IMG/VR virus record: IMGVR_UViG_3300032267_001484
Source of the DNA: a virus
Length of the DNA stretch: 64,000 nt
Strand: one strand, 5' to 3'
A program made the position numbers and the translations under genes. Below, one piece after another: positions 1-64,000 of the stretch (positions within the stretch are counted from its first letter, which is position 1; each line of letters starts with the position of its first letter). The notes below the pieces were generated by a model, which was given only the letters and a program-made list of their open reading frames with translations, did not search any database and was not told the origin of the DNA.

Positions 1-1981
1 GATCCCCAATATAATTATCTATATTCCATGTTGGGTCAGAAGATGCTATAGATGCAGAAGCATAAGTATCTATTTGAGTTTCAGGAGAAAATGATATATC
101 TACATAATGTAAATCGTTTGTTCTAAATAAATTAGATGATGTAGGTTGTTGTTGTAAACTAGTATATGGTGATAAAGTATTACCCGTTACTATATTATTA
201 GATACTATTCTTACTTTATCATCATTATATTCTTGTAGTGTATCACTTTTTAAACCACCACCATATTCTTTAACATTTAATATACTACTAGTAATACCAA
301 AAGTAGATATTAGTGTTTGTAAACCATAAGTTGTACCTTTAGTTTTTAATAGTAAAGGTAGATTATGATAAATACGTTTATAAGTTTCAGCTAATAAATC
401 TTTACGAGGTATATTGTTTAAATAAGACCCAGTAGGGGTAAAATTATTATCAAAATTAGCACTACCACTGTTTTTACCTACTAAGAAAAGATCGTTAGAT
501 GAATCTCCATATCTATTATATAATTTAGTTCCTAATGATTGTAATACAGTATATACTAAATCTTTAGAAACACCTTTTTCTAAATTATTATTTGCTAAAT
601 TAATATCGGTAACTGCTTGGAGATAGATCCATATATTATCAAAATAATGACCAACCATATTAACAAAAGTAATATATGGTGCATTATTTTCGTCATCCTT
701 TATAAAGTTAGGAATAGTATATAGTAAATTATTTTGATTATATTCATCATAATTATTAGCACTAGCTGTAGAGTAAGCTAACCAAAGAGAAGCAGAACTA
801 GATCCAGTAGAAAATAAAGTATAAGGTAATGTTGAAGTAGATTTGGGGTAAGGAGTTATACCATATTCAGTAGAAGTAGTTACAGATCCACTTTCAAAAT
901 ATAAATAATATTCAAAGCCATCAAAATTAGTTATAGTATCATTAAGACTAGCTGTTGCTAAATTTAAATCATATTTTAGATTAGGGTAACTAGAAGTTAA
1001 AGCAGTATAAGTAGATATACTATTATTTAAATCTTCTATTTGTTTTATTTTATTATAAAAGTTTAATACTCTTTGTTCTGCTGAACTAAAAAAGACAAAA
1101 TTGGTAAAATTACTATAATCTGTATTAATGTCAATACTTTGTGAAGTAATTAAACTTAAAAGTTGTCTATATGAAGAAGATACACTTTGAAAACTATTTA
1201 ATAAAGTATTATAATTTTGGTAAGAAGTAGCAATATTATTCCTATTAGGAATTTCTATATCAAAATTAGGACCCCTTAATTGAGGACCAGGAAGAGGAAT
1301 AATTAATTTATCTAAATTAATATCAAAAATATATGGATTAACTTTTTCTTTTACAATCCATAAGGTTGATTTTTCTGGGATAGAAATGGAAAGTGGTTGG
1401 TATAATTTAAGAAATATTTCATACCCTGATTCAATCTTGTTTAGAGCAACATTTACTACTATTGCTTGTTGGTTATCTCCAAAATTAGCTAAATAATCAA
1501 CAAAATAAGAAGATCCACTGTATTCATTAATAATAGATAATACAGAATCTTCAATTTGTTGATTAGTTAAAATTGTAGATCCTACTCTTAATTCTGTTCT
1601 ATCTGATGAAATTTCTTTTAGAAATAATTCAGCATTTGGATTTGATATTTTATTTCCAAAAAAATTATATTGAACTTTAAATTCACCTGATGAATATCCT
1701 AGACTTTGTAAATCTTTAACAGGATCTATTTCAATTATTGGAAGAGAACCACTAGTAGGATCAAGATATGAGTTAGGAGCTAATTTAAAATCTTTATAAT
1801 TATAATTTAAATCTAAAAGATTACCTGCAATATCGTATACAAAGTATTCAATATAATCATTAGAAACACCAAAATCTTCCTTAATTAGTTGGGAAGGAAG
1901 TATATTAAGGTCCTCTTCAGTATAACGAGGTACTTGTTGGGTATCTAAAATTTCACCTACTATTTTTATATTATCTGCCAT
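1..1981 (-). CDS. large baseplate/tail structural protein (partial, runs off the window)
   Basis: Not in the ORF track. ATG at 1981 overlaps the TAA of the upstream gene. Frame MADNIKIVGEILDTQQVPRY... read open for about 570 codons toward the window edge. Contains YHNLPLLLKTKGTTYGLQTLISTFG, a baseplate-wedge-like (P2 gpI/T4 gp7-type) motif. Confidence 0.7.
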   Translation of the reverse strand, partial: MADNIKIVGEILDTQQVPRYTEEDLNILPSQLIKEDFGVSNDYIEYFVYDIAGNLLDLNYNYKDFKLAPNSYLDPTSGSLPIIEIDPVKDLQSLGYSSGEFKVQYNFFGNKISNPNAELFLKEISSDRTELRVGSTILTNQQIEDSVLSIINEYSGSSYFVDYLANFGDNQQAIVVNVALNKIESGYEIFLKLYQPLSISIPEKSTLWIVKEKVNPYIFDINLDKLIIPLPGPQLRGPNFDIEIPNRNNIATSYQNYNTLLNSFQSVSSSYRQLLSLITSQSIDINTDYSNFTNFVFFSSAEQRVLNFYNKIKQIEDLNNSISTYTALTSSYPNLKYDLNLATASLNDTITNFDGFEYYLYFESGSVTTSTEYGITPYPKSTSTLPYTLFSTGSSSASLWLAYSTASANNYDEYNQNNLLYTIPNFIKDDENNAPYITFVNMVGHYFDNIWIYLQAVTDINLANNNLEKGVSKDLVYTVLQSLGTKLYNRYGDSSNDLFLVGKNSGSANFDNNFTPTGSYLNNIPRKDLLAETYKRIYHNLPLLLKTKGTTYGLQTLISTFGITSSILNVKEYGGGLKSDTLQEYNDDKVRIVSNNIVTGNTLSPYTSLQQQPTSSNLFRTNDLHYVDISFSPETQIDTYASASIASSDPTWNIDNYIGD

Positions 1982-2313
1982 TATTGTTTGGTCAATTCAT
2001 TTATTATAGTTTGATTATCAAGTACCTGTTGTCTTAAAGATGTAATTTCATCTAATAAAGCTTGTACATCATCTTGACTAATACTAATACCTAAATAATC
2101 TGCTTCTTTTTGTAAAATATATTGATGAGAATTAGTATCTCCTTCTCTTGGAATTTGATAAAATAATTGTTCATATAATATAAAAAAATCATCAACTGTA
2201 AATGATAAGGTTTCTTCTGTTTCTTGAGTAATCAATTGATGAAATTGAGTATCAATTACTCTACCATAAGCATCCTTATTAAATACTATTTTTTGTACTG
2301 GTATTTGAGACAT
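1981..2313 (-). CDS. hypothetical virion-module protein with C-terminal coiled coil
   Basis: ORF translationally coupled (TAATG) to both neighbours in the baseplate operon. Confidence 0.6.
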   Translation of the reverse strand: MSQIPVQKIVFNKDAYGRVIDTQFHQLITQETEETLSFTVDDFFILYEQLFYQIPREGDTNSHQYILQKEADYLGISISQDDVQALLDEITSLRQQVLDNQTIINELTKQ

Positions 2314-3413
2314 TATCTAATAACTTTAAAATAATTATTACCATTATCTAAAATAACAGTTTCACCACTTGGTAAAATTGTTTTAATTAGTACCTTATAA
2401 TATCGTTCAGGTTCTAATCCATTCATGTATATATCAAAATAATTACCATTGGAATCACAGCTTACTTTAGTATATGATGTATCATAATCTACGACAATTT
2501 CTTCAGTATCCAAATCTTTTATTGACCAATATGAAGAAGAAGGTAATGCCTTATTAATTAGATAACCAGAAGTAGTTGAAAATGTTCTAGTAGGATATTT
2601 ATCTCTTACATTTACTTTAAAGCGTTGTATTGAATCTTGTTGAAATTTACCTTTATTATTTCCTAAAGTAACAACAAATAAACTAGAAGTAACTACAGCT
2701 AAAGAGCCAGTATTGTATAATGAATCATCCCATCTAATTTCTAAACATGGAGGATAAATGGTATGGGTATTACCTGAAAAATATTTAGTTTCAAATTTAG
2801 AAGCTGAAGTAAATTCAAGTGAAGAGGCGTGTTTTAAAATAAATCCTTCATTAGTTATTGAGCTACTATACCAAGCATTTACTGTACTTGTTACTTTTAA
2901 TTCTATATCTTTTGAAGTAGAATTAGTAAAAGATTGAGTTGATTGGTAAGCAGATGAGGTATACCATAATCCACCCCCTGCTGTACTTCCTGATCTATAA
3001 GAACCTGTTGTATTAGCAGGAAAAGTACTAAACCAATTACTACCACTAAGTATATCTCTAAATTGCCAACTAGCTCCATCTGTAGTGATAGGTACGTTAC
3101 CTAACTTACCCGTTCCCATATTCCAACTCCCTGATATAGGGTGACAATATAATGTATAATTTAAGGGAAGAGACGAAGCATTGGCTAAATAAAGTTTTAA
3201 GTAAACATCAAATGTTTTATTTGTTACTTTATTAGTAAATGTATCCGTTATTTGATTGGTAGGGAATTTAATTAATCCACGAGATACTTCATTAGTACCA
3301 GCTACTGAGTAGTAGGTACTTAGCTCAATAATTTCATCTAATCCTGTATTGGTTGTAGGGTAGTATGAATAAAGAGTAGCAGTCTTTTCAGGAAATATTT
3401 TATAAATGGCCAT
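2313..3413 (-). CDS. putative virion structural protein (Ser/Thr-rich, beta-rich)
   Basis: 366 aa, S/T/G-rich, in the baseplate cluster, with an ATATTTAT box upstream. Confidence 0.55.
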   Translation of the reverse strand: MAIYKIFPEKTATLYSYYPTTNTGLDEIIELSTYYSVAGTNEVSRGLIKFPTNQITDTFTNKVTNKTFDVYLKLYLANASSLPLNYTLYCHPISGSWNMGTGKLGNVPITTDGASWQFRDILSGSNWFSTFPANTTGSYRSGSTAGGGLWYTSSAYQSTQSFTNSTSKDIELKVTSTVNAWYSSSITNEGFILKHASSLEFTSASKFETKYFSGNTHTIYPPCLEIRWDDSLYNTGSLAVVTSSLFVVTLGNNKGKFQQDSIQRFKVNVRDKYPTRTFSTTSGYLINKALPSSSYWSIKDLDTEEIVVDYDTSYTKVSCDSNGNYFDIYMNGLEPERYYKVLIKTILPSGETVILDNGNNYFKVIR

Positions 3414-3456
3414 AATTAGTGATTACTACATATAAATATGGCGACTGTAGACTATT

Positions 3457-4278
3457 TTAAGACAATAAGTTGTAATATTCTTTAAAATGTTTTGTCCTAT
3501 CTACTAAACCATTAGTACCACCATTAACACATTTAGTAACAGCAGTAATAACTTCATCAGAAGCTCCAGTATCACATTTTTTTAAACAACGTTGAAAAAA
3601 CCAAGCTGCGGATAATAATGGGTATTTAGTAGCAACTAGGTCAGGATTAGATACAATATCTACTCCTATTGAATCACCAAATGCTTTATAATTAGATTTA
3701 CCTGTTAGTTGAATATACCCACGGCCTCTAAATTTATATCCCTCACCTGAATTTTTATCTCCATTGCCCATTCTATCAGCGTATACTATGTTAGCTATTT
3801 TTTCAGGTTTTTTTTCATATGCTTCCGCTAATCCTTGAGTTGGAAAATATTTTTTAAATACTGCTAATAATGATTTAGCACTATAATTTAGATTTTCAGT
3901 AGTTAATTTAAATCCACCTGATTCATGACCACATTGTGATAAAAAATGAGCTAAACGTAAAGGTGTATTGATTTGAAATTTAACAGCAACATCTGGGATT
4001 TGGGAAATTACATTATCAGGAATATGTCCTTTTAACTTATCTAATTTTAAACCTCCTACATTAGCAAGAGGCAAAGGCACAGGAGTTGACATTGATTTTT
4101 TCATAATTAATTCCCATAATTTATCTTTAACAATTCCATCAGGTTCTAGACCATGTTGGATTTGAAATTCTTTTACAGCTTTTTCTGTTTTAGGTCCAAA
4201 ATTACCTATAGGCTCTATTCCTAATTTTTCTTGTAAAAGTTTTACATTAATATTATTATCGCCTCTTTCTAATTTCAT
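3457..4278 (-). CDS. endolysin: peptidoglycan-binding domain plus GH19 chitinase-like domain
   Basis: N-terminal VKLLQEKLG..GNFGPKTEKAVKEFQ..GL.PDGIV (PG_binding_1); GH19 motifs HFLSQCGHESGGF, YKFRGRGYIQLTG, VNGGTNGL.DR. Confidence 0.92.
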   Translation of the reverse strand: MKLERGDNNINVKLLQEKLGIEPIGNFGPKTEKAVKEFQIQHGLEPDGIVKDKLWELIMKKSMSTPVPLPLANVGGLKLDKLKGHIPDNVISQIPDVAVKFQINTPLRLAHFLSQCGHESGGFKLTTENLNYSAKSLLAVFKKYFPTQGLAEAYEKKPEKIANIVYADRMGNGDKNSGEGYKFRGRGYIQLTGKSNYKAFGDSIGVDIVSNPDLVATKYPLLSAAWFFQRCLKKCDTGASDEVITAVTKCVNGGTNGLVDRTKHFKEYYNLLS

Positions 4279-4287
4279 ACTTTAATT

Positions 4288-6120
4288 TTATAGAGTGACT
4301 ACTCTACCTTGAATATCTGTGTTAGGATATCTAACTTCAAAAATAGCAGGATCCATGGATGGATACACATTTCCATTTCTTGTAGCACCTGCTATATCAT
4401 ATCCATATTGTGAATATGTAACACCTGTACTATCTTGTTTATTTGTTATTTCTAATTTAGATACTGATTGTACTCCTCTTACTTGTAATAATTTAGCTAT
4501 TACATCTGAAATTATTATAGGTTGATTTATTTGCCATTTATCTATATTGAAATAGTCTTGAAGAGAGGTAACACAACTAGTTAATACATCTTTATTTGAA
4601 AATCCACTTAATATAGTAATATCAAAATTTACTGTTATATTAATATAAAAGGCATCTCTAATATTGATAGCATCAGATACCATTCTATATTGATTAATAT
4701 AGGTTACTAAATTTTGTTTTAATGTTGTAGAGGCTTGAGTTATTTGTTTATTTGAATTATATGATAAAATATATAAATCTAAAGACAATGGATTATTAGG
4801 TTGAGTATATGTTACTGTTTGTTGAGGATTGTCACTTATATTTTGAGAAATATAAGCTTTAGCTATTACACCATAATCTGAGGGCATCGATAAGGCTCTT
4901 ACTATATAATCATCTTTAGTTACTGCTCTTAATTGAGTTGAATAAGAATATAAAGCATTTTGTCTAATTTCATCAATAGTATCTCCATTTCTTCCTCCAG
5001 TTGATGGAACAGGATTATTAGAAACAACACTATTTAAAACAGTAGTTGCTAATCCTCCAGGAGTATTTTTAAAATATATTTTAGAAGTATCTAAAATAGT
5101 CAAATTATTAGCAGGTACATTAGATGTAATTCCTCCCCCAACTAAATAAGTAACATTAATATCACCAGAAGGAGCTAATCCATATTCTTGAGTGAACATT
5201 ACTGAGGCTTGATTGTAATTATTAGTCAATAGTGAAATTCCTGGTACTAAACCTAACTGAATATTATCTGGGGTTGGGATAATTTGGGAATCAGTTTTAT
5301 TTTGAGATAGACCGGCTCCAAATTCTAACTGTAATGTATTATCGGAAAGTATTCTAGATACAAAACGTCTAGGCACTCTTTGTAGCTGTAATAAATAGGG
5401 AATTTGATCTGTTGAATAAGAAGGATTAGTTACTTTTTGAAATATTGATGATTGAGCTAAATATGGTACTTCATACCACACATTTCCATCACTTCCTGTT
5501 ACATTTAGTATTTGTAATGTTTTAGTATCATTAATAGTAGATGTTGCAAATTTTTCATTACCAGAAAAAGTTAAGGTAGCTGATTTGATTTCAGCAGATA
5601 TAGCAGAAACTGATTTTTTAAATAAAAAATAATTAGAATCAACATAAGTTATTTCAGCACTACTTGTATTTGTAAAATCTATTTGTTGTGTAGTTAAAAA
5701 TTTAATTCCTGTACTGGTTGAAGTTAAAGTAGTGTTTGTTGGTATTATTAAGCCATAAGTATCATAGTCAGGAGTTATAGTTCCCCCATTATTAATAGAA
5801 GGAACTAATTGATATATATCAACAATAGTAGTTGAAGCATATGATGCTTTGGGTCTATAACCCATTACATATGCCATAGCATATAAATTTTCCTTTTCTT
5901 TAGCATATAAAAGAAAATTTTCTTGTGTTTGAGTATCAAGATAAAACGACATAACATCACCTACATATGATGCCATCTCAATAAACATATTACCTGGGGT
6001 AGCCTCAGAAAAATCATTATAGGTTGTAGGAAAATAAGTTTTAGCATACTGTTGTAAAGCTGCTTTAAAATCTGTAAATCCTTTATTTAAGTATGATATA
6101 TTTTTATCTTCGTTAGCCAT
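4288..6120 (-). CDS. baseplate wedge subunit (T4 gp6-like)
   Basis: DF..FKAAL..Y.K, YNDFSEA.PG.MFIE..SYVGD, GG...DTIDEIRQNA and QLRAVT..DY motifs. Confidence 0.88.
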   Translation of the reverse strand: MANEDKNISYLNKGFTDFKAALQQYAKTYFPTTYNDFSEATPGNMFIEMASYVGDVMSFYLDTQTQENFLLYAKEKENLYAMAYVMGYRPKASYASTTIVDIYQLVPSINNGGTITPDYDTYGLIIPTNTTLTSTSTGIKFLTTQQIDFTNTSSAEITYVDSNYFLFKKSVSAISAEIKSATLTFSGNEKFATSTINDTKTLQILNVTGSDGNVWYEVPYLAQSSIFQKVTNPSYSTDQIPYLLQLQRVPRRFVSRILSDNTLQLEFGAGLSQNKTDSQIIPTPDNIQLGLVPGISLLTNNYNQASVMFTQEYGLAPSGDINVTYLVGGGITSNVPANNLTILDTSKIYFKNTPGGLATTVLNSVVSNNPVPSTGGRNGDTIDEIRQNALYSYSTQLRAVTKDDYIVRALSMPSDYGVIAKAYISQNISDNPQQTVTYTQPNNPLSLDLYILSYNSNKQITQASTTLKQNLVTYINQYRMVSDAINIRDAFYINITVNFDITILSGFSNKDVLTSCVTSLQDYFNIDKWQINQPIIISDVIAKLLQVRGVQSVSKLEITNKQDSTGVTYSQYGYDIAGATRNGNVYPSMDPAIFEVRYPNTDIQGRVVTL

Positions 6121-6122
6121 TA

Positions 6123-6527
6123 TTATTGAAATTGTACTGTTACTTGGTCAGGTGTATTTGAAATATTTAATACATAATTAATACTTAATTCCATTAAATT
6201 ATAATCAGCATCAGGGTTAATTACTATTTCAATTACTGTTATCTCAGGGATGTAAGTATAAATACTATTTAATATATTACTTTTTAAATTTTCTAAATTA
6301 TTATCAGTTATATTACTAAATAAAAATTTTTTTAGATTAGTGCCAAAAGAAGGATTCATTACTCTTTCTCCTATATCTGTTAATAATAAATTAAGTAAAT
6401 TAGATTTAATTTGATCTTTGGTAGTATATGTACTAGTAAAAGGCTTATCAAAAGGTAAAGATACCCCAATAGCAATATTTTTCTGTAAATCTAATGGATT
6501 TACTCGTATCGTTTGAGGTATTGGCAT
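6123..6527 (-). CDS. baseplate wedge / sheath initiator (T4 gp25-like)
   Basis: QIKSNLLNLLLT..GERVMNPSFG..L..FLF signature; adjacent to the gp6-like gene. Confidence 0.9.
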   Translation of the reverse strand: MPIPQTIRVNPLDLQKNIAIGVSLPFDKPFTSTYTTKDQIKSNLLNLLLTDIGERVMNPSFGTNLKKFLFSNITDNNLENLKSNILNSIYTYIPEITVIEIVINPDADYNLMELSINYVLNISNTPDQVTVQFQ

Positions 6528-6528
6528 A

Positions 6529-6888
6529 TTATCCTAAATTTTTAAGTCCTGCTCTTTCTTGCGGTGTCATGTTAGCAGCAGAATCTGCTAAAAATGCTAA
6601 ATATGGATTTACAGGTTCACCTGTATTTTCATTAATGGCATTAATTACTTCTAATTTAGGAGTAGGTTGTTGAAAACCAAATGCTTCACCCATTTTAGTA
6701 CGCAAAGATTCCCTAATACCAGAATTACCAGGCACTATGTCATTACTAGTAAAATTTATTGTTTTATTTTCACGCAATGCTTTTTTTTCTTGTTTAGCCA
6801 TGTGCTCTTCAAGAATGAATGGTAATTCTTCATGAATAGCATCAATTACTGCTTCTTTAATTAATCTTTTAAATGCTTTAGTATTCAT
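6529..6888 (-). CDS. hypothetical protein, possibly an internal virion protein
   Basis: N-terminal FKRLIKEAV motif; ATATTTAT box directly upstream. Confidence 0.5.
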   Translation of the reverse strand: MNTKAFKRLIKEAVIDAIHEELPFILEEHMAKQEKKALRENKTINFTSNDIVPGNSGIRESLRTKMGEAFGFQQPTPKLEVINAINENTGEPVNPYLAFLADSAANMTPQERAGLKNLG

Positions 6889-6900
6889 AATTATAAATAT

Positions 6901-8154
6901 TTAACCTTGTAAGTTTTGTTGATCAATAACTAGTTTTAATTGTTCCACTAGATCGTTAGGATCTAATGTAAATGAATATTCACTTTTTAATATTTCTACA
7001 TTATATCTATCAATAGCTACAGCGTAACGGCGTTTATTTCCTTTAACAACAAATTTTGGATTTTGTTCTTCTTTTATTTTAAAATTAAATCCTTTATATG
7101 ATGGAAATTGATTGATACCACTACTAGTTGTTCCTACTGGGAGGAAAGTATTAGATAGGTCTGATAATTGTTGTTCATTTAGATTTTCTAGTGTTTTATT
7201 ATCTAATTTTAAACTAATTTGTTTTAAACGATCTCTTAGTTCTTCTAGCTCTATTATTTCATTAGACAACAATACAGTAATAATTGCCAATAATGCACTT
7301 AGTCCTGAAACAAGTTTTTCAGCTATAGTTAAAATTTTTAATATTAATGGGCTTAAAGGAACAGGAATTAAATATATTAATTTAATAGCAAGTGAAGTTA
7401 TTACTAATATTTTAGCAATTTTTTCTAATAATTTTTTTAATTTTTCTAATTTTTTAATACTATTATTGATTAAAGTAACAGCATTGTTTCTTAAATTAGT
7501 TGCAATTTCAACAGTTTGTTGATCTTTAACTTTGGTATCAATGTATTCATTTACATTATCAACTAATTCTTCTAATTTTTTTCTTTGATCTACTATAATT
7601 AAAAAACTGTTTGCTATTTGTAAACTAATAATAGGGACTAATCCTTTAACAGCATTAGATATAATTTGTTTTACTAAATCTTTTTTAGATTTACTATCTA
7701 ATTTTTGAATATATTTTTCTGTATTTTTAAGACTTATACTAAATGTTGTTTGAGCTTGTTTTATTTTTGTAGAAAAATTATTAACAATATTATTTATATC
7801 CTGTTGTAACTTCTGTCTATTAATAGTATTAATAGTTTGGATTGCAACTAAAGAAAGAGAAGCGGCTTCTACTAATCTATTATATTGTTCTTGAGTTATT
7901 TGTTTTGTATTAAGTTTATATAAAGCATCTTGTTCTACCCTACTTTTTTCAATTCCAGCTTTTTGCTCCTTTTGAACTAATAAATCAATTTCAGCTTTTA
8001 TATTAGCTATCTTTGTTTGGTCACCTATTATAAGAATTTCTTTAGCTTTATCTTTTAATTGAGCTCCAAACGATTCAATAGGAAGTGAATCAGATATAGT
8101 TGATACAATATCTGTGGGGAGGATAGGGGCTATATTTATATTTTTTTTACCCAT
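6901..8154 (-). CDS. coiled-coil protein with hydrophobic segments, baseplate cluster
   Basis: 417 aa, helical, with hydrophobic stretch ILVITSLAIKLIYLIPVP. Confidence 0.55.
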   Translation of the reverse strand: MGKKNINIAPILPTDIVSTISDSLPIESFGAQLKDKAKEILIIGDQTKIANIKAEIDLLVQKEQKAGIEKSRVEQDALYKLNTKQITQEQYNRLVEAASLSLVAIQTINTINRQKLQQDINNIVNNFSTKIKQAQTTFSISLKNTEKYIQKLDSKSKKDLVKQIISNAVKGLVPIISLQIANSFLIIVDQRKKLEELVDNVNEYIDTKVKDQQTVEIATNLRNNAVTLINNSIKKLEKLKKLLEKIAKILVITSLAIKLIYLIPVPLSPLILKILTIAEKLVSGLSALLAIITVLLSNEIIELEELRDRLKQISLKLDNKTLENLNEQQLSDLSNTFLPVGTTSSGINQFPSYKGFNFKIKEEQNPKFVVKGNKRRYAVAIDRYNVEILKSEYSFTLDPNDLVEQLKLVIDQQNLQG

Positions 8155-9317
8155 TATGAAGTAAATACTTTTTTAGACGGAATATTTTTTAATAACTTAT
8201 TTAGTTGTTTCATATTACTTGATAATTCCTTTCCAGCAATTTGTAAACTCATTATTGCACTTCCTTCTTGGGTACTAACAGCACTAGATAATTGAGAAGA
8301 GAGTTTACTTAGTGTTTTAACTAAATGCTCGAATACTTTATAAGTTTCCCACCCTAATAATACAGGTTGGGGTGCTGTTGTAGTATAGGGGCCTAAAAAT
8401 ACAGCATTAGCATTTAAATGTACTCGTTCATCCGCATTCAAATTAATAACATATTTAGTATTTAATTCAATATTTGTTTTAGCAAATATCATTACTTCAT
8501 CTTTTTTAGAATTTAATACTACCCTATCACTATTTAATATAATTTGAGAATTTATATAATCAGGAACATTTAGTGGATTAGTAAGATTATTTAATATTCC
8601 TGTTTTATCTGTTATTAATGGGATTTTTTGGGCTGAGGTTAAATATATTGATGATGAATCCTTATTTATTTGTTCAACATAATAATTTTTATCTGCATCA
8701 TAATTTAATCCATTAGTTAATATTGTAATAGGATCATATTCTCCTCCTATTTCACTCCATTCATTAGCAGGAGTTACTCCTCTTGTTGTGCTGGAAAATC
8801 TTAGAGAGGAACCTTGTCGTCCTCCTAATATATTATCTCCTTCGTATGGGACTAAAGGTCTAACATTTGGATTTTCATAGAATGTAATTCCTAAACTAGC
8901 ATTATCATTTGCTGGCTGTGAATTTTGTTGTGGGTTATTCCAAAGATTAATTAAGGAATAATATTTTTGTTGAGAATTTTTATCTACCTGAGATAGAGGG
9001 GATGGTCCGTCCTCTAAAATGACTAATTCTCCTAGTACGGGGTAATATTGATCTTGTGGGTTTAAAGGTTTTGCCTTATCGCAGCTTCTTAGAAAATCAT
9101 TATCTATACTTCCTGTATATTTTTTCCCTTGTTCATAACTTAAATAAAAAATAGTTCCTACTCCTAGATACCCACCAACACTATTAAACATTTCCTCAGT
9201 AGGAGTATTTTCTGTAGTTACTACTCCATATACTCTTCCAACTTGTTTTTTTACAGTAGGAGTAAAGTTATTTTGTCCTATTGACGTTATTATAGATGAT
9301 AAATTATATCTTATCAT
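8154..9317 (-). CDS. putative baseplate hub/spike protein (gp5/gpV-like)
   Basis: OB-fold-like YYPVLGELV; PYEGD..GRQGSSLRF; beta-repeat-like C-terminus ending QPVLLG; position before gp25. Confidence 0.6.
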   Translation of the reverse strand: MIRYNLSSIITSIGQNNFTPTVKKQVGRVYGVVTTENTPTEEMFNSVGGYLGVGTIFYLSYEQGKKYTGSIDNDFLRSCDKAKPLNPQDQYYPVLGELVILEDGPSPLSQVDKNSQQKYYSLINLWNNPQQNSQPANDNASLGITFYENPNVRPLVPYEGDNILGGRQGSSLRFSSTTRGVTPANEWSEIGGEYDPITILTNGLNYDADKNYYVEQINKDSSSIYLTSAQKIPLITDKTGILNNLTNPLNVPDYINSQIILNSDRVVLNSKKDEVMIFAKTNIELNTKYVINLNADERVHLNANAVFLGPYTTTAPQPVLLGWETYKVFEHLVKTLSKLSSQLSSAVSTQEGSAIMSLQIAGKELSSNMKQLNKLLKNIPSKKVFTS

Positions 9318-9712
9318 TTTTGTTCAAGTTGGGGTTGTTGAGGAACTTGTTCAAGTAGTTTTTGACCTTGCTCTTGTATTGCTTTTTGTTCTTCTAAAAG
9401 AGCACTAATTTCATCCATATCTATAAAGCTAGCATCATTAGTAACGTTCATAGTTGCTGCTCGTTGCGCAATACCTGCCATTTTAATTAATTGTTCATTG
9501 TTTTTAACGTTAACATCAATTAAATCTTTAACAGTAGGCATTAACATCACTGCGGAACCTGCATTAGAAGTAGCAATAGGTTTGAGAGTATCTATGAGTT
9601 CGTTGATTTGTTTGTCAACATCTTTATTATTCCTATGGATCTGCTTAAACAGGTCAGCTAGTGATGTGTTTCCAAATATTGTAACATCATCAAAATTAGA
9701 CATAATTTGCAT
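9314..9712 (-). CDS. hypothetical helical protein
   Basis: ORF with ATATTTAT box upstream; the start may be the second Met (MSNFDD). Confidence 0.55.
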   Translation of the reverse strand: MQIMSNFDDVTIFGNTSLADLFKQIHRNNKDVDKQINELIDTLKPIATSNAGSAVMLMPTVKDLIDVNVKNNEQLIKMAGIAQRAATMNVTNDASFIDMDEISALLEEQKAIQEQGQKLLEQVPQQPQLEQK

Positions 9713-9732
9713 TTACGTATAAATATAAATAA

Positions 9733-10533
9733 TTAAATCTTTATATACCCATGTTGATAATAATCGTTATATAGCTGGATGTATAATGCTTTAAGTTTTT
9801 TAATTATTTTGGTAATTTGAGGAGTAGATACATCTGTTATTTCACGTATATAAATGTATAATGCCTTTTTATTAAATATCTCCAGCGTTTCACGTTTGCG
9901 AAATAATTCAACTATAGCGTCTGCTGTTTGGGCATCTTGTTTTTTAGGGAACAATTTAAATATATTAGTATCAATATATTTGACATATTGATCCATAAAG
10001 TTATTTTCATTAAATAGATTTTCTAAACTCCTATCATTTTCATAAAGTTGCATCTGATCATCATCAGATTCATCTACGTCAGCTCGTTCTTGAAGTTTTT
10101 TATAGTTATTTTCGTTATATACGATTAAATAACGTTTAGCAATAGTACCAAAGTAAGAAAAGGCCTTACCTTTCTCCGGTTTGTAAAGGTGAAGCTTTTC
10201 AAGTAAAAATGTAATAACCTCGTGCTTGAGTTCTTCTATCGTATCAGTATCTGTATAGTAGAATTTAAACGTATGAATAATATTTTCGGCTAATTTATAG
10301 AAACCATATTCAATACGTTCATTATAAATGCGATTGCGTTCATCTTGATCTATGCAAGCAAGATATTCCACAATAGCGTCTTCAGTATCTTGAGTAAAGT
10401 AAATACGAGGTTCTTTTGGTTTGCGCTTACGTGGTTTACCTCGTTTAGTCAAAGCTAACTTATCATCTTCAAAGATGTCGGCTCCATAGTTTTCAAAGTA
10501 TGATGACATATATGATTCTCTTTTTAATCCCAA
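9733..10533 (-). CDS. phage sigma factor (T4 gp55-like, late transcription)
   Basis: YFTQDTEDAIVEY...KLAENII...EVITFLLEKL..YKPEKGKAFSYFGTIAKRYLI resembles sigma region 2 of gp55-like proteins. Confidence 0.7.
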   Translation of the reverse strand: MGLKRESYMSSYFENYGADIFEDDKLALTKRGKPRKRKPKEPRIYFTQDTEDAIVEYLACIDQDERNRIYNERIEYGFYKLAENIIHTFKFYYTDTDTIEELKHEVITFLLEKLHLYKPEKGKAFSYFGTIAKRYLIVYNENNYKKLQERADVDESDDDQMQLYENDRSLENLFNENNFMDQYVKYIDTNIFKLFPKKQDAQTADAIVELFRKRETLEIFNKKALYIYIREITDVSTPQITKIIKKLKALYIQLYNDYYQHGYIKI

Positions 10534-10565
10534 TATAATAAGAGAAAATCACATAACCAAATTGC

Positions 10566-10838
10566 TTATCGGCGGTTATTAACTTCGCTCAATATGTCTT
10601 GAATTTCCTTTAGGTTAGTAAAGAAAGTTCCAACTTCATCGTCTGCTTGAAAAGCACCCATTACATCTAATTCTTTTAATTTAGCATCAGAATTAGCAAC
10701 AATAATACTAATAGCATCCATATATTGTTGTTGGTCTTTAACTGCTTTTTCAAGAGCAGAGTTACGTCTAATTAATAAAAAAATACCTATTACTGCTAAT
10801 TCAACTAAATGAATCCCTAATATCCAAAGCCACATCAT
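10566..10838 (-). CDS. small membrane-anchored protein
   Basis: N-terminal TM helix followed by a coiled coil. Confidence 0.55.
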   Translation of the reverse strand: MMWLWILGIHLVELAVIGIFLLIRRNSALEKAVKDQQQYMDAISIIVANSDAKLKELDVMGAFQADDEVGTFFTNLKEIQDILSEVNNRR

Positions 10839-11038
10839 TGTCTAGGAGCAAATTGTTGTTCAAAATCATCAGGCTCAATAGAGATAGTTCCACGAATTTT
10901 CTCTACTTGTTCTTTTAATAGCTCGGTAGTTTCCGAAATCCTTTCTTGATCCATTCCTCTACCTACTTCAAATTGAACCCTATTTACTAGCGATTCTAAA
11001 TGTACTAACTGGTCTAAAACATTGTTTTTATAACGCAT
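10835..11038 (-). CDS. hypothetical protein
   Basis: ORF with A-rich leader; overlaps the next gene by ATGA. Confidence 0.55.
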   Translation of the reverse strand: MRYKNNVLDQLVHLESLVNRVQFEVGRGMDQERISETTELLKEQVEKIRGTISIEPDDFEQQFAPRQ

Positions 11039-11156
11039 AATTTCTATTTTTGTTTCCTACCGCCGGCGCCGTTTCTTCCATTCCCCTAATCTACCAACCG
11101 AACCGTAGGCTCAATATACCAAAAAAACTTTAACCTTCCAAATATTTTTTTAATAA

Positions 11157-11684
11157 TTACAAACCACCACTCATCTTACCACTAATTGCTTTCTTCAAAT
11201 CATTTTTAATTTGAGCTTTTTCTTCTGGTGATTTAGCTGATTTTAAAGCCTTAATAAATGGGGTTAAAATAGCAGTACCAACACCTAAAAGTGCAGCTAC
11301 ACCAGCAATAAAGTTAGGATCATCAAGACCACCTACAGCTTCATCTAGTGTTTTCTTTTTGTCTTCAACTTTCTTTTTTTCTTTTAATTCTTGAAGAATC
11401 ATTTCTTTCAATTCGCTTTTAGTTAAGTTATTGTTTTTCATTTTTTTAGTTGTATTTGTTTTTAATTCTTTTAATTTAGTAATTGCAGGTGACTGACGTA
11501 ACATAGCTTTTATTTGTTTAACATCGTCCGGATTAGGTACATCGAATGTAAACCATTTTATTGTTTTACCTCCACGGGTATCAGTCCCATTTTTCATATT
11601 TTGGGTATCAACCTTTATCCCTAATTTTTCCAGCTTATTAATGAATGCTGCTTTATCTTCTGCTTTGATTTTAAATGTTGCCAT
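11157..11684 (-). CDS. basic hypothetical protein, possibly an internal head protein
   Basis: Start set at MATFK just after an ATATTTAT box; LTKSELKEMILQEL motif. Confidence 0.5.
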   Translation of the reverse strand: MATFKIKAEDKAAFINKLEKLGIKVDTQNMKNGTDTRGGKTIKWFTFDVPNPDDVKQIKAMLRQSPAITKLKELKTNTTKKMKNNNLTKSELKEMILQELKEKKKVEDKKKTLDEAVGGLDDPNFIAGVAALLGVGTAILTPFIKALKSAKSPEEKAQIKNDLKKAISGKMSGGL

Positions 11685-11748
11685 ACCAATAAATATTGCC
11701 AATGCATTGCCTCCTACAATTCTCCTTCTATACGTATATACTTCTTTT

Positions 11749-11772
11749 GGCAGAAAAAATATTTTATATTTC
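11749..11772 (+). promoter_or_regulatory. GGCA-N12-TATATTTC promoter
   Basis: Same bipartite motif as the minus-strand promoters, ending 4 nt before the ATG at 11777. Confidence 0.6.
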
Positions 11773-11776
11773 CTCT

Positions 11777-12325
11777 ATGAGCGAGTTTATAAGAATTCCT
11801 GTTGAGGAAATGCAATATTATATCAAACTAAAGCCAGGTGAGTATAAGAGGGCAACGCACTATACGCTTGTACCTTCATCCGACATGCCCGAAGGTTGGG
11901 AAGATGTTATTTATTTAGCTCAACCATTAACCGATTCATCCGGGGGTATTCGCCCACGAGAATACATCTATATTTTAGTTAATCGTTCAATTCCCAATAT
12001 GGTTAAAATTGGGATGACTACCCGTACTGTAGAAGAACGCGCTCGTGAAATTAGTAAAGCGACTGGTGTTCCTACACCGTGGATTCCTGTTTACTCATTC
12101 CCGTGTTATGCATCTGGAATTCTTGAGCGTCGTATTCATGAGCACCTGAGACAATACCGTGTAAATGAAGATAAAGAAATGTTTAGTGTTACATCAAATA
12201 TTGCTCAAGCTATAATTGAGGATTTGGGTAGGGATTTCACTAATATTTTGTTGGCGGAATCGATTGAACGCAACTCCCACTTAGAATCGCCTGTTGATAC
12301 TGTTCCAACGTCAAACCGTAGCTAG
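11777..12325 (+). CDS. GIY-YIG family nuclease (T5orf172/MUG113-like)
   Basis: YIYILVN..PNMVKIGMT.RTVEERAREIS.ATGVPTPW...LERRIHEHL...EMF; start moved to 11777 on the basis of the promoter. Confidence 0.85.
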   Translation: MSEFIRIPVEEMQYYIKLKPGEYKRATHYTLVPSSDMPEGWEDVIYLAQPLTDSSGGIRPREYIYILVNRSIPNMVKIGMTTRTVEERAREISKATGVPTPWIPVYSFPCYASGILERRIHEHLRQYRVNEDKEMFSVTSNIAQAIIEDLGRDFTNILLAESIERNSHLESPVDTVPTSNRS

Positions 12326-12474
12326 TTGCTTCGGCCTGACGTTGTTTTAATATATATTCTTCAAACGCCTCTTTTGTTAGAAGTAAATCGTCTTGTATAT
12401 ACTTTTTCATACGCAAAAGAGGTTGTTAAAAAAGATCTTTGACATATTGCAAAGTTTCTCAAAAAGGGGTTAAA

Positions 12475-12777
12475 CTATTTTTCGTTATCGCGTTTTGGGA
12501 ACGTACGAATAGGAGACTGGGATGATTTAGGTCTTGGTGCAGACGGAGGTGCAGTAGGACCGAATGCGTTTCTTCTTGGTTCCTGGATGACACGCACCTT
12601 TGGTTGACGAGGCACAACAATAATAGTTTGTGGGCGTGTATAATAGTAATGGGGGTAGCCATATATGGGGTCCCAATAAAAACGCGGTTGAGGCGCCGAA
12701 TTAACGCGTACTTCGTCATACACATAGCAGCTACTGAATCCAATTGCTAGTAGAAGAGTGAGCAGATATCGTTTCAT
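12475..12777 (-). CDS. proline/arginine-rich lipoprotein
   Basis: Signal peptide MKRYLLTLLLAIGFSS-C with lipobox. Confidence 0.65.
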   Translation of the reverse strand: MKRYLLTLLLAIGFSSCYVYDEVRVNSAPQPRFYWDPIYGYPHYYYTRPQTIIVVPRQPKVRVIQEPRRNAFGPTAPPSAPRPKSSQSPIRTFPKRDNEK

Positions 12778-12885
12778 ATTTGTGTTATTTGTAATAAATA
12801 TTGTGGATTTGGGTAAGATATATGCGTATATATTGTCGATGGGTAAAAATTGTGTGTGAGTTGTGAATACATATCCCTTTTTTTA

Positions 12886-13006
12886 CGCCGACACCGGCCC
12901 GTCGATGGACCGCGGTTGGCGTGGGAGCAGATCGCGATCATCCCGCTATCGGATCGCTATCGACCGCGGGCGGTCCGCCATCAACCGATGGCACCCCGCG
13001 ATCAAC
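12886..13006. other. GC-rich intergenic island dense in palindromes
   Basis: Contains CCGCGG x2, GATCGCGATC, GATC x4, TCGA x2, CCGG, GGCC, a CGCTATCG direct repeat and the hairpin GCCATC-AACC-GATGGC. Confidence 0.7.
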
Positions 13007-13011
13007 ATAAT

Positions 13012-13257
13012 CTACTCATCCTCAAACAACCGCCCGTTTACCACCTGGTACTGGTTTCCGTCCTCATCTTCCCACACATCATCAGTTACATTCATTATCT
13101 CACTGGTTGCCTGGTTATCCAGCTCACTTACCCAGCACTCGAACATCTCCTTGAATGTGAGATCTGATTGCCACATACGGGTAATGATAGTCCACTTAGC
13201 GAACTCGATTGCCATCTGCTTACTTGCCTCGTTGTTGATCATATAATTCATACTCAT
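13012..13257 (-). CDS. small acidic hypothetical protein
   Basis: Own promoter (GGCA-N12-TATATTCA at about 13271-13294). Confidence 0.6.
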   Translation of the reverse strand: MSMNYMINNEASKQMAIEFAKWTIITRMWQSDLTFKEMFECWVSELDNQATSEIMNVTDDVWEDEDGNQYQVVNGRLFEDE

Positions 13258-13329
13258 TAATTTTATAACGTGAATATAAGGACGGGGCGTTGCCCCGTCA
13301 CATTAATTACTCGATATGGTGTTTATATT

Positions 13330-13566
13330 CTAATAATGCAGTTTAACATATTGGTCTAACCAGTTATCATGGTCTTCCATCTCGTAGACATCGTCTGTCA
13401 TCTCTAATATGGCGCTCACACTCATCACTTCCTCGATCGCCCACCCATTATCGTCTGCAATGGTGTAGAATGTGGCTTCGGCATCGAGGTGATCTTCACC
13501 TATAACGGTAATCATTCCGAATTCATTGTCTGCTGTCTTGTAACTGATAACATAATTGTTGTTCAT
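13330..13566 (-). CDS. small acidic hypothetical protein
   Basis: Start placed at MNNNYV after an A-rich leader and TAAATTTA box; the track's GTG extension overlaps another gene. Confidence 0.6.
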   Translation of the reverse strand: MNNNYVISYKTADNEFGMITVIGEDHLDAEATFYTIADDNGWAIEEVMSVSAILEMTDDVYEMEDHDNWLDQYVKLHY

Positions 13567-13615
13567 ATTTTTAATTTTTATTATAATTAAATTTACGGTT
13601 GGGATTCTGATCGGC

Positions 13616-13753
13616 CTAATAATCGTCGCCTCCATTCTCATAACAGCGCTCACACATACCTCTAACTACGGTACCCGCGCCTACGTTCCTACAATTACGT
13701 CCGCACACTTTACATCTCACATAACTCACTAACTGTCTAACTAACTTAATCAT
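13616..13753 (-). CDS. 45-aa zinc-finger protein (CxxC...CxxC)
   Basis: Hand translation MIKLVRQLVSYVRCKVCGRNCRNVGAGTVVRGMCERCYENGGDDY*; own promoter GTCA-N12-TATATTCA upstream. Confidence 0.6.
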   Translation of the reverse strand: MIKLVRQLVSYVRCKVCGRNCRNVGAGTVVRGMCERCYENGGDDY

Positions 13754-13809
13754 ACTATCTAATTTTATAGGGTGAATATACGAGGCCGGTTTTGACCGGC
13801 CCCGTTTTA

Positions 13810-13932
13810 CTATCTGAATAATTTATTCTTTTTAGGTAATATGGATTCAACTATTATTACTATAGCTCCCATATACACTACTACTGCACCTACGATCTGG
13901 ATTGTCTGGATTACTGATTCAAATGTTGTCAT
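13810..13932 (-). CDS. 40-aa single-TM micro-protein
   Basis: MTTFESVIQTIQIVGAVVVYMGAIVIIVESILPKKNKLFR*; A-rich leader and promoter box upstream. Confidence 0.5.
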   Translation of the reverse strand: MTTFESVIQTIQIVGAVVVYMGAIVIIVESILPKKNKLFR

Positions 13933-13969
13933 GTGTTTTGATTTTTAATTGTGAGATGAAAGTAGGCGA

Positions 13970-14140
13970 TCAATTCTGATCGCCCACTTCCGCTTCATTA
14001 TTTATTTTTACTATTTCATCCCAAATTCTATCACTCAATCTATCCAACTCCTCATTACTCATAAACTTCACTCCCTCATCCATCCTTACCCTACCAACAC
14101 AATAATATAAATCATTTAATTCCTTAATACTTAAATTCAT
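13970..14140 (-). CDS. small acidic protein, C-less cassette gene 5
   Basis: MNLSIKEL...; C-containing codons occur only in the last few codons; own promoter at 14155-14178. Confidence 0.65.
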   Translation of the reverse strand: MNLSIKELNDLYYCVGRVRMDEGVKFMSNEELDRLSDRIWDEIVKINNEAEVGDQN

Positions 14141-14153
14141 AATCTTAATTTTT

Positions 14154-14180
14154 ATAAATATACACAATTAATTATAACAA
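14154..14180 (-). repeat. 27-bp promoter repeat, identical to 15188-15214
   Basis: ataaatatacacaattaattataacaa at both sites; a near-identical copy starts at 14395. Confidence 0.85.
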
Positions 14181-14188
14181 AACAAATA

Positions 14189-14380
14189 TTAAACATATAA
14201 TATTCCCCACTTTATTATTCTTCCTCCCTCTAATTCAACTTCTCCACTATCACCACAAGTCTCATACTCACCAAAATCTAAATCTTTATCCTCACTCAAA
14301 AACATTCCAACTCCATCATCATTAAACTCAATAAATATACCTTCAAAATCTAATACTTCCTTACCATCTAATATTCTCAT
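14189..14380 (-). CDS. small acidic protein, C-less cassette gene 4
   Basis: 63 aa, D/E-rich; a single C in the whole CDS (Thr codon ACT). Confidence 0.65.
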   Translation of the reverse strand: MRILDGKEVLDFEGIFIEFNDDGVGMFLSEDKDLDFGEYETCGDSGEVELEGGRIIKWGILYV

Positions 14381-14441
14381 ATAATTTAATTTATATAAAT
14401 ATACATAATTAATTCTAACAATTAAAATTTATTTTAAATTT

Positions 14442-14591
14442 CTACCTCACTATTACTTCACAATCCTCATAAATTTTAATCATCCCCTCCTCTAAACTTA
14501 TTTCTCCTCCATACCATTCACTCACAAATTTCTCTAAATTATCTACTTCATAATAATCTCCATAACAATCAATAACAATAAATTTACTCAT
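14442..14591 (-). CDS. 49-aa acidic protein, C-less cassette gene 3
   Basis: Hand translation MSKFIVIDCYGDYYEVDNLEKFVSEWYGGEISLEEGMIKIYEDCEVIVR*; own promoter; no C in the CDS. Confidence 0.6.
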   Translation of the reverse strand: MSKFIVIDCYGDYYEVDNLEKFVSEWYGGEISLEEGMIKIYEDCEVIVR

Positions 14592-14634
14592 AATTTTTAA
14601 TTTGGATGAATATACATAATTAATTTTAACTAAA

Positions 14635-14817
14635 CTAATTATTTATTATATAATTATATATTTCATCTACTTCTTTACCACTTAACATCCACAATTTTTC
14701 ATCTAATCTACTTCTTTTCATTTTAAATTCTTCACCATCAACTTCAACTACTCTTTCAACTTCATTCAACACATTTTCATCATCACTAATAATCACTTTC
14801 ATTTTTACTTTAATCAT
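14635..14817 (-). CDS. small protein, C-less cassette gene 2
   Basis: 60 aa with no A/P/T/Q/H; own promoter GTCA-N12-TATATTTA. Confidence 0.65.
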   Translation of the reverse strand: MIKVKMKVIISDDENVLNEVERVVEVDGEEFKMKRSRLDEKLWMLSGKEVDEIYNYIINN

Positions 14818-14876
14818 AATTTATAATTTTTAATTAATTAAATATACATGTTTAATTCTGACTAATCAAATTTAAC

Positions 14877-15173
14877 TTATAAATTAAATAAAATCATATA
14901 ACATTCTTTATCTTTAATCTTTATTTTCTTATATACTTCATCTTCTTTTATTCTACTTTTATCTTCAACAATACTATATCCTAATTCAACACCACCATCT
15001 TCACCAACTCCATAATAACCTCCAAAACCATCACTTTCAAACTTATAAATACTATTAATCTCATCTCTTAATTCATCTTCTTCATCTTCTTCTTCATCAA
15101 CAAATCTTTTTATTAAAATATTCTTAATTTCACTAACATTTTCTTTCAAAAAACTTTTAAACATTTTATTCAT
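14877..15173 (-). CDS. acidic protein, C-less cassette gene 1
   Basis: 98 aa with a DEEEDEEDE run, no A/P/T/Q/H and no C in the CDS. Confidence 0.7.
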   Translation of the reverse strand: MNKMFKSFLKENVSEIKNILIKRFVDEEEDEEDELRDEINSIYKFESDGFGGYYGVGEDGGVELGYSIVEDKSRIKEDEVYKKIKIKDKECYMILFNL

Positions 15174-15293
15174 ATCTTTTAATTTAAATAAATATACACA
15201 ATTAATTATAACAATAAAAATTTATTTTAAATTATTTTATATTATTTTTTAAATTTTAAAGTGTGGAGGAGGAGGAAGGAGGGGGTCCCAGAT

Positions 15294-15321
15294 AAAAGAG
15301 CCCCGGGTAGAAACCCAGGGC
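15294..15321 (-). terminator. intrinsic terminator upstream of the C-less cassette
   Basis: GCCCTGGGT-TTCT-ACCCGGGGC followed by TCTTTT. Confidence 0.7.
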
Positions 15322-15347
15322 GTAACCATTAAAAATTAAAAGTATGA

Positions 15348-15542
15348 CTAGCTCATTGAAATATATTTGAAATGTTCTGATATTAATTTTGGAGTAAAAT
15401 TCAACTCAGTCCCACTACACCACCCAAAAATACCCTCCAGGTAAATCATTCCTTCCTCTACATCAACTATCTTTACTACATCACCCTGGAGTAATACTAA
15501 ATTCTCATTTGTTGCGTAACCTTTAATACATTCTAATCTCAT
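15348..15542 (-). CDS. small protein, possibly SH3-like fold
   Basis: CIKGY..ENLVLLQGDVVKIVD pattern loosely resembles SH3; own promoter. Confidence 0.5.
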   Translation of the reverse strand: MRLECIKGYATNENLVLLQGDVVKIVDVEEGMIYLEGIFGWCSGTELNFTPKLISEHFKYISMS

Positions 15543-15575
15543 ACGTTTTAATTTTATAGGTTGAATATATGAAAA

Positions 15576-15797
15576 TTATTTTGACAATCCCATACTTGGT
15601 GTCATATAAATTCCATATCTGGTGCCTGCGGAGAAAATCTCAAGTATATCAAATGGGCTAGAAACAGTCATTTCGAATTTAACAAACACCTCATCTCGTT
15701 CATCTACCTCTCTGGAAATCACCTTAATCTTCTTCTCATCATAATACTTAAGCAGGCTCTCAAACCGATCAGCTAACATCATTACTGTGTGTGTCAT
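15576..15797 (-). CDS. hypothetical protein
   Basis: Own promoter (GTCA-N12-TACATTTA). Confidence 0.55.
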   Translation of the reverse strand: MTHTVMMLADRFESLLKYYDEKKIKVISREVDERDEVFVKFEMTVSSPFDILEIFSAGTRYGIYMTPSMGLSK

Positions 15798-15837
15798 ATA
15801 CTTTAATTTTTAATTATACCTAAATGTATGTAAAAAA

Positions 15838-16017
15838 CTATGACCAAAAAACAGCTCTATTAGTCAATCGTCTACCGAAATTCACTGACGAAAACCAGAT
15901 AGAAAAATCTGGCTGGTTCTCTGGAGTAGTGGTCTTGAATGATGGAAGAGGAATAGACTCACCTTTAACTCGAACACCGAATAAAAACTCAATCATGTAA
16001 TTAATAAGTAAATTCAT
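15838..16017 (-). CDS. hypothetical protein
   Basis: Start moved to MNLLINY after the A-rich leader. Confidence 0.5.
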   Translation of the reverse strand: MNLLINYMIEFLFGVRVKGESIPLPSFKTTTPENQPDFSIWFSSVNFGRRLTNRAVFWS

Positions 16018-16044
16018 AGCTTTTAATTTGGATAAATGTACTGT

Positions 16045-16080
16045 AAAAAAAACCGCCATCCAAAAAACTCTGGATGGCGG
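16045..16080 (-). terminator. intrinsic terminator
   Basis: CCGCCATCCA...TGGATGGCGG followed by T8. Confidence 0.85.
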
Positions 16081-16088
16081 CTCTAGGC

Positions 16089-16373
16089 TCAGGCTTCAGC
16101 AGCTACTTCGGTAGCCACTTTCTCTACCTTCGGGCGACCTCTCTTGATAGACTCACCAGCTGCAATCTTAGCTGCTTGCGCTGCAAGCTTAGCTTGACGA
16201 GCACTGGTTTCTACTGCTGGACGACCCCTTTTAACTTCACCACCTGCTGCTACACGAGCTGCTCTGGCTGCAAGGCGCATCTGGCGAGCTGAATTCTCTA
16301 CTACTGGACGGCCTTTAGACTTTACTACTTCTACTGTCTCAACTGTCTCAACTGAATTGTTTTGTTTTTTCAT
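16089..16373 (-). CDS. AT-hook repeat DNA-binding protein
   Basis: Three GRP motifs (KGRP, KRGRP x2) separated by about 29-aa Ala/Arg helical repeats; likely start MKKQNN after a promoter at about 16400-16424; frame is open back to 16469. Confidence 0.7.
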   Translation of the reverse strand: MKKQNNSVETVETVEVVKSKGRPVVENSARQMRLAARAARVAAGGEVKRGRPAVETSARQAKLAAQAAKIAAGESIKRGRPKVEKVATEVAAEA

Positions 16374-16653
16374 AACCTGTTTTTTATTATTTGTGTGATG
16401 TGAATGTACGACTTTATTTTGCCCGGACTCCGCCTGTTTTTGATTAGAAAAAATTTTATTTGTGTTCATGCGTTTTAATTTTATAGCGTAAATATACTAT
16501 AAAAAACCCGGACTAACAAAAAAACTATGGTGTTGTTGGGGCAAGTTAGACGCGTACATTCACGTTGTCACTTGCGAGAGCGGTTAAGACGGGCTGGAAT
16601 GTATTCCTGGAGCTGAATCAGAGGTAGGTTCCTCCACCCCCCCCCCCCGGTAT

Positions 16654-16690
16654 AAAAAAAAAGAGGCGGAACCTAGACAGATCCCACCTC
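16654..16690 (-). terminator. intrinsic terminator
   Basis: GAGGTGGGATCT-GTCT-AGGTTCCGCCTC followed by T9. Confidence 0.8.
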
Positions 16691-16708
16691 ACCATACACT
16701 ATTATTTT

Positions 16709-16915
16709 CTAATTCGCTGGGGCAAACATTTGTCTCATCCCATTAACATAATTATTATACTCATCTCTACCCATATCACCCATCAATTCTTCCTTCACCT
16801 TCCAATACTGCTCCACAAGGGCGTTCTTAACCACCTGATTATAATCACCCTTATCTATTTCCCAATTCAAATTAACTAAATCACTAAATAACTGATGTTG
16901 GTAACCTGTTAACAT
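16709..16915 (-). CDS. hypothetical protein
   Basis: Start at MLTGYQ after the promoter and leader. Confidence 0.6.
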   Translation of the reverse strand: MLTGYQHQLFSDLVNLNWEIDKGDYNQVVKNALVEQYWKVKEELMGDMGRDEYNNYVNGMRQMFAPAN

Positions 16916-16948
16916 ACGTTTTAATTTTATAGTGTGAATATAAAACAC

Positions 16949-17581
16949 TTACTTTGCTCGTTTCGGCCTACCTCGCTTACCACCCGATCGTTTGGTTTGA
17001 GCCGCCTTAGCTGCCTCACGGGCTGCCTTCTGATCCTCACTCAACGCCGGACGCCCCCTTCGTCCACCAGTGCTGGCTGGTTTAACAACCACCACTTTGT
17101 TTGGGTTAGCCGGACGCCCCCGCCTACCACCGGAACGAACCTTCGATTCCGCTTTGGCTGTGTCTCTGAGAGCCTTCTCAGCAGGATCAAGCGCTGGGCG
17201 TCCGCGTCTACCAGTTGTTGGTTTATTCTCCTTACCTATCTTCTTCATATTACGCTCACGCTTCTTCGCTTGCTTCTCCGCTCTACGAGCCATCTTATCC
17301 AACATCTTCTTGTGATGGAGTACCTGGGGGTGGATAATAACCTGATCCAGATCATACGAACGAATACCTCCATTTATGTCGACAACCTCGTACCCACCGT
17401 TGGGAAATGTTCGTTTATCACCTGGGGCGTATGCTGCCTTCAACTCAAAATATAACTTCTTGTCGTAAAAAAATGGTGCTGGGAGCACACGCATACCCTT
17501 CTCCGTCGGTATAAAAATCTCCTCCACCTCGTCGTATACGAGGTATTTACCATATTGCCAATCTTTTTCTATTACTTTCAT
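16949..17581 (-). CDS. protein with four C-terminal AT-hooks
   Basis: GRRGRP x3 and GKRGRP in a basic tail; globular N-terminal domain. Confidence 0.75.
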   Translation of the reverse strand: MKVIEKDWQYGKYLVYDEVEEIFIPTEKGMRVLPAPFFYDKKLYFELKAAYAPGDKRTFPNGGYEVVDINGGIRSYDLDQVIIHPQVLHHKKMLDKMARRAEKQAKKRERNMKKIGKENKPTTGRRGRPALDPAEKALRDTAKAESKVRSGGRRGRPANPNKVVVVKPASTGGRRGRPALSEDQKAAREAAKAAQTKRSGGKRGRPKRAK

Positions 17582-17627
17582 AACCTTTAATTTGAATGAA
17601 TATACGAAAAAAATTATGACAAAAAAA

Positions 17628-17708
17628 CTACTTACGTGCGTTGTGGGAGCGGATGATATTTTCGTTGATGGCCCAAAGCATGATGATGATGACGATGAAA
17701 AAAACCAT
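17628..17708 (-). CDS. 26-aa hydrophobic micro-protein
   Basis: MVFFIVIIIMLWAINENIIRSHNARK*; TACATTCA box upstream. Confidence 0.4.
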   Translation of the reverse strand: MVFFIVIIIMLWAINENIIRSHNARK

Positions 17709-17746
17709 GTTATTTATTTTGATTGAATGTAGAAAAAAAACCTCGC

Positions 17747-17860
17747 CTACCCAAAATCTCCAGCGAGTAAAGCAAGACCAATCTTAACGATAAGAATCAA
17801 TACAAAAAATGCTACGACTAATTTAGCTAAATCCCAAACAAATTCGATGATGTATTTCAT
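17747..17860 (-). CDS. 37-aa TM micro-protein
   Basis: MKYIIEFVWDLAKLVVAFFVLILIVKIGLALLAGDFG*. Confidence 0.45.
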   Translation of the reverse strand: MKYIIEFVWDLAKLVVAFFVLILIVKIGLALLAGDFG

Positions 17861-18145
17861 ATCAATAAAAATTTATTGCTAATCAATAAACGTATATAGT
17901 CTATCAATAAAAAAAAAGTGGTGATCGGGCGGAGTTTTTCACCTAAATCACAACACCACATATCACATACTATACCTTATTCCACATACACGACTAATAC
18001 ATAACAAAACATTAATTACATTCACCATGTTTAATATCATATTACGTTTGTTTTCCACACTTGTGATTTAAAGCTAACAAAAAAACTTTGACATTCCTAG
18101 CGAAAAAAATACGCTTATTTGCGCAAAAAAAACTATAAACAACGA

Positions 18146-18343
18146 CTACTTACCCGATAATACAACAATCAATATAGCAAAAAGTAGCGCAGTAAAAACG
18201 CCGCTACTAAAAAAAAGCAACGCCGATGCTAAAAAATCTCGCTTCTCACCCGTTATACTACGTGTGAATATCCTATTATTATACAGTAGCATTCCAATTA
18301 ACCACGTCGTCCATCCAATTATACTCAATATCGTTACTATCAT
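18146..18343 (-). CDS. two-TM small membrane protein
   Basis: Two hydrophobic helices. Confidence 0.5.
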   Translation of the reverse strand: MIVTILSIIGWTTWLIGMLLYNNRIFTRSITGEKRDFLASALLFFSSGVFTALLFAILIVVLSGK

Positions 18344-18495
18344 ATATGTTTATTTGCTGGGTTTATTTATTAAGTAAATCTACTAACTTAATTATGCCAA
18401 CTACAATAGCCATTCCAATTACAATTGATGTTATAGATATTGCTATAAAAAAACCTATTTCCTCCACTTTGTGGATGTTTATTTTATTTTTCATA

Positions 18496-18705
18496 TTATT
18501 TACTTAATTCTGCCTCACACATTTCAATTAACATTTCAGCTAACGGATCATCATTATCAATCACATCACCATTCTCATCTATTACCTCCCAACTATCATG
18601 CCAGTCATGTTCAGTCATTCTAACACGACATTCCCTACCATCTTCACGTTCAATCAAAAACTGTACTGTGGTGTAATCTACTTTGTCTACAATTTCGTAT
18701 TTCAT
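18496..18705 (-). CDS. small acidic hypothetical protein
   Basis: Own GGCA promoter at 18722-18745. Confidence 0.6.
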   Translation of the reverse strand: MKYEIVDKVDYTTVQFLIEREDGRECRVRMTEHDWHDSWEVIDENGDVIDNDDPLAEMLIEMCEAELSK

Positions 18706-18721
18706 AACTTATTTATTTATA

Positions 18722-18745
18722 TGAATGTATGAAGAAAACTTTGCC
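18722..18745 (-). promoter_or_regulatory. GGCA-N12-TACATTCA promoter
   Basis: Recurrent motif upstream of small genes. Confidence 0.7.
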
Positions 18746-18936
18746 TACTCATCTTCACCTTCAAACTCATCATCAATATTATTACAATATTCTTGATAAA
18801 TATCCCAACACAACTCAATCATTTGTTTACGTGCGTTGAATTCTGATTCGCTTAAATCATCACTATCCATGTTGCTGTAACAATCCCTAAGATCTCTAAG
18901 TGTGTTTTCAAATCTGCTATAAGACATATTAGCCAT
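18745..18936 (-). CDS. small acidic phage protein (MANMSY.RFENT type)
   Basis: Own promoter at 18953-18976. Confidence 0.65.
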   Translation of the reverse strand: MANMSYSRFENTLRDLRDCYSNMDSDDLSESEFNARKQMIELCWDIYQEYCNNIDDEFEGEDE

Positions 18937-18952
18937 AATTTTTTATTTGAGG

Positions 18953-18976
18953 TGAATATAAACTAATTACTCTGCC
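18953..18976 (-). promoter_or_regulatory. GGCA-N12-TATATTCA promoter
   Basis: Recurrent motif. Confidence 0.7.
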
Positions 18977-19113
18977 TAGCCCATGTTTTATTGGCTTGTT
19001 TCTTTTTATCTGTTACTACACGTTGCTTGTAACGTCCATCATAAGCACCAGCAGCAACCATTTCTTTGCGTTTGATTTTCAATTCAATATTTTTCATAAC
19101 CTTTTATTTGAAA

Positions 19114-19137
19114 TGAATGTATAATTATTACTCTGCC
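19114..19137 (-). promoter_or_regulatory. GGCA-N12-TACATTCA promoter
   Basis: Recurrent motif; precedes a short basic ORF (MKNIELKIKRK...). Confidence 0.65.
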
Positions 19138-19421
19138 TAATCAACCATCTCTTTCACTTTATTTATCCAAGCAGTAATATCCTCAATAAATTGCTTTGCT
19201 CGGTCTGCTGTTTTAGTATAAGCATAAAACTGACAATATTCAGAGTCAAAGTCAATATCTGAACAATCAATATGCTTCTGAATATATTCTTCCAAATCAT
19301 AAGCACTACCAAAATCTCTAAATCGATATGCTTTAGATGGGTAGCCAGTAACAGTGTATTGTTCTCTGTCTTCATCTAACTTGAAAATAGTGAACCCAAT
19401 TGGATAATTAATGTCTTGCAT
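19137..19421 (-). CDS. hypothetical protein
   Basis: Own promoter at 19443-19466. Confidence 0.6.
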   Translation of the reverse strand: MQDINYPIGFTIFKLDEDREQYTVTGYPSKAYRFRDFGSAYDLEEYIQKHIDCSDIDFDSEYCQFYAYTKTADRAKQFIEDITAWINKVKEMVD

Positions 19422-19442
19422 AACCTTTATTTTTTATTTATA

Positions 19443-19466
19443 TGAATATATAACCTTAACTTTGCC
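19443..19466 (-). promoter_or_regulatory. GGCA-N12-TATATTCA promoter
   Basis: Recurrent motif. Confidence 0.7.
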
Positions 19467-19468
19467 TA

Positions 19469-19900
19469 TCAAATACCATCACTTGCTGTGTTGTGTATAA
19501 ACATAGTATAAAGATTTATATCGCGCTCCAAATTACCCGCATCAAAACATTCCCAATAATCACCATCAAACACGTATATATAATCTACACTATCATCCTT
19601 AAGCAAATCAGCAAACTGAGTCGTTGTAACACTAGTATTAGGTTCATTCCTATCACGTCCATAAGCTAAACACCAATTTTGGTTGTGAGTAGACCTATCA
19701 TAAAAATCCTGCTTCTCACCAATTTCAGCCCCTAATATACTCAATTCACCCAATTTCATCAACGCATTTACCTTATCCATATCAGTATAGTGGTCAATAA
19801 GAATTTTCCCGTTGTGACTAGGATATCCATCAAAATGACAATAAATGTAATCAACTGTTCCGTCTGTGTTTCTAACGCCGATGTGTGATCTTGTAGCCAT
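19469..19900 (-). CDS. conserved phage protein (MATRS.IG...YCH.DGYP type)
   Basis: Recognisable N-terminal motif; own promoter at 19917-19940. Confidence 0.7.
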   Translation of the reverse strand: MATRSHIGVRNTDGTVDYIYCHFDGYPSHNGKILIDHYTDMDKVNALMKLGELSILGAEIGEKQDFYDRSTHNQNWCLAYGRDRNEPNTSVTTTQFADLLKDDSVDYIYVFDGDYWECFDAGNLERDINLYTMFIHNTASDGI

Positions 19901-19942
19901 AATTTTTTATTTGAAATGAATATAATAAGTGAACTTTGCCTC

Positions 19943-20302
19943 TTACATCTTACAATCAAATCTACTCTTAGCTGTGTGGTTTTTACTTCGCTTAACAGCC
20001 CAATTCACCATCATTGCTCCTACTACACCACCAGCAGCTGTAGATATAATATCATACCATTGCCCATATTGATTACCCCTACTTATATCATATCTTTCCT
20101 TAACATAACCAACTAACGCACCTGACGTTAATCCAAATAAAACACGTTGTGTTGGAGTTTTGCCAAATATACCTGATGTATTACCTGTACCTATTCCAAC
20201 ACTGAAATGGACCATTGTGTTGTTATCTACTCTATCCCATCTCATTTGCGCTCTAGAACTGAATGTAAGCAGTAATGCTGCCAATACAAAATACTTTTTC
20301 AT
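19943..20302 (-). CDS. secreted/membrane protein
   Basis: Signal peptide plus Gly-rich hydrophobic helices. Confidence 0.6.
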   Translation of the reverse strand: MKKYFVLAALLLTFSSRAQMRWDRVDNNTMVHFSVGIGTGNTSGIFGKTPTQRVLFGLTSGALVGYVKERYDISRGNQYGQWYDIISTAAGGVVGAMMVNWAVKRSKNHTAKSRFDCKM

Positions 20303-20320
20303 TGTTTAGTTTTGATTATC

Positions 20321-20638
20321 TTAAAATTCCAAATCCTTAATCAGATAATTCACAGCATCATCATTCAGTACTTCCCTAAACTTATTATCAATAGCCGTAC
20401 TAAAGTCAATTCCCATTTCCTTATGAAACTTAGTAAATTTCCTCCAACCTTCATATGCATCAATTGGTATACCCATATAGGTAATATCACAAATATCAGC
20501 AAAATCTACCTCGGCTACATTATGTCCTTCCTTATTCTTATTTACAAAAATCATCGCCTCGGCAATGAGTCTCAATTCACCAATTTCAATTGGAAATGAA
20601 GCGGTCAAATGTAAACACTTACTAGTAATTGTAATCAT
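20321..20638 (-). CDS. hypothetical protein
   Basis: Own promoter at 20661-20684. Confidence 0.6.
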   Translation of the reverse strand: MITITSKCLHLTASFPIEIGELRLIAEAMIFVNKNKEGHNVAEVDFADICDITYMGIPIDAYEGWRKFTKFHKEMGIDFSTAIDNKFREVLNDDAVNYLIKDLEF

Positions 20639-20660
20639 AACTTTATTTTTTTATTTGAAT

Positions 20661-20684
20661 TAAATATACGACTTTTACTTTGCC
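20661..20684 (-). promoter_or_regulatory. GGCA-N12-TATATTTA promoter
   Basis: Recurrent motif. Confidence 0.7.
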
Positions 20685-20691
20685 TGCCTAA

Positions 20692-20892
20692 CTAACTTTG
20701 CTTAATAACAATTGTGTTTAAAGCGGGGAATATTGCTGATATGAATGTCCTATTTCTAATTTGATCAATGGTAATGAATTGAATTATTCCATTGATTATT
20801 TCAAATTTATCTGCTTCGATGTCATAATTAATTAGATTATATTGACCATTTGCAACACTATTAGTTAGGACTTGTACTTTGTATTTATTCAT
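20692..20892 (-). CDS. hypothetical protein
   Basis: Probable start MNKYKV. Confidence 0.45.
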   Translation of the reverse strand: MNKYKVQVLTNSVANGQYNLINYDIEADKFEIINGIIQFITIDQIRNRTFISAIFPALNTIVIKQS

Positions 20893-20937
20893 GTATATAC
20901 GTATTAAGGGGGTGGTGGTGAATGCCACTTGCTTTAA

Positions 20938-20968
20938 AATAAAGGTAAGCAGCTTACGCTGCCTACCC
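20938..20968 (-). terminator. intrinsic terminator
   Basis: GGTAGGCAGC-GTAA-GCTGCTTACC followed by TTTATTTT. Confidence 0.75.
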
Positions 20969-20978
20969 TATTCTTTAT

Positions 20979-21317
20979 TTAACAACCACAATCGTCTTTT
21001 TTATTCCAATTCTCATCAATCCAATTATCAAGTACATTTTCAATAACATTTTTAATTGAATGAGTATCAAAATCAATATCATCTATTTCTACTTCTTTAT
21101 AGTTCATAGATAAATCGTAATCAGATACTGCATCCATTCCCAAACCAGCAATTTCATCAGCAATAGTATCAACTAATTCACTTCGCTGCTCATCAGTAAA
21201 TCCAAGAGGTACTGTAGCGCTTTCTTCAATTCCCTCAATAAGTGCAATTACTTGTTCCAATGAATAGAAACTAGGAATCTGTGATTTCAGTGTGTCAATG
21301 GTTTGTTTTTTTGTCAT
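20979..21317 (-). CDS. acidic hypothetical protein
   Basis: Own promoter and terminator. Confidence 0.65.
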   Translation of the reverse strand: MTKKQTIDTLKSQIPSFYSLEQVIALIEGIEESATVPLGFTDEQRSELVDTIADEIAGLGMDAVSDYDLSMNYKEVEIDDIDFDTHSIKNVIENVLDNWIDENWNKKDDCGC

Positions 21318-21359
21318 GACCTTTGATTTTATTTTTTGTGTGAGTTAAATGTATAATTT

Positions 21360-21893
21360 TTATTCTGCCAACCCAATTCGCTCGTGATTGTACTTAGCTA
21401 TCTCATTTCGCTCTGCTAACCAACCATAATCCTTTTTGAGTTGAGTATATACCTTATTTAGGGAACTATTAATAACAGAACCAAGCATAAATGCAAATGT
21501 GTTATTTGATTCGTCAATTAATTTTTTATCACCTCTTAATTGATATAACAATGCTTCACCTACTTCACTTACAAACATTCCACTATATAATCCTTTCAAG
21601 TTGTGTTCATTTACAAATCGATCAGCATGACACCAAATGAATATACATTCTTTATCTTGAAGTAAATCTGCCTGATCGTCACCAATAACATAATTGCGTT
21701 TAAAATTAACTCCAAATAAACCTCTAGATGAACCATGGCCCAACATTATTATTTGATCATGGCTACATATCAATTTATTTACTTCATCTGTGAATAAACC
21801 GCCAGTAATAATGGTTTTATTGGGGATATTCTCATATATCGGCTTTAAAAAATGTGTTGACTCGTCGTGTGGATGTATAACTAATGTTCTCAT
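21360..21893 (-). CDS. putative clan CD (caspase/gingipain-like) cysteine peptidase
   Basis: IIMLGHGS and IFIWCHA give a His-Gly...Cys dyad after hydrophobic strands; start at MRTLVIHP. Confidence 0.45.
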   Translation of the reverse strand: MRTLVIHPHDESTHFLKPIYENIPNKTIITGGLFTDEVNKLICSHDQIIMLGHGSSRGLFGVNFKRNYVIGDDQADLLQDKECIFIWCHADRFVNEHNLKGLYSGMFVSEVGEALLYQLRGDKKLIDESNNTFAFMLGSVINSSLNKVYTQLKKDYGWLAERNEIAKYNHERIGLAE

Positions 21894-21943
21894 AACCTTT
21901 TTATTTGAAATAAAGATAGGCACTTTTATTGTGCCTACCAAAT

Positions 21944-22159
21944 TTAATTTTCATAATCACTAAAGTAACTATCATCATCATCATTCCATTCATCATCGTT
22001 ACCTTCATAATAAAACTCTCCGGCTTCATCTAATTCCTGATGATATCCTTCCATTTGATATATAAAATCTTCCAAATCGAAGTTTTCAGGTTGGCCTTTC
22101 TCATTAAGTAAATTCTGTGCTACTAGAATTAATTCACTGAGGATTTCTTTAATTTCCAT
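21944..22159 (-). CDS. highly acidic small protein
   Basis: D/E-rich tail. Confidence 0.55.
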   Translation of the reverse strand: MEIKEILSELILVAQNLLNEKGQPENFDLEDFIYQMEGYHQELDEAGEFYYEGNDDEWNDDDDSYFSDYEN

Positions 22160-22343
22160 AATAATTGTAAATGTTTAGGTTATTGTTTTCTGGTGATTTG
22201 ATTGTTTTTTGCCATTTAGGTTTAGGGAAAACACTTTCTATGAAACTTCTATGTAATCTTAGATATTCTTCATAAGCAGCTTGTTTATCCGTTATGTTAT
22301 CTTTATTTTTTTCATAAAATTTATCCCAAGTAATAAATTGCAT
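22149..22343 (-). CDS. hypothetical protein
   Basis: Start MQFITW after a promoter box. Confidence 0.5.
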   Translation of the reverse strand: MQFITWDKFYEKNKDNITDKQAAYEEYLRLHRSFIESVFPKPKWQKTIKSPENNNLNIYNYYGN

Positions 22344-22409
22344 ACTAATTATCTTTATGCACATAAATATAGGAAAGGGGGCTTTGACACCCCCTTATTT
22401 TATACCAAA

Positions 22410-23195
22410 CTAAAGGTATGCTTCAGCAAGTTCGAACAATTTCTCATTCAACTCAATATCTTTTTGGAAGTTCTTAACGGAACGTGCCTTACGCTTACCT
22501 GCTCTATATGAACCACCAAGCAATTTCTCCTGTACCCTGTTGAAAACAACCCACAAATCATTACCTGAGTCTTGAGGGCGGTCAGGCGTAAGCACATCCA
22601 TGATGTTAACTCGCTCCTTAGTTCTCAGTTGCATTGCTTTAGTAGCGAAATCAGCCATTTGGTCTTCAGTCAGTGTAGTTGATTTAAATAAGTTAATTTT
22701 CTGAACCAGGTTAGGTAATTTAGAAATCATTTCTGCTACTTTAGATTGTAATGATTCAAAGGTATAGTTAATATGCCTAATCGATACATTACTGAAATCA
22801 GCATCGCTAATAACTAATCCATTTGAACATACAAGGCGGAATATACCTACCCTAAAGTTGAATGCTGCTTTACCATCATGTGAATTGGTAAGGAGGATTT
22901 GTGGAAATGAATCATCACCATCTTTACCCTTAATCATAATTTCGGGGTTGCGAAACACAATTATGTGTTTTTGGAATCCTTGACCTTTACGTGCTTTAAC
23001 CTCTTGTGCTTTAGTTACTTGCCAACCCAAGCTCATCAGATCCTCTACAACGCGTGACGTTGGAGTTTGAATATACTTGTCTGTGAGGTGAGGTGCTTTT
23101 TCAGTTGTGAATACTGATGGAGCGATTTTCTTGATTTGCTCGAGCGAGTAAGTGTTACCGCTCATCATTGCTGTTGTGTTTAATTCGTTTGACAT
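22410..23195 (-). CDS. DUF932/DUF945 family protein
   Basis: APSVF...LTDKY..TPT, PQILLTNSHDG.AAF.F..G.FRLVCSNGLV, LW.VFNRVQE.L..G. Confidence 0.9.
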   Translation of the reverse strand: MSNELNTTAMMSGNTYSLEQIKKIAPSVFTTEKAPHLTDKYIQTPTSRVVEDLMSLGWQVTKAQEVKARKGQGFQKHIIVFRNPEIMIKGKDGDDSFPQILLTNSHDGKAAFNFRVGIFRLVCSNGLVISDADFSNVSIRHINYTFESLQSKVAEMISKLPNLVQKINLFKSTTLTEDQMADFATKAMQLRTKERVNIMDVLTPDRPQDSGNDLWVVFNRVQEKLLGGSYRAGKRKARSVKNFQKDIELNEKLFELAEAYL

Positions 23196-23224
23196 AACCT
23201 TTGATTTTTTAATTATTTAATGAT

Positions 23225-23248
23225 TGAATCTACAATTATTACCTTGCC
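23225..23248 (-). promoter_or_regulatory. GGCA-N12-TAGATTCA promoter
   Basis: Recurrent motif upstream of the DUF932 gene. Confidence 0.65.
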
Positions 23249-23252
23249 CAAT

Positions 23253-23447
23253 CTAATTTAGAATGGCATACTTAGCATAAATAATTGCTTCACTATACAT
23301 TTCCTGTTCCCATTCAGTTACGGGATGAAATTGTTTATCAACAGCCTCTGTTAGTTTACGATTATCATTAATACCTGAGAGTACCATTGATGACACTAGT
23401 GCTTCAATTTGCATGCATTTGAGATACATTTCGGCATTTGTAACCAT
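23253..23447 (-). CDS. hypothetical protein
   Basis: ORF in a tightly packed run. Confidence 0.5.
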   Translation of the reverse strand: MVTNAEMYLKCMQIEALVSSMVLSGINDNRKLTEAVDKQFHPVTEWEQEMYSEAIIYAKYAILN

Positions 23448-23448
23448 A

Positions 23449-23634
23449 TTATTTATATTGTTGTTTTTCTTTTTGCTGTTTCTTTAATTTAAGCCATTCA
23501 AATTGCTCAGCCAAAGTATATAACTCACTAAATTCACGTTCAATAAGTGGTTTTTGTTTTGGTTTTCTAAAGAATGAATTATCTACTCTACGGTCTGCTT
23601 TACTTTGAGCATCATCTTTTGTTTGAATAGCCAT
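23449..23634 (-). CDS. hypothetical protein
   Basis: ORF in a tightly packed run. Confidence 0.5.
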   Translation of the reverse strand: MAIQTKDDAQSKADRRVDNSFFRKPKQKPLIEREFSELYTLAEQFEWLKLKKQQKEKQQYK

Positions 23635-23638
23635 ATTT

Positions 23639-24283
23639 TTATTTTATTTTAAATTTATAACCTGAAACTTGCTCGATCACCTTGACTGTTACTTTATTAT
23701 CATTAATTCCGTTTGGTTTGGAATTATTGTTATTAAAAAGAAAAGCAAACCATTCATTTGTTTTCTTAATATATAATACTTTCCAACATTGAGTTGGAAT
23801 TGATAGCGCTCCTATTTTTTTAGCTTCACCTACTGACCCAGTCCAAACATAAACAGAATCATATTGTGATGCTTCAAGGCGAGTTAATTCTTCAACCATT
23901 TTCCAATCACCCCTATTCAATTGAGGTGTTTGGGGAGTCATATTTGAGAAATAAAACGACTCAGTCATACTAACAACATCACAAGCACCATCGGCAGCAG
24001 GGAAATTATGACCACGATCATAACCTGATTTTTCATAGTACTGCTGCACGTTGGTACTTGCTATTTGTTTTGGATCAGGTCCAAAATTATCTGTTCGCTT
24101 TACTTTAGTAGGACAACTTATCATTGCTTTGGTTAACCACCATTCTACCTTAACAGGGTAGTTTTTGGATTTACTGTAGGTTGTCTTGTACGCTTTGTGC
24201 TGAATTGTTACTAAGTCTTGAGCTGGAACTGTGAAACTAATTAGTAACAAAAAGGATATTAGGTATGTTTTTATCATACCCAT
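23639..24283 (-). CDS. secreted DNA/RNA non-specific endonuclease (NucA/EndoG family)
   Basis: Signal peptide; SGYDRGH..PAAD and ESFYFSNMTPQ...LNRG.W motifs. Confidence 0.92.
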   Translation of the reverse strand: MGMIKTYLISFLLLISFTVPAQDLVTIQHKAYKTTYSKSKNYPVKVEWWLTKAMISCPTKVKRTDNFGPDPKQIASTNVQQYYEKSGYDRGHNFPAADGACDVVSMTESFYFSNMTPQTPQLNRGDWKMVEELTRLEASQYDSVYVWTGSVGEAKKIGALSIPTQCWKVLYIKKTNEWFAFLFNNNNSKPNGINDNKVTVKVIEQVSGYKFKIK

Positions 24284-24288
24284 AAATA

Positions 24289-24498
24289 TTATCCTTCGTC
24301 ATTAACTGATTTAGATATAGTTTCGTAATATTCTTCTCTCAAACGCCTAACAGCTGCTTCAGCACTTGCTACACCTGCTTTAAACATTTGTTCATCAGCA
24401 GTATATCCACGCTCATTGATTACTTTAAAAATTTCTTCAAAAATTTCAAATCCAAAAATATTATTACCTAATGCTTCATACTTGTTACTCATGCCCAA
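24289..24498 (-). CDS. hypothetical protein
   Basis: Coupled ORF. Confidence 0.5.
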   Translation of the reverse strand: MGMSNKYEALGNNIFGFEIFEEIFKVINERGYTADEQMFKAGVASAEAAVRRLREEYYETISKSVNDEG

Positions 24499-24695
24499 TT
24501 GTATTTAGATTGTTTTTGTAATGCTGCTTGACGTTCACCCGCTGTACGTGGTTTAGATTCAATTCTCTCTGTTACTTTAGCTTTACGACCACGTCTTTTA
24601 TAGGTACACACCTCAGGTTCATCCCACTTCCATTTCTTTACCTTTTCAAGAAATGCTGCTCTATAACTTGCTAAACGTTCTGTTTCTGTTCTCAT
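24489..24695 (-). CDS. small basic protein
   Basis: KRRGRK motif; coupled ORF. Confidence 0.5.
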   Translation of the reverse strand: MRTETERLASYRAAFLEKVKKWKWDEPEVCTYKRRGRKAKVTERIESKPRTAGERQAALQKQSKYNWA

Positions 24696-24886
24696 ACAAA
24701 TTCATATATTAATTCTAAACCGTGAGATACACTTTGTAATGTATAAAACTTATTTAGGTGATTAAGTGGTTTAGCGTCATTTTCTTTCATTGACCATTGT
24801 GGTTCACCACCAAATGCTAGTCCACAAAAGTAACCATAATCACTCATTACAATGAATTCTGATAGTTTTTCTTTTTTCTTCTTCAT
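24692..24886 (-). CDS. hypothetical protein
   Basis: Directly after a GGCA-N12-TATCTTCA promoter (24892-24915). Confidence 0.55.
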   Translation of the reverse strand: MKKKKEKLSEFIVMSDYGYFCGLAFGGEPQWSMKENDAKPLNHLNKFYTLQSVSHGLELIYEFV

Positions 24887-25005
24887 TAAGATGAAGATAA
24901 GAAATTTATTTTGCCCTAATTTAAAATTTACCCCATTGAGAATTTTTCTTAAGTTCTTCTGCTATTTTAAAACCTAAGAAAATATCCTTAAAGAATTTTT
25001 TTATT

Positions 25006-25557
25006 CTACCCATCATGTTTTTTTACCCATTTTGAATTAGCCATCAAATCATCCCAATCCTTATAACCTTGACTTACTGCAAACTCATCGTTTTTCTTCT
25101 TACGATATGCTTTTACTTTTTCAGGATCTCTCATCTCTTCAGCATCTTTAAATCCTAATGACTTAGCACATTCATCTGCGCACCATTCATGTGAACCTAT
25201 TTTTATTTCAATTGGTAGATCTGTTTCTATTGATTCAATAAAGTCTTCAAACTGAGATGCTGCTTCAAATGGTAATGAATAATCACCTTCATGTACTTGA
25301 TATCCTGATTCATTTTTGCTATCAAATACTTCTATCCTACCCATTCTATATTTTTCACCAAATAAGCTCATTATACCATAACCTACTGTATGATAACTAA
25401 ATCTACCACGTCGTGCTTTACCGTTTACATCTATACAATCGGGATTGAGTTCAATGTAGTTAGCAAGGTGATCAGCAAATTCTTCTTCTGTTGCTTCAGG
25501 GAAGCGTCGTTTGACATTATATATAAAATATTTGATATCGTCTCTATTTACTTTCAT
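25006..25557 (-). CDS. hypothetical protein
   Basis: 183-aa ORF. Confidence 0.6.
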   Translation of the reverse strand: MKVNRDDIKYFIYNVKRRFPEATEEEFADHLANYIELNPDCIDVNGKARRGRFSYHTVGYGIMSLFGEKYRMGRIEVFDSKNESGYQVHEGDYSLPFEAASQFEDFIESIETDLPIEIKIGSHEWCADECAKSLGFKDAEEMRDPEKVKAYRKKKNDEFAVSQGYKDWDDLMANSKWVKKHDG

Positions 25558-25834
25558 TATTATTTATTTTAAGCCCACAATATAAGTCAAGCATTGCCAT
25601 TTCACGAGAAGCTATTTTTGAATAGTAACGTTTCTTCTTTTTAATATGTTTAACACCCCAATCTCTCCATTCCTTATTTTGAGCCTCAGTCATGGTATAT
25701 TGTTGATACCAATTATCAGTTCTACCTTCTACGTCTTCAAATTTAACGTCGTGACCTGCTATCTCAAACATCTTGTCAATAAGTTCTTTAAGAAACATTC
25801 TTTCCTTGTTTGTTTTTTGTTCTGCTCGTGTCAT
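25544..25834 (-). CDS. hypothetical protein
   Basis: ORF with A-rich leader. Confidence 0.6.
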   Translation of the reverse strand: MTRAEQKTNKERMFLKELIDKMFEIAGHDVKFEDVEGRTDNWYQQYTMTEAQNKEWRDWGVKHIKKKKRYYSKIASREMAMLDLYCGLKINNNESK

Positions 25835-25850
25835 ATACTTTATTTTAATG

Positions 25851-26234
25851 TTATCTTACTGGGGTGAATTTAGTAGCTTCTATAATATATTGCTCTGCTA
25901 TAGAATAATTTCTACTTGTATAATACCTGCCATTAAATAGATATACTCTATGCTCATCCACTTCATTATTATGATTAGTCTTAACTATATATTGGTTATC
26001 GGGATTAAATCTAGCATGGAATTCTTGAGTATCCACTTCTTTCTCTAAACTCTCCTCATACACCCAACTCTTCTGCATCCATTCAAATATGTGGATACGT
26101 TCTCCTTCAGTCATTAAATACCAGTATTTGTCAGTTAGGCTCTGCCAGAACATAGTTCTAGCAATTGGACGTGGCGGTATACATGCTTCAGCTAAAAACG
26201 CTAATTCAAAAAAATCAATTTGAAATGTACTCAT
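25851..26234 (-). CDS. hypothetical protein
   Basis: ORF with A-rich leader. Confidence 0.6.
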   Translation of the reverse strand: MSTFQIDFFELAFLAEACIPPRPIARTMFWQSLTDKYWYLMTEGERIHIFEWMQKSWVYEESLEKEVDTQEFHARFNPDNQYIVKTNHNNEVDEHRVYLFNGRYYTSRNYSIAEQYIIEATKFTPVR

Positions 26235-26409
26235 AACTTTTATTTATAGTTTTTTTCGTAAACATTATTTTCCTTCATCCACTCAATTACCATTAGTATG
26301 GTCTTTGCTTCAACTGATTGACTATCAGTTTGTATTTGTTTAATTGCTGAGTTTTCTAATTCAACAATATCATCCCAATCTAGGGCTAAATATGATTTTG
26401 GTTTATCTG

Positions 26410-27147
26410 TCATCTTATTGAGTTAACGGTAAGTTTATTATCTTGCCAAACCAAGTATTGGCCTGAGGTATCCATTGTGTCTATAAAATAATATCTGCTA
26501 CCAGTGAATTTATCTGAACCTTCTAAATCTAACTTCTGCATTTGAGTATGGCCTACAACTTGAATGTAATTATTCTTCAACCCTTTAGGATGCTTCTTAT
26601 TTACAGACATTAGTGACCTAGGTCTGATCCAAATTGGTGTTTGAGTTGTATTGTCGCCTGTAGATTCAAACCCATTAAAATCAAATGCTCTAGGTTTATA
26701 TCTAAACATTTCATTTAGGTCTACTACAATGTTTTCAATACTCCAATCATTCTCACCAAACACCTCATCCATAAACACAGGACTTACACCTGCATGAGTG
26801 AATAAATAATCTCCAAAACCATAAGCCATTTGTAGATGATTTCTATTTTCATCTACTACTTGTGTAATTGAAGGGGCTATTTTTGATTGATAACCAGTAG
26901 TTCCAGTATAACCAACTTCAGGAAAATAATGATGATCATGATTACCAATCAACATTACTACCTCAACTTGTGGATTATCTTCCTTATATTTAATAATTTC
27001 TTTGAAGTTAGCAATTTGTTCTACTCCACTAAATTCAAATGAATCAAAATAATCACCTACAAAGATAACTCTATCAGGTTTATCTTGATTAATTGCTAAT
27101 TTCCATGTTGAACGTCCGTGAGTGTCACCTAATACGATTGTTTTCAT
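26410..27147 (-). CDS. calcineurin-like metallophosphoesterase
   Basis: GDTHG, GDYFD, GNHD, THAG and VGHT motifs. Confidence 0.9.
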   Translation of the reverse strand: MKTIVLGDTHGRSTWKLAINQDKPDRVIFVGDYFDSFEFSGVEQIANFKEIIKYKEDNPQVEVVMLIGNHDHHYFPEVGYTGTTGYQSKIAPSITQVVDENRNHLQMAYGFGDYLFTHAGVSPVFMDEVFGENDWSIENIVVDLNEMFRYKPRAFDFNGFESTGDNTTQTPIWIRPRSLMSVNKKHPKGLKNNYIQVVGHTQMQKLDLEGSDKFTGSRYYFIDTMDTSGQYLVWQDNKLTVNSIR

Positions 27148-27992
27148 AGAGTAAAGGTAGAAAAATTATCTTGCCAATCCAAAAGAATGGCAGTTCTATT
27201 TTCTACCCAGTCACCTGTATTAAGGTAATGTGCATTGTTGATTAATCTATCAGCGGGTTGATGTATGTGACCACAAATAACACCATAACATCCATGTTTG
27301 TGAGCCATTTTAATAGCTGTCACTTCAAAATCATTTACATAACTTACTGCTGTTTTAACAGCGGCTTTAATGTTCTGAGATATGGATTGGTAAGGTAATT
27401 TCTTCCATGCCCTATATCTATTATACCAGTAATTACACCAAAGTGCCAAGTCATAACCTACTGAACCTATTTTAGCTAACCAAGTATATTTGGCTATAAA
27501 AATATCTATTACATCACCATGAAATATATAATAATTTCTTTGCTCAAAATTATCACCTGTTATCCATTTTTTAGTGTGTAATATATAATCTTCTCTTACT
27601 TCAATATTACCAAAATGGGCACCTATATATTCAGTTAAAAATTCATCGTGGTTACCTCTAATCCAAATTATCTTTGTTTTATTAGATAATTTAAGTAAAT
27701 AAGATATTGCTTTAGTGTGTTGTTTTTTCCACTTAGAACCTCTATTTAATGCCCAACCATCAATTATATCACCATTCAGTATAAGTAATTCAGTCGGGTG
27801 TGCCTCTAAAAATTCTATAAATTCTTTAGCTTGAGAATCTCTAGTACCTAAGTGTAAATCAGAGGCGATTATTGCTTTATATGGTCTCATAATAGAGTTG
27901 CTAGTTTTAACAGTAGCATCGTTGATATCGATGTTGTCAAAACTATTAACTCGAGATTGATCTTCTTTTTCATTTCCAATAATTGTGGTCAT
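27144..27992 (-). CDS. LpxH-like (UDP-2,3-diacylglucosamine hydrolase family) metallophosphoesterase
   Basis: SDLHLG, NGDIIDGW, GNHDE, HGD, CGHIH and YLNTGDWVE motifs. Confidence 0.85.
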   Translation of the reverse strand: MTTIIGNEKEDQSRVNSFDNIDINDATVKTSNSIMRPYKAIIASDLHLGTRDSQAKEFIEFLEAHPTELLILNGDIIDGWALNRGSKWKKQHTKAISYLLKLSNKTKIIWIRGNHDEFLTEYIGAHFGNIEVREDYILHTKKWITGDNFEQRNYYIFHGDVIDIFIAKYTWLAKIGSVGYDLALWCNYWYNRYRAWKKLPYQSISQNIKAAVKTAVSYVNDFEVTAIKMAHKHGCYGVICGHIHQPADRLINNAHYLNTGDWVENRTAILLDWQDNFSTFTL

Positions 27993-28668
27993 CTTTAAAA
28001 AACTCTGGATTATTTCTATTTAGGAAACTTTGCAAAGCTATTTTTATCATATACCATACACCTTTCTTCTTAAATCGTCTATCTGTAGTATAAACGTTAT
28101 AGCTTGCGATCTTAAATTTATCAGGTTTAACTTTGGAGCTGAGATGGTAATCTTCAGCAAGTTTATCTTCTTCATTAAATCCTCCTAATTGGTTAAAGGT
28201 TTCAGTTTTAAACAACATAAAACCCCCTATTGCTATTGGATGAACCTTAGACAAAAGTATTTGTACGATACTAAATATTTTGTAAACCCAATTATATTCA
28301 TCAGTTAATGTTCTTATATGGCATGTCATTAAAGAGTAATCTTTACTCTTCATATCACTTAAACAATGGCTTAATAAATCAGGTTTAAGTAAATATATGT
28401 CAGCATCAAGAAAAAGAACATAAGGTGTTTTTACTAATTTAGCCCCATTATTACGAGCTACAGATGGTAATCCACCTTTTACTAAGGTTACCAGTTGAGG
28501 AGAACGAGAAACATGATGGTGTAAATAAGCTATATCTTCTTCCCTGTCTGAGGAATCGGCAATTATTATTTGACAATCAATTTTTTGTAAACTAATTAAA
28601 TTGAGAACTTTAATAATATCTCTACCTTCGTTTTTACAGGGTATTACTATGGTAAGTTCTTTATTCAT
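27970..28668 (-). CDS. glycosyltransferase family 2
   Basis: IVIPCKNE, ARNNGA and LFLDAD motifs. Confidence 0.88.
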   Translation of the reverse strand: MNKELTIVIPCKNEGRDIIKVLNLISLQKIDCQIIIADSSDREEDIAYLHHHVSRSPQLVTLVKGGLPSVARNNGAKLVKTPYVLFLDADIYLLKPDLLSHCLSDMKSKDYSLMTCHIRTLTDEYNWVYKIFSIVQILLSKVHPIAIGGFMLFKTETFNQLGGFNEEDKLAEDYHLSSKVKPDKFKIASYNVYTTDRRFKKKGVWYMIKIALQSFLNRNNPEFFKDDHNYWK

Positions 28669-28688
28669 CCCCTATAAATATAGTTTAC

Positions 28689-29459
28689 TTATTCTTTACT
28701 AAACCATCCGAATCGTTTCTTCTTAGGTTCTTCTAATGAATAACCATTTCCAAATTGTTTTGATTTCCTACCATTCCAGTTCTTACCCATTTCATCTACA
28801 GTAGCATTCTCACTATCAAGATGAATACCAATTATCTCAGGTATCAAAACACGATTAACGCGAGACCATTTCTTAGCAAACTGTACATCAGTACGATCAG
28901 CAGCACCGTGTGTTTCAGGATAACGTTTTACTCCTGAGCCATTTGGATTCCAAAGCTGGAAGTAACCTATTGGTTCATAACCTTCACTCATATATTCACC
29001 AATACGAACACCAAATGGGAAGGCACTACCATGAATATAGACCCAACCTGTATGAGATGGATCAGGATTAGTTAAATATTTCTGCCACGCTTCAAAATTA
29101 GGACACATCATCCTATCAATACCATAGATATTTTTATTATCAAGTGAGATACGCCCTAATATACTTCTAGTAAGTGGGGGTAAATATATGTCAGCATCAA
29201 TGTGTAACACCCAATCGTGTTTAGACATATAATCTAACGCTACATTTATACCTCTAGCTTTATTAAAAGGGTCTCCATGTTCTGTAAACTGATTAGTTTT
29301 TAAACACTCAACATTATGGTGTTGACACAAACGTTGTGTTTTAACATCTTCAGGTGTTGTAACAATGATCCAATGATCAAACAACTGTTTGTTGTGAGCG
29401 ATGGTTTGAGCTAGGAAATCGGAATAATTAACACAGACAGTGACTGCTTGTAAGTACAT
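28689..29459 (-). CDS. GT-A fold glycosyltransferase
   Basis: FNKARGIN, WVLHIDADI and GYFQL motifs. Confidence 0.75.
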   Translation of the reverse strand: MYLQAVTVCVNYSDFLAQTIAHNKQLFDHWIIVTTPEDVKTQRLCQHHNVECLKTNQFTEHGDPFNKARGINVALDYMSKHDWVLHIDADIYLPPLTRSILGRISLDNKNIYGIDRMMCPNFEAWQKYLTNPDPSHTGWVYIHGSAFPFGVRIGEYMSEGYEPIGYFQLWNPNGSGVKRYPETHGAADRTDVQFAKKWSRVNRVLIPEIIGIHLDSENATVDEMGKNWNGRKSKQFGNGYSLEEPKKKRFGWFSKE

Positions 29460-29505
29460 AAACTTGTATTTTCAGATAAATATTAGATTAATTAATTTAC
29501 TAATA

Positions 29506-29859
29506 TTACTTTTGGTTTAATTGTTCAAGAAATTCCCAAGTTGATTTGTAGTCGTAGCAGATTGGGTTACCATTCTCATCTCTAGCTCCGAATGGATCAT
29601 CATTATTATCAACAAGTTTTCCATCAATAAGTTTTTTCTTATTAGTCCAAACTTTAGTTCCATAATCACTCTCCCAACAAAACCAACTATACCACTCATA
29701 TCCTTCTTTACCATATACTTCTTCTACAAGTACAGATATTATTTTATGGTAGTCATCAACAAATTCTACTAAATCTATCCTTAGTTTATAGGCAGCATTT
29801 ACTTGCTCTTCCATCATCTTTTGAGTCGTAATAACCTTGAGGAAATTTTCGTATGTCAT
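29506..29859 (-). CDS. hypothetical protein
   Basis: Coupled ORF. Confidence 0.6.
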   Translation of the reverse strand: MTYENFLKVITTQKMMEEQVNAAYKLRIDLVEFVDDYHKIISVLVEEVYGKEGYEWYSWFCWESDYGTKVWTNKKKLIDGKLVDNNDDPFGARDENGNPICYDYKSTWEFLEQLNQK

Positions 29860-30059
29860 AGTTTGTTTATTTCTTCTTTTACTTGAGCCAATTCAAATCC
29901 AATTGAATTTTCTTTTAATAACCCAAGTTGATTAAGTTCATTATATAGTGATATTTGTTCATCAACTGCAATGTGACAACACTGCTTTACTGTTTTAATG
30001 TACAAAGGTATATTATAAAACTTTTCATATAATAATTCAGCTTGTTCTTTTGGAGTCAT
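29856..30059 (-). CDS. small phage protein (MTPKE.A..L type)
   Basis: Coupled ORF. Confidence 0.6.
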   Translation of the reverse strand: MTPKEQAELLYEKFYNIPLYIKTVKQCCHIAVDEQISLYNELNQLGLLKENSIGFELAQVKEEINKL

Positions 30060-30060
30060 A

Positions 30061-31143
30061 TTAATTACTTAAAGGTGCTTTAATTACTGGGTGTGATTGA
30101 TAGTTTTCTACTTTAAAGGTAATATCTACATCAAAGGTATTGATAATTTCATTTACTTCTAATAAGTGCCAATTTTCATTACCAGAATTTATTATTAACT
30201 TAGGTAACTCATAAGGTGTTCTTGTGATTTGTTCTTTAGCTTGTTCAATATGGTTGTTATATAAATGCACATCACCTAAATTACCAATCAACTCATCAGG
30301 TATCATATTAACTGCTTTAGCAATGATTTCAAGTAACAATGCGTATGAAGCAATATTGAATGGTAGACCAAGAAACGTATCTACTGAACGTTGGTTCCAC
30401 ATTAATGAGATTGCCCTGGTCGGTATATTATTGTTCTCTAATTCCTTTACAGTATAATACTGTGGTAGTTTATCTTTTTCAGTTAAACCTAAATGTTTAT
30501 CCATAAGTTTAACTCGTTCTGTTTCGTCTAGTTCCCTTGTATAAACTTGAAAACCATAATGACAAGGTGGAAGAACCATTTCGTCAAGGTCTGAACAATT
30601 CCAAGCACTAACCATTAACCTTCTACTATCTGGATTTGTTTTTAGTTCAGAGATTAGGTTTGAAATTTGATCTATCTTTTTAGTAAATGTGAGGTATCTT
30701 TGATTTTCATCTATATACCATTTCTCCCAACTTCTCCACTGCTTACCATATATTGGTCCCAATTCACCAAACTTCTTAGCAAACTCATCATCGGTTTTAA
30801 ATCTTTCTAACCAAACCTCAATCGGCCATGGCTCTAATGTATTATTTTCTTCTCTATAATGCTTACACCAATTTTTATAAGCATCACCATCCCAAATATG
30901 ACAATTGTTATCAACAAGGTATTTGATATTAGTATCGCCTCTCAAGAACCATAACAATTCAGTTACCATTGTTTTAAATGCTACCTTCTTTGTAGTCAAC
31001 AATGGAAATCCTTCCTTCATGTTGTGTCTAATTTGCCAACCGAAGATTGATTTAGTACCTGTACCTGTTCTATCTGCTTTATCTACTCCAAAATGCAGAA
31101 TGTGATCCAATAGCTCTTTATACTGCCGATCTATATTATTCAT
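30061..31143 (-). CDS. thyA: thymidylate synthase
   Basis: DRTGTGT, FPLLTTKK, ELLWFL.G, GPIYGKQWR, LPPCH and QRSVD.FLGLPFNIASY motifs; promoter at 31151-31174. Confidence 0.97.
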   Translation of the reverse strand: MNNIDRQYKELLDHILHFGVDKADRTGTGTKSIFGWQIRHNMKEGFPLLTTKKVAFKTMVTELLWFLRGDTNIKYLVDNNCHIWDGDAYKNWCKHYREENNTLEPWPIEVWLERFKTDDEFAKKFGELGPIYGKQWRSWEKWYIDENQRYLTFTKKIDQISNLISELKTNPDSRRLMVSAWNCSDLDEMVLPPCHYGFQVYTRELDETERVKLMDKHLGLTEKDKLPQYYTVKELENNNIPTRAISLMWNQRSVDTFLGLPFNIASYALLLEIIAKAVNMIPDELIGNLGDVHLYNNHIEQAKEQITRTPYELPKLIINSGNENWHLLEVNEIINTFDVDITFKVENYQSHPVIKAPLSN

Positions 31144-31175
31144 AACTTAATAAATTTAAGACTCTTCCTTTGCCC

Positions 31176-31703
31176 TTAAGAAATCCGATTTTTTAACCTT
31201 GACTTTCGCTTTTTTTTTGCCACTGGAACTTCGTTCACAGCTTCTACTTTTGCAACTACTATAGGTTCCATCTTAGGTGGTTCAGGTTCCGGAACAGGAT
31301 CTGGGTATTTTTGTTTTAATTGCTCATAGAATTCAGCATCGGGATCATAATCTTCTTGTAATTTTCTCTCATTTTTAATTAATTCTGAGTAGAAAAATAT
31401 TGTAATTGGAATGATAGGACTAATAACATTCATAGCAACAAACGCTTGTGTTAGTGCTGGTTCTTGCCAATAATATAATAAATTAATAGCCCAAGATATA
31501 CATCCAAAAAACAATGCTGTGTTGCGTTTACCATACATTGTGAAAACATAAATTGATGTTTCTAATGATACAGCAAATACCCAACTCATAAAATTAGCAA
31601 AATCACCCTTTTCACCTATTAAGTAAAATACATAAGCAGCGTGAGATATCTGTGTTAATAAAGCACAGATAATAACAAAGCGTATAATATTTCTTTTATC
31701 CAT
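31176..31703 (-). CDS. four-TM membrane protein
   Basis: Four hydrophobic segments followed by a Pro-rich, basic tail. Confidence 0.65.
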   Translation of the reverse strand: MDKRNIIRFVIICALLTQISHAAYVFYLIGEKGDFANFMSWVFAVSLETSIYVFTMYGKRNTALFFGCISWAINLLYYWQEPALTQAFVAMNVISPIIPITIFFYSELIKNERKLQEDYDPDAEFYEQLKQKYPDPVPEPEPPKMEPIVVAKVEAVNEVPVAKKKRKSRLKNRIS

Positions 31704-31945
31704 TTTTATCTTCTATTATATTACCATTATCATCCATAAGTGGAGCATTAACAAATTCATAAACAACCCAAGTAGTACTTAATATGAATCCAATGATTAT
31801 GGGTATAAATATCATAATGTGTTTATTTTATCTTCTTCATCAAATAAATCCTTACCCATATAATCGGGATGATTTTTAGCCATATAATCAATTCCACCTG
31901 CCCAAAGCCAAGCTATTGTTCCTACCATAGCTAATCCTAAAATAA

Positions 31946-32440
31946 TTAATCCCACCATCTTCTAATGTTTTGTTCTAGTATTTTAAATAATAATTTATGT
32001 GCTCGTTCTTCGTTTTCACGGCCTATATAAAATGCTGTTCTGTGTTTATCTTCTGTTTTAACCTGGTTATAAATGCGAGGATATTTTTTAAAATATTCAT
32101 TGTAACTCTCTGATATTACCTCTGTTTCTGCCTCATACATACCAGGATACGATTTGCTATCAATAAAATGTATATTTAATTTACAATAGTCTTGATATTC
32201 ACAACCATAATATTCATCCTGTACTTTTTCAATCAATCTAACACATAACATCATTTTCTCAGCGTCGCGTTTAGCTGATAAATGATTGCCTCTTTTACCA
32301 ATATATTTGGCTTGGTTTTTCAGTTTGAATTTAAGTATTTCAAATATATAATAATCATCCCAATCCTGATCCTTCCATATAACCGGAAACCAACGGTATA
32401 AGTTGCGGATGCGTCTAAAGAATTGTTTCATTTTATACAT
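31946..32440 (-). CDS. conserved phage hypothetical protein
   Basis: W.PVIWKD.DWD.. and terminal WWD motif; own promoter. Confidence 0.7.
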   Translation of the reverse strand: MYKMKQFFRRIRNLYRWFPVIWKDQDWDDYYIFEILKFKLKNQAKYIGKRGNHLSAKRDAEKMMLCVRLIEKVQDEYYGCEYQDYCKLNIHFIDSKSYPGMYEAETEVISESYNEYFKKYPRIYNQVKTEDKHRTAFYIGRENEERAHKLLFKILEQNIRRWWD

Positions 32441-32621
32441 AACTTAAATATACGATCTTATTTTGCCTTAAACAAAAGTAATTGCTTTAAGTGCACTTAC
32501 ACTAACATCACGTAGTGAATCACTACCAGTAAAATCAGCTATTATTAACAAAATATCAAAAAATAAAAGTAAAGATAAATAGCAAAGGAGAGATACGACT
32601 AATGATTTTAGGATTTTCATG

Positions 32622-33038
32622 TTATAGTTTTATTAGTACCCAAAGTATACTAAATGTTACAAACAATACAATATCTACTCTAGCTTGTTTTTGGATTTTA
32701 TTTTCCCAATATAATTCTCTTTTAGCGTAATACTGCTTATTTAATTCTTCTATATTACCTGTATTACCTTGATTATTCTTTGCTACTTCACTTTGAAAAT
32801 AATCTAAATAGGCTTTATTTAATTCTGCTAACCCTTGTTGTTCTCTAAGGCTATCTTTTAGTGTTAGTATTTTAGCTTCTCTATCAGTGTAGTAACTATT
32901 AACCTGATTTGCTTGTTTAAGCGTCATTATTACTACAGAATCCTTACCTAATTTTTTGAGTATCGGATATTGGGAGTAGGATAAATTTGATACCAACATT
33001 AGTATCAGTAGCATAATCAAGTTTCTTAGATGTTTCAT
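32622..33038 (-). CDS. secreted/membrane coiled-coil protein
   Basis: Signal peptide and C-terminal TM; overlaps the upstream gene. Confidence 0.55.
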   Translation of the reverse strand: MKHLRNLIMLLILMLVSNLSYSQYPILKKLGKDSVVIMTLKQANQVNSYYTDREAKILTLKDSLREQQGLAELNKAYLDYFQSEVAKNNQGNTGNIEELNKQYYAKRELYWENKIQKQARVDIVLFVTFSILWVLIKL

Positions 33039-33291
33039 TTAAGTCTACTTTTAATTCTTTAACATTAGTATTTAAATTTGTTATCCTAGTTTTAGTTTGA
33101 GCAACTATAGCTGTTGTTTTCTGAACTGCTCGCTTTTGTACCTCTTTAGTTTTGGTGATGTTGGATTTTGCTCGTTTTAAAAGAGCAGCGAAACGCTGCT
33201 CCTCTAATAATTCTTTACTCGGTTGTTGTCCTATACTATTTACTGTAAGGATTAAAAATATAACTAATATACCTTTTACTATTGATTTCAT
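32944..33291 (-). CDS. secreted coiled-coil protein (possibly spanin-like)
   Basis: N-terminal hydrophobic helix plus coiled coil. Confidence 0.5.
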   Translation of the reverse strand: MKSIVKGILVIFLILTVNSIGQQPSKELLEEQRFAALLKRAKSNITKTKEVQKRAVQKTTAIVAQTKTRITNLNTNVKELKVDLNETSKKLDYATDTNVGIKFILLPISDTQKIR

Positions 33292-33590
33292 TTTATTTCA
33301 CCTAATGATTCTAATGTTATAATTTTCATATTGGCTGATGACAAGGCACTATCAGTTACTCTTAATAGATCACTTAATACTTCAACTTTAGTTTCTAGTT
33401 TCTCTATTCTTTGTTCTTGCTTAATCGATTGTTCCTCAAATACACCTCGTATGTCTATATACAGATACCCAATAGCTATCAGTACTATAAACATAGTACC
33501 GACAACTGGGTTTTTAGAGAATTCTTTAAATGATATAGGAGGTTTTACATTTTCCGCTACTGCACTCGCTACTGATTTCCTAGGTGCCAT
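33288..33590 (-). CDS. membrane protein with coiled coil
   Basis: One TM helix plus heptad repeats. Confidence 0.6.
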   Translation of the reverse strand: MAPRKSVASAVAENVKPPISFKEFSKNPVVGTMFIVLIAIGYLYIDIRGVFEEQSIKQEQRIEKLETKVEVLSDLLRVTDSALSSANMKIITLESLGEIK

Positions 33591-33594
33591 TTTA

Positions 33595-33852
33595 TTATTG
33601 TATTCCTGGGTTGTTTAAGGTGTCAACTATAACTTGTGTAGCAACAGTATCAACTGCTTTAGTAGATTCACTAAATATCCCTTCTACGTAAGTAACAATA
33701 GAATTAACATCTAACATACTTTCAGAAATGTATCCTTTACTTACAGCAAACACACCTGCAGCTAGAGCTAATACAGAAATAATAATAATTACTGGTTTTT
33801 TTCCTTTAACTGCGTTAATTAAGGAATTGATTTTGTCCATTGGTAAGTTCAT
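33595..33852 (-). CDS. small membrane protein
   Basis: One TM helix. Confidence 0.55.
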   Translation of the reverse strand: MNLPMDKINSLINAVKGKKPVIIIISVLALAAGVFAVSKGYISESMLDVNSIVTYVEGIFSESTKAVDTVATQVIVDTLNNPGIQ

Positions 33853-33883
33853 ACTTTTAATTTTTAATAGTTTTTTATTTTAA

Positions 33884-34123
33884 TTATCCTTCTTCAGGTC
33901 CTTGATTCTTTTTATTGATAAATTTATCAACAGAGGATATACCAAAGCAACCCAATGTTAATACCATAAAGGCATTGAATATAAATTCTTGCACTACTAA
34001 TTCTCTACCTAAATAACCAGTAACAATATCGGCTGCAGCAAAGCCAATCATAATAAGGAATGCAATAAACCCAATGATAGATTTTTCATTAATATCATTG
34101 CTGTCTTTAAATAACTTCATCAT
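33884..34123 (-). CDS. holin-like two-TM protein
   Basis: Two TM helices and a charged C-terminus. Confidence 0.55.
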   Translation of the reverse strand: MMKLFKDSNDINEKSIIGFIAFLIMIGFAAADIVTGYLGRELVVQEFIFNAFMVLTLGCFGISSVDKFINKKNQGPEEG

Positions 34124-34151
34124 AGTCTTTTAATTTTTAAATGGTTTAAAT

Positions 34152-34187
34152 AAAAAAAGGTTGCATACTTTTCAGCATACAACCTTG
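34152..34187 (-). terminator. intrinsic terminator
   Basis: AAGGTTGTATGCT-GAAA-AGTATGCAACCTT followed by a T-run. Confidence 0.8.
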
Positions 34188-34214
34188 AATTACGGCCATA
34201 AATATGTGAAATAC

Positions 34215-34400
34215 TTATTTCACCTCAGTACCGTCTTGGATTCCTCCACCCACAACAACTGTATCAACTACAACAGCAGTATCTTGTGCAAGGATTGAAT
34301 CAACAATGAATGCTGAGTCACTAGCTACTGTAGATTCTTCTGATCCACTACAAGAAATCAAAGCCATAACCATGGCAATTGCGAAAATTGTCTTTTTCAT
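34215..34400 (-). CDS. small lipoprotein
   Basis: MKKTIFAIAMVMALIS-C lipobox; four D(S/T)(A/I/V) sequons. Confidence 0.7.
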   Translation of the reverse strand: MKKTIFAIAMVMALISCSGSEESTVASDSAFIVDSILAQDTAVVVDTVVVGGGIQDGTEVK

Positions 34401-34422
34401 CTATATTTGGTTTAAAATTTAC

Positions 34423-34614
34423 TTATCCTTCTTCGTGCTCAATAATAACATCAACTGAATCTTTACCATCTATCATAATGGTATCAATTGTAGTTGTGTT
34501 TGAGTCAATTTTCAATGTATCACCTTTACTATTTGAGTAAATGTAAATATTGGTTGTTGACCCCCCACAGGAGACTAAGAATACAGAGGCAATAATAATA
34601 ACTAACTTTTTCAT
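34423..34614 (-). CDS. small lipoprotein
   Basis: MKKLVIIIASVFLVS-C lipobox; DTL, DTI and DSV sequons. Confidence 0.7.
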   Translation of the reverse strand: MKKLVIIIASVFLVSCGGSTTNIYIYSNSKGDTLKIDSNTTTIDTIMIDGKDSVDVIIEHEEG

Positions 34615-34627
34615 AATATATTTTGTT

Positions 34628-35017
34628 TGGTGGAGATAGTGGGATTCGAACCCACGTCTTCGAAAGCGACAATAATACTAACGTCTCACATGCTTAGATC
34701 TAAATTGCTTTTGATCAGTAAGGGCTGACCTTTATGGTCGTTTCCACCACTTGATTTTATGACTATCAAGAAAACTAATTCACAGTCCTTATTTAATGAG
34801 TCGATCGTGAATACTCAGTGGTTTTCTGTTCCTAGGTAACTCACACCCGGTGCGGATTAAGCTGCAAGAGCGTAATCGGCGCCTACGAAAGACATCAAGT
34901 CTTCGAAGGTCATAGTTGACATTTCGTCATTTATTGTTTAGTATCTTCTAAGGCGGTATACTCAAACGCCTGCATGTAGTATCATCTCAACATCCGAATC
35001 GATACCATGTTATCCCC
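34628..35017 (-). ncRNA. ssrA: tmRNA
   Basis: Acceptor stem GGGGATA/TATCTCC with G3-U wobble, ACCA 3' end and T-arm GTGGG-TTCGAAT-CCCAC. Tag frame after ATAAAT reads DEMSTMTFEDLMSFVGADYALAA* (34928-34857). Confidence 0.95.
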
Positions 35018-35022
35018 ATATG

Positions 35023-35340
35023 TTAAAGAACTTCTTCCTTTTTCTTTCTAGATTTTTTATCTAGGATTTTTTTAATTTCAGCACACAATTCATATTCCTC
35101 AATCGCAATCAAATCATTCATACAATTCTTAAGTAATTCATTGTATTGTGATTTTTCAATACTAAATATTAGACTTGACATATCCTTAAATGTAATATCA
35201 AATATGTCAATTTGTGGTTTACTACGCTTTACAGCACTTATTACACACTTAGTCATTTTTAAGATTAATCCTGGATCTCGATCCTTCATTGCTTTAATGA
35301 ATTCTTGATTATCCTTAAATTGTAAATAATGACATGCCAT
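35023..35340 (-). CDS. protein with C-terminal UVR (UvrB/C) motif
   Basis: CMNDLIAIEEYELCAEIKKIL; apparent paralog of 38829-39128. Confidence 0.6.
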   Translation of the reverse strand: MACHYLQFKDNQEFIKAMKDRDPGLILKMTKCVISAVKRSKPQIDIFDITFKDMSSLIFSIEKSQYNELLKNCMNDLIAIEEYELCAEIKKILDKKSRKKKEEVL

Positions 35341-35380
35341 AATAATAAATATTAGTTACTGTCTTCGACCTATTTATTTG

Positions 35381-35647
35381 TTATTTGTTATTTGTTAATT
35401 TGTTTTCTAATTTATCTAAACGTGAATCCATTGAACGAGTAATGTCATCAGCACGATCTGCTATTTCTTTGTAAACATTACTTATTTCATGGCTAAAATA
35501 CCTTTCTGTAGTTTCTAAATATTCTTTTACTTTATTTACCTTAACAAAAGCGTAAACAGCAACTATTGTTGTAGCAATAACCACCACAAACGCTATCCCT
35601 AAAATGAATGATAGTGTTTCCATAATTTGTTTTTCCTTATATGTCAA
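35381..35647 (-). CDS. membrane-anchored coiled-coil protein
   Basis: TM helix plus coiled coil; probable start METLSF; bracketed by inverted repeats. Confidence 0.6.
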   Translation of the reverse strand: MTYKEKQIMETLSFILGIAFVVVIATTIVAVYAFVKVNKVKEYLETTERYFSHEISNVYKEIADRADDITRSMDSRLDKLENKLTNNK

Positions 35648-35663
35648 AGAACAGTAACTAATG

Positions 35664-35748
35664 TACCTGGAGCCGGACTCGAACCGGCACGGTCACTTCT
35701 GACCAACAGATTTTAAGTCTGTCGAGGCTGCCATTACTCCACCCAGGC
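35664..35748 (-). tRNA. tRNA-Leu(UAA)
   Basis: GCCTGGG/TCCAGGT acceptor, ACAGA-CTTAAAA-TCTGT anticodon arm, long variable arm, GCCGG-TTCGAGT-CCGGC T-arm; CCA not fully encoded. Confidence 0.93.
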
Positions 35749-35754
35749 ATAATT

Positions 35755-36288
35755 TTAATACAACTTATCTAGTATAATAGATTCTACTACACTTTGTCTA
35801 CTAAATGCTTCTCGTTCCCATGGTCTCCTCTCATATTCTTCTTCCAAGATATAAACTTCACCTTGCCACTTTACTTCTTCATTTTCATATACTAATTCAC
35901 CTGATTCATACTGAAGGATATGAATTATTTCATGTGATAGAACTTCTATTGCTTCTGATTTATTAAGTGCTCCTACAAATAGATAGTATATTCCATTATG
36001 GAGTCTAATATGTGCTTTTAACTCACCATCAAATTGCTTTTTAGCAGCATCACTCATACCATTAATAACAACAGTTACTCCATTTAACCCAACACCATCC
36101 ATCCCTACTGCTAATATTGTATCATAGTAATGTATATTATCTAGTGAATTAACTATTGAATTTGTAGTTGGTAATTCTATTTGATTGAAATATTTTTCTT
36201 CACTATTACTAGTTACAGCTAAAATAGCTACAGTTACTAACCCTATTATTAGTAATGATATTCCTATTTTCTTAAAATCAAATTTCAT
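35755..36288 (-). CDS. membrane-anchored zinc metallopeptidase (HExxH)
   Basis: N-terminal TM; LSHEIIHILQY and PWEREA motifs. Confidence 0.75.
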   Translation of the reverse strand: MKFDFKKIGISLLIIGLVTVAILAVTSNSEEKYFNQIELPTTNSIVNSLDNIHYYDTILAVGMDGVGLNGVTVVINGMSDAAKKQFDGELKAHIRLHNGIYYLFVGALNKSEAIEVLSHEIIHILQYESGELVYENEEVKWQGEVYILEEEYERRPWEREAFSRQSVVESIILDKLY

Positions 36289-36442
36289 TATACAAATTTT
36301 ATTTGCAACTCTATTCTCCAGTGGAGTTGCTTTACACCGCTAACTGACGATTTAGAGGGGTAGTGTGCATTGTTAAGAGGCATCCCTGAGTTTTCGTTCC
36401 ACTGGCCTAGTGGCTGATAATTTAGGTGGCTCACTGTGTTCA

Positions 36443-36602
36443 GGCTGTCAAGGGAGGATTCGAACCTCCAAACTGCGATTCGATATTTGACAAAATAAGC
36501 CGGCTTTGTGGTCAACCCATATCTAAATACCTATTTCGTTTTTCAGCGCCCACGAGACGAGTGGGTGTGTTTGCCATGGATATACCCTTTCACCACTTGA
36601 CA
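36443..36602 (-). ncRNA. oversized tRNA-like RNA (Asp-like) with about 75-nt structured insertion
   Basis: TGTCAAG/CTTGACA acceptor followed by G-CC; GGAGG-TTCGAAT-CCTCC T-arm; CCCAC-TCGTCTC-GTGGG arm; enlarged D region. Confidence 0.65.
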
Positions 36603-36603
36603 A

Positions 36604-36834
36604 TTAAAAGATTTTACTTTGTTGTCTGCGCTTAGCTTCTTCAGCTTCCTTTACTAAACGAATCCAAGTCAAACTAGCATCTACAACAGCAAGTACAGGA
36701 GCAAATGGAAGAATAAATAATGTTTCAAGACCTGGTGTAGGACCAATTGGGCTATTACCAAAATGGTGTTTGTAACTAACACTCATTCTCCAAATGCAAT
36801 ATACTATGCTTACTATGTAAATGTACCAAATCAT
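36604..36834 (-). CDS. small membrane protein
   Basis: Two hydrophobic segments; TATATTTA promoter box upstream. Confidence 0.6.
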   Translation of the reverse strand: MIWYIYIVSIVYCIWRMSVSYKHHFGNSPIGPTPGLETLFILPFAPVLAVVDASLTWIRLVKEAEEAKRRQQSKIF

Positions 36835-36938
36835 ATTATTTATTTATATAACGTAAATATAATACTTTTCTTTGCTAAAACCAAATTTTCTTTAATATTT
36901 ATACTCGATCTATATTTTTTAATTAAAACCAATTTATC

Positions 36939-37109
36939 ATGAAAGATCAAGTATTAGGCCTTGTTAGACACGCACTTACATTTGTAGGTGGTATTATCAT
37001 TGCCAAAGGTTTAGTTGACGACGTATTGTTCCAAGAAATCGCTGGTGGTGTAATAACACTTGTAGGCGCTATCTGGTCTATAGCTTCTAAAAAGAAAGCA
37101 AACGTTTAA
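36939..37109 (+). CDS. 56-aa two-TM holin-like protein
   Basis: Hand translation MKDQVLGLVRHALTFVGGIIIAKGLVDDVLFQEIAGGVITLVGAIWSIASKKKANV*; ATATTTAT box upstream and a terminator downstream. Confidence 0.7.
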   Translation: MKDQVLGLVRHALTFVGGIIIAKGLVDDVLFQEIAGGVITLVGAIWSIASKKKANV

Positions 37110-37130
37110 TTTATTTCTATTTTATTTACT

Positions 37131-37156
37131 AGCCGGCTGAAAAGCCGGCTTTTTTT
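37131..37156 (+). terminator. intrinsic terminator
   Basis: AGCCGGCT-GAAA-AGCCGGCT followed by a T-run. Confidence 0.85.
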
Positions 37157-37160
37157 ATTA

Positions 37161-37266
37161 AAAAACAGGAAAGCAGAAGATGGGTGCGTGGACATCTACT
37201 TTTACGATTGGCGTTACTATCCGATCAGGTCAGGTATTACCCTGCAACCCTATCCCAATCAACCTT
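37161..37266 (-). ncRNA. candidate structured RNA
   Basis: GATTGG/CCAATC and AAAGTAGA/TCTGCTTT stems with an inner CAGG/CCTG hairpin; GC-rich intergenic sequence. Confidence 0.45.
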
Positions 37267-37272
37267 AAGTAA

Positions 37273-37479
37273 TTAATTAATTACCTCTGCTATAAGAGAC
37301 TCCGAAGCTGCTTTTACTTCAAACGCTTGTTCACCTTGATCGTTTAGATACTGAACCATTCTTGCTTCGGCTTCAGTAACTGATTGTGCATCTACTAGGT
37401 ATAATACGTTTTGTTTTTTTACTTTACCTTTATCGTCTTCTACTTTAAATTGAACTTTAACTTGGAAAAATTGTGCCAT
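37273..37479 (-). CDS. DUF4494-like protein (Bacteroidota family)
   Basis: FQVKV...GKVKK...YLVDAQSVTEAEAR signature. Confidence 0.75.
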   Translation of the reverse strand: MAQFFQVKVQFKVEDDKGKVKKQNVLYLVDAQSVTEAEARMVQYLNDQGEQAFEVKAASESLIAEVIN

Positions 37480-37484
37480 AAACT

Positions 37485-37763
37485 TTATTTATTATAAACT
37501 GAATAATCATATAAGTATGATCTGTATTTAAGAAGTACCTTTGATAACTTACCTCTTAATTTCATATCATCATGTGATTCATCTTCCTGGCGTTGTGGTT
37601 TCATAGCCATAAAATAATCAATATCATCATTTGTTAATTTAACTTGATCAGCAAACACCATTGCTTTAGCAAAGTTAAATGAACCTCTCATTTGCATAAC
37701 TGCCATTTTTATTTCTTCAGGCAATTTAAACTCAGAAAATTGTTTAGCTAATTCGTAACGCAT
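37485..37763 (-). CDS. hypothetical protein
   Basis: Promoter GGCA-N11-TATATTTA at 37783-37805. Confidence 0.6.
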   Translation of the reverse strand: MRYELAKQFSEFKLPEEIKMAVMQMRGSFNFAKAMVFADQVKLTNDDIDYFMAMKPQRQEDESHDDMKLRGKLSKVLLKYRSYLYDYSVYNK

Positions 37764-37809
37764 TTTTTAATTATTTATAGATTAAATATACAAAAGTATT
37801 TTGCCCGAA

Positions 37810-38409
37810 TCAAATAAGTCCTAAGGCTCTCATGTTTTCTAAATGATCTTCATCTAAATCCCATTCGTGTGTTACTGCTTTCGTTTGAACCACATCTTCA
37901 ACTTCTCTAACTTGGTCTGGGGTAAGTGGATCAGTAATAAGTAGAAAATAATCGTTGTAACAGAGTAACTCAAGATTATCAAGAAGATAATTATACTTAT
38001 TCCCATCCTTAAAATTTAATAGCAATGGTATTTTATAATCAGTTACTCTACGCTCACAGAAACCACAATGATAACATTCATCCTTTAAATAACCCTCAGC
38101 TATTAATCTTGACTTAATTTTTTCAACTGAAAATGATTCCCATCCTGTACCTGTTTCAACTATATTTTTAACATTAGGTTCTCGTCTTCGGTCAGGGAGG
38201 AATTTAGGTATTCCTTTTCCACTTTGGTTTTTATGTGTATCAAATAAAGTAGGTGAATTAGGGTCTAATTCGTCTACTCTAAATAGTTTAGCGTATGGTT
38301 TGTAATGTTGATATGAACATCCTAAGTAACGGGCAGCGGCACGATTTGATTTTGTGAAGCGCATTGCTCGCAGAATGTCTTCCTTACTAAGTGTTTTAGC
38401 TGCCGGCAT
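37810..38409 (-). CDS. HTH plus degenerate HNH-like protein
   Basis: SNRAAARYLGCSY HTH; CYHCG...LLLNFKDGNKYNYLLDNLELLCYND. Confidence 0.65.
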   Translation of the reverse strand: MPAAKTLSKEDILRAMRFTKSNRAAARYLGCSYQHYKPYAKLFRVDELDPNSPTLFDTHKNQSGKGIPKFLPDRRREPNVKNIVETGTGWESFSVEKIKSRLIAEGYLKDECYHCGFCERRVTDYKIPLLLNFKDGNKYNYLLDNLELLCYNDYFLLITDPLTPDQVREVEDVVQTKAVTHEWDLDEDHLENMRALGLI

Positions 38410-38411
38410 AA

Positions 38412-38825
38412 CTATTTTACTTTTTTATTCTTATCTTTCATGTAGTTAACCAATTCCCATAAATCACTTGGTGATTCAAGTGGAATTGGATGTTCATCCT
38501 TATCTAATAACTGATTTACAGTTCCATCAGGATTCATTCTTTCATATATGTAGAAAAATATAACTTCAGATGCTTCTCTTCCAAAATGAAGAGCAAATAA
38601 TCTATCTATAACTTCATAGAATTTTTCCTCATAATCAAACATATCCATTTTAAACTCAGCATGAAGTAAAGTTGATCTAACTTGTACTTCTTCCATCGTT
38701 AAAATTATCTTTTCAAATGATTCTTTATTAATATCATTTTCAGTTTTTTTCTTACGCTTAAGCACTGTATCAGACCCAATTATACTTTCAATTGATGTCT
38801 TTATTCCTTGAGTATGCTCTTCCAT
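38412..38825 (-). CDS. hypothetical protein
   Basis: Tightly packed ORF. Confidence 0.6.
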   Translation of the reverse strand: MEEHTQGIKTSIESIIGSDTVLKRKKKTENDINKESFEKIILTMEEVQVRSTLLHAEFKMDMFDYEEKFYEVIDRLFALHFGREASEVIFFYIYERMNPDGTVNQLLDKDEHPIPLESPSDLWELVNYMKDKNKKVK

Positions 38826-38828
38826 AAC

Positions 38829-39128
38829 TTAAAGTTTGTTTATTAGATCTCTACATTCAATACACCTATCATATTCTTCCTTTTCAACATAATATTCAAG
38901 TGCTTTTTCTAAAGATATTTTCCACTGATCTTTTTTCAATTCAATATAATATTCTGAGTCGGCAACTGCAAATAGAGATATTGATTTTTTCTTTTTAGTT
39001 ATTCCTTCTTTAATTGCAAATACAGTCTCATCCAGAACAATCTGAACTACTTCTGGTACCTCAGTTAACATATCATATGAGGTTTCAGGTCCTAGGTTAA
39101 CTCTAAATGTGGGTATTTTGCGACGCAT
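38829..39128 (-). CDS. protein with C-terminal UVR motif
   Basis: LEKALEYYVEKEEYDRCIECRDLINKL. Confidence 0.6.
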   Translation of the reverse strand: MRRKIPTFRVNLGPETSYDMLTEVPEVVQIVLDETVFAIKEGITKKKKSISLFAVADSEYYIELKKDQWKISLEKALEYYVEKEEYDRCIECRDLINKL

Positions 39129-39130
39129 AA

Positions 39131-39574
39131 TTAAACAGGAGGATTAGCTTCGCCGCCTCCGCCTCCGCTAATCGCATTTTTAATGAATAATTTAAAATCA
39201 GCAATTGGAATTAAAAATCCAATTACATTTGAATACGGAACATCCGTGTCTTGACTTACTGTTAAATTATACTGCGATAATCCTTGTGTTAACTTGGATT
39301 GGAGTTTTTGGGTTAGTTGTGCTTTAGCATCACCTTCAATAGCTTGAGGTAATGTAAATTGTACCTTAATACCTTTTTTAGTTGGATTATGATTAACGTC
39401 TACTTTAAGTTTTGGATTTACTGGGGCTTCAGATATACGTTCATCTGGACCAAGTGGATCATTAGGGCCTTCTTGTGGCTCTAAATCAAATTCTTCAGCA
39501 CTTATATAATCACGGTCGCGATCTTCTTTTAAAAGACCAGCCAATGTTTTCATTCTTTTAATTTTACTATCCAT
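39131..39574 (-). CDS. hypothetical protein, possibly virion-internal
   Basis: RMKTLAGLLKE N-terminus; ATATTTAT box upstream. Confidence 0.55.
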   Translation of the reverse strand: MDSKIKRMKTLAGLLKEDRDRDYISAEEFDLEPQEGPNDPLGPDERISEAPVNPKLKVDVNHNPTKKGIKVQFTLPQAIEGDAKAQLTQKLQSKLTQGLSQYNLTVSQDTDVPYSNVIGFLIPIADFKLFIKNAISGGGGGEANPPV

Positions 39575-39596
39575 TATTTATGTTTACGTATAAATA

Positions 39597-40154
39597 TTAT
39601 AAACTCTCTAATTTCTCATCAACAATACCACAATTAACAGCATCATCTACACCAAAATACCACTCAGATTGCATAATTTTAATATTATTTAATGTTTCCT
39701 GAGTAAGTTTTGTTTTTGATATTAAGTATTCATCACATATCTTATCAATGCGTTCTACTTCTTTTAATTCTTGTCTATGATGTTGTACTTTACCTTCAAT
39801 AGGATATGCCGCTTCATGATACATAAATGTAGCATTTCTACTTGCATAGCGCTCATGCCCAGCCGCGTACACTATCAAACCCATGGACATTGCTGTTCCA
39901 TAGCAAATAGTAAATATTGGAGTTCGCGAATTATCAATTGTATCTATTAAGGCAAGCCCACTATATACCTCTCCCCCAAATGAGTTGATTATTAGTTTTA
40001 TTGGTTCTACTTGCGTTTTTTTAATATCCTCTTCATTAATCTCATAAATAAGGCCTATAATATCGTTAACATTTTCTTGAGTTATTTCTCCTAATGTTAT
40101 TATTCTATTAAGTTTAACCTTATCCTGCTTCGCCATATTTTTAGGATTTCGCAT
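39597..40154 (-). CDS. clpP: ClpP-family serine protease
   Basis: INSFGGEV, G.AMSMG (catalytic Ser), FMYHE (catalytic His), A..CGIVD. Confidence 0.88.
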   Translation of the reverse strand: MRNPKNMAKQDKVKLNRIITLGEITQENVNDIIGLIYEINEEDIKKTQVEPIKLIINSFGGEVYSGLALIDTIDNSRTPIFTICYGTAMSMGLIVYAAGHERYASRNATFMYHEAAYPIEGKVQHHRQELKEVERIDKICDEYLISKTKLTQETLNNIKIMQSEWYFGVDDAVNCGIVDEKLESL

Positions 40155-40160
40155 AAATAT

Positions 40161-41351
40161 TTAATTTAGGAGCTGAGATTGGTAGTAGGGGTTATTATTT
40201 TCAATTAGGTGTTTTTCTAGACGATCCATATTAAATACATCTAATTTAAATATATCTAATTCAAATGTACCTAATCCTCCAGATTCAGCTATAATTTGGG
40301 GGAGCTGCTGTAATAATTGAAAATTATTTTGATTTAATTGTGAAGCATCAAATTCAATTAATATTTGATTTGTTTTAGGATCATTTATATTTTTAATTCT
40401 GTTACTTAAATCAAATCTAGTATTTGGTTGTTCTGCATTAATATAGTCTTGATAAGGACAATCAACATAAATAGTTGATGCAAATAGTTCTAATGTAGGG
40501 ATTAATTGGGGGTTGCAATTTTTTATAAGATAACCTATATCATATTTAGGAGAAACAATAGGATCCATCATTGCAGTATGTTGTACTGATGTACCCCATT
40601 TTCTGATAAAATCCTTGGTTGAATTATCCATTTCTTTTTTCCATTGTTCATGGCGTTTTTCATCTCCCTCAAAGCTACCAGCACCCCTACCTGTCAAATG
40701 ATATACTAATGAACTCCATGACTGGATAAATTTAAATCCATCTAATTTCATTCTATTAAATACATCTGAATCTTCTCTACATGAACGCAATATAGAGTCA
40801 TGCCCTCCTATAGATAGAAATTCATCCCTATACATCATCCAAGGAGCAAATATACCTTCTGTTGTTAAAGTTTCATTTAGTTGAGAATCAACATACTTAT
40901 TAAACTCATCCTTTTTAAATTCCTCAGGCCACATTCCAAAATCAATTTGAATTTTTTCTCCGTTATTAGGGTGGATGGGTGGTTCAATACGAGTTGAACA
41001 TACTACTGTTTTATGAAGTAAGTTTTGATAAGCTTTAAAATCAGCATCTTTACCCAACATCATATCAGCATGAAATATCATAAAAACATCAGTTGTTGAT
41101 TTTTCAATACAGTAATCATATGCTTTACCTATCCCAAACAAGTTTTTACCTAAATCAGGATTTACATAATATGTTAAATTATATTGATCTTTAACTTGTT
41201 CTAACCATTCAACTGTTCTATCTTCATCTGAATCTACAAATATGATAATGTCATGGTCTTTTCTAAATGCATTTTCTCTAATAGAGGGAATACATGTTTT
41301 AAGATAACGTAGATTTGTCTTACTAGGTATACAAAATGTTATTTTTTCCAT
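40161..41351 (-). CDS. glycosyltransferase family 2
   Basis: FCIPS, FHADM, EDSD and LVYHL motifs. Confidence 0.8.
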   Translation of the reverse strand: MEKITFCIPSKTNLRYLKTCIPSIRENAFRKDHDIIIFVDSDEDRTVEWLEQVKDQYNLTYYVNPDLGKNLFGIGKAYDYCIEKSTTDVFMIFHADMMLGKDADFKAYQNLLHKTVVCSTRIEPPIHPNNGEKIQIDFGMWPEEFKKDEFNKYVDSQLNETLTTEGIFAPWMMYRDEFLSIGGHDSILRSCREDSDVFNRMKLDGFKFIQSWSSLVYHLTGRGAGSFEGDEKRHEQWKKEMDNSTKDFIRKWGTSVQHTAMMDPIVSPKYDIGYLIKNCNPQLIPTLELFASTIYVDCPYQDYINAEQPNTRFDLSNRIKNINDPKTNQILIEFDASQLNQNNFQLLQQLPQIIAESGGLGTFELDIFKLDVFNMDRLEKHLIENNNPYYQSQLLN

Positions 41352-41352
41352 A

Positions 41353-41910
41353 TTATATCCAATGAGTAAATTTAATTCCTAATGCTTTAATTTCTTCAAT
41401 TAATTTAAACGTACTATCTTTATTTTCTCCATTTTCTAAAATAGCATATTCATCTTTATGAGAATGAAATTCAACAAATAAATCATTTATATATTCAAGT
41501 GATCCATCTGCTATCATTTTTCTCAACACAGCATATTCAGCACCTTCAATATCTAATTTAGCTACAATAAAATCATCTTTAGAAAAATTTTCTAATACAA
41601 ATGTACTTAAATCTAGACATTCTACATCTATAGAACCATAATAATTATCTCCTATATGTTTTTTATATATAGAAGAAGCATCAGTGTTTGGGTAAGCAAT
41701 ATTAAAAGTTACCACATCATTGTTAATATATATTGCTTTATTAATATAATGGATATTATCATGAGTATTTTGATCAGCATGTTCTTTCCACAAATAAGTA
41801 TTAGGTTCAAAAGAATATATTTCCCAATTCTCATCCATACTATATGCTTCTGCAAATTTATTTAATCCTTCTCCCATATGGGTTCCACAATCTAAAAATA
41901 CTTTTTTCAT
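41353..41910 (-). CDS. FkbM family methyltransferase
   Basis: FLDCG.H.G, SFEPN, KLDIEGAE and VEFH motifs. Confidence 0.9.
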   Translation of the reverse strand: MKKVFLDCGTHMGEGLNKFAEAYSMDENWEIYSFEPNTYLWKEHADQNTHDNIHYINKAIYINNDVVTFNIAYPNTDASSIYKKHIGDNYYGSIDVECLDLSTFVLENFSKDDFIVAKLDIEGAEYAVLRKMIADGSLEYINDLFVEFHSHKDEYAILENGENKDSTFKLIEEIKALGIKFTHWI

Positions 41911-42779
41911 ATTCTATTTATAAAATTTTGAATTTCTAATTGTAAGTTGTTTTCAGCTTGTGTTCTGAATTCAACTTGCTTGTCTATTAATGATAAATAA
42001 TTTTTATAAGGATTCCAACGATATTTAAAATTTTCTATAACAATAGTATTTGTTAAAACATATTGTTGGACTGGGTAATTTTTTTGTTTCATCATATTAC
42101 AACAAATCATTACATATAAATCATCGATCCCATAAGGCCCAAAAGAATCAGGCATATCAGTAATTTTAAGTAATTTTGTAGATAATAGATTAAACCATCC
42201 ACCTCCAAATTTAAATTCAGATATAGGAATCAAATTAATTTCATCATTAGAATTAGTTGTTATTACTTTAAAAGGATCATTAGCATAATATGTTTCCATA
42301 TTAGCTGGGGTATTGAGGTAATTTTTATTGGTGATTATATCCCAACTAGAATCCCACATTCTAACAGTTTGTGGAGATATTATATAATATTCATTTTCTA
42401 TTAGCTTAGAAGCTTCAATAATATAACTTAATAATTCAGGCTTAAATATGATATCGCTATCTAGATACAAAATATTATCGGCTGTTGTTAAACGAATTGC
42501 TTCTCTTCGTTTATCATCACATCCTAAACACTTATTATTTTCATCTACTATAAATCTAGTTTCAGCCCAATCCCATAATTTTTCTATTTGATAAAATTTA
42601 TCAATAAAAAATTGTTTTGGAAGTTGTGATTTATCCCAATCAATTAAATTAAGATTTAAAGTAATATCAATTATCACTTTATCATTTATATAATAACTAC
42701 CTAACTTAAATTGTTTTGATTGCCATTCAAACCAATCAATTTCATGAGGTAGTAAATGTATTACTATTTGTGTAACCAT
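41907..42779 (-). CDS. GT-A fold glycosyltransferase
   Basis: ILYLDSDI DxD motif; YGIDD. Confidence 0.65.
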   Translation of the reverse strand: MVTQIVIHLLPHEIDWFEWQSKQFKLGSYYINDKVIIDITLNLNLIDWDKSQLPKQFFIDKFYQIEKLWDWAETRFIVDENNKCLGCDDKRREAIRLTTADNILYLDSDIIFKPELLSYIIEASKLIENEYYIISPQTVRMWDSSWDIITNKNYLNTPANMETYYANDPFKVITTNSNDEINLIPISEFKFGGGWFNLLSTKLLKITDMPDSFGPYGIDDLYVMICCNMMKQKNYPVQQYVLTNTIVIENFKYRWNPYKNYLSLIDKQVEFRTQAENNLQLEIQNFINRI

Positions 42780-43869
42780 TTGTTTCTTTTTTTATAAAAT
42801 TTAAAGCAGATTCAATAACCTGATGCATATCATAATATTTGTATTCTGCAAGTCTCCCTCCAAATATAATATTTTTTTCTTGCACAGCCAACTCTTTATA
42901 TTTTTGATATTTAGTATTATTAGCATCATCATTTACAGGATACATAGGTTCAGTAAAATCTGCTTTATACTCAGTTGGGTATTCATAAGTAATCCAAGTA
43001 TTAGGTTGAGTCCCAAATTCAAAATGTTTATGTTCAATAATTCTTGTATATGGAGTTTCAATATCAGTATAATTCATCATTGCTGTTCCTTGAAAATTAT
43101 CTCCTCTATACAATTCATGTATAAAAGATGTGGTTTTATACTCCAATTCTCCAAATACGTAATTATAAAATTTATCTATAGCTCCTGTATATATAACTTT
43201 TTTTGCCTGTTTATTCCAATGTTCTTTATTTTTTAAATAATCAGTATCTAATTTGATTTCAATTTTATCTAATAATTTTTCAAATATTTGAGTATAACCT
43301 CCTATAGGAATACCTTGATAAGTATCATTAAAGTAGTTATTATCATAAGTAAATCTAACAGGTAAACGTTTAATTATGGAAGCGGGAAGTAATTTAGGAT
43401 CCTTTTTCCACTGTTTAGTAGTATATCCTTTAATTAATTTTTCATAAACATCTCTACCTACTAGTTTTATTGCTTGTTCTTCTAAATTAGTAGGATTTTT
43501 TATTGTGTCACTTTGTTCTGATATTATTTTTTTGGCCTGGTATGGGTATGATATATTCCATAATTTGTTAAAAGTCCACATATTAAAAGGTAAAGAATAT
43601 ATTTCTCCTTTATAATTAGCTACTGGTCTAAAGATAAAATTATTGAATGAGGTGAATTGGTTTATCCATTTCCATACTTCTTCATTTGATGTATGAAATA
43701 TATGGGGACCATACTCATGAATATTAATTGTATCTTTATTAGATGTATAACAATTTCCTCCAATATGGTTTCTCTTTTCTAATACTAGGCATTTATAACC
43801 TTTATCTGTTAATTCTCTAGCACATATTGAACCAAAAAATCCAGAACCAACTATTATATAATCATACAT
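42742..43869 (-). CDS. glf: UDP-galactopyranose mutase
   Basis: IVGSGFFG, HIGGNCY, YGPHIFHT, YQGIP.GGY and GRLAEYKYYDMH motifs. Confidence 0.96.
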   Translation of the reverse strand: MYDYIIVGSGFFGSICARELTDKGYKCLVLEKRNHIGGNCYTSNKDTINIHEYGPHIFHTSNEEVWKWINQFTSFNNFIFRPVANYKGEIYSLPFNMWTFNKLWNISYPYQAKKIISEQSDTIKNPTNLEEQAIKLVGRDVYEKLIKGYTTKQWKKDPKLLPASIIKRLPVRFTYDNNYFNDTYQGIPIGGYTQIFEKLLDKIEIKLDTDYLKNKEHWNKQAKKVIYTGAIDKFYNYVFGELEYKTTSFIHELYRGDNFQGTAMMNYTDIETPYTRIIEHKHFEFGTQPNTWITYEYPTEYKADFTEPMYPVNDDANNTKYQKYKELAVQEKNIIFGGRLAEYKYYDMHQVIESALNFIKKETNGYTNSNTFTTS

Positions 43870-44416
43870 TTAATATTGACTTTAATTTTTCAAAATTAAC
43901 TTTACAATTTAATTGCCAATCATGTTCACTTCCATTATCTGATATCCATTTATATGAAGTAAATGTAATTTGATGGTGGGAACATATCTGGGCAAGAGCA
44001 AATAATTCCATATCAAATATGCTACATTTTTGTAACATTTCTAAATAATGAGGTGAATATTTCTTTTTTTGTAAAGAATCATAAAAATAATCAGTAGTAA
44101 AACATGTTATTTTACTATTAGGATCTATAGTAATATATTTACATGTATTATTAGAAATAGTCCCATATGGATAAAGAGGAGTACAATCTATATCTTGATA
44201 AACAGCCCCTATTTTAACTATAGATCCTGCTTCTAAATTTAATGAACCACAAGAACCTATATTAATTATTTCAGAAAATCCATCATTAATAGCTTTATAA
44301 GCAGCTATAGATGCATTAATTTTTCCAACTCCACTAAAAATAATAGGATAACCAAATATTAAAGATTGATTATTTACTTCTTCAGGAAGAGCTACTATAA
44401 ATACTTTATTACTCAT
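43862..44416 (-). CDS. MTA/SAH nucleosidase-like protein (PNP/UDP family)
   Basis: SGVGKINA, INIGSCG, DMELFALA and KWISD motifs. Confidence 0.82.
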   Translation of the reverse strand: MSNKVFIVALPEEVNNQSLIFGYPIIFSGVGKINASIAAYKAINDGFSEIINIGSCGSLNLEAGSIVKIGAVYQDIDCTPLYPYGTISNNTCKYITIDPNSKITCFTTDYFYDSLQKKKYSPHYLEMLQKCSIFDMELFALAQICSHHQITFTSYKWISDNGSEHDWQLNCKVNFEKLKSILNV

Positions 44417-45257
44417 TTGCTATTTTATTATACATTTCTAACACATCATACATTTCATCTTTAGGACGTTGAGTACTAAAAAGAAAATGTACAATTAATG
44501 TATCAGGAATAGTACAATTGTGCATATTTAATTCTTTAGGTCCATCTATTGTAAGATAAGCTTCTTCAGCTGTTGGTAATATTCCATGATTCAAAGGAGA
44601 TATTTTTTTCATAAATTCTCCTGTCCAGCATACACAATTTATACTTACTTGAGAATTTAATTTCCATACTATTTTTTCTGGGGTCATTAATTCTTTATAG
44701 GTATTATTTGAATATTTAGATAGAAAGGTATCATGTAAATGTCTAGCAAACTCTACAGAATATAATCCAACTGGATCATATATTCCTTGGCCAAATAATT
44801 CTTCTTCTTGCCTTACTAAACCATACTGGGTAGAAATTAAGCCTCTATCTTGTAAATTTCTAGAATGTTGGGTGCTATTTATAATAAAAGGATAAATTAA
44901 AAAATATTCGGGATTATTAAGTCTAAATTGAACTAGATTTTCAATAGTATTGTCTGCTATAAACACAACATCATCATCAAATCGCACATATACTGTATCT
45001 TCATCTGTTGCTTTAGTCCAAAAAGGAGTTATAGATAAAGTTTGCTCATAAGGCCATTCAGGAAAAATTAAATTAACAAATGGATCATTTGCTGCTAAAT
45101 TTTTTAAATAATCTATATCAGATTGATGAGGTGTATTTACCCAAATATCCCACCTATCTAAAATATGTTTATTTTTACAAATGTATCTATATAAAATTTC
45201 TAAATATCTTTGTCTACCAGCTGGTGTTACAGCTACTACTTTGTAATTATTTTTCAT
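44409..45257 (-). CDS. GT-A fold glycosyltransferase-like protein
   Basis: TPAGR..YL, YVRFDDDVVF and SINC motifs. Confidence 0.65.
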   Translation of the reverse strand: MKNNYKVVAVTPAGRQRYLEILYRYICKNKHILDRWDIWVNTPHQSDIDYLKNLAANDPFVNLIFPEWPYEQTLSITPFWTKATDEDTVYVRFDDDVVFIADNTIENLVQFRLNNPEYFLIYPFIINSTQHSRNLQDRGLISTQYGLVRQEEELFGQGIYDPVGLYSVEFARHLHDTFLSKYSNNTYKELMTPEKIVWKLNSQVSINCVCWTGEFMKKISPLNHGILPTAEEAYLTIDGPKELNMHNCTIPDTLIVHFLFSTQRPKDEMYDVLEMYNKIANE

Positions 45258-45260
45258 TTT

Positions 45261-46217
45261 TTATTTTGGTTTAATTGTTGCTACATCAGGGAAAGGAGAA
45301 TATTTTTGTATTGCTTTATTATTATAAAAATCATTTTTAATGCAATATTCCTTAAATTCTTTTATACATTCTTCATAACTAAATAATTTACCATCTCTAT
45401 CCATGTAAGTATAACCAGGATAAATATTATACCCACAAGACCAATATCCATCACTTGTATTATGGCGAAGCATGTATTTAGGAGCTATTATATATTTTAG
45501 TGTTTCACTAGTAAGTGAAGGAAATATAGAAAAACTAGAATTAGATACTATTAAATATTTAGCATTTTTTATTATAGCATAATCTTCACCAATCCCAAAA
45601 TCAAAGATATTATCAGATAATTCAGGAAGAAAATGTTTTATAGTTTGTGGATCTTCTGTTATAACTAAAAAGGTAAAATTTGGATTAATATTTAACATAT
45701 GGTTAATAGCATTAATCCAATAATTTCTAGATAAAAATACAGCTTCGTCTAAATTAGCTCTAATATTTAAAATACATACATCTTCTGAACTAAATCTATA
45801 AGTATCATATTCTGGTTTAATTTTAAGCCATTGCTTAATTTCATCTATTCTATGGTAGAAATAGTCAGATCCTTGCATTATTCCTAAGACATGAGAGTTA
45901 TCAGGGATATTTTTTAATTTTTCATCTATTATGTTAACCCAAGCTCCATAATTAATATCATGGAAACAAGAATTATTAAAATATCTATACTCAACTTCAT
46001 TATAAAAGAGTTCTATTTTACTTTCATCTACTTTTTTACCTAAATCTAAATCTATAAAATATAATCCTTTATCATTATATCTCTTATCTCCCCAGCAGCC
46101 ATGAGGATCATGAATTCCAAAATCAACACCTCTATCAGCAGCTAATGCTCTAGTAGTAACATAACATGCTAACTGATTTCCTAATCCTTGTCCATATAAT
46201 ATTTCGGTTGAAATCAT
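45261..46217 (-). CDS. GT11-like (alpha-1,2-fucosyltransferase-like) protein
   Basis: GQGLGNQL and IVSNSSFS; the canonical HxRRGD motif has diverged (NIRAN). Confidence 0.7.
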   Translation of the reverse strand: MISTEILYGQGLGNQLACYVTTRALAADRGVDFGIHDPHGCWGDKRYNDKGLYFIDLDLGKKVDESKIELFYNEVEYRYFNNSCFHDINYGAWVNIIDEKLKNIPDNSHVLGIMQGSDYFYHRIDEIKQWLKIKPEYDTYRFSSEDVCILNIRANLDEAVFLSRNYWINAINHMLNINPNFTFLVITEDPQTIKHFLPELSDNIFDFGIGEDYAIIKNAKYLIVSNSSFSIFPSLTSETLKYIIAPKYMLRHNTSDGYWSCGYNIYPGYTYMDRDGKLFSYEECIKEFKEYCIKNDFYNNKAIQKYSPFPDVATIKPK

Positions 46218-47152
46218 TTAACTAAATGTTTATATTTATTTATATTTTCGATTAAGTATTCAGGATGATCATATCCTATTTCTACCTTAACCGATTTATC
46301 TCCTCTAAAATCATAGATAACATCATTAGTATCCAACATTTTATCAATACTTTCCAAAATATTATTTCTATTATTTTCTTGATGGCTATAAGATTTTAAC
46401 TTAGTTTTAACTCTATCTATACCTCCCATCCAACTAAAATGCCACCCCCCATTCATTATATCATTGTTTGCTTGGGCTCGTAATTCATTAAGAGAATAAG
46501 ATTTCATTTTTTCCCAAGTACCCATTCTAGAACCTTTCCAATTAGTGTTTATTTCAGTATTATATGGAGTATTATCAATATGGGAATAATGCACCATGTT
46601 TAAATAATAACAATAATGAGTTTGATTAAATGTATAAAATTCATCTGATTCAAAGAATTCATTTAATCTCAATAATATTTCAGGATTAGGAATTTCATCC
46701 ACATCTGATGATAGTAATATATCTTCACTATTAGCGTTAACCATTCCTAATTTAACACATTCTTTCTGGAAGAAATCTCTACCAAATCCCCTTTGATTAG
46801 GATCAAATCTGTTAAAAAGTTTAGTTTTACTAATGTCACTGTATATATTGGTAAAACATTGCTCTTTAAAATTAGTAGGAGTAATTTGAGGTATATTTTC
46901 AAAATTATCAGGAATATAATCTAATTTAATATGAATAATTTTATTAAGAAATTTAGAAAATTTTTCTTTATTTTCTTCAAAATAAAAAGGTTTAGGATTA
47001 CCTTGGTGAGTAACGGGGGCTTCAACTAGTATAAAATAATCTACTACGTCATTTAAAACATTTAATCTAATTTCTAATAAATCTAATTCATTAAAAAATA
47101 AAAATCCATCATATATTTTCATATACTTATTTTTTTGTAAAGTAATAATCAT
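46214..47152 (-). CDS. glycosyltransferase family 17 (MGAT3-like)
   Basis: FFNELDLLEIRL, SDVDEIP, GGWHFSW and KLKSYSH motifs; probable start MKIYDG. Confidence 0.88.
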   Translation of the reverse strand: MIITLQKNKYMKIYDGFLFFNELDLLEIRLNVLNDVVDYFILVEAPVTHQGNPKPFYFEENKEKFSKFLNKIIHIKLDYIPDNFENIPQITPTNFKEQCFTNIYSDISKTKLFNRFDPNQRGFGRDFFQKECVKLGMVNANSEDILLSSDVDEIPNPEILLRLNEFFESDEFYTFNQTHYCYYLNMVHYSHIDNTPYNTEINTNWKGSRMGTWEKMKSYSLNELRAQANNDIMNGGWHFSWMGGIDRVKTKLKSYSHQENNRNNILESIDKMLDTNDVIYDFRGDKSVKVEIGYDHPEYLIENINKYKHLVK

Positions 47153-47888
47153 TAATTCCTCCTACACCTTCATTATCAATATTAAATAGAGATGAGGCTA
47201 TATTGAAAAATTCATAGTTAATTCTATTATAGCTAAAATAAGCTAATGTTGAATTTTTTACAATCTTATCAAAATAATTTAGTTGTGTTTCAGTATTACA
47301 TTCGGATATAGCTGCACAGCTTATACATAGATCTACATTAGAAATTTCTGTTAATTCATTACATGGAATAAAAGTAACTTTTTTATATATTTCAGGAAAA
47401 TGACTTAAATATTTTTTATTTAACTCAACCACTTCAGGCAAATCTACTATTACATACTCTTCATATTCACATAAAGAATCCATCATTATACATAAAGCTC
47501 CATACCCAGTTCCTATTTCTACAATTTTATTAAATTTGTTAGTTTTAAATTTATTTATAACATTTAGACCTTGCCAAACATATAAAAAAGTAAAAGGACA
47601 TACATCCCCATATTCTCCATAATTCCTAATTATAGGACCACCATATATATCATTTCTTTTAAATAAAGATAGTTTTTCTTTTAATAAATCACTTCCATGT
47701 TTATCTAATATCATTCTAAGCCATAATTCACCACAATTAGCATCTCCTTCCAAAATACCCCCAGCACTTCCTAATTTTTGTCTAAATGTTTCAAATTCTT
47801 GCTCATTATTTACAAATAATCTGATAGCGCTTATATAGTTGTCTGCTATATTGCTTTTTATATAATCCCACCCATATGATTGTTCCAT
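47127..47888 (-). CDS. putative sugar O-methyltransferase
   Basis: IVEIGTGYG, VDLPEV and AISEC motifs. Confidence 0.78.
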   Translation of the reverse strand: MEQSYGWDYIKSNIADNYISAIRLFVNNEQEFETFRQKLGSAGGILEGDANCGELWLRMILDKHGSDLLKEKLSLFKRNDIYGGPIIRNYGEYGDVCPFTFLYVWQGLNVINKFKTNKFNKIVEIGTGYGALCIMMDSLCEYEEYVIVDLPEVVELNKKYLSHFPEIYKKVTFIPCNELTEISNVDLCISCAAISECNTETQLNYFDKIVKNSTLAYFSYNRINYEFFNIASSLFNIDNEGVGGINDYYFTKK

Positions 47889-48628
47889 TATTTATATTTT
47901 TGTATAATGTATTCTAATTCTTTTTTTCTTATATCTTCAGTTGCTAAAGTATTACTTACTTGATTTTTATGTTCTCTATTAACTATAGTAATATAATTAC
48001 AAATACTAGGTAATCCAAACTTATCATATAATCTTTTATAATAGTCTACATCCATCAACCAAAATAAATTTTCATCAAAATATACTATATCTTCATTTTT
48101 AAACATTAATACACTAGGAGAACTAATTGTATTTTCACCATATTGGATATTATCATGGTATTTGGGATAGAAAGGATTATATATATTAATTCCATCTTTA
48201 CTATGGCAACAAGCAGTAATTAACCATGGGTTGTGATTACCCAATAAATGAACTAACTGAGTTTCTAGGCTCATGTTATCATATAGATAGTCATCTTGGA
48301 ATAATACTTTTATTACTTCACCATTTGCTTTTTTTAAAGCGTTATTAATATTAAAAGATGAAATTCCTCTATTTTCATTATTATAATAATGTTTAATACT
48401 TAATTTGTTACTCCATTTGTCACATAATTCTTCTATTAATGATGTTTGACTATGATCCGATATAACTACTTCAAAGTTAGAATATGTTTGCTGTGAGAAT
48501 AAATTAAAAGAATGTTCTAGATATTCTACTCCTTTTCCTTTCATTTCATAAGTAGGAATACAAATACTAACTAAAGGATGCATATTAACTATTTTTAGAA
48601 CAAAATAAAACACCCATATGTGGAGCAC
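47888..48628 (-). CDS. glycosyltransferase family 2
   Basis: VSICIPTYE, EVVISD and LFQDD motifs; probable start MHPLVS. Confidence 0.85.
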   Translation of the reverse strand: MLHIWVFYFVLKIVNMHPLVSICIPTYEMKGKGVEYLEHSFNLFSQQTYSNFEVVISDHSQTSLIEELCDKWSNKLSIKHYYNNENRGISSFNINNALKKANGEVIKVLFQDDYLYDNMSLETQLVHLLGNHNPWLITACCHSKDGINIYNPFYPKYHDNIQYGENTISSPSVLMFKNEDIVYFDENLFWLMDVDYYKRLYDKFGLPSICNYITIVNREHKNQVSNTLATEDIRKKELEYIIQKYK

Positions 48629-49109
48629 TTACAAATCCAAATTTTGCTTCTGTATGAATTGTAAATCCCCATTCTTGGATTTTATTAGTAATTTTTTCTA
48701 AAATATCTAAACTATGATATTCAAGACCTAATTCTACTACATTTTTCATATCTTCCTTAGTTAAAGGATAAAAATTTGTTTCATGTCCTTCTATATCACA
48801 TTTAATAACTGATGGGTTATATGTCTCTATTAGTTCTTTTATTGATTCTGGTGAGTCAATATATCTTCCAAAAAATGTGTATTTTTCTGGATTTATATTG
48901 TTGCTGTTAAAATAGTCTATTTCAGATGGAGAGGCATCAATAGCTATAATTTTAGTTGCTCCTTTTTCTCCTAGATATACAGCACTAGATTGATATATGT
49001 CATGTGTATCATGTCGACCACATCCTAGATCCAATAATATTTTTCCTTCTGTATTTAGATAAGGCCAATGATGCTCTGAATTTTCTGATAAAATTGTGTG
49101 TTGGTTCAT
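48585..49109 (-). CDS. SAM-dependent methyltransferase (FkbM-like)
   Basis: LLDLGCG, KCDIEG.E and LEYH motifs. Confidence 0.75.
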   Translation of the reverse strand: MNQHTILSENSEHHWPYLNTEGKILLDLGCGRHDTHDIYQSSAVYLGEKGATKIIAIDASPSEIDYFNSNNINPEKYTFFGRYIDSPESIKELIETYNPSVIKCDIEGHETNFYPLTKEDMKNVVELGLEYHSLDILEKITNKIQEWGFTIHTEAKFGFVSAPHMGVLFCSKNS

Positions 49110-49112
49110 TTT

Positions 49113-49727
49113 TTATTTAGATTTGAAAACTCCTACTCTTTGGAATTGTGTTATAAATTCTATTTTATTTTCTTCTATAGCTTGATCACAAGCCTGTTTT
49201 ACTCCTGTCCACATCCCACATCCATAATCATGGAAAACTAAATATCCATCTTTTTTAAGTTTAGGTAAATAGGCATTTATATCTCCATAAACCCCCTCAT
49301 ATGAGTGATCAGCATCTATTAATATTATATCAAAAGATTCATTTTCAAAATTATCTACAACATCTAATGTTTTTCCTTTTACATATTTAATTTTACCAGA
49401 GTCTATAAATGGTTTACAGTTTTTTTTAAATTGACCAAAAATATCATTTTTATTTACTTCTTTGTCTTGGTATAATTTTTGATCACTTAAATAAACTGTT
49501 TTTTGTCTTAAATCATTATTTAAGTGTTCATAAGTATCATCCCAAGCATCAACACAAGTAACATTATCAGCAACATCTGCCATTACATAGGCACTTTGCC
49601 CCATTTCTGATCCTAATTCTAGAATGGTTTTATTGTGAGATATGTCATATACAAATTTCAATTCTTCTTTTTCCATTCCTCCAAATCCAAAAGACCACAC
49701 ATATTCTACTAATTCATTTCTTTCCAT
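49113..49727 (-). CDS. class I SAM methyltransferase (Methyltransf_24-like)
   Basis: LELGS..G.S, IDADHSYE and VFHDY motifs. Confidence 0.85.
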   Translation of the reverse strand: MERNELVEYVWSFGFGGMEKEELKFVYDISHNKTILELGSEMGQSAYVMADVADNVTCVDAWDDTYEHLNNDLRQKTVYLSDQKLYQDKEVNKNDIFGQFKKNCKPFIDSGKIKYVKGKTLDVVDNFENESFDIILIDADHSYEGVYGDINAYLPKLKKDGYLVFHDYGCGMWTGVKQACDQAIEENKIEFITQFQRVGVFKSK

Positions 49728-49729
49728 TA

Positions 49730-50404
49730 TTATTTACTTTTTGTTATTAAAAAAAATCCATTTCCATGTTTATATTGGGGTACCCATTTTTCTTTTATAT
49801 TACCAAAATGATAATTAAAATAAGTTAATTCAAACCCTGCTTTTTTAATCTTATTAATCCACCATTCTTCATCTTTTCTAGTTACGTGAGTTTTATCAAT
49901 TTCATATTCTCTGATTCTAAAAGCATCATTATCTCCAAGAGGGATTACAAGTAAAGCCTGATTGCATACTTTAAAAAATTCAGATAGGGTTTCATCTATA
50001 TCTTCTTCAGGGATATGTTCAAGTACATCTTTAGCTATGAGCAAATCTGTTTTTAAACCCATTTTTGATAGGGGTTTATCAAGTAGAAATAATTGATCTT
50101 TTACTTGAGGTAAACAGTTTTGTAAGGCGTACTCACTAATATCTACACCTACTGCTTTTTTTCCAAGAAGAGTTAAGGCATGTACTAGAAATCCTTTTGC
50201 ACATCCAAAATCCAAAACAGAAGTAAATCCTATATTTTCACATATAGTAATAGCTTCGGGTATACTTCTAGTAGGCATCCATTTATAACTTTCATACCCA
50301 CTTATACCTTTTTTAATACCATTTTCGTAATAATCCTGATTAAATTTATTATTTTTCATATTATGCAAATTCATTGTGTTTAGTTGGTCTAACAATATCA
50401 TCAA
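49730..50404 (-). CDS. class I SAM methyltransferase
   Basis: VLDFGCAKG, GVDIS and DVLEHI motifs. Confidence 0.85.
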   Translation of the reverse strand: MMILLDQLNTMNLHNMKNNKFNQDYYENGIKKGISGYESYKWMPTRSIPEAITICENIGFTSVLDFGCAKGFLVHALTLLGKKAVGVDISEYALQNCLPQVKDQLFLLDKPLSKMGLKTDLLIAKDVLEHIPEEDIDETLSEFFKVCNQALLVIPLGDNDAFRIREYEIDKTHVTRKDEEWWINKIKKAGFELTYFNYHFGNIKEKWVPQYKHGNGFFLITKSK

Positions 50405-51416
50405 TTAGCTCATTTTGAAGAGCATATTTACAAAAAGAACATCCGTGGTGTCTTCTTGTAACTCCTCCTTTTTCATAAAAATCTAAAATACCATCAATAT
50501 CACATATTTTAAATTCATCATTAACTTGATAATTATTTTCAGGGGCTAATTCAGCAGAGGGACATACATAAACATTACCATCTGTAAAGACACATGGTTT
50601 TACCATATGCATATAGCAATGATCATTTCTACGTTCTCCTTTAAAATTAAAATCAGATAAAAAAGCATATTTTAAATCTCTACCATTTAAAACTTCACGT
50701 ATAGAATTAATATCTTTTTTTACTTCCTCTACAGGTTTAATAGCATTAAAGGCAATACGAGTTGGTATTTTATTTTCTTCAACCCAATCAATCATCCTTA
50801 AAAAACTTTCTCTTTTTTGGAAGTTTTTAGAAAGCTTTTTCTTTGAAGCATCAGACCACTGTCCTGTAATATTAGGATTAGTTGAGGTTTCAATTGCTTC
50901 ATCCCAAACATAAGCAGCACTTATTTCTATATCTAATCCTTCAAATACACTCAAATCATAATCATATCCTTCATAAAACCCATACATTCCTAAACGTACC
51001 CATGCCATTTTATCCCAAGATTTAATTTTATTAAGTTTAGTACCATTAGTACAAACTCCTATTTTAAAACCTTTAGAATAAGCATATTCTACAACTTCAT
51101 CAAAATCTGGGTGGAGTGTGGGTTCTCCCCCTCCTGTCAATTCCATTCCTGTTACTCCTAGTTTGGCAAATGAATCAATAGCTTTTTTCATTTGTTCTAA
51201 GGTTAACATTTCTTTCATTGCTCTATTAGCAAAGCAACAAAAAGTACATGTTAAATTACATGGATTACATGGAGACATATGAAACATTACAGGAGATGGA
51301 ACTCTAAATTCTCCTGCCATTCCCTCCTGAATTGTTTGAAGTTTATCTAGATGTTTTAGAAGTTTAACATGGTTACTAGTGTAACTACGTCCTTCTGTTT
51401 TTTCTGTTTGACTCAT
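50361..51416 (-). CDS. radical SAM enzyme with SPASM/twitch-like C-terminus
   Basis: CNLTCTFC, GGGEPTLH, TNG and C...DGNVYVC...CSFC motifs. Confidence 0.88.
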   Translation of the reverse strand: MSQTEKTEGRSYTSNHVKLLKHLDKLQTIQEGMAGEFRVPSPVMFHMSPCNPCNLTCTFCCFANRAMKEMLTLEQMKKAIDSFAKLGVTGMELTGGGEPTLHPDFDEVVEYAYSKGFKIGVCTNGTKLNKIKSWDKMAWVRLGMYGFYEGYDYDLSVFEGLDIEISAAYVWDEAIETSTNPNITGQWSDASKKKLSKNFQKRESFLRMIDWVEENKIPTRIAFNAIKPVEEVKKDINSIREVLNGRDLKYAFLSDFNFKGERRNDHCYMHMVKPCVFTDGNVYVCPSAELAPENNYQVNDEFKICDIDGILDFYEKGGVTRRHHGCSFCKYALQNELIDDIVRPTKHNEFA

Positions 51417-51419
51417 AAA

Positions 51420-52088
51420 TTATTGTTTTTCTTTATATTTGTTTTCAAAAATAATTTGCATTGATCTTTCTATAATATGTGTTTCTCTTCCACCATTCAT
51501 TCCTATTTCTTGACATACAGCATTCATAAGTTTATTCCAAAAATTCTTAGAATAAAATAAACATCTTTCTTTTTCAACAATAAGCTGGGAGCCAGGAGGA
51601 AAAGTTACTGTATCTTGATGAGTATAATTTTCAAATATATGGTTGGCGTAGTCATCAAAACTTAAAAATTTGCTTGGAGGTTTATGTGAATTCCAAGGTT
51701 CATTTAAATACCAACTATTATTACTTTCCCAATAGGGTTTCCCATCATGATAATTTCCCTCAGGATAAGCACTATCTCCAAACAATAATGTAAAACTATT
51801 ATTGTATATTAATTTATAAAATCTATCAGATAGACAATGGTCAAATGGATTTCCCTGAACAAAGGCCATTAGTTCAGGTAAATTATCATAGTTATCATGT
51901 ATATAACGAAATACATCATATTGATTGCCTCCAAAATTGGGGGCTATAATTTGTTTATATTCAGAAGGTAATTCTTCTCCTTTATTATAAATAATATAAT
52001 TATCTGTTAAAGATTTAACCCAACTAACATCTTCTTTATACCTAGATATAACTAGGAAAGCATTTAGTTTATTTTCTATTATATTCAT
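51420..52088 (-). CDS. DUF3431-like protein
   Basis: VISRYKEDVSW, IYNKG, YIHDNYDNLP..F.QG.PFDH and H.IER motifs. Confidence 0.75.
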   Translation of the reverse strand: MNIIENKLNAFLVISRYKEDVSWVKSLTDNYIIYNKGEELPSEYKQIIAPNFGGNQYDVFRYIHDNYDNLPELMAFVQGNPFDHCLSDRFYKLIYNNSFTLLFGDSAYPEGNYHDGKPYWESNNSWYLNEPWNSHKPPSKFLSFDDYANHIFENYTHQDTVTFPPGSQLIVEKERCLFYSKNFWNKLMNAVCQEIGMNGGRETHIIERSMQIIFENKYKEKQ

Positions 52089-52094
52089 TATTAT

Positions 52095-52910
52095 TTATAT
52101 ATTATTTAACTCAATTATTTCTTTCAATATTGCTTTAAATCTCATAAAATATTCAGCATAATGTATTGACATTTGGTAGTTATACTCAATATATTCTTTC
52201 CTTGAATGATAATCATTTTCAGTTAAAGAATTAATAATATTAAAAAATTCTTCTTCTGTGTTAAATATAATAAATCCTCTTGGATCAAAAAAATCTCCTA
52301 TATTTGGGCAGCCCCAATAGATAGGAATAGTCTTAGTTATAAAACTGTCTACTATTTTCTCACTAAAATAATTTTGGTTTTGAGAATTTTCTATAGCAAT
52401 ATGAAACATATTATTTCCAAAACATATATCTTTAGGTCCCTCTATAGTGTAATACCATTTTTTAGGAATAGTAACCTGGTCTTGTTTTGAGTATATTTTT
52501 TGTCTTAATTTTTGTCCTTCTATATTATTTTTTGTTCCACATAAATATGTTACTTCAAATTTTTTTTCTATATTTGCTAATTCTTTATATTTATCTTTAC
52601 CATGTAGAAAAGTAGTGCCAAAAGGTAATAAAATAGAATTATCGCATTTTTCCAAAATCTGAGAGCTCCAGGTTAATATACAGTTAAAATAGTTTTGAGA
52701 TGAAATAGCCCAATTATGTAACCCAAATAATTGGTCTGGTTCTAATATTATTAGTATATTGTAAGGATTAATATTTAACTCATCTGCAGTAGGAATATAA
52801 TCATTAAAAATGCTAATTGGTTTATTTTTAAACCAAGGATCATCCCCTATAAATTTATTATATAATTCAGGGGGCATAAAATTACTTTTAATAATCATAT
52901 ATTGATCCAC
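52095..52910 (-). CDS. GT10-like (alpha-1,3-fucosyltransferase-like) protein
   Basis: FHIAIENS...YFSEKI.D...TIPIYWG signature. Confidence 0.85.
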   Translation of the reverse strand: MDQYMIIKSNFMPPELYNKFIGDDPWFKNKPISIFNDYIPTADELNINPYNILIILEPDQLFGLHNWAISSQNYFNCILTWSSQILEKCDNSILLPFGTTFLHGKDKYKELANIEKKFEVTYLCGTKNNIEGQKLRQKIYSKQDQVTIPKKWYYTIEGPKDICFGNNMFHIAIENSQNQNYFSEKIVDSFITKTIPIYWGCPNIGDFFDPRGFIIFNTEEEFFNIINSLTENDYHSRKEYIEYNYQMSIHYAEYFMRFKAILKEIIELNNI

Positions 52911-53692
52911 TTAAAAGGATATAAATCAGTTAAAGATTTAGGGTTAGTAAACCACTTGCTGGGTGCTATTGTTTTTTTATTTGGGTTATTATTTAAATAT
53001 GCTCCCCACCATGAAAAAGAACTATTAGAAATTATATTATGATTACATAAAGACATTAAACATAGATCTTCAAAAGCATTATTTCCTTCTATAAAAATAA
53101 CACCCTCAGGAAATACTTGTTTACACCAACTAATATCATCAGAAAATATTAAAAAAGTATATTCATCATCGTTAAAATGATTTAATGATTCTTGAATATA
53201 CTCTGGTGTTATGGTCCAGTAATCGGGGTGCTTTACATAATCTCCTCTGCGAACATGGATAGAGACAGGATTAATGTAAGAAGAAATAGTTTTAGAGCTT
53301 TTAGTTAGAATTTCTTGTTTAAATGTAAATTCTTTTTTTATTTCATTATCATATTCTAAAAAGTATTTATATGATTGAAAATACCCCTCTATAGAAACAT
53401 TATCAGAAACATTAAATATATTAGAATCAAAATTAAAGCTTTGTTCTTGATACCCTAAAGGAAGATTTATATCTAACAAAGGACAATTAATTTCAAAACA
53501 ATCTAATAAATCTAGTTTATATTCTATCCATTTATTATTGGTAAAATCAAAAACACCATCTTGTTTTATTTTTATATTGTTCGGTAAAAAACAATCAAAC
53601 CCTGTTTTTAAAGAAACTGCTTTTAAAGCAGCATATTGAAACATTTGATTACCTAAACGACCACTATATCCTATACTTTTATGAGTTATCAT
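52895..53692 (-). CDS. GT11 alpha-1,2-fucosyltransferase
   Basis: GRLGNQMFQYA, GYFQS, HVRRGDY and NSSFSWWGAYL motifs. Confidence 0.92.
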   Translation of the reverse strand: MITHKSIGYSGRLGNQMFQYAALKAVSLKTGFDCFLPNNIKIKQDGVFDFTNNKWIEYKLDLLDCFEINCPLLDINLPLGYQEQSFNFDSNIFNVSDNVSIEGYFQSYKYFLEYDNEIKKEFTFKQEILTKSSKTISSYINPVSIHVRRGDYVKHPDYWTITPEYIQESLNHFNDDEYTFLIFSDDISWCKQVFPEGVIFIEGNNAFEDLCLMSLCNHNIISNSSFSWWGAYLNNNPNKKTIAPSKWFTNPKSLTDLYPFKWINI

Positions 53693-54303
53693 AATGTATT
53701 ATAAAATTGATTTTGTTTTTCTTGTCTTTCTATTGTTTTGGGATGAATCAAATCATATCCTTCTGGTAAATGGGATCCATTTTTAGCCCCAACTAAACGC
53801 TCATGAACTTTATTTATCCAATTTATCTCAGGAATATTTTTAAGTATACGTGTTTGGTAATCAGGATAATTAACCCACCCATTTTCGTTAACATACCATC
53901 CCCACTTTTGAATGTGTTCTTGAGTTAATCCTTCTACTGTATTAATTCTAGGAACAGCAAATAATTCAATTTCAGGATTTAATTCTAATATTTCTGGGAG
54001 TGATAGGAGTAACTCTTCTGAGAGGTATTCATCAGCATCTATTTGGAAGATATAATCTTTAGTGCAGTGTTTTTTAAGATTATTTTTAAAAGAAGCAAAA
54101 TCTTTATTCAATCCAAACTCTATAACATGCCAATTATCTCCCATATAGTCAAGACATAATGCTTTTATCTCAGAAGTAGCGGTTGTATCTATTTGAATTA
54201 CAACTTCATCTTCAGGGCGAATATTATCTATTAATTGAGTAAATAAACGCTCTAATTCTTCATGTTCATTATGAGCAGTGATAGCATAACTAATTAAAGG
54301 CAT
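53689..54303 (-). CDS. glycosyltransferase family 2
   Basis: FQIDADE, PDYQ.R and VHE motifs. Confidence 0.85.
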   Translation of the reverse strand: MPLISYAITAHNEHEELERLFTQLIDNIRPEDEVVIQIDTTATSEIKALCLDYMGDNWHVIEFGLNKDFASFKNNLKKHCTKDYIFQIDADEYLSEELLLSLPEILELNPEIELFAVPRINTVEGLTQEHIQKWGWYVNENGWVNYPDYQTRILKNIPEINWINKVHERLVGAKNGSHLPEGYDLIHPKTIERQEKQNQFYNTL

Positions 54304-54306
54304 AAC

Positions 54307-54702
54307 TTATTTTTGTTTAGTGAAGAAATCTATATAATCTAGAGCTTCTATAAATTCTTTTTCTCCAAAATATTTTAGAGTTTCCATATCTGCTTTTCCT
54401 TCTTTAGATTGAACAGCAGCCCATTTCCATTCATCTATATTTCTTCCATCAGCAAATATCATAGATTTATCTTCTAAAATTACTGTACTTGGATACCAAT
54501 GTAATCCTTTTTCATCTTGAAATTTGAGATCCTTATATAGCTGTGGGATTACAGATTCTACTTCTTCTAGTTTATCCTCTGTTAAAGTTGAATTGGATGT
54601 GAAACCACATCCAAAACAACTCCAAACAGTTAATTTATCATTAGAAACCTCATGACAAGCATTTCCACCACAACGAGGACAATCAATAAGTGATTCTTTC
54701 AT
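54307..54702 (-). CDS. zinc-ribbon protein
   Basis: CPRCG...CFGCG. Confidence 0.65.
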   Translation of the reverse strand: MKESLIDCPRCGGNACHEVSNDKLTVWSCFGCGFTSNSTLTEDKLEEVESVIPQLYKDLKFQDEKGLHWYPSTVILEDKSMIFADGRNIDEWKWAAVQSKEGKADMETLKYFGEKEFIEALDYIDFFTKQK

Positions 54703-55997
54703 TAGTCTACTTTTTTAAGTTTAGGTAGTTCAATTTTTTTCAATTGAGGAAGCTTAAGCTGTACTGGTTTGGGTACTTTATTTTCAAGAATAAAGGTTAA
54801 TTTCTCACCCATTTTTTCTAGACTAAATTCAGTACGTGAACGATAAGCTTGTCTTTTTGCCCCATCAACATATTTTTTATGGTTTTTATAAACATCTTCA
54901 AGAGTTTCAGATGCTTTTTTATAATTAACAGTAAACCATCCACTTTCAGGAAGTAACATATCTTGAACTACAGCTGAGGAATGGATTGGGGTAATTTCCC
55001 CAGGTAGAAGAATTGACATTTCCGGATCAAGAAAATCTAAATGACCACTCCAATTACTAACAATTACTGGTTTTTGTGACACTGATGCTTCAAGTAATGG
55101 ACGACCATAACCTTCGCCTTTAGTGAACGATACGTGTGCTTTTACTTTAGAATGATTATATAATTCATTTATTTCAATATCTGACAATTCACCATGGATT
55201 AAATATATGCTTGGTAAATCACCTTCCACCATACTTTCAATTTGTCTAATTCGATCTAATATTTCTTCTCTATCCATTATAGAGTGATTAACATTAGATG
55301 TTTTAAGGATAAGTCCTGGTTTTTGTTTTTTGTCTTTAAAAGTTTCAAGGAATGTTTTAATCAGCATACCTGTATCTTTTCTATCTTGACCCAATTCACC
55401 TTGCAACCAATGGCCTACATAAAGGAAATTAAAATCTTCTTTAATATCATCTACTATATTCCATAATTCACTATCATTGACAGCATCTATTTTTTGATAG
55501 ATATTAGTATTAACACCTTCAAATAATACTTCAACTGGTTTTTCAAGTCTAATTTGTCTTACTACTTGTCCTTGTTGATTTTTTTCTTCAAATGTGCTAT
55601 TTTCAAATACTTTTTTAGCATGCTCTGATGAAGCTAAAATTAGATCCATTCTATTGCAACCATCAATCCATTGAGGAGCACAAATTGTAGTCTCAATACC
55701 TGCTGTGATACCAATATTAAATTTACCTACTGGTTGGAATTCATTTGGTACTGTAATCTGAATCCAACAATCTGGTTGTTTTGGGAGTTGGGGTTGACTC
55801 CAAATACAATTAATCATTAATTGATGATCAAGATTATTTGGGTTAAGAAACCCAAATGGGGTACTTCCCCATCTTTGAGGTACTATTTTTACCTCATATT
55901 TTTCTGACTTGATGATTGATAAGGCAATATCTCGAGAACGAGCCCCATACCCAGAATAGGTATCGATAGGGCAACTTATAAAAACTAGTGGTTTCAT
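54702..55997 (-). CDS. GT-B (GT4-like) glycosyltransferase
   Basis: SGYG, RKD and GEGYGRPLLEA...WSGH.DF motifs. Confidence 0.85.
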   Translation of the reverse strand: MKPLVFISCPIDTYSGYGARSRDIALSIIKSEKYEVKIVPQRWGSTPFGFLNPNNLDHQLMINCIWSQPQLPKQPDCWIQITVPNEFQPVGKFNIGITAGIETTICAPQWIDGCNRMDLILASSEHAKKVFENSTFEEKNQQGQVVRQIRLEKPVEVLFEGVNTNIYQKIDAVNDSELWNIVDDIKEDFNFLYVGHWLQGELGQDRKDTGMLIKTFLETFKDKKQKPGLILKTSNVNHSIMDREEILDRIRQIESMVEGDLPSIYLIHGELSDIEINELYNHSKVKAHVSFTKGEGYGRPLLEASVSQKPVIVSNWSGHLDFLDPEMSILLPGEITPIHSSAVVQDMLLPESGWFTVNYKKASETLEDVYKNHKKYVDGAKRQAYRSRTEFSLEKMGEKLTFILENKVPKPVQLKLPQLKKIELPKLKKVD

Positions 55998-55998
55998 A

Positions 55999-57459
55999 TT
56001 ATTGTGCTATAGGGAATTTTACAAAATGTTTAGGTTGTTCAAGTGGTTCTACTTGTATTAATTCAAAAGCATGTCTTGGAGTCCATTTTTGGAATGTTTC
56101 ATCAATCCCATCAATTACATTTTTAGACATTAACCTTGCAGACTGCATTGATTCATCTGAGGTGGCCCATTCACGAGCTGCTCTACCTAGTTCTTCAAAT
56201 TGTTTAGGAGATGTCATTTTGATATCATATGCTTTTCTAATTTGCTCAGCTACATCATGTGGGCTAGGTCTATCATCATAAATGTAAGGTGTAGGAACAG
56301 AACCAATCAAACTAATATTACTCGGAAATACGGGAAAAGCCCATTTACCGTGTTTTTTATACTTACCTCTATGGTTAGAACCAAATTCTTCAGTGAATTT
56401 AATCCATTCTCCATTTTCGTCTTCAAATCGCATTTGATCTTGCATACCACCAGTTACTGTAGCAATAATTGGTTTTCTACACATCATTCCCTCGGTCAAT
56501 GATAATCCCCAACCTTCGTTTGAACTAATCAAAGCAACTATATCTGATGAATTATATAATAAATTCATTACATTTGCTGGGTAACGGCCTGTTGAGAATA
56601 TAATATTATATTTAGGATCATTTCCAAACAACATTTGTTGTACTGCTGGAAGGTCTGTTCCGTTATCGTCTACAGGTTGGGTATGAAGTGTGAATACACA
56701 TTCTTTTGCTTGTTCTTCTGTTATGCTGTCAATAAATATTTTCCAAGCCAACATCAGATCAGGAACAGATTTACGGCGAATATTTCTTGCATTATATAAA
56801 AGATTAAATTTATATGCTTTATCTTTATATAATTGTTTTTTAAATTCTCTTAAAGCGAGATATTCAGGATGAGATAAATCAATCGGGAAGAAAATATTTT
56901 CATTTATTCCATGAGGAACATATTTAATTACCTTTTCAGCTGCTAATTCAGGACCTAATACCCATCTATTAATATTTTCTGTTTGTTTACTAATAGCAAG
57001 TAAGGTATCGCATGATTCATAAAATGATTTATTATACATTGGATAAGGTAAATCATCCCAGATATTAAGATAAATCATAGGAATATATTTCCTAATTTCA
57101 TGTTCCATTTGAAACAACCAAACCCAATACCTAGGATCAGTAAAAAACATAATAGCATCTGGTCTTTCAATTTGTAGTAATTGGCGGATTAGTTCTGGGG
57201 AGCCATAACCATCAACAGGGTATAGGGTAACATTAGCATCAGTAAGACCAACTGTTTTGTTAGTATCTTCATTAAGATCAAAACGTTTACCCTTATCAGG
57301 ATGATTAATAGCACCTCCTACATTTACCCAATTGTAATGATGAGCTGTACCTAAAACGATTTCACGAGCCATAGTGGAGATACCACTTGTCATTCTAATA
57401 TCGTCACAAAGTAATAGAATTTTCTTACGTTGTGCTTGAGGAATATAACCTTCTTTCAT
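55999..57459 (-). CDS. GT-B (GT4-like) glycosyltransferase
   Basis: VPHG, RNIRRK and EGWGLSLTEGM...TGG motifs. Confidence 0.87.
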   Translation of the reverse strand: MKEGYIPQAQRKKILLLCDDIRMTSGISTMAREIVLGTAHHYNWVNVGGAINHPDKGKRFDLNEDTNKTVGLTDANVTLYPVDGYGSPELIRQLLQIERPDAIMFFTDPRYWVWLFQMEHEIRKYIPMIYLNIWDDLPYPMYNKSFYESCDTLLAISKQTENINRWVLGPELAAEKVIKYVPHGINENIFFPIDLSHPEYLALREFKKQLYKDKAYKFNLLYNARNIRRKSVPDLMLAWKIFIDSITEEQAKECVFTLHTQPVDDNGTDLPAVQQMLFGNDPKYNIIFSTGRYPANVMNLLYNSSDIVALISSNEGWGLSLTEGMMCRKPIIATVTGGMQDQMRFEDENGEWIKFTEEFGSNHRGKYKKHGKWAFPVFPSNISLIGSVPTPYIYDDRPSPHDVAEQIRKAYDIKMTSPKQFEELGRAAREWATSDESMQSARLMSKNVIDGIDETFQKWTPRHAFELIQVEPLEQPKHFVKFPIAQ

Positions 57460-57469
57460 GTAACTAATT

Positions 57470-57664
57470 TTAAATACTTCCTGTAAATTGTGTGTCTAAA
57501 GTGTTGTGTAATTGTTTTCTAAAATCTTCATTTGTTAAGTATAAAAACATACCTCGTTCTGTTAATTTTTGAACACTGAATTTATATTTTACGCAAGCTA
57601 TTTTAAATTGCTCAAATAAATCTTCAGGGATCTTTACACTTGTTAATTGCATTTTGTTTCCCAT
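57470..57664 (-). CDS. ribbon-helix-helix DNA-binding protein
   Basis: LTSVKIPEDLFEQFKIAC strand-helix pattern; start MGNKM after an ATATTTAT box. Confidence 0.6.
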   Translation of the reverse strand: MGNKMQLTSVKIPEDLFEQFKIACVKYKFSVQKLTERGMFLYLTNEDFRKQLHNTLDTQFTGSI

Positions 57665-57698
57665 AAATAATATATTTTGATATAAATATATATACTTA

Positions 57699-58640
57699 TT
57701 AAGAGACTGCAATTTTGTTACAAAGTTCATTGTTATTATTGTAGGGACACCACTTACAAGCGCTTTCACCTACATTTTTAATATACGACTTTATTTGAGG
57801 TTTACCAACTTCATCAAAACAATCTTCAATAAAATCTTCAAAACGCTCTATTGTTTGTCTTCGCTTGGTTTTTCCACTAGCGGGTTTAAAGGATTGAACC
57901 CTGGGAATTGGGTACTCAGCTTCTTCATAGATCTTGCGCTTAACAATGAAGAATTCAACTTCGATTTGTTCAACGTCCCATCCGAATTGTCTTGAGAAAT
58001 ATTCTTTGTATAGTAAGACTTGAGCAGTTTTTTGATCGTCTCTTTTCTCACTGTCACTCCACCCGCGTGTTGATGTTTTGATATCATATATGTAAACTTT
58101 ATTTAAATCCTCATCATATAAAGCAAAATCAATAAATGCTTTGTAATAGATGTTATTTGCTACTTTTAGGAGTAAAGGTAATTCAATACCCAATAACTTC
58201 ATTCTGCGAATAGTGAATATTTTGTTTCGTCTTGCCTTAATCCATTTTAATATAGCAATACCATCATCAAAGAAATCAGCCATTTCCTCAGCATTAGTAA
58301 AGTGAGTACCTGCTGCTTTATATTCACTAGCATATACCTCCCTAAATCGCTCTTGAAATATAGTATCCAGATCCATTTTATCAGCAGCAGCTCCACTTTG
58401 TTCATACATTACTGTAATATATTGTTGAAGTGTCTCATGAAACGCCGTACCAAACACAGTATGAATACTAGCTTGATACGGCTGTTTCTTCTCTACGTAG
58501 GTGAGATACCACTGATGTGGACATTTAGACCACATTGAGAATTGAGAATAAGAGACGCTGCGCTGGAAACTATAGTTTACCTCTGGAGGTTGGTAATTTT
58601 TAATCTTGAGTTCAATCTCAGATAATTTTTTCTTGGCCAC
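57699..58640 (-). CDS. PD-(D/E)XK exonuclease (RecB/Cas4-like)
   Basis: SYSQ...CP, FGTAFHE, E...FID...DIKT, Q..LY and C.WC motifs. Confidence 0.88.
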   Translation of the reverse strand: MAKKKLSEIELKIKNYQPPEVNYSFQRSVSYSQFSMWSKCPHQWYLTYVEKKQPYQASIHTVFGTAFHETLQQYITVMYEQSGAAADKMDLDTIFQERFREVYASEYKAAGTHFTNAEEMADFFDDGIAILKWIKARRNKIFTIRRMKLLGIELPLLLKVANNIYYKAFIDFALYDEDLNKVYIYDIKTSTRGWSDSEKRDDQKTAQVLLYKEYFSRQFGWDVEQIEVEFFIVKRKIYEEAEYPIPRVQSFKPASGKTKRRQTIERFEDFIEDCFDEVGKPQIKSYIKNVGESACKWCPYNNNNELCNKIAVS

Positions 58641-58827
58641 TGATTTCTTGTTTAATTTTTTCTAGATATAGAATAGCATCCATGTGTTCTTGTTTAGCAT
58701 GTTCTATCCATTCTAGTAAAGATAAATCAGTACGATCTAGATCAACTCCATATTTTTCCTTACCTTTAACAGCACGAGTTCTAAATTGCTCTATAATTGA
58801 TGTAACAATTGAATCTAGATTATCCAT
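58618..58827 (-). CDS. small all-alpha protein, possibly nucleotide pyrophosphohydrolase-like
   Basis: G.EKYG..LDR.DL...W..HA..E.MDA.LY motif. Confidence 0.55.
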   Translation of the reverse strand: MDNLDSIVTSIIEQFRTRAVKGKEKYGVDLDRTDLSLLEWIEHAKQEHMDAILYLEKIKQEISGQEKII

Positions 58828-59191
58828 TAATTTGATTTAATATGTTTTCTAATTCTTCTTTAGTGAGCATATCAATATACTCTTTAGCTTCATGTTTACT
58901 TACTTCATAGTAAGTAGCAACTGCTTCTACTTGTTCAGTCTTATATTCCTTTTTATTTTTAGCCTTAATATATTTAAGGTATTTATATTGTTGAGGAATA
59001 AGATCTTTATACAAATTATAAAGGTATTCACCTTTCATTTGCCAAGTATTCTTTTGAACATAGTTAACTACTTCACAATAATCAGGATCCATACTTAGAT
59101 AACGATTGATCATCCAGTTATTCCAACCTTCATCACCCAAGTAGGCTCCTTTATTTGTAGTAATATTCTTAAGATGATCAAATATATTCAT
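58820..59191 (-). CDS. clamp loader small subunit (T4 gp62-like)
   Basis: WMINRYLSM and YYEVS..EAKEY motifs; near the gp44-like gene. Confidence 0.75.
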   Translation of the reverse strand: MNIFDHLKNITTNKGAYLGDEGWNNWMINRYLSMDPDYCEVVNYVQKNTWQMKGEYLYNLYKDLIPQQYKYLKYIKAKNKKEYKTEQVEAVATYYEVSKHEAKEYIDMLTKEELENILNQING

Positions 59192-59430
59192 TAGTAGTAT
59201 CTTGAATCGTTTTGGTTTTTATTAGCAGTTGTAGCAAGCATAGTAAGATGCTTTATTTCAGATTGAAGCTGAGTGATTTGAACTTTCATAGCATCAATTT
59301 GAGTTTCATATTGTGCATTTTTTTTATCTGCTACTCCAAGATTAAAAGCAATCCCTACAATTTGGGCTTTAAGTGCTTCATTTTCTTGTCTAAGTTGTTC
59401 TATTTCCATTTTGTATTTTTTATTGAACAT
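59191..59430 (-). CDS. coiled-coil protein
   Basis: Heptad pattern. Confidence 0.55.
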   Translation of the reverse strand: MFNKKYKMEIEQLRQENEALKAQIVGIAFNLGVADKKNAQYETQIDAMKVQITQLQSEIKHLTMLATTANKNQNDSRYY

Positions 59431-59656
59431 CTTTATTTCTCAATTGTGTTGGAAGAAATTCATCGTTTACATGGTTACAGGATGTACAAGCAAATACTTG
59501 AATAGGAATAAGGGCATCTTGTGCTGTACCTGTTACAAAGCGAGATGCTTTCCTAAGCATTACTACATCTTTAAATGTTTGCCCACCACATTTATCACAC
59601 TCAACTGCTGTTGTTTTATCCAAAGTGATGTTCATGTTAATTGTCTCTTGACTCAT
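59420..59656 (-). CDS. zinc-ribbon protein
   Basis: CDKCG...CTSC. Confidence 0.65.
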   Translation of the reverse strand: MSQETINMNITLDKTTAVECDKCGGQTFKDVVMLRKASRFVTGTAQDALIPIQVFACTSCNHVNDEFLPTQLRNKDVQ

Positions 59657-60573
59657 ATTACTTGTTTTTTAGTTGTTTCTAGTATTTTTGCTATTGCTGC
59701 TGCAAAGTTAATTTCTTTATCTGGCACAACCCCACTTCTCCAAATAAAATCATCTAATATAACTGATAGCTCAGCATCATGTCCGTAGCTAAATTCGGGT
59801 AGTTGTTCAAACATATATCTATAAGCTACTTGAAAATCATCTACTTGCTCGTCAGCTACAAGTTGGCGAACTTGATACCAAGCATCTTTATCGCGCTTTT
59901 TTAATATTTGAATCAGCTGTTTAGTCCAATTATCATTTAGTACAGTAACAACTAAACTATTATCTCTAATATTTTGTTGTAGTGTTTTAATAATAGAACG
60001 AACATCAGGATAGAAGTTATTAACTATTTGAGCGATATCTTTCATTTCATATTTTACACCTTCAACATCAAGAATATTTGTGCAAATATGTCTTGCAACA
60101 TCACCTTTGGATGGTGGTTTTAAAATATGGAGTTCGCAGCGTGATTGAAGTGGTTCAATCAAACGTTCAATATAATTACAAGTAAGAATAAAACGAGTAT
60201 TAATTGAATATTCCTCAATCAAATTACGAAGTGCTGCTTGAGCGGGTTGGGTTAAGAAATCAGCCTCATCTAAAATAACTATTTTAAGTGGTTTAAATGA
60301 AGATGTAGCAGCAAATGTTTTTACTTTTTCCCTAATAACATCAATTCCATTTTCATCACTAGCATTAAGGTAAAGATAAACACAATTAAGATTATTAACT
60401 AATAGTTTAGCTAATGTAGTTTTACCTGTACCAGCAGTACCATTGAAAATAAAATGTGGTATGTCATTTTTTGCAAGACAATCGGAGATGCGGTTTTTAA
60501 CCGCATCATTTCCGATATATTGCTCTAATGTTTGTGAACGATATTTTTCAATCCAAAGCGAATGTTGCTTCAT
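59653..60573 (-). CDS. clamp loader ATPase (T4 gp44/RFC-like)
   Basis: WIEKYR, GTAGTGKTT, NASDENG, LDEAD and SRC motifs. Confidence 0.95.
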   Translation of the reverse strand: MKQHSLWIEKYRSQTLEQYIGNDAVKNRISDCLAKNDIPHFIFNGTAGTGKTTLAKLLVNNLNCVYLYLNASDENGIDVIREKVKTFAATSSFKPLKIVILDEADFLTQPAQAALRNLIEEYSINTRFILTCNYIERLIEPLQSRCELHILKPPSKGDVARHICTNILDVEGVKYEMKDIAQIVNNFYPDVRSIIKTLQQNIRDNSLVVTVLNDNWTKQLIQILKKRDKDAWYQVRQLVADEQVDDFQVAYRYMFEQLPEFSYGHDAELSVILDDFIWRSGVVPDKEINFAAAIAKILETTKKQVI

Positions 60574-60593
60574 AACTTATTATTTTATTGAAT

Positions 60594-62204
60594 TTACATT
60601 CCAAATGCTGACAAATCAACTTCTTCTTTCTTTTTATCTGTTGGTTTATCGTGAATTACACATTCCGTCATTAGAAGTGTAACGGCAGCTGCTGCTGCAT
60701 TCTCAAGTGCACAGCGTACTACTTTAGTTGGATCAATGATACCTGATTTAAAAGCATCTATTGTTCTATCCCCTACAATATCAGGGACAGCATTTTTTTC
60801 TTTTAGAATTGAAGCCCATTCATAATAATCCTCACCAGCATTAGTTAGAATTTTATTAAGTGGAGTAGAACATGCCTTATATACAATTTGTCCTCCTAAT
60901 CCAGAATCACTATTATCCCTATTAATAATAGCATTTTTAGCACTAAATAGGGCTACACCAGCACCTGGTACAATACCTTCTTCAAGAGCAGCTTTTGTTG
61001 CTTGGAGTGCATCATCAATGCGATCTTTTCTTTCTCTCATTTCAACCTCAGTACCTCCACCTACATTAATGATAGCTACACCACCAATAATTTTAGCAAG
61101 GCGATCTTGTAGACGTTCTACTTCATAAGGTGAATTATTAGTATCAATTTGTGCTTTTAATTCTTCAATACGAGCATCAATTTGTTCAGTTTCGCCTTTA
61201 CCATCAACAATAGTAGTTGTTTCTTTACCTACAGTGATAGTTCTAGCCTGACCAAACCAACTAGTACTGAACTTTTCTAGTTTCATTCCTTTTTGAGGTG
61301 AAACTACAGTACCACCAGTCACAATAGCAATGTCTTCTAAAACTAAAGTCCTACGCTCACCAAAGTCAGGAGCCTTAACAGCAGCTACTTTCAAAATACC
61401 CCTCATTTTATTTACAATGAGTGTTGAAAGTGCTTCACCATCGATATCCTCAGCAATAATAAGCAATGACTTATTTTCCTGTGATACACGCTCAAGAATA
61501 GGAAGTAAATCCTTTACAGTACTAATCCTACCATCAAACAATAAAATCAAGGAATCATTAAGAACAGCTTGCATTGTGTTATTATCGGTTACCATATAAG
61601 GCGATTTATAACCACGATCAAATTGAAGACCTTCTACTACTTCGAGTGACGTTTCACCTGAACGAGATTCTTCTACTGTTACTACTCCATCTCTTCCTAC
61701 TTTATCAATAGCTGTAGCTACTAATTCACCAATTTCAGTATCACCATTAGCTGAGAGTGTAGCAATTTGTCTGATTTGTTTTTCATCTGTAATATCTACA
61801 GATATTGTTTTTAATTCACTAACAATATTCTTAACAGCAGTCTCAATACCATATTTTACTTGAGTAACATTAACCGATGGTTTTGAGGTCAATTCAAGTG
61901 CTTGATTTGCAATACTATATGCTAACAACGTAGATGTAGTTGTACCATCACCTGCTTGATCAACTGTTTTTTGTGCTGCTTGTTTAATTACAGTTGCAGC
62001 CATATTTTCAATTGGATCTTCTAAAGTAATGGTTTTAGCAACTGTAACACCATCCTTAGTTGAGGCTACTTGCCCATGTTCTTTTTCAATCAATACATTA
62101 CGTCCAAAAGGACCCATAGTTACAGTTACGGCATCATGTACTTTCTTAATACCTTCCTGTAGTTTTTCTTTCGCGTCGCGATCAAATTTAATTATTTTAC
62201 TCAT
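60594..62204 (-). CDS. groEL: chaperonin GroEL
   Basis: TMGPFGRNV, TKDGVTVA, AGDGTTT, FDRGY.SPY and GIIDP.KV.R.AL motifs. Confidence 0.97.
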   Translation of the reverse strand: MSKIIKFDRDAKEKLQEGIKKVHDAVTVTMGPFGRNVLIEKEHGQVASTKDGVTVAKTITLEDPIENMAATVIKQAAQKTVDQAGDGTTTSTLLAYSIANQALELTSKPSVNVTQVKYGIETAVKNIVSELKTISVDITDEKQIRQIATLSANGDTEIGELVATAIDKVGRDGVVTVEESRSGETSLEVVEGLQFDRGYKSPYMVTDNNTMQAVLNDSLILLFDGRISTVKDLLPILERVSQENKSLLIIAEDIDGEALSTLIVNKMRGILKVAAVKAPDFGERRTLVLEDIAIVTGGTVVSPQKGMKLEKFSTSWFGQARTITVGKETTTIVDGKGETEQIDARIEELKAQIDTNNSPYEVERLQDRLAKIIGGVAIINVGGGTEVEMRERKDRIDDALQATKAALEEGIVPGAGVALFSAKNAIINRDNSDSGLGGQIVYKACSTPLNKILTNAGEDYYEWASILKEKNAVPDIVGDRTIDAFKSGIIDPTKVVRCALENAAAAAVTLLMTECVIHDKPTDKKKEEVDLSAFGM

Positions 62205-62207
62205 ATG

Positions 62208-62498
62208 TTATTTTTCTAAAACGGCCAATAAATCTTGTTCTTTCATTACAACGTATTCTTCACCTTCAACGGTCATTTTGGTTCCACCAAAGGCAGGAAA
62301 TACTACAATTTCACCTACTTTAATGCTAGTATCAATCCAAGTCCCTGTAACCGAATAAATCCCAGGTCCTACAGCTAGTACTTCACCCATAAGTGGTTTC
62401 TCTTTACCCATGTCAGGAACAATAATGTTCCCATACATTGTGTCTGTTTCATCTTGTTGTTTAATCACCACGTGATTATGCAATGGTATTATTTTCAT
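62208..62498 (-). CDS. groES: co-chaperonin GroES
   Basis: PL...V, KEKP..GEVLAVGPG and KVG..V motifs. Confidence 0.95.
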   Translation of the reverse strand: MKIIPLHNHVVIKQQDETDTMYGNIIVPDMGKEKPLMGEVLAVGPGIYSVTGTWIDTSIKVGEIVVFPAFGGTKMTVEGEEYVVMKEQDLLAVLEK

Positions 62499-62667
62499 TT
62501 TCTATATTTTGTTTATGTTTTAAAATTGCTTCCTCTAGTATTGATAAATCAAATTCAATCGGACCATATTCCTCCATTGAATCATCAAATACTACTTTAT
62601 TATCTACTAGTTTTAAATAAGCAATCCTATCCCAGTTTGCTTCTTTTCGTATAACTAATGTTTCCAT
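62476..62667 (-). CDS. hypothetical protein
   Basis: Follows a TATCTTCA box. Confidence 0.5.
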   Translation of the reverse strand: METLVIRKEANWDRIAYLKLVDNKVVFDDSMEEYGPIEFDLSILEEAILKHKQNIENENNTIA

Positions 62668-62704
62668 AAAATGAAGATAATGACAGGTCTTCGATTTTCA
62701 AAAC

Positions 62705-63130
62705 TTATTTAATTGTAACCTTTTTAGGTGCTTTTTCCTCTGCATAAGGAATATCTATAATAAGCAAGCCCTTATCCATATTAGCCTCTAGTTTATTTAA
62801 ATTAAGTTTAGAAGCTATCTTCCAAGCCAAATCAAAGGAGCGGCGAGCAATACCTCTTTGGAGATATTTGCCAATAGGCACTTCTTGATCTGGTCTTTCA
62901 TGTTTAATACGTAAAATATCGCTTTCTACTTGGATGTCGAGGTCCTCTTTATTAAGACCTACTACTGCGAGTTCGAATCGTAAACCTGTTTCTGTTTCGT
63001 AAATATCAACTGGGTAGTTGATTTTATTTTCAATTGTGTTAAATTTTGAGTTGCTGTCTAGGATGTTTTTCCAAACAACATCAAATGGATCAAATGTCCA
63101 ATTACTGTGGTAACTGTTTAGTTGTGTCAT
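62705..63130 (-). CDS. small heat-shock protein (Hsp20)
   Basis: YPVDIYE...ELAV.G, YLQRGIARRSF and A.MDKGLL.I motifs. Confidence 0.93.
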   Translation of the reverse strand: MTQLNSYHSNWTFDPFDVVWKNILDSNSKFNTIENKINYPVDIYETETGLRFELAVVGLNKEDLDIQVESDILRIKHERPDQEVPIGKYLQRGIARRSFDLAWKIASKLNLNKLEANMDKGLLIIDIPYAEEKAPKKVTIK

Positions 63131-63217
63131 AGTTTTTGTTTTGTGCTTCCCTAAGGTAAGCGGTTAATTAATAATATGAAGACCTGTCATGTATCTTCGA
63201 TAATAAATATATACGGA

Positions 63218-63949
63218 TTAATCTTTGGGTGGGAGATAATATGTGCTTTTAATAAGACTTTCACTTGTAAATACTATCTTCAATATTCCATTTTCATCAA
63301 ACCAACCTGTTCCTTTATCACCCTTATTTTCGGTGAATATTTCAAACAGATAATTTGCATTATACTGGAATTTAGTTGATGGAATTGTAAATGAAGGGGC
63401 ATTAGTTTGGAAGCTAATCTTATCATCATGTGATGTTTTACCTCCTAATGTGAAATAAATGCCCTTATCACCGTCTTCATTAAATAGTGCTTGAAGTGTT
63501 ACCTCATCACTACCTAATGCTTTCTTTGCTTTATTATAGCGTTCAATAAATTCATTATCAATTTCAAATGAATAAATAAAGTCAATTTGGCTTTCATCTA
63601 GTACCATTGTTTCAATTGGTATCATTCTTAAATCAGCCAAATTGTAAGTTAAATCATATTCATTATCAGCAATGTGGAGTTTAGTTGAAATATCACCTTT
63701 ACTTTCAACATTCAATTGAATAAAGTGATTTGTGATGTTAACTAATTTAAGTAGTTTATTTGTGTCGTAGATACCTAAAACACAATCATCTATATCAATT
63801 CCTTCTGCTTCTACTATACCACATAAATCCATGGTAAGAGATGTAAATGGAATTTGTACTTTTTTATCTTTAATTATCCATTTTACTTTTTCGTGTATTC
63901 CACCTAAGTAATACTTTTCGATAACCGATGTGAGTAGTTGTTTGTCCAT
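63218..63949 (-). CDS. DNA polymerase sliding clamp (T4 gp45-like)
   Basis: 243 aa, GIYD..LLKL motif, terminal STYYL; close to the clamp loader genes. Confidence 0.7.
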   Translation of the reverse strand: MDKQLLTSVIEKYYLGGIHEKVKWIIKDKKVQIPFTSLTMDLCGIVEAEGIDIDDCVLGIYDTNKLLKLVNITNHFIQLNVESKGDISTKLHIADNEYDLTYNLADLRMIPIETMVLDESQIDFIYSFEIDNEFIERYNKAKKALGSDEVTLQALFNEDGDKGIYFTLGGKTSHDDKISFQTNAPSFTIPSTKFQYNANYLFEIFTENKGDKGTGWFDENGILKIVFTSESLIKSTYYLPPKD

Positions 63950-64000
63950 ATTATTTCCAAAATATTTGTAGTAAAACTATGATAAAAGCTAGGCCTAAAC

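Follow-up and report, generated by a model that had tools for sequence, protein, structure and literature searches.

A 64,000-nucleotide stretch of viral DNA (IMG/VR record IMGVR_UViG_3300032267_001484; the whole stretch is referred to as the window) carries on its minus strand an RNA-like element that raises a simple question: is this a tRNA, and if it does not decode, what might it do instead? The window is a low-GC phage contig with genes for a baseplate wedge protein, a prohead protease, GroEL, and thymidylate synthase. The element was first marked as 160 bases (36443-36602) and occupies positions 36445-36602. Judged by its strong conservation among homologs, it is a real RNA gene; its shape is that of an aspartate tRNA to which a folded extra arm of 76 bases has been added.

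We numbered the RNA from its 5' end, such that RNA position n corresponds to window position 36603-n; all features lie on the minus strand. When the sequence was read again, every structural feature reported in the first-pass annotation was present, i.e., a perfect 7-bp acceptor stem, a canonical T arm, an enlarged D region, and an anticodon-like arm of the form CCCAC-UCGUCUC-GUGGG. The 5' strand of the acceptor stem, UGUCAAG (36596-36602, RNA 1-7), pairs perfectly with CUUGACA (RNA 151-157), and its U1, G2, and U3 are nearly invariant across the family described below. It is followed by U8-G9 and the D arm (36567-36595), in which the stem GUG/CAC (RNA 10-12 and 34-36) leads into A14-A15; a 10-nt hairpin insert, GGGUAUAUCC (RNA 16-25), lies between these bases and G28-G29, the equivalents of G18-G19. 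The anticodon-like arm (36549-36565, RNA 38-54) presents the loop UCGUCUC (36554-36560), which supplies C33, G34-U35-C36, U37, and C38. The variable loop is replaced by a giant arm of 76 nt (36472-36547, RNA 56-131), after which come U132-U133; U133 is the invariant equivalent of position 48 and is able to pair with A15. The T arm, GGAGG-UUCGAAU-CCUCC (36453-36469, RNA 134-150), precedes the 3' strand of the acceptor stem, G73 (36445), and an encoded C74 (36444), together spanning 36444-36452. The CCA end is only partly encoded, as the tail reads G-C-C-U, that is, G73 followed by C-C-U.

Existing tools passed over the element. Running ARAGORN, one of the comparisons that had been proposed, yielded calls for a tRNA-Leu(UAA) and a tmRNA around the element and none for the element itself. 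A search of Rfam 15, including RF00005, left it unmatched both at the gathering threshold and at E ≤ 10, so that it belongs to no existing Rfam family. The minimum free energy fold of the lone sequence was no better than that of shuffled sequences (z = -0.69), and the structure is thus visible from comparative data only.

Homologs were collected and checked for covariation, as the first-pass annotation had also suggested. Script-parsed exact-motif scans of IMG/VR gave 88 distinct phage copies, and a scan of prokaryotes with one genome per species gave at least 120 loci holding at least 121 bacterial copies. Two alignments were made with the window copy as first row, namely A1 (48 close copies) and A2 (66 diverse phage and bacterial copies); the window copy has all of the invariant columns of both. 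For A1, RNAalifold predicted seven helices: the acceptor, D, anticodon-type, and T stems and three helices within the arm (GCUG/CAGC, CGA/UCG, and one of 9 bp with a single bulge), with compensatory changes in 21 of the 38 predicted pairs. In A2, 96.5% of cells were paired, compared to 77.0% in column shuffles and 45-57% with slid partners; compensatory changes were found in 28 of 36 pairs, and cells with double changes numbered 485 against 124 expected. Such changes occurred in every helix, including all seven acceptor pairs (99.8% of cells paired), three of the five T-stem pairs (helix 7; 99.7% paired), and 13 of the 16 pairs of the arm helices (helices 4-6; 89-100% paired). The arm, originally described as about 75 extra nucleotides, is thus conserved and covarying. 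The D stem covaries family-wide (G10-C25, A10-U25, or U10-A25; U11-A24 or C11-G24), and the fourth pair of the anticodon-like stem occurs as A-U, U-A, C-G, or G-C. The family retains U8, A14, A15-U48, and G18-G19 in its core and UUCGAAU as its T loop.

These findings bear directly on the idea that the locus is a tRNA gene with a removable intervening sequence or a decaying pseudo-tRNA, which its size (about twice that of a tRNA) and the silence of ARAGORN and Rfam might suggest. The first-pass annotation had entertained an unusual intervening sequence and had named a unique, decayed pseudo-tRNA as one outcome that would overturn its reading. No such relic was found; homologs are many and their covariation is strong. 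In two hundred copies from phages and bacteria, the inserted segment has motifs that do not vary and helices that covary; it shows neither group I intron nor bulge-helix-bulge features and matches no Rfam intron. It also lies at the variable-loop position of the tRNA, for which we know of no splicing system. An intervening sequence or pseudogene is therefore extremely unlikely.

By comparison of its members, the family is defined by UGU...ACA-G-C ends, a tRNA-Leu-like D arm, a loop of the form NN-G-U-C-U-C, and, in the arm, helices Va-Vc plus the hairpin loop GGUUGACCA; every one of these features is found in the window copy. A covariance model of the family, R2, scored members at 86-149 bits, compared to at most 56 bits for class II tRNAs of the same genomes. 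Blastn searches of the cultured GenBank phages (INPHARED) detected no homolog, whether the query was of type A or of type B. The bacterial copies were unmatched in Rfam as well, and no account of the family was found in Rfam 15 or in the literature searched. A 2023 survey of IMG/VR lists a candidate RNA, DNAVirus_1850, with 27 occurrences, one of which overlaps a tRNA-Asp call (PMC10690425); this candidate may be part of the same family.

Bacterial carriers among the matches listed are nearly all Bacteroidota, with cultured strains and complete chromosomes included; they comprise Chitinophaga, Pedobacter, Spirosoma, Flectobacillus, Arcicella, Aquirufa, Saprospiraceae, and Cytophagaceae. The bacterial copies (at least 121) measure 139-234 nt, and all begin with UGU and end with ACA-G-C. 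Their D arm is normal and tRNA-Leu-like, with a covarying stem. R2 usually found one high-scoring copy per genome (120-149 bits), and 15 of the 151 genomes in an even sample of the phylum were positive. Of 115 bacterial loci, 75 have a divergently transcribed regulator of Lrp/AsnC type about 168 nt upstream of the RNA. There are also short bacterial paralogs of 112-126 nt, which keep the body and the internal loop of the arm (GAUAAA/CUAA) and lack the GGUUGACCA loop. On this distribution, the element belongs to an uncatalogued RNA family whose home is in environmental Bacteroidota, and is a copy carried by a phage. Since the family is chromosomal, usually single-copy, and has its own regulator adjacent, phages have borrowed a host RNA.

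In phage genomes, the RNA sits among other stable RNA genes. The window copy shares an RNA gene cluster with a tmRNA (34628-35017, minus strand) and a tRNA-Leu(UAA) (35663-35748, minus strand), both called by ARAGORN. Phage copies share their strand with tRNA/tmRNA arrays and often lie 1-8 nt from the next tRNA; within the available locus sequence, a tmRNA is present in 28 of the 88 loci and a tRNA-Leu(UAA) in 34. From this arrangement, the RNA is predicted to be co-transcribed within the arrays. The encoded tail of the phage RNA, G73-C74 followed by A, U, or C, matches the tail of their true tRNAs: a G-C tail was found in 88 of 94 candidate phage copies (true members among the 94 also number 88), and the true tRNAs of the same loci have C74 in 246 of 248 cases and a full CCA in only nine. 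This identity leads us to expect the same maturation route for both, in which the RNA would be matured as a tRNA by RNase P, 3' trimming, and CCA addition.

The closest protein-coding neighbor of the window copy is a gene for a 76-amino-acid protein with two predicted membrane helices (36604-36834, minus strand), whose stop codon ends 1 nt before the RNA. Homologs of about 75-76 amino acids are the most conserved phage neighbor; in 46 of 88 loci one shares the strand of the RNA and ends a median of 5 nt upstream. The protein matches no Pfam or PHROG family. Among bacterial loci it occurs only on one metagenome-assembled contig (L316), where the RNA copy is of phage type, and we rejected it as a partner common to phages and hosts because it is phage-only apart from this contig. 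No conserved protein neighbor was found to be common to phage and bacterial loci.

We then considered what the anticodon-like loop says about function. The identity set of aspartyl-tRNA synthetase (AspRS) in Escherichia coli comprises G34, U35, C36, C38, G73, G2-C71, and G10. All seven are present in the window copy, which bears out the earlier description of a tRNA mimic with Asp identity elements. Across the family, U35-C36 is invariant and nearly always accompanied by G34, U37, and C38; G73 is found in about 97% of copies, and many type B copies have A10 or U10 where G10 would stand. The 88 phage copies carry the loops UCGUCUC (54), CUGUCUC (17), and UUGUCUC (8), and the 121 bacterial copies among the matches listed carry UUGUCUC (65), CUGUCUC (37), and UCGUCUC (18). 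The retention of the AspRS marks makes aminoacylation probable. Asp identity is not universal, given that some short paralogs have other loops (CUUUCUC, CGGUCUC, and UUGUCCC); in one paralog pair the loop CUUUCUC corresponds to a glutamate-type UUC, with U37 still there.

Decoding tRNAs have a purine at position 37. The window copy has U37, as do nearly all of about 200 copies, and in place of U33 it has C33, which is kept in its phage lineage; the loop was thus rightly described as non-canonical. A further departure is the nearly invariant U1-A72 pair. Canonical tRNA-Asp(GUC), with G1-C72, the loop CUGUCAC, and A37, is also encoded in all five bacterial genomes tested, and a normal tRNA-Asp is found in ten phage loci. 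In an alternative reading, the RNA would nevertheless be a true tRNA-Asp isoacceptor that reads GAC/GAU, with the big arm adding a regulatory or recruiting function. Such a reading can draw on the complete cloverleaf with its 7/5 acceptor/T branch, the canonical T loop and elbow nucleotides, the retained Asp identity set, the 3' tail like that of true tRNAs, and U33 in 102 of the 121 bacterial copies among the matches listed. It has to contend with a U37 that is almost without exception where decoding tRNAs have a purine, with C33 in this phage lineage, with the normal A37 tRNA-Asp in each bacterial genome tested and in many phage loci, with an arm of 60-120 nt that exceeds that of any known elongator tRNA, and with U1-A72 where host tRNA-Asp has G1-C72. 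Given U37, the C33 of this lineage, U1-A72, so large an arm, and the coexisting normal tRNA-Asp, routine decoding is unlikely, and so is the isoacceptor reading as a whole. Decoding of GAC/GAU in a weak or specialized form may nevertheless occur, as most bacterial copies have U33 and an anticodon loop of 7 nt.

In general, the tRNA sets of phages are regarded as a counter to defenses that target tRNAs. A decoy or sponge that mimics the anticodon arm of tRNA-Asp against a colicin E5-type nuclease, tRNA-guanine transglycosylase, or AspRS would fit this general pattern, and both the location of the phage copies among tRNAs and the invariant G34-U35-C36 flanked by non-canonical positions 33 and 37 agree with it. 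The decoy proposed in the first-pass annotation keeps this loop in its favor and has lost ground as a phage invention, since the gene is chromosomal, mostly single-copy, and adjacent to a regulator in Bacteroidota. A decoy would also leave the full tRNA body, the acceptor top, and the invariant arm loop unexplained. No nuclease or transglycosylase gene is linked to the RNA among phage or bacterial neighbors, a further point against this explanation, and we consider it quite improbable.

Which amino acid the RNA would carry is uncertain, because a long arm with G73 equally suits seryl-tRNA synthetase (SerRS). Under this alternative, SerRS would ignore the anticodon and charge the RNA with serine, making it a missense or regulatory tRNA like the allo-tRNAs with GUC anticodons. 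Mukai et al. (2017; PMC5389517) made the same SerRS argument for allo-tRNAs, in which GUC anticodons predominate, and the body of our RNA is nearest to class II tRNAs. Its acceptor/T branch is 7/5 rather than 8/4 or 9/3, however, its D arm is tRNA-Leu-like rather than tRNA-Sec-like, its arm is 3-5 times longer than that of any SerRS substrate, and SerRS would have no need for the strict conservation of U35-C36-U37-C38. Serine charging is therefore very unlikely.

The Lrp/AsnC-family neighbor common at bacterial loci and the nearly invariant U1-A72 pair bring to mind tRNA-dependent asparagine synthesis, in which AspRS would charge the RNA via GUC and G73 and GatCAB would amidate it via U1-A72, providing asparagine off the ribosome under an AsnC-type regulator. 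GatB is present in 15 of the 15 RNA-positive sampled genomes, and AsnA is absent from the five carriers tested. However, GatB is found in 126 of the 151 sampled Bacteroidota irrespective of the RNA, and AsnRS in five of five carriers. AsnB, counted above the curated cut-off, occurs in 12 of 15 RNA-positive genomes compared to 83 of 151 in the whole sample; AsnB and the RNA are thus not anticorrelated. Such a carrier would also offer no clear gain to phages. We rejected it on the phyletic pattern of GatB, AsnRS, and AsnB and regard it as hardly credible.

Across the family, the giant arm measures 60-120 nt and comprises three helices, internal loops, and up to three hairpins. In the window copy, the conserved helices are GCUG/CAGU, CGA/UCG, and GGUAUUU(A)GA/UCAAAUAUC, with a conserved internal loop between helices in which AAUA faces GAA; a hairpin and an apical hairpin follow. 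These differ from the pairings first suggested for the arm: GATAT/ATATC and TTGAC/GTCAA are not the conserved ones, and UUGAC lies inside the GGUUGACCA loop. That 9-nt hairpin loop (36509-36517, minus strand) is closed by U84-A96 and G85-C95 and is invariant in A1 and A2, while its closing stem covaries (UG/CA, UGG/CCA, AG/CU, UAG/CUA, CUGG/CCAG). An invariant loop of this kind looks like a docking site, a handle by which the RNA would bind a putative partner. We set aside a pairing, within the molecule, of the GAC of the arm loop with the GUC anticodon, which would amount to only 3 bp with both sides invariant; short paralogs that lack the arm loop still have the anticodon-type loop. A pairing between UGGUG at the 5' side and ACCAC of the arm loop was rejected, because the 5' strand varies (UGAUG, UGGCG, UGUUG, UGUCG) and covaries with the 3' strand of the D stem while ACCAC stays constant. 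The internal loop of the arm is unsuited in sequence to a kink-turn or sarcin-ricin identity, which we rejected; by eye, it looks more like a UAA/GAN-type loop (GAUAAA facing CUAA).

Phage copies differ from their bacterial counterparts at two loop tips. The apex of the arm in the window copy is a perfect 10-nt palindrome, AAGCCGGCUU (36497-36506, minus strand). Perfect palindromes of at least 8 nt were found in 49 of 67 distinct phage arm tips, compared to 7.8% of shuffles, and in 23 of 38 distinct D-loop inserts, compared to about 5% of shuffles. The inserted D-loop hairpin is specific to phage copies and usually a perfect palindrome; in the window, GGGUAUAUCC becomes palindromic once G.U pairs are allowed. 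For bacterial arm tips, the corresponding count was 19 of 107 against 7.8% of shuffles, an excess that is partly an artifact of the span searched and near the null. The phage palindromes have no spacer and comprise more than 20 different sequences per site, among them AGCCGGCU, GCGCGC, GCUUGCAAGC, GCGUACGC, and GACCUAGGUC. Imperfect palindromes were few for a comparison of G.U with A.C by strand asymmetry. The predicted energy of the dimer relative to two monomers had a median of -12.8 kcal/mol for phage copies and -10.5 kcal/mol for bacterial ones, an effect that leans toward self-pairing of the phage RNA and is too small to serve as evidence.

An ordinary hairpin needs no self-complementary loop and a protein-binding site would not vary in this way, such that RNA-RNA pairing is the simplest reading. 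Variable palindromes at two loop tips, present in phage copies alone, suggest self-pairing, and the phage versions would probably self-pair through these tips. We tentatively propose, as a possibility rather than an expectation, that phage RNAs self-assemble tip to tip through the D-loop insert and the arm apex into dimers or chains with lineage-specific self-recognition. Each phage lineage would have placed its own palindrome at two exposed tips, one on the D-loop hairpin, where the tRNA has its elbow, and one at the apex of the arm, and molecules from the same phage would pair by kissing loops or extended duplexes. If true, a tRNA body would here scaffold an RNA assembly in which self-recognition is specific to the lineage, a feature that the host versions do not have.

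Taken together, the comparative evidence points to an RNA with a full cloverleaf, in which a class II, tRNA-Leu-like body is retained and the variable arm has grown into a structured domain. The account that we favor, with about an even chance of being right, is that this is a tRNA-derived RNA that matures like a tRNA, is probably charged, is no routine decoder, and uses its arm to bind a putative partner. With the marks read by AspRS, the RNA is probably aminoacylated, and it most likely acts next to or away from the ribosome, be it as carrier, sensor, or regulator, with the GGUUGACCA loop as the would-be handle for its partner. By carrying the RNA alongside tRNAs and tmRNA, phages may maintain or steer the corresponding host function during infection. 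The family is present in about a tenth of the sampled Bacteroidota, with its own regulator, a broken purine-37 rule, and an arm as large as a tRNA; moreover, many large phages carry a copy beside tRNAs or tmRNA, which suggests a role in the translation or amino-acid physiology of infection. Genome annotation is blank at these genes because the family is absent from Rfam 15 and skipped by tRNA finders. Cultured carriers such as Chitinophaga, Pedobacter, and Spirosoma make the question directly testable.

Comparison with known RNAs places the family closest to class II tRNAs (tRNA-Leu, -Ser, and -Tyr; RF00005). They have in common the 7/5 cloverleaf, the core positions, the T loop, and an arm at the variable-loop site, and the D arm is almost the same as that of tRNA-Leu (UGGUGAAA...GGCAGACAC). 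In agreement, our model R1 scored best on the tRNA-Leu of phage T4 (31.9 bits), followed by tRNA-Ser (28.4 bits). In contrast, the arm of class II tRNAs is a single stem-loop of 10-21 nt, whereas here it is a multi-hairpin arm of 60-120 nt, combined with an Asp-type loop with U37 (and here C33), G73, and U1-A72. Canonical tRNA-Asp(GUC) resembles the RNA in G34-U35-C36, C38, G73, G2-C71, G10, and an encoded tail of G-C followed by A or U; it differs in being a class I tRNA of 75-77 nt with G1-C72, U33, A37, and the loop CUGUCAC. The allo-tRNAs, proposed to be regulatory or missense tRNAs, share the long arm with G73 and the GUC anticodons (PMC5389517). They differ in their 8/4 or 9/3 branch, where our RNA has covarying stems of 7 bp and 5 bp, in their tRNA-Sec-like D arm and ordinary class II arm length, and in their hosts, which are Clostridia, Proteobacteria, and Acidobacteria rather than Bacteroidota and their phages.

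Among phage RNAs, the nearest analog in kind, by resemblance and without homology, is the pair rnaC/rnaD of T4 (species 1 and 2). Like the giant-armed RNA, these are stable RNAs within a phage tRNA cluster, of 120-140 nt, and the 3' part of rnaC folds in a tRNA-like manner, with both a T arm and an acceptor of 7 bp. What the two RNAs do has been a puzzle for 50 years (PMC3014915). Unlike the giant-armed RNA, they lack both the GUC loop and the GGUUGACCA loop, and no host counterpart of theirs is known. Homology to rnaC was rejected, as R1 and R2 gave 12.5 and 14.5 bits over the T-arm half only, below ordinary T4 tRNAs (tRNA-Arg), and the resemblance of GGAUAUGGUUGAG to rnaC is due to chance.

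In bacterial Y RNAs such as YrlA, the ends form the Ro-binding stem, the tRNA-like module is internal, and the gene lies beside rsr. The ends of the giant-armed RNA are instead the acceptor stem itself, with no Ro-binding stem, and no rsr-like gene was found among conserved phage or bacterial neighbors; with no Rfam match either, the Y-RNA-like mimic first envisaged is not supported. The tmRNA offers a parallel in its biology, being a tRNA-like host RNA that serves translation without ordinary decoding and that has been copied into the same phage clusters (28 of 88). Neither ARAGORN nor RF00023 gives a tmRNA call for the element, and the two RNAs are built differently: tmRNA has no anticodon arm, a G3.U70 alanine identity, and a tag reading frame with pseudoknots, whereas the giant-armed RNA keeps the anticodon arm, has U3-A70, and contains no reading frame. 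Few tRNA-shaped RNAs that do not decode are known, e.g., tmRNA, Y RNA-like RNAs, and viral tRNA-like ends, and each of them has opened new biology.

The roughly 150 nt immediately 3' of the giant-armed RNA, the tRNA-like RNA with the 76-nt variable arm, contain no convincing gene (window 36289-36441, minus strand), and this stretch is kept in the phage loci L176, L059 and L171. It carries three hairpins with a few compensatory changes, e.g., GCAACUC/GAGUUGC vs GUAACUC/GAGUUAC, and a search of Rfam returned no match for it. The stretch is a candidate second small RNA.

The start of this stretch, directly 3' of the giant-armed RNA, is formed by the box CUGAACACAGUG. This box (CUGAACACAGUG; GUUACCGUUCUUUGACAUAUAAGGAG) recurs 5-30 nt after the giant-armed RNA in 10 of the 88 phage loci (e.g., L001 12350-12385); as GUUACCGUUCUUUGACAUAUAAGGAG, it is positioned between the giant-armed RNA and the start codon of the next gene. 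The same box, in the form GUUCUUUGACAU, was also observed 3' of the tRNA-Leu in the window. A strong GC hairpin, GCCGGCUGAAAAGCCGGC (window 37119-37157), is flanked by runs of A and U and reads as a putative two-way terminator. This hairpin also gave rise to several weak, spurious Rfam matches.

The 3' ends of the surrounding tRNA genes follow a common pattern. Among the 248 tRNA genes surveyed (phage loci L001-L298, with the tRNA-Leu at window 35663-35748), a C is encoded right after the discriminator in 246, and CCA in only nine. Host tRNA-Asp genes have a similar 3' end, with C following the discriminator; together, these patterns suggest that 3' ends in this group of hosts and phages obey a single rule, and an unusual one.

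In some bacteria, giant-armed copies occur in tandem, or a short paralogue lies 73-110 nt from the main copy. Such an arrangement is found in Pedobacter zeae (L420 2198-2534); L421 contains two copies, a pair with a glutamate-type UUC loop, and L302 and L338 contain two and three copies, respectively.

Other odd tRNA-like genes were observed in the phage loci. L278 and a near-identical locus encode a distinct gene, with the 5' start AGUUAGAUAGCUUAAUGGUAAAGC, in which a ~70-nt insert is followed by a normal T arm; it adjoins another tRNA and is not a member of the giant-armed family. In L252, a normal-size tRNA that ARAGORN calls as tRNA-Asp lies ~180 nt upstream of the giant-armed copy and has the loop CUGUCUA (U37, A38). 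This tRNA has no giant arm, but its odd loop is of the kind seen in the giant-armed family. For the species 1 RNA (rnaC) of phage T4, alignment to the tRNA frame placed the tRNA-like part in its 3' 95 nt (L299 2907-3001). This part scores only 14.5 bits with R2, the covariance model of the giant-armed family; within it, CGGAACG/CGUUUCG forms an acceptor of 7 bp, and the T arm is canonical.
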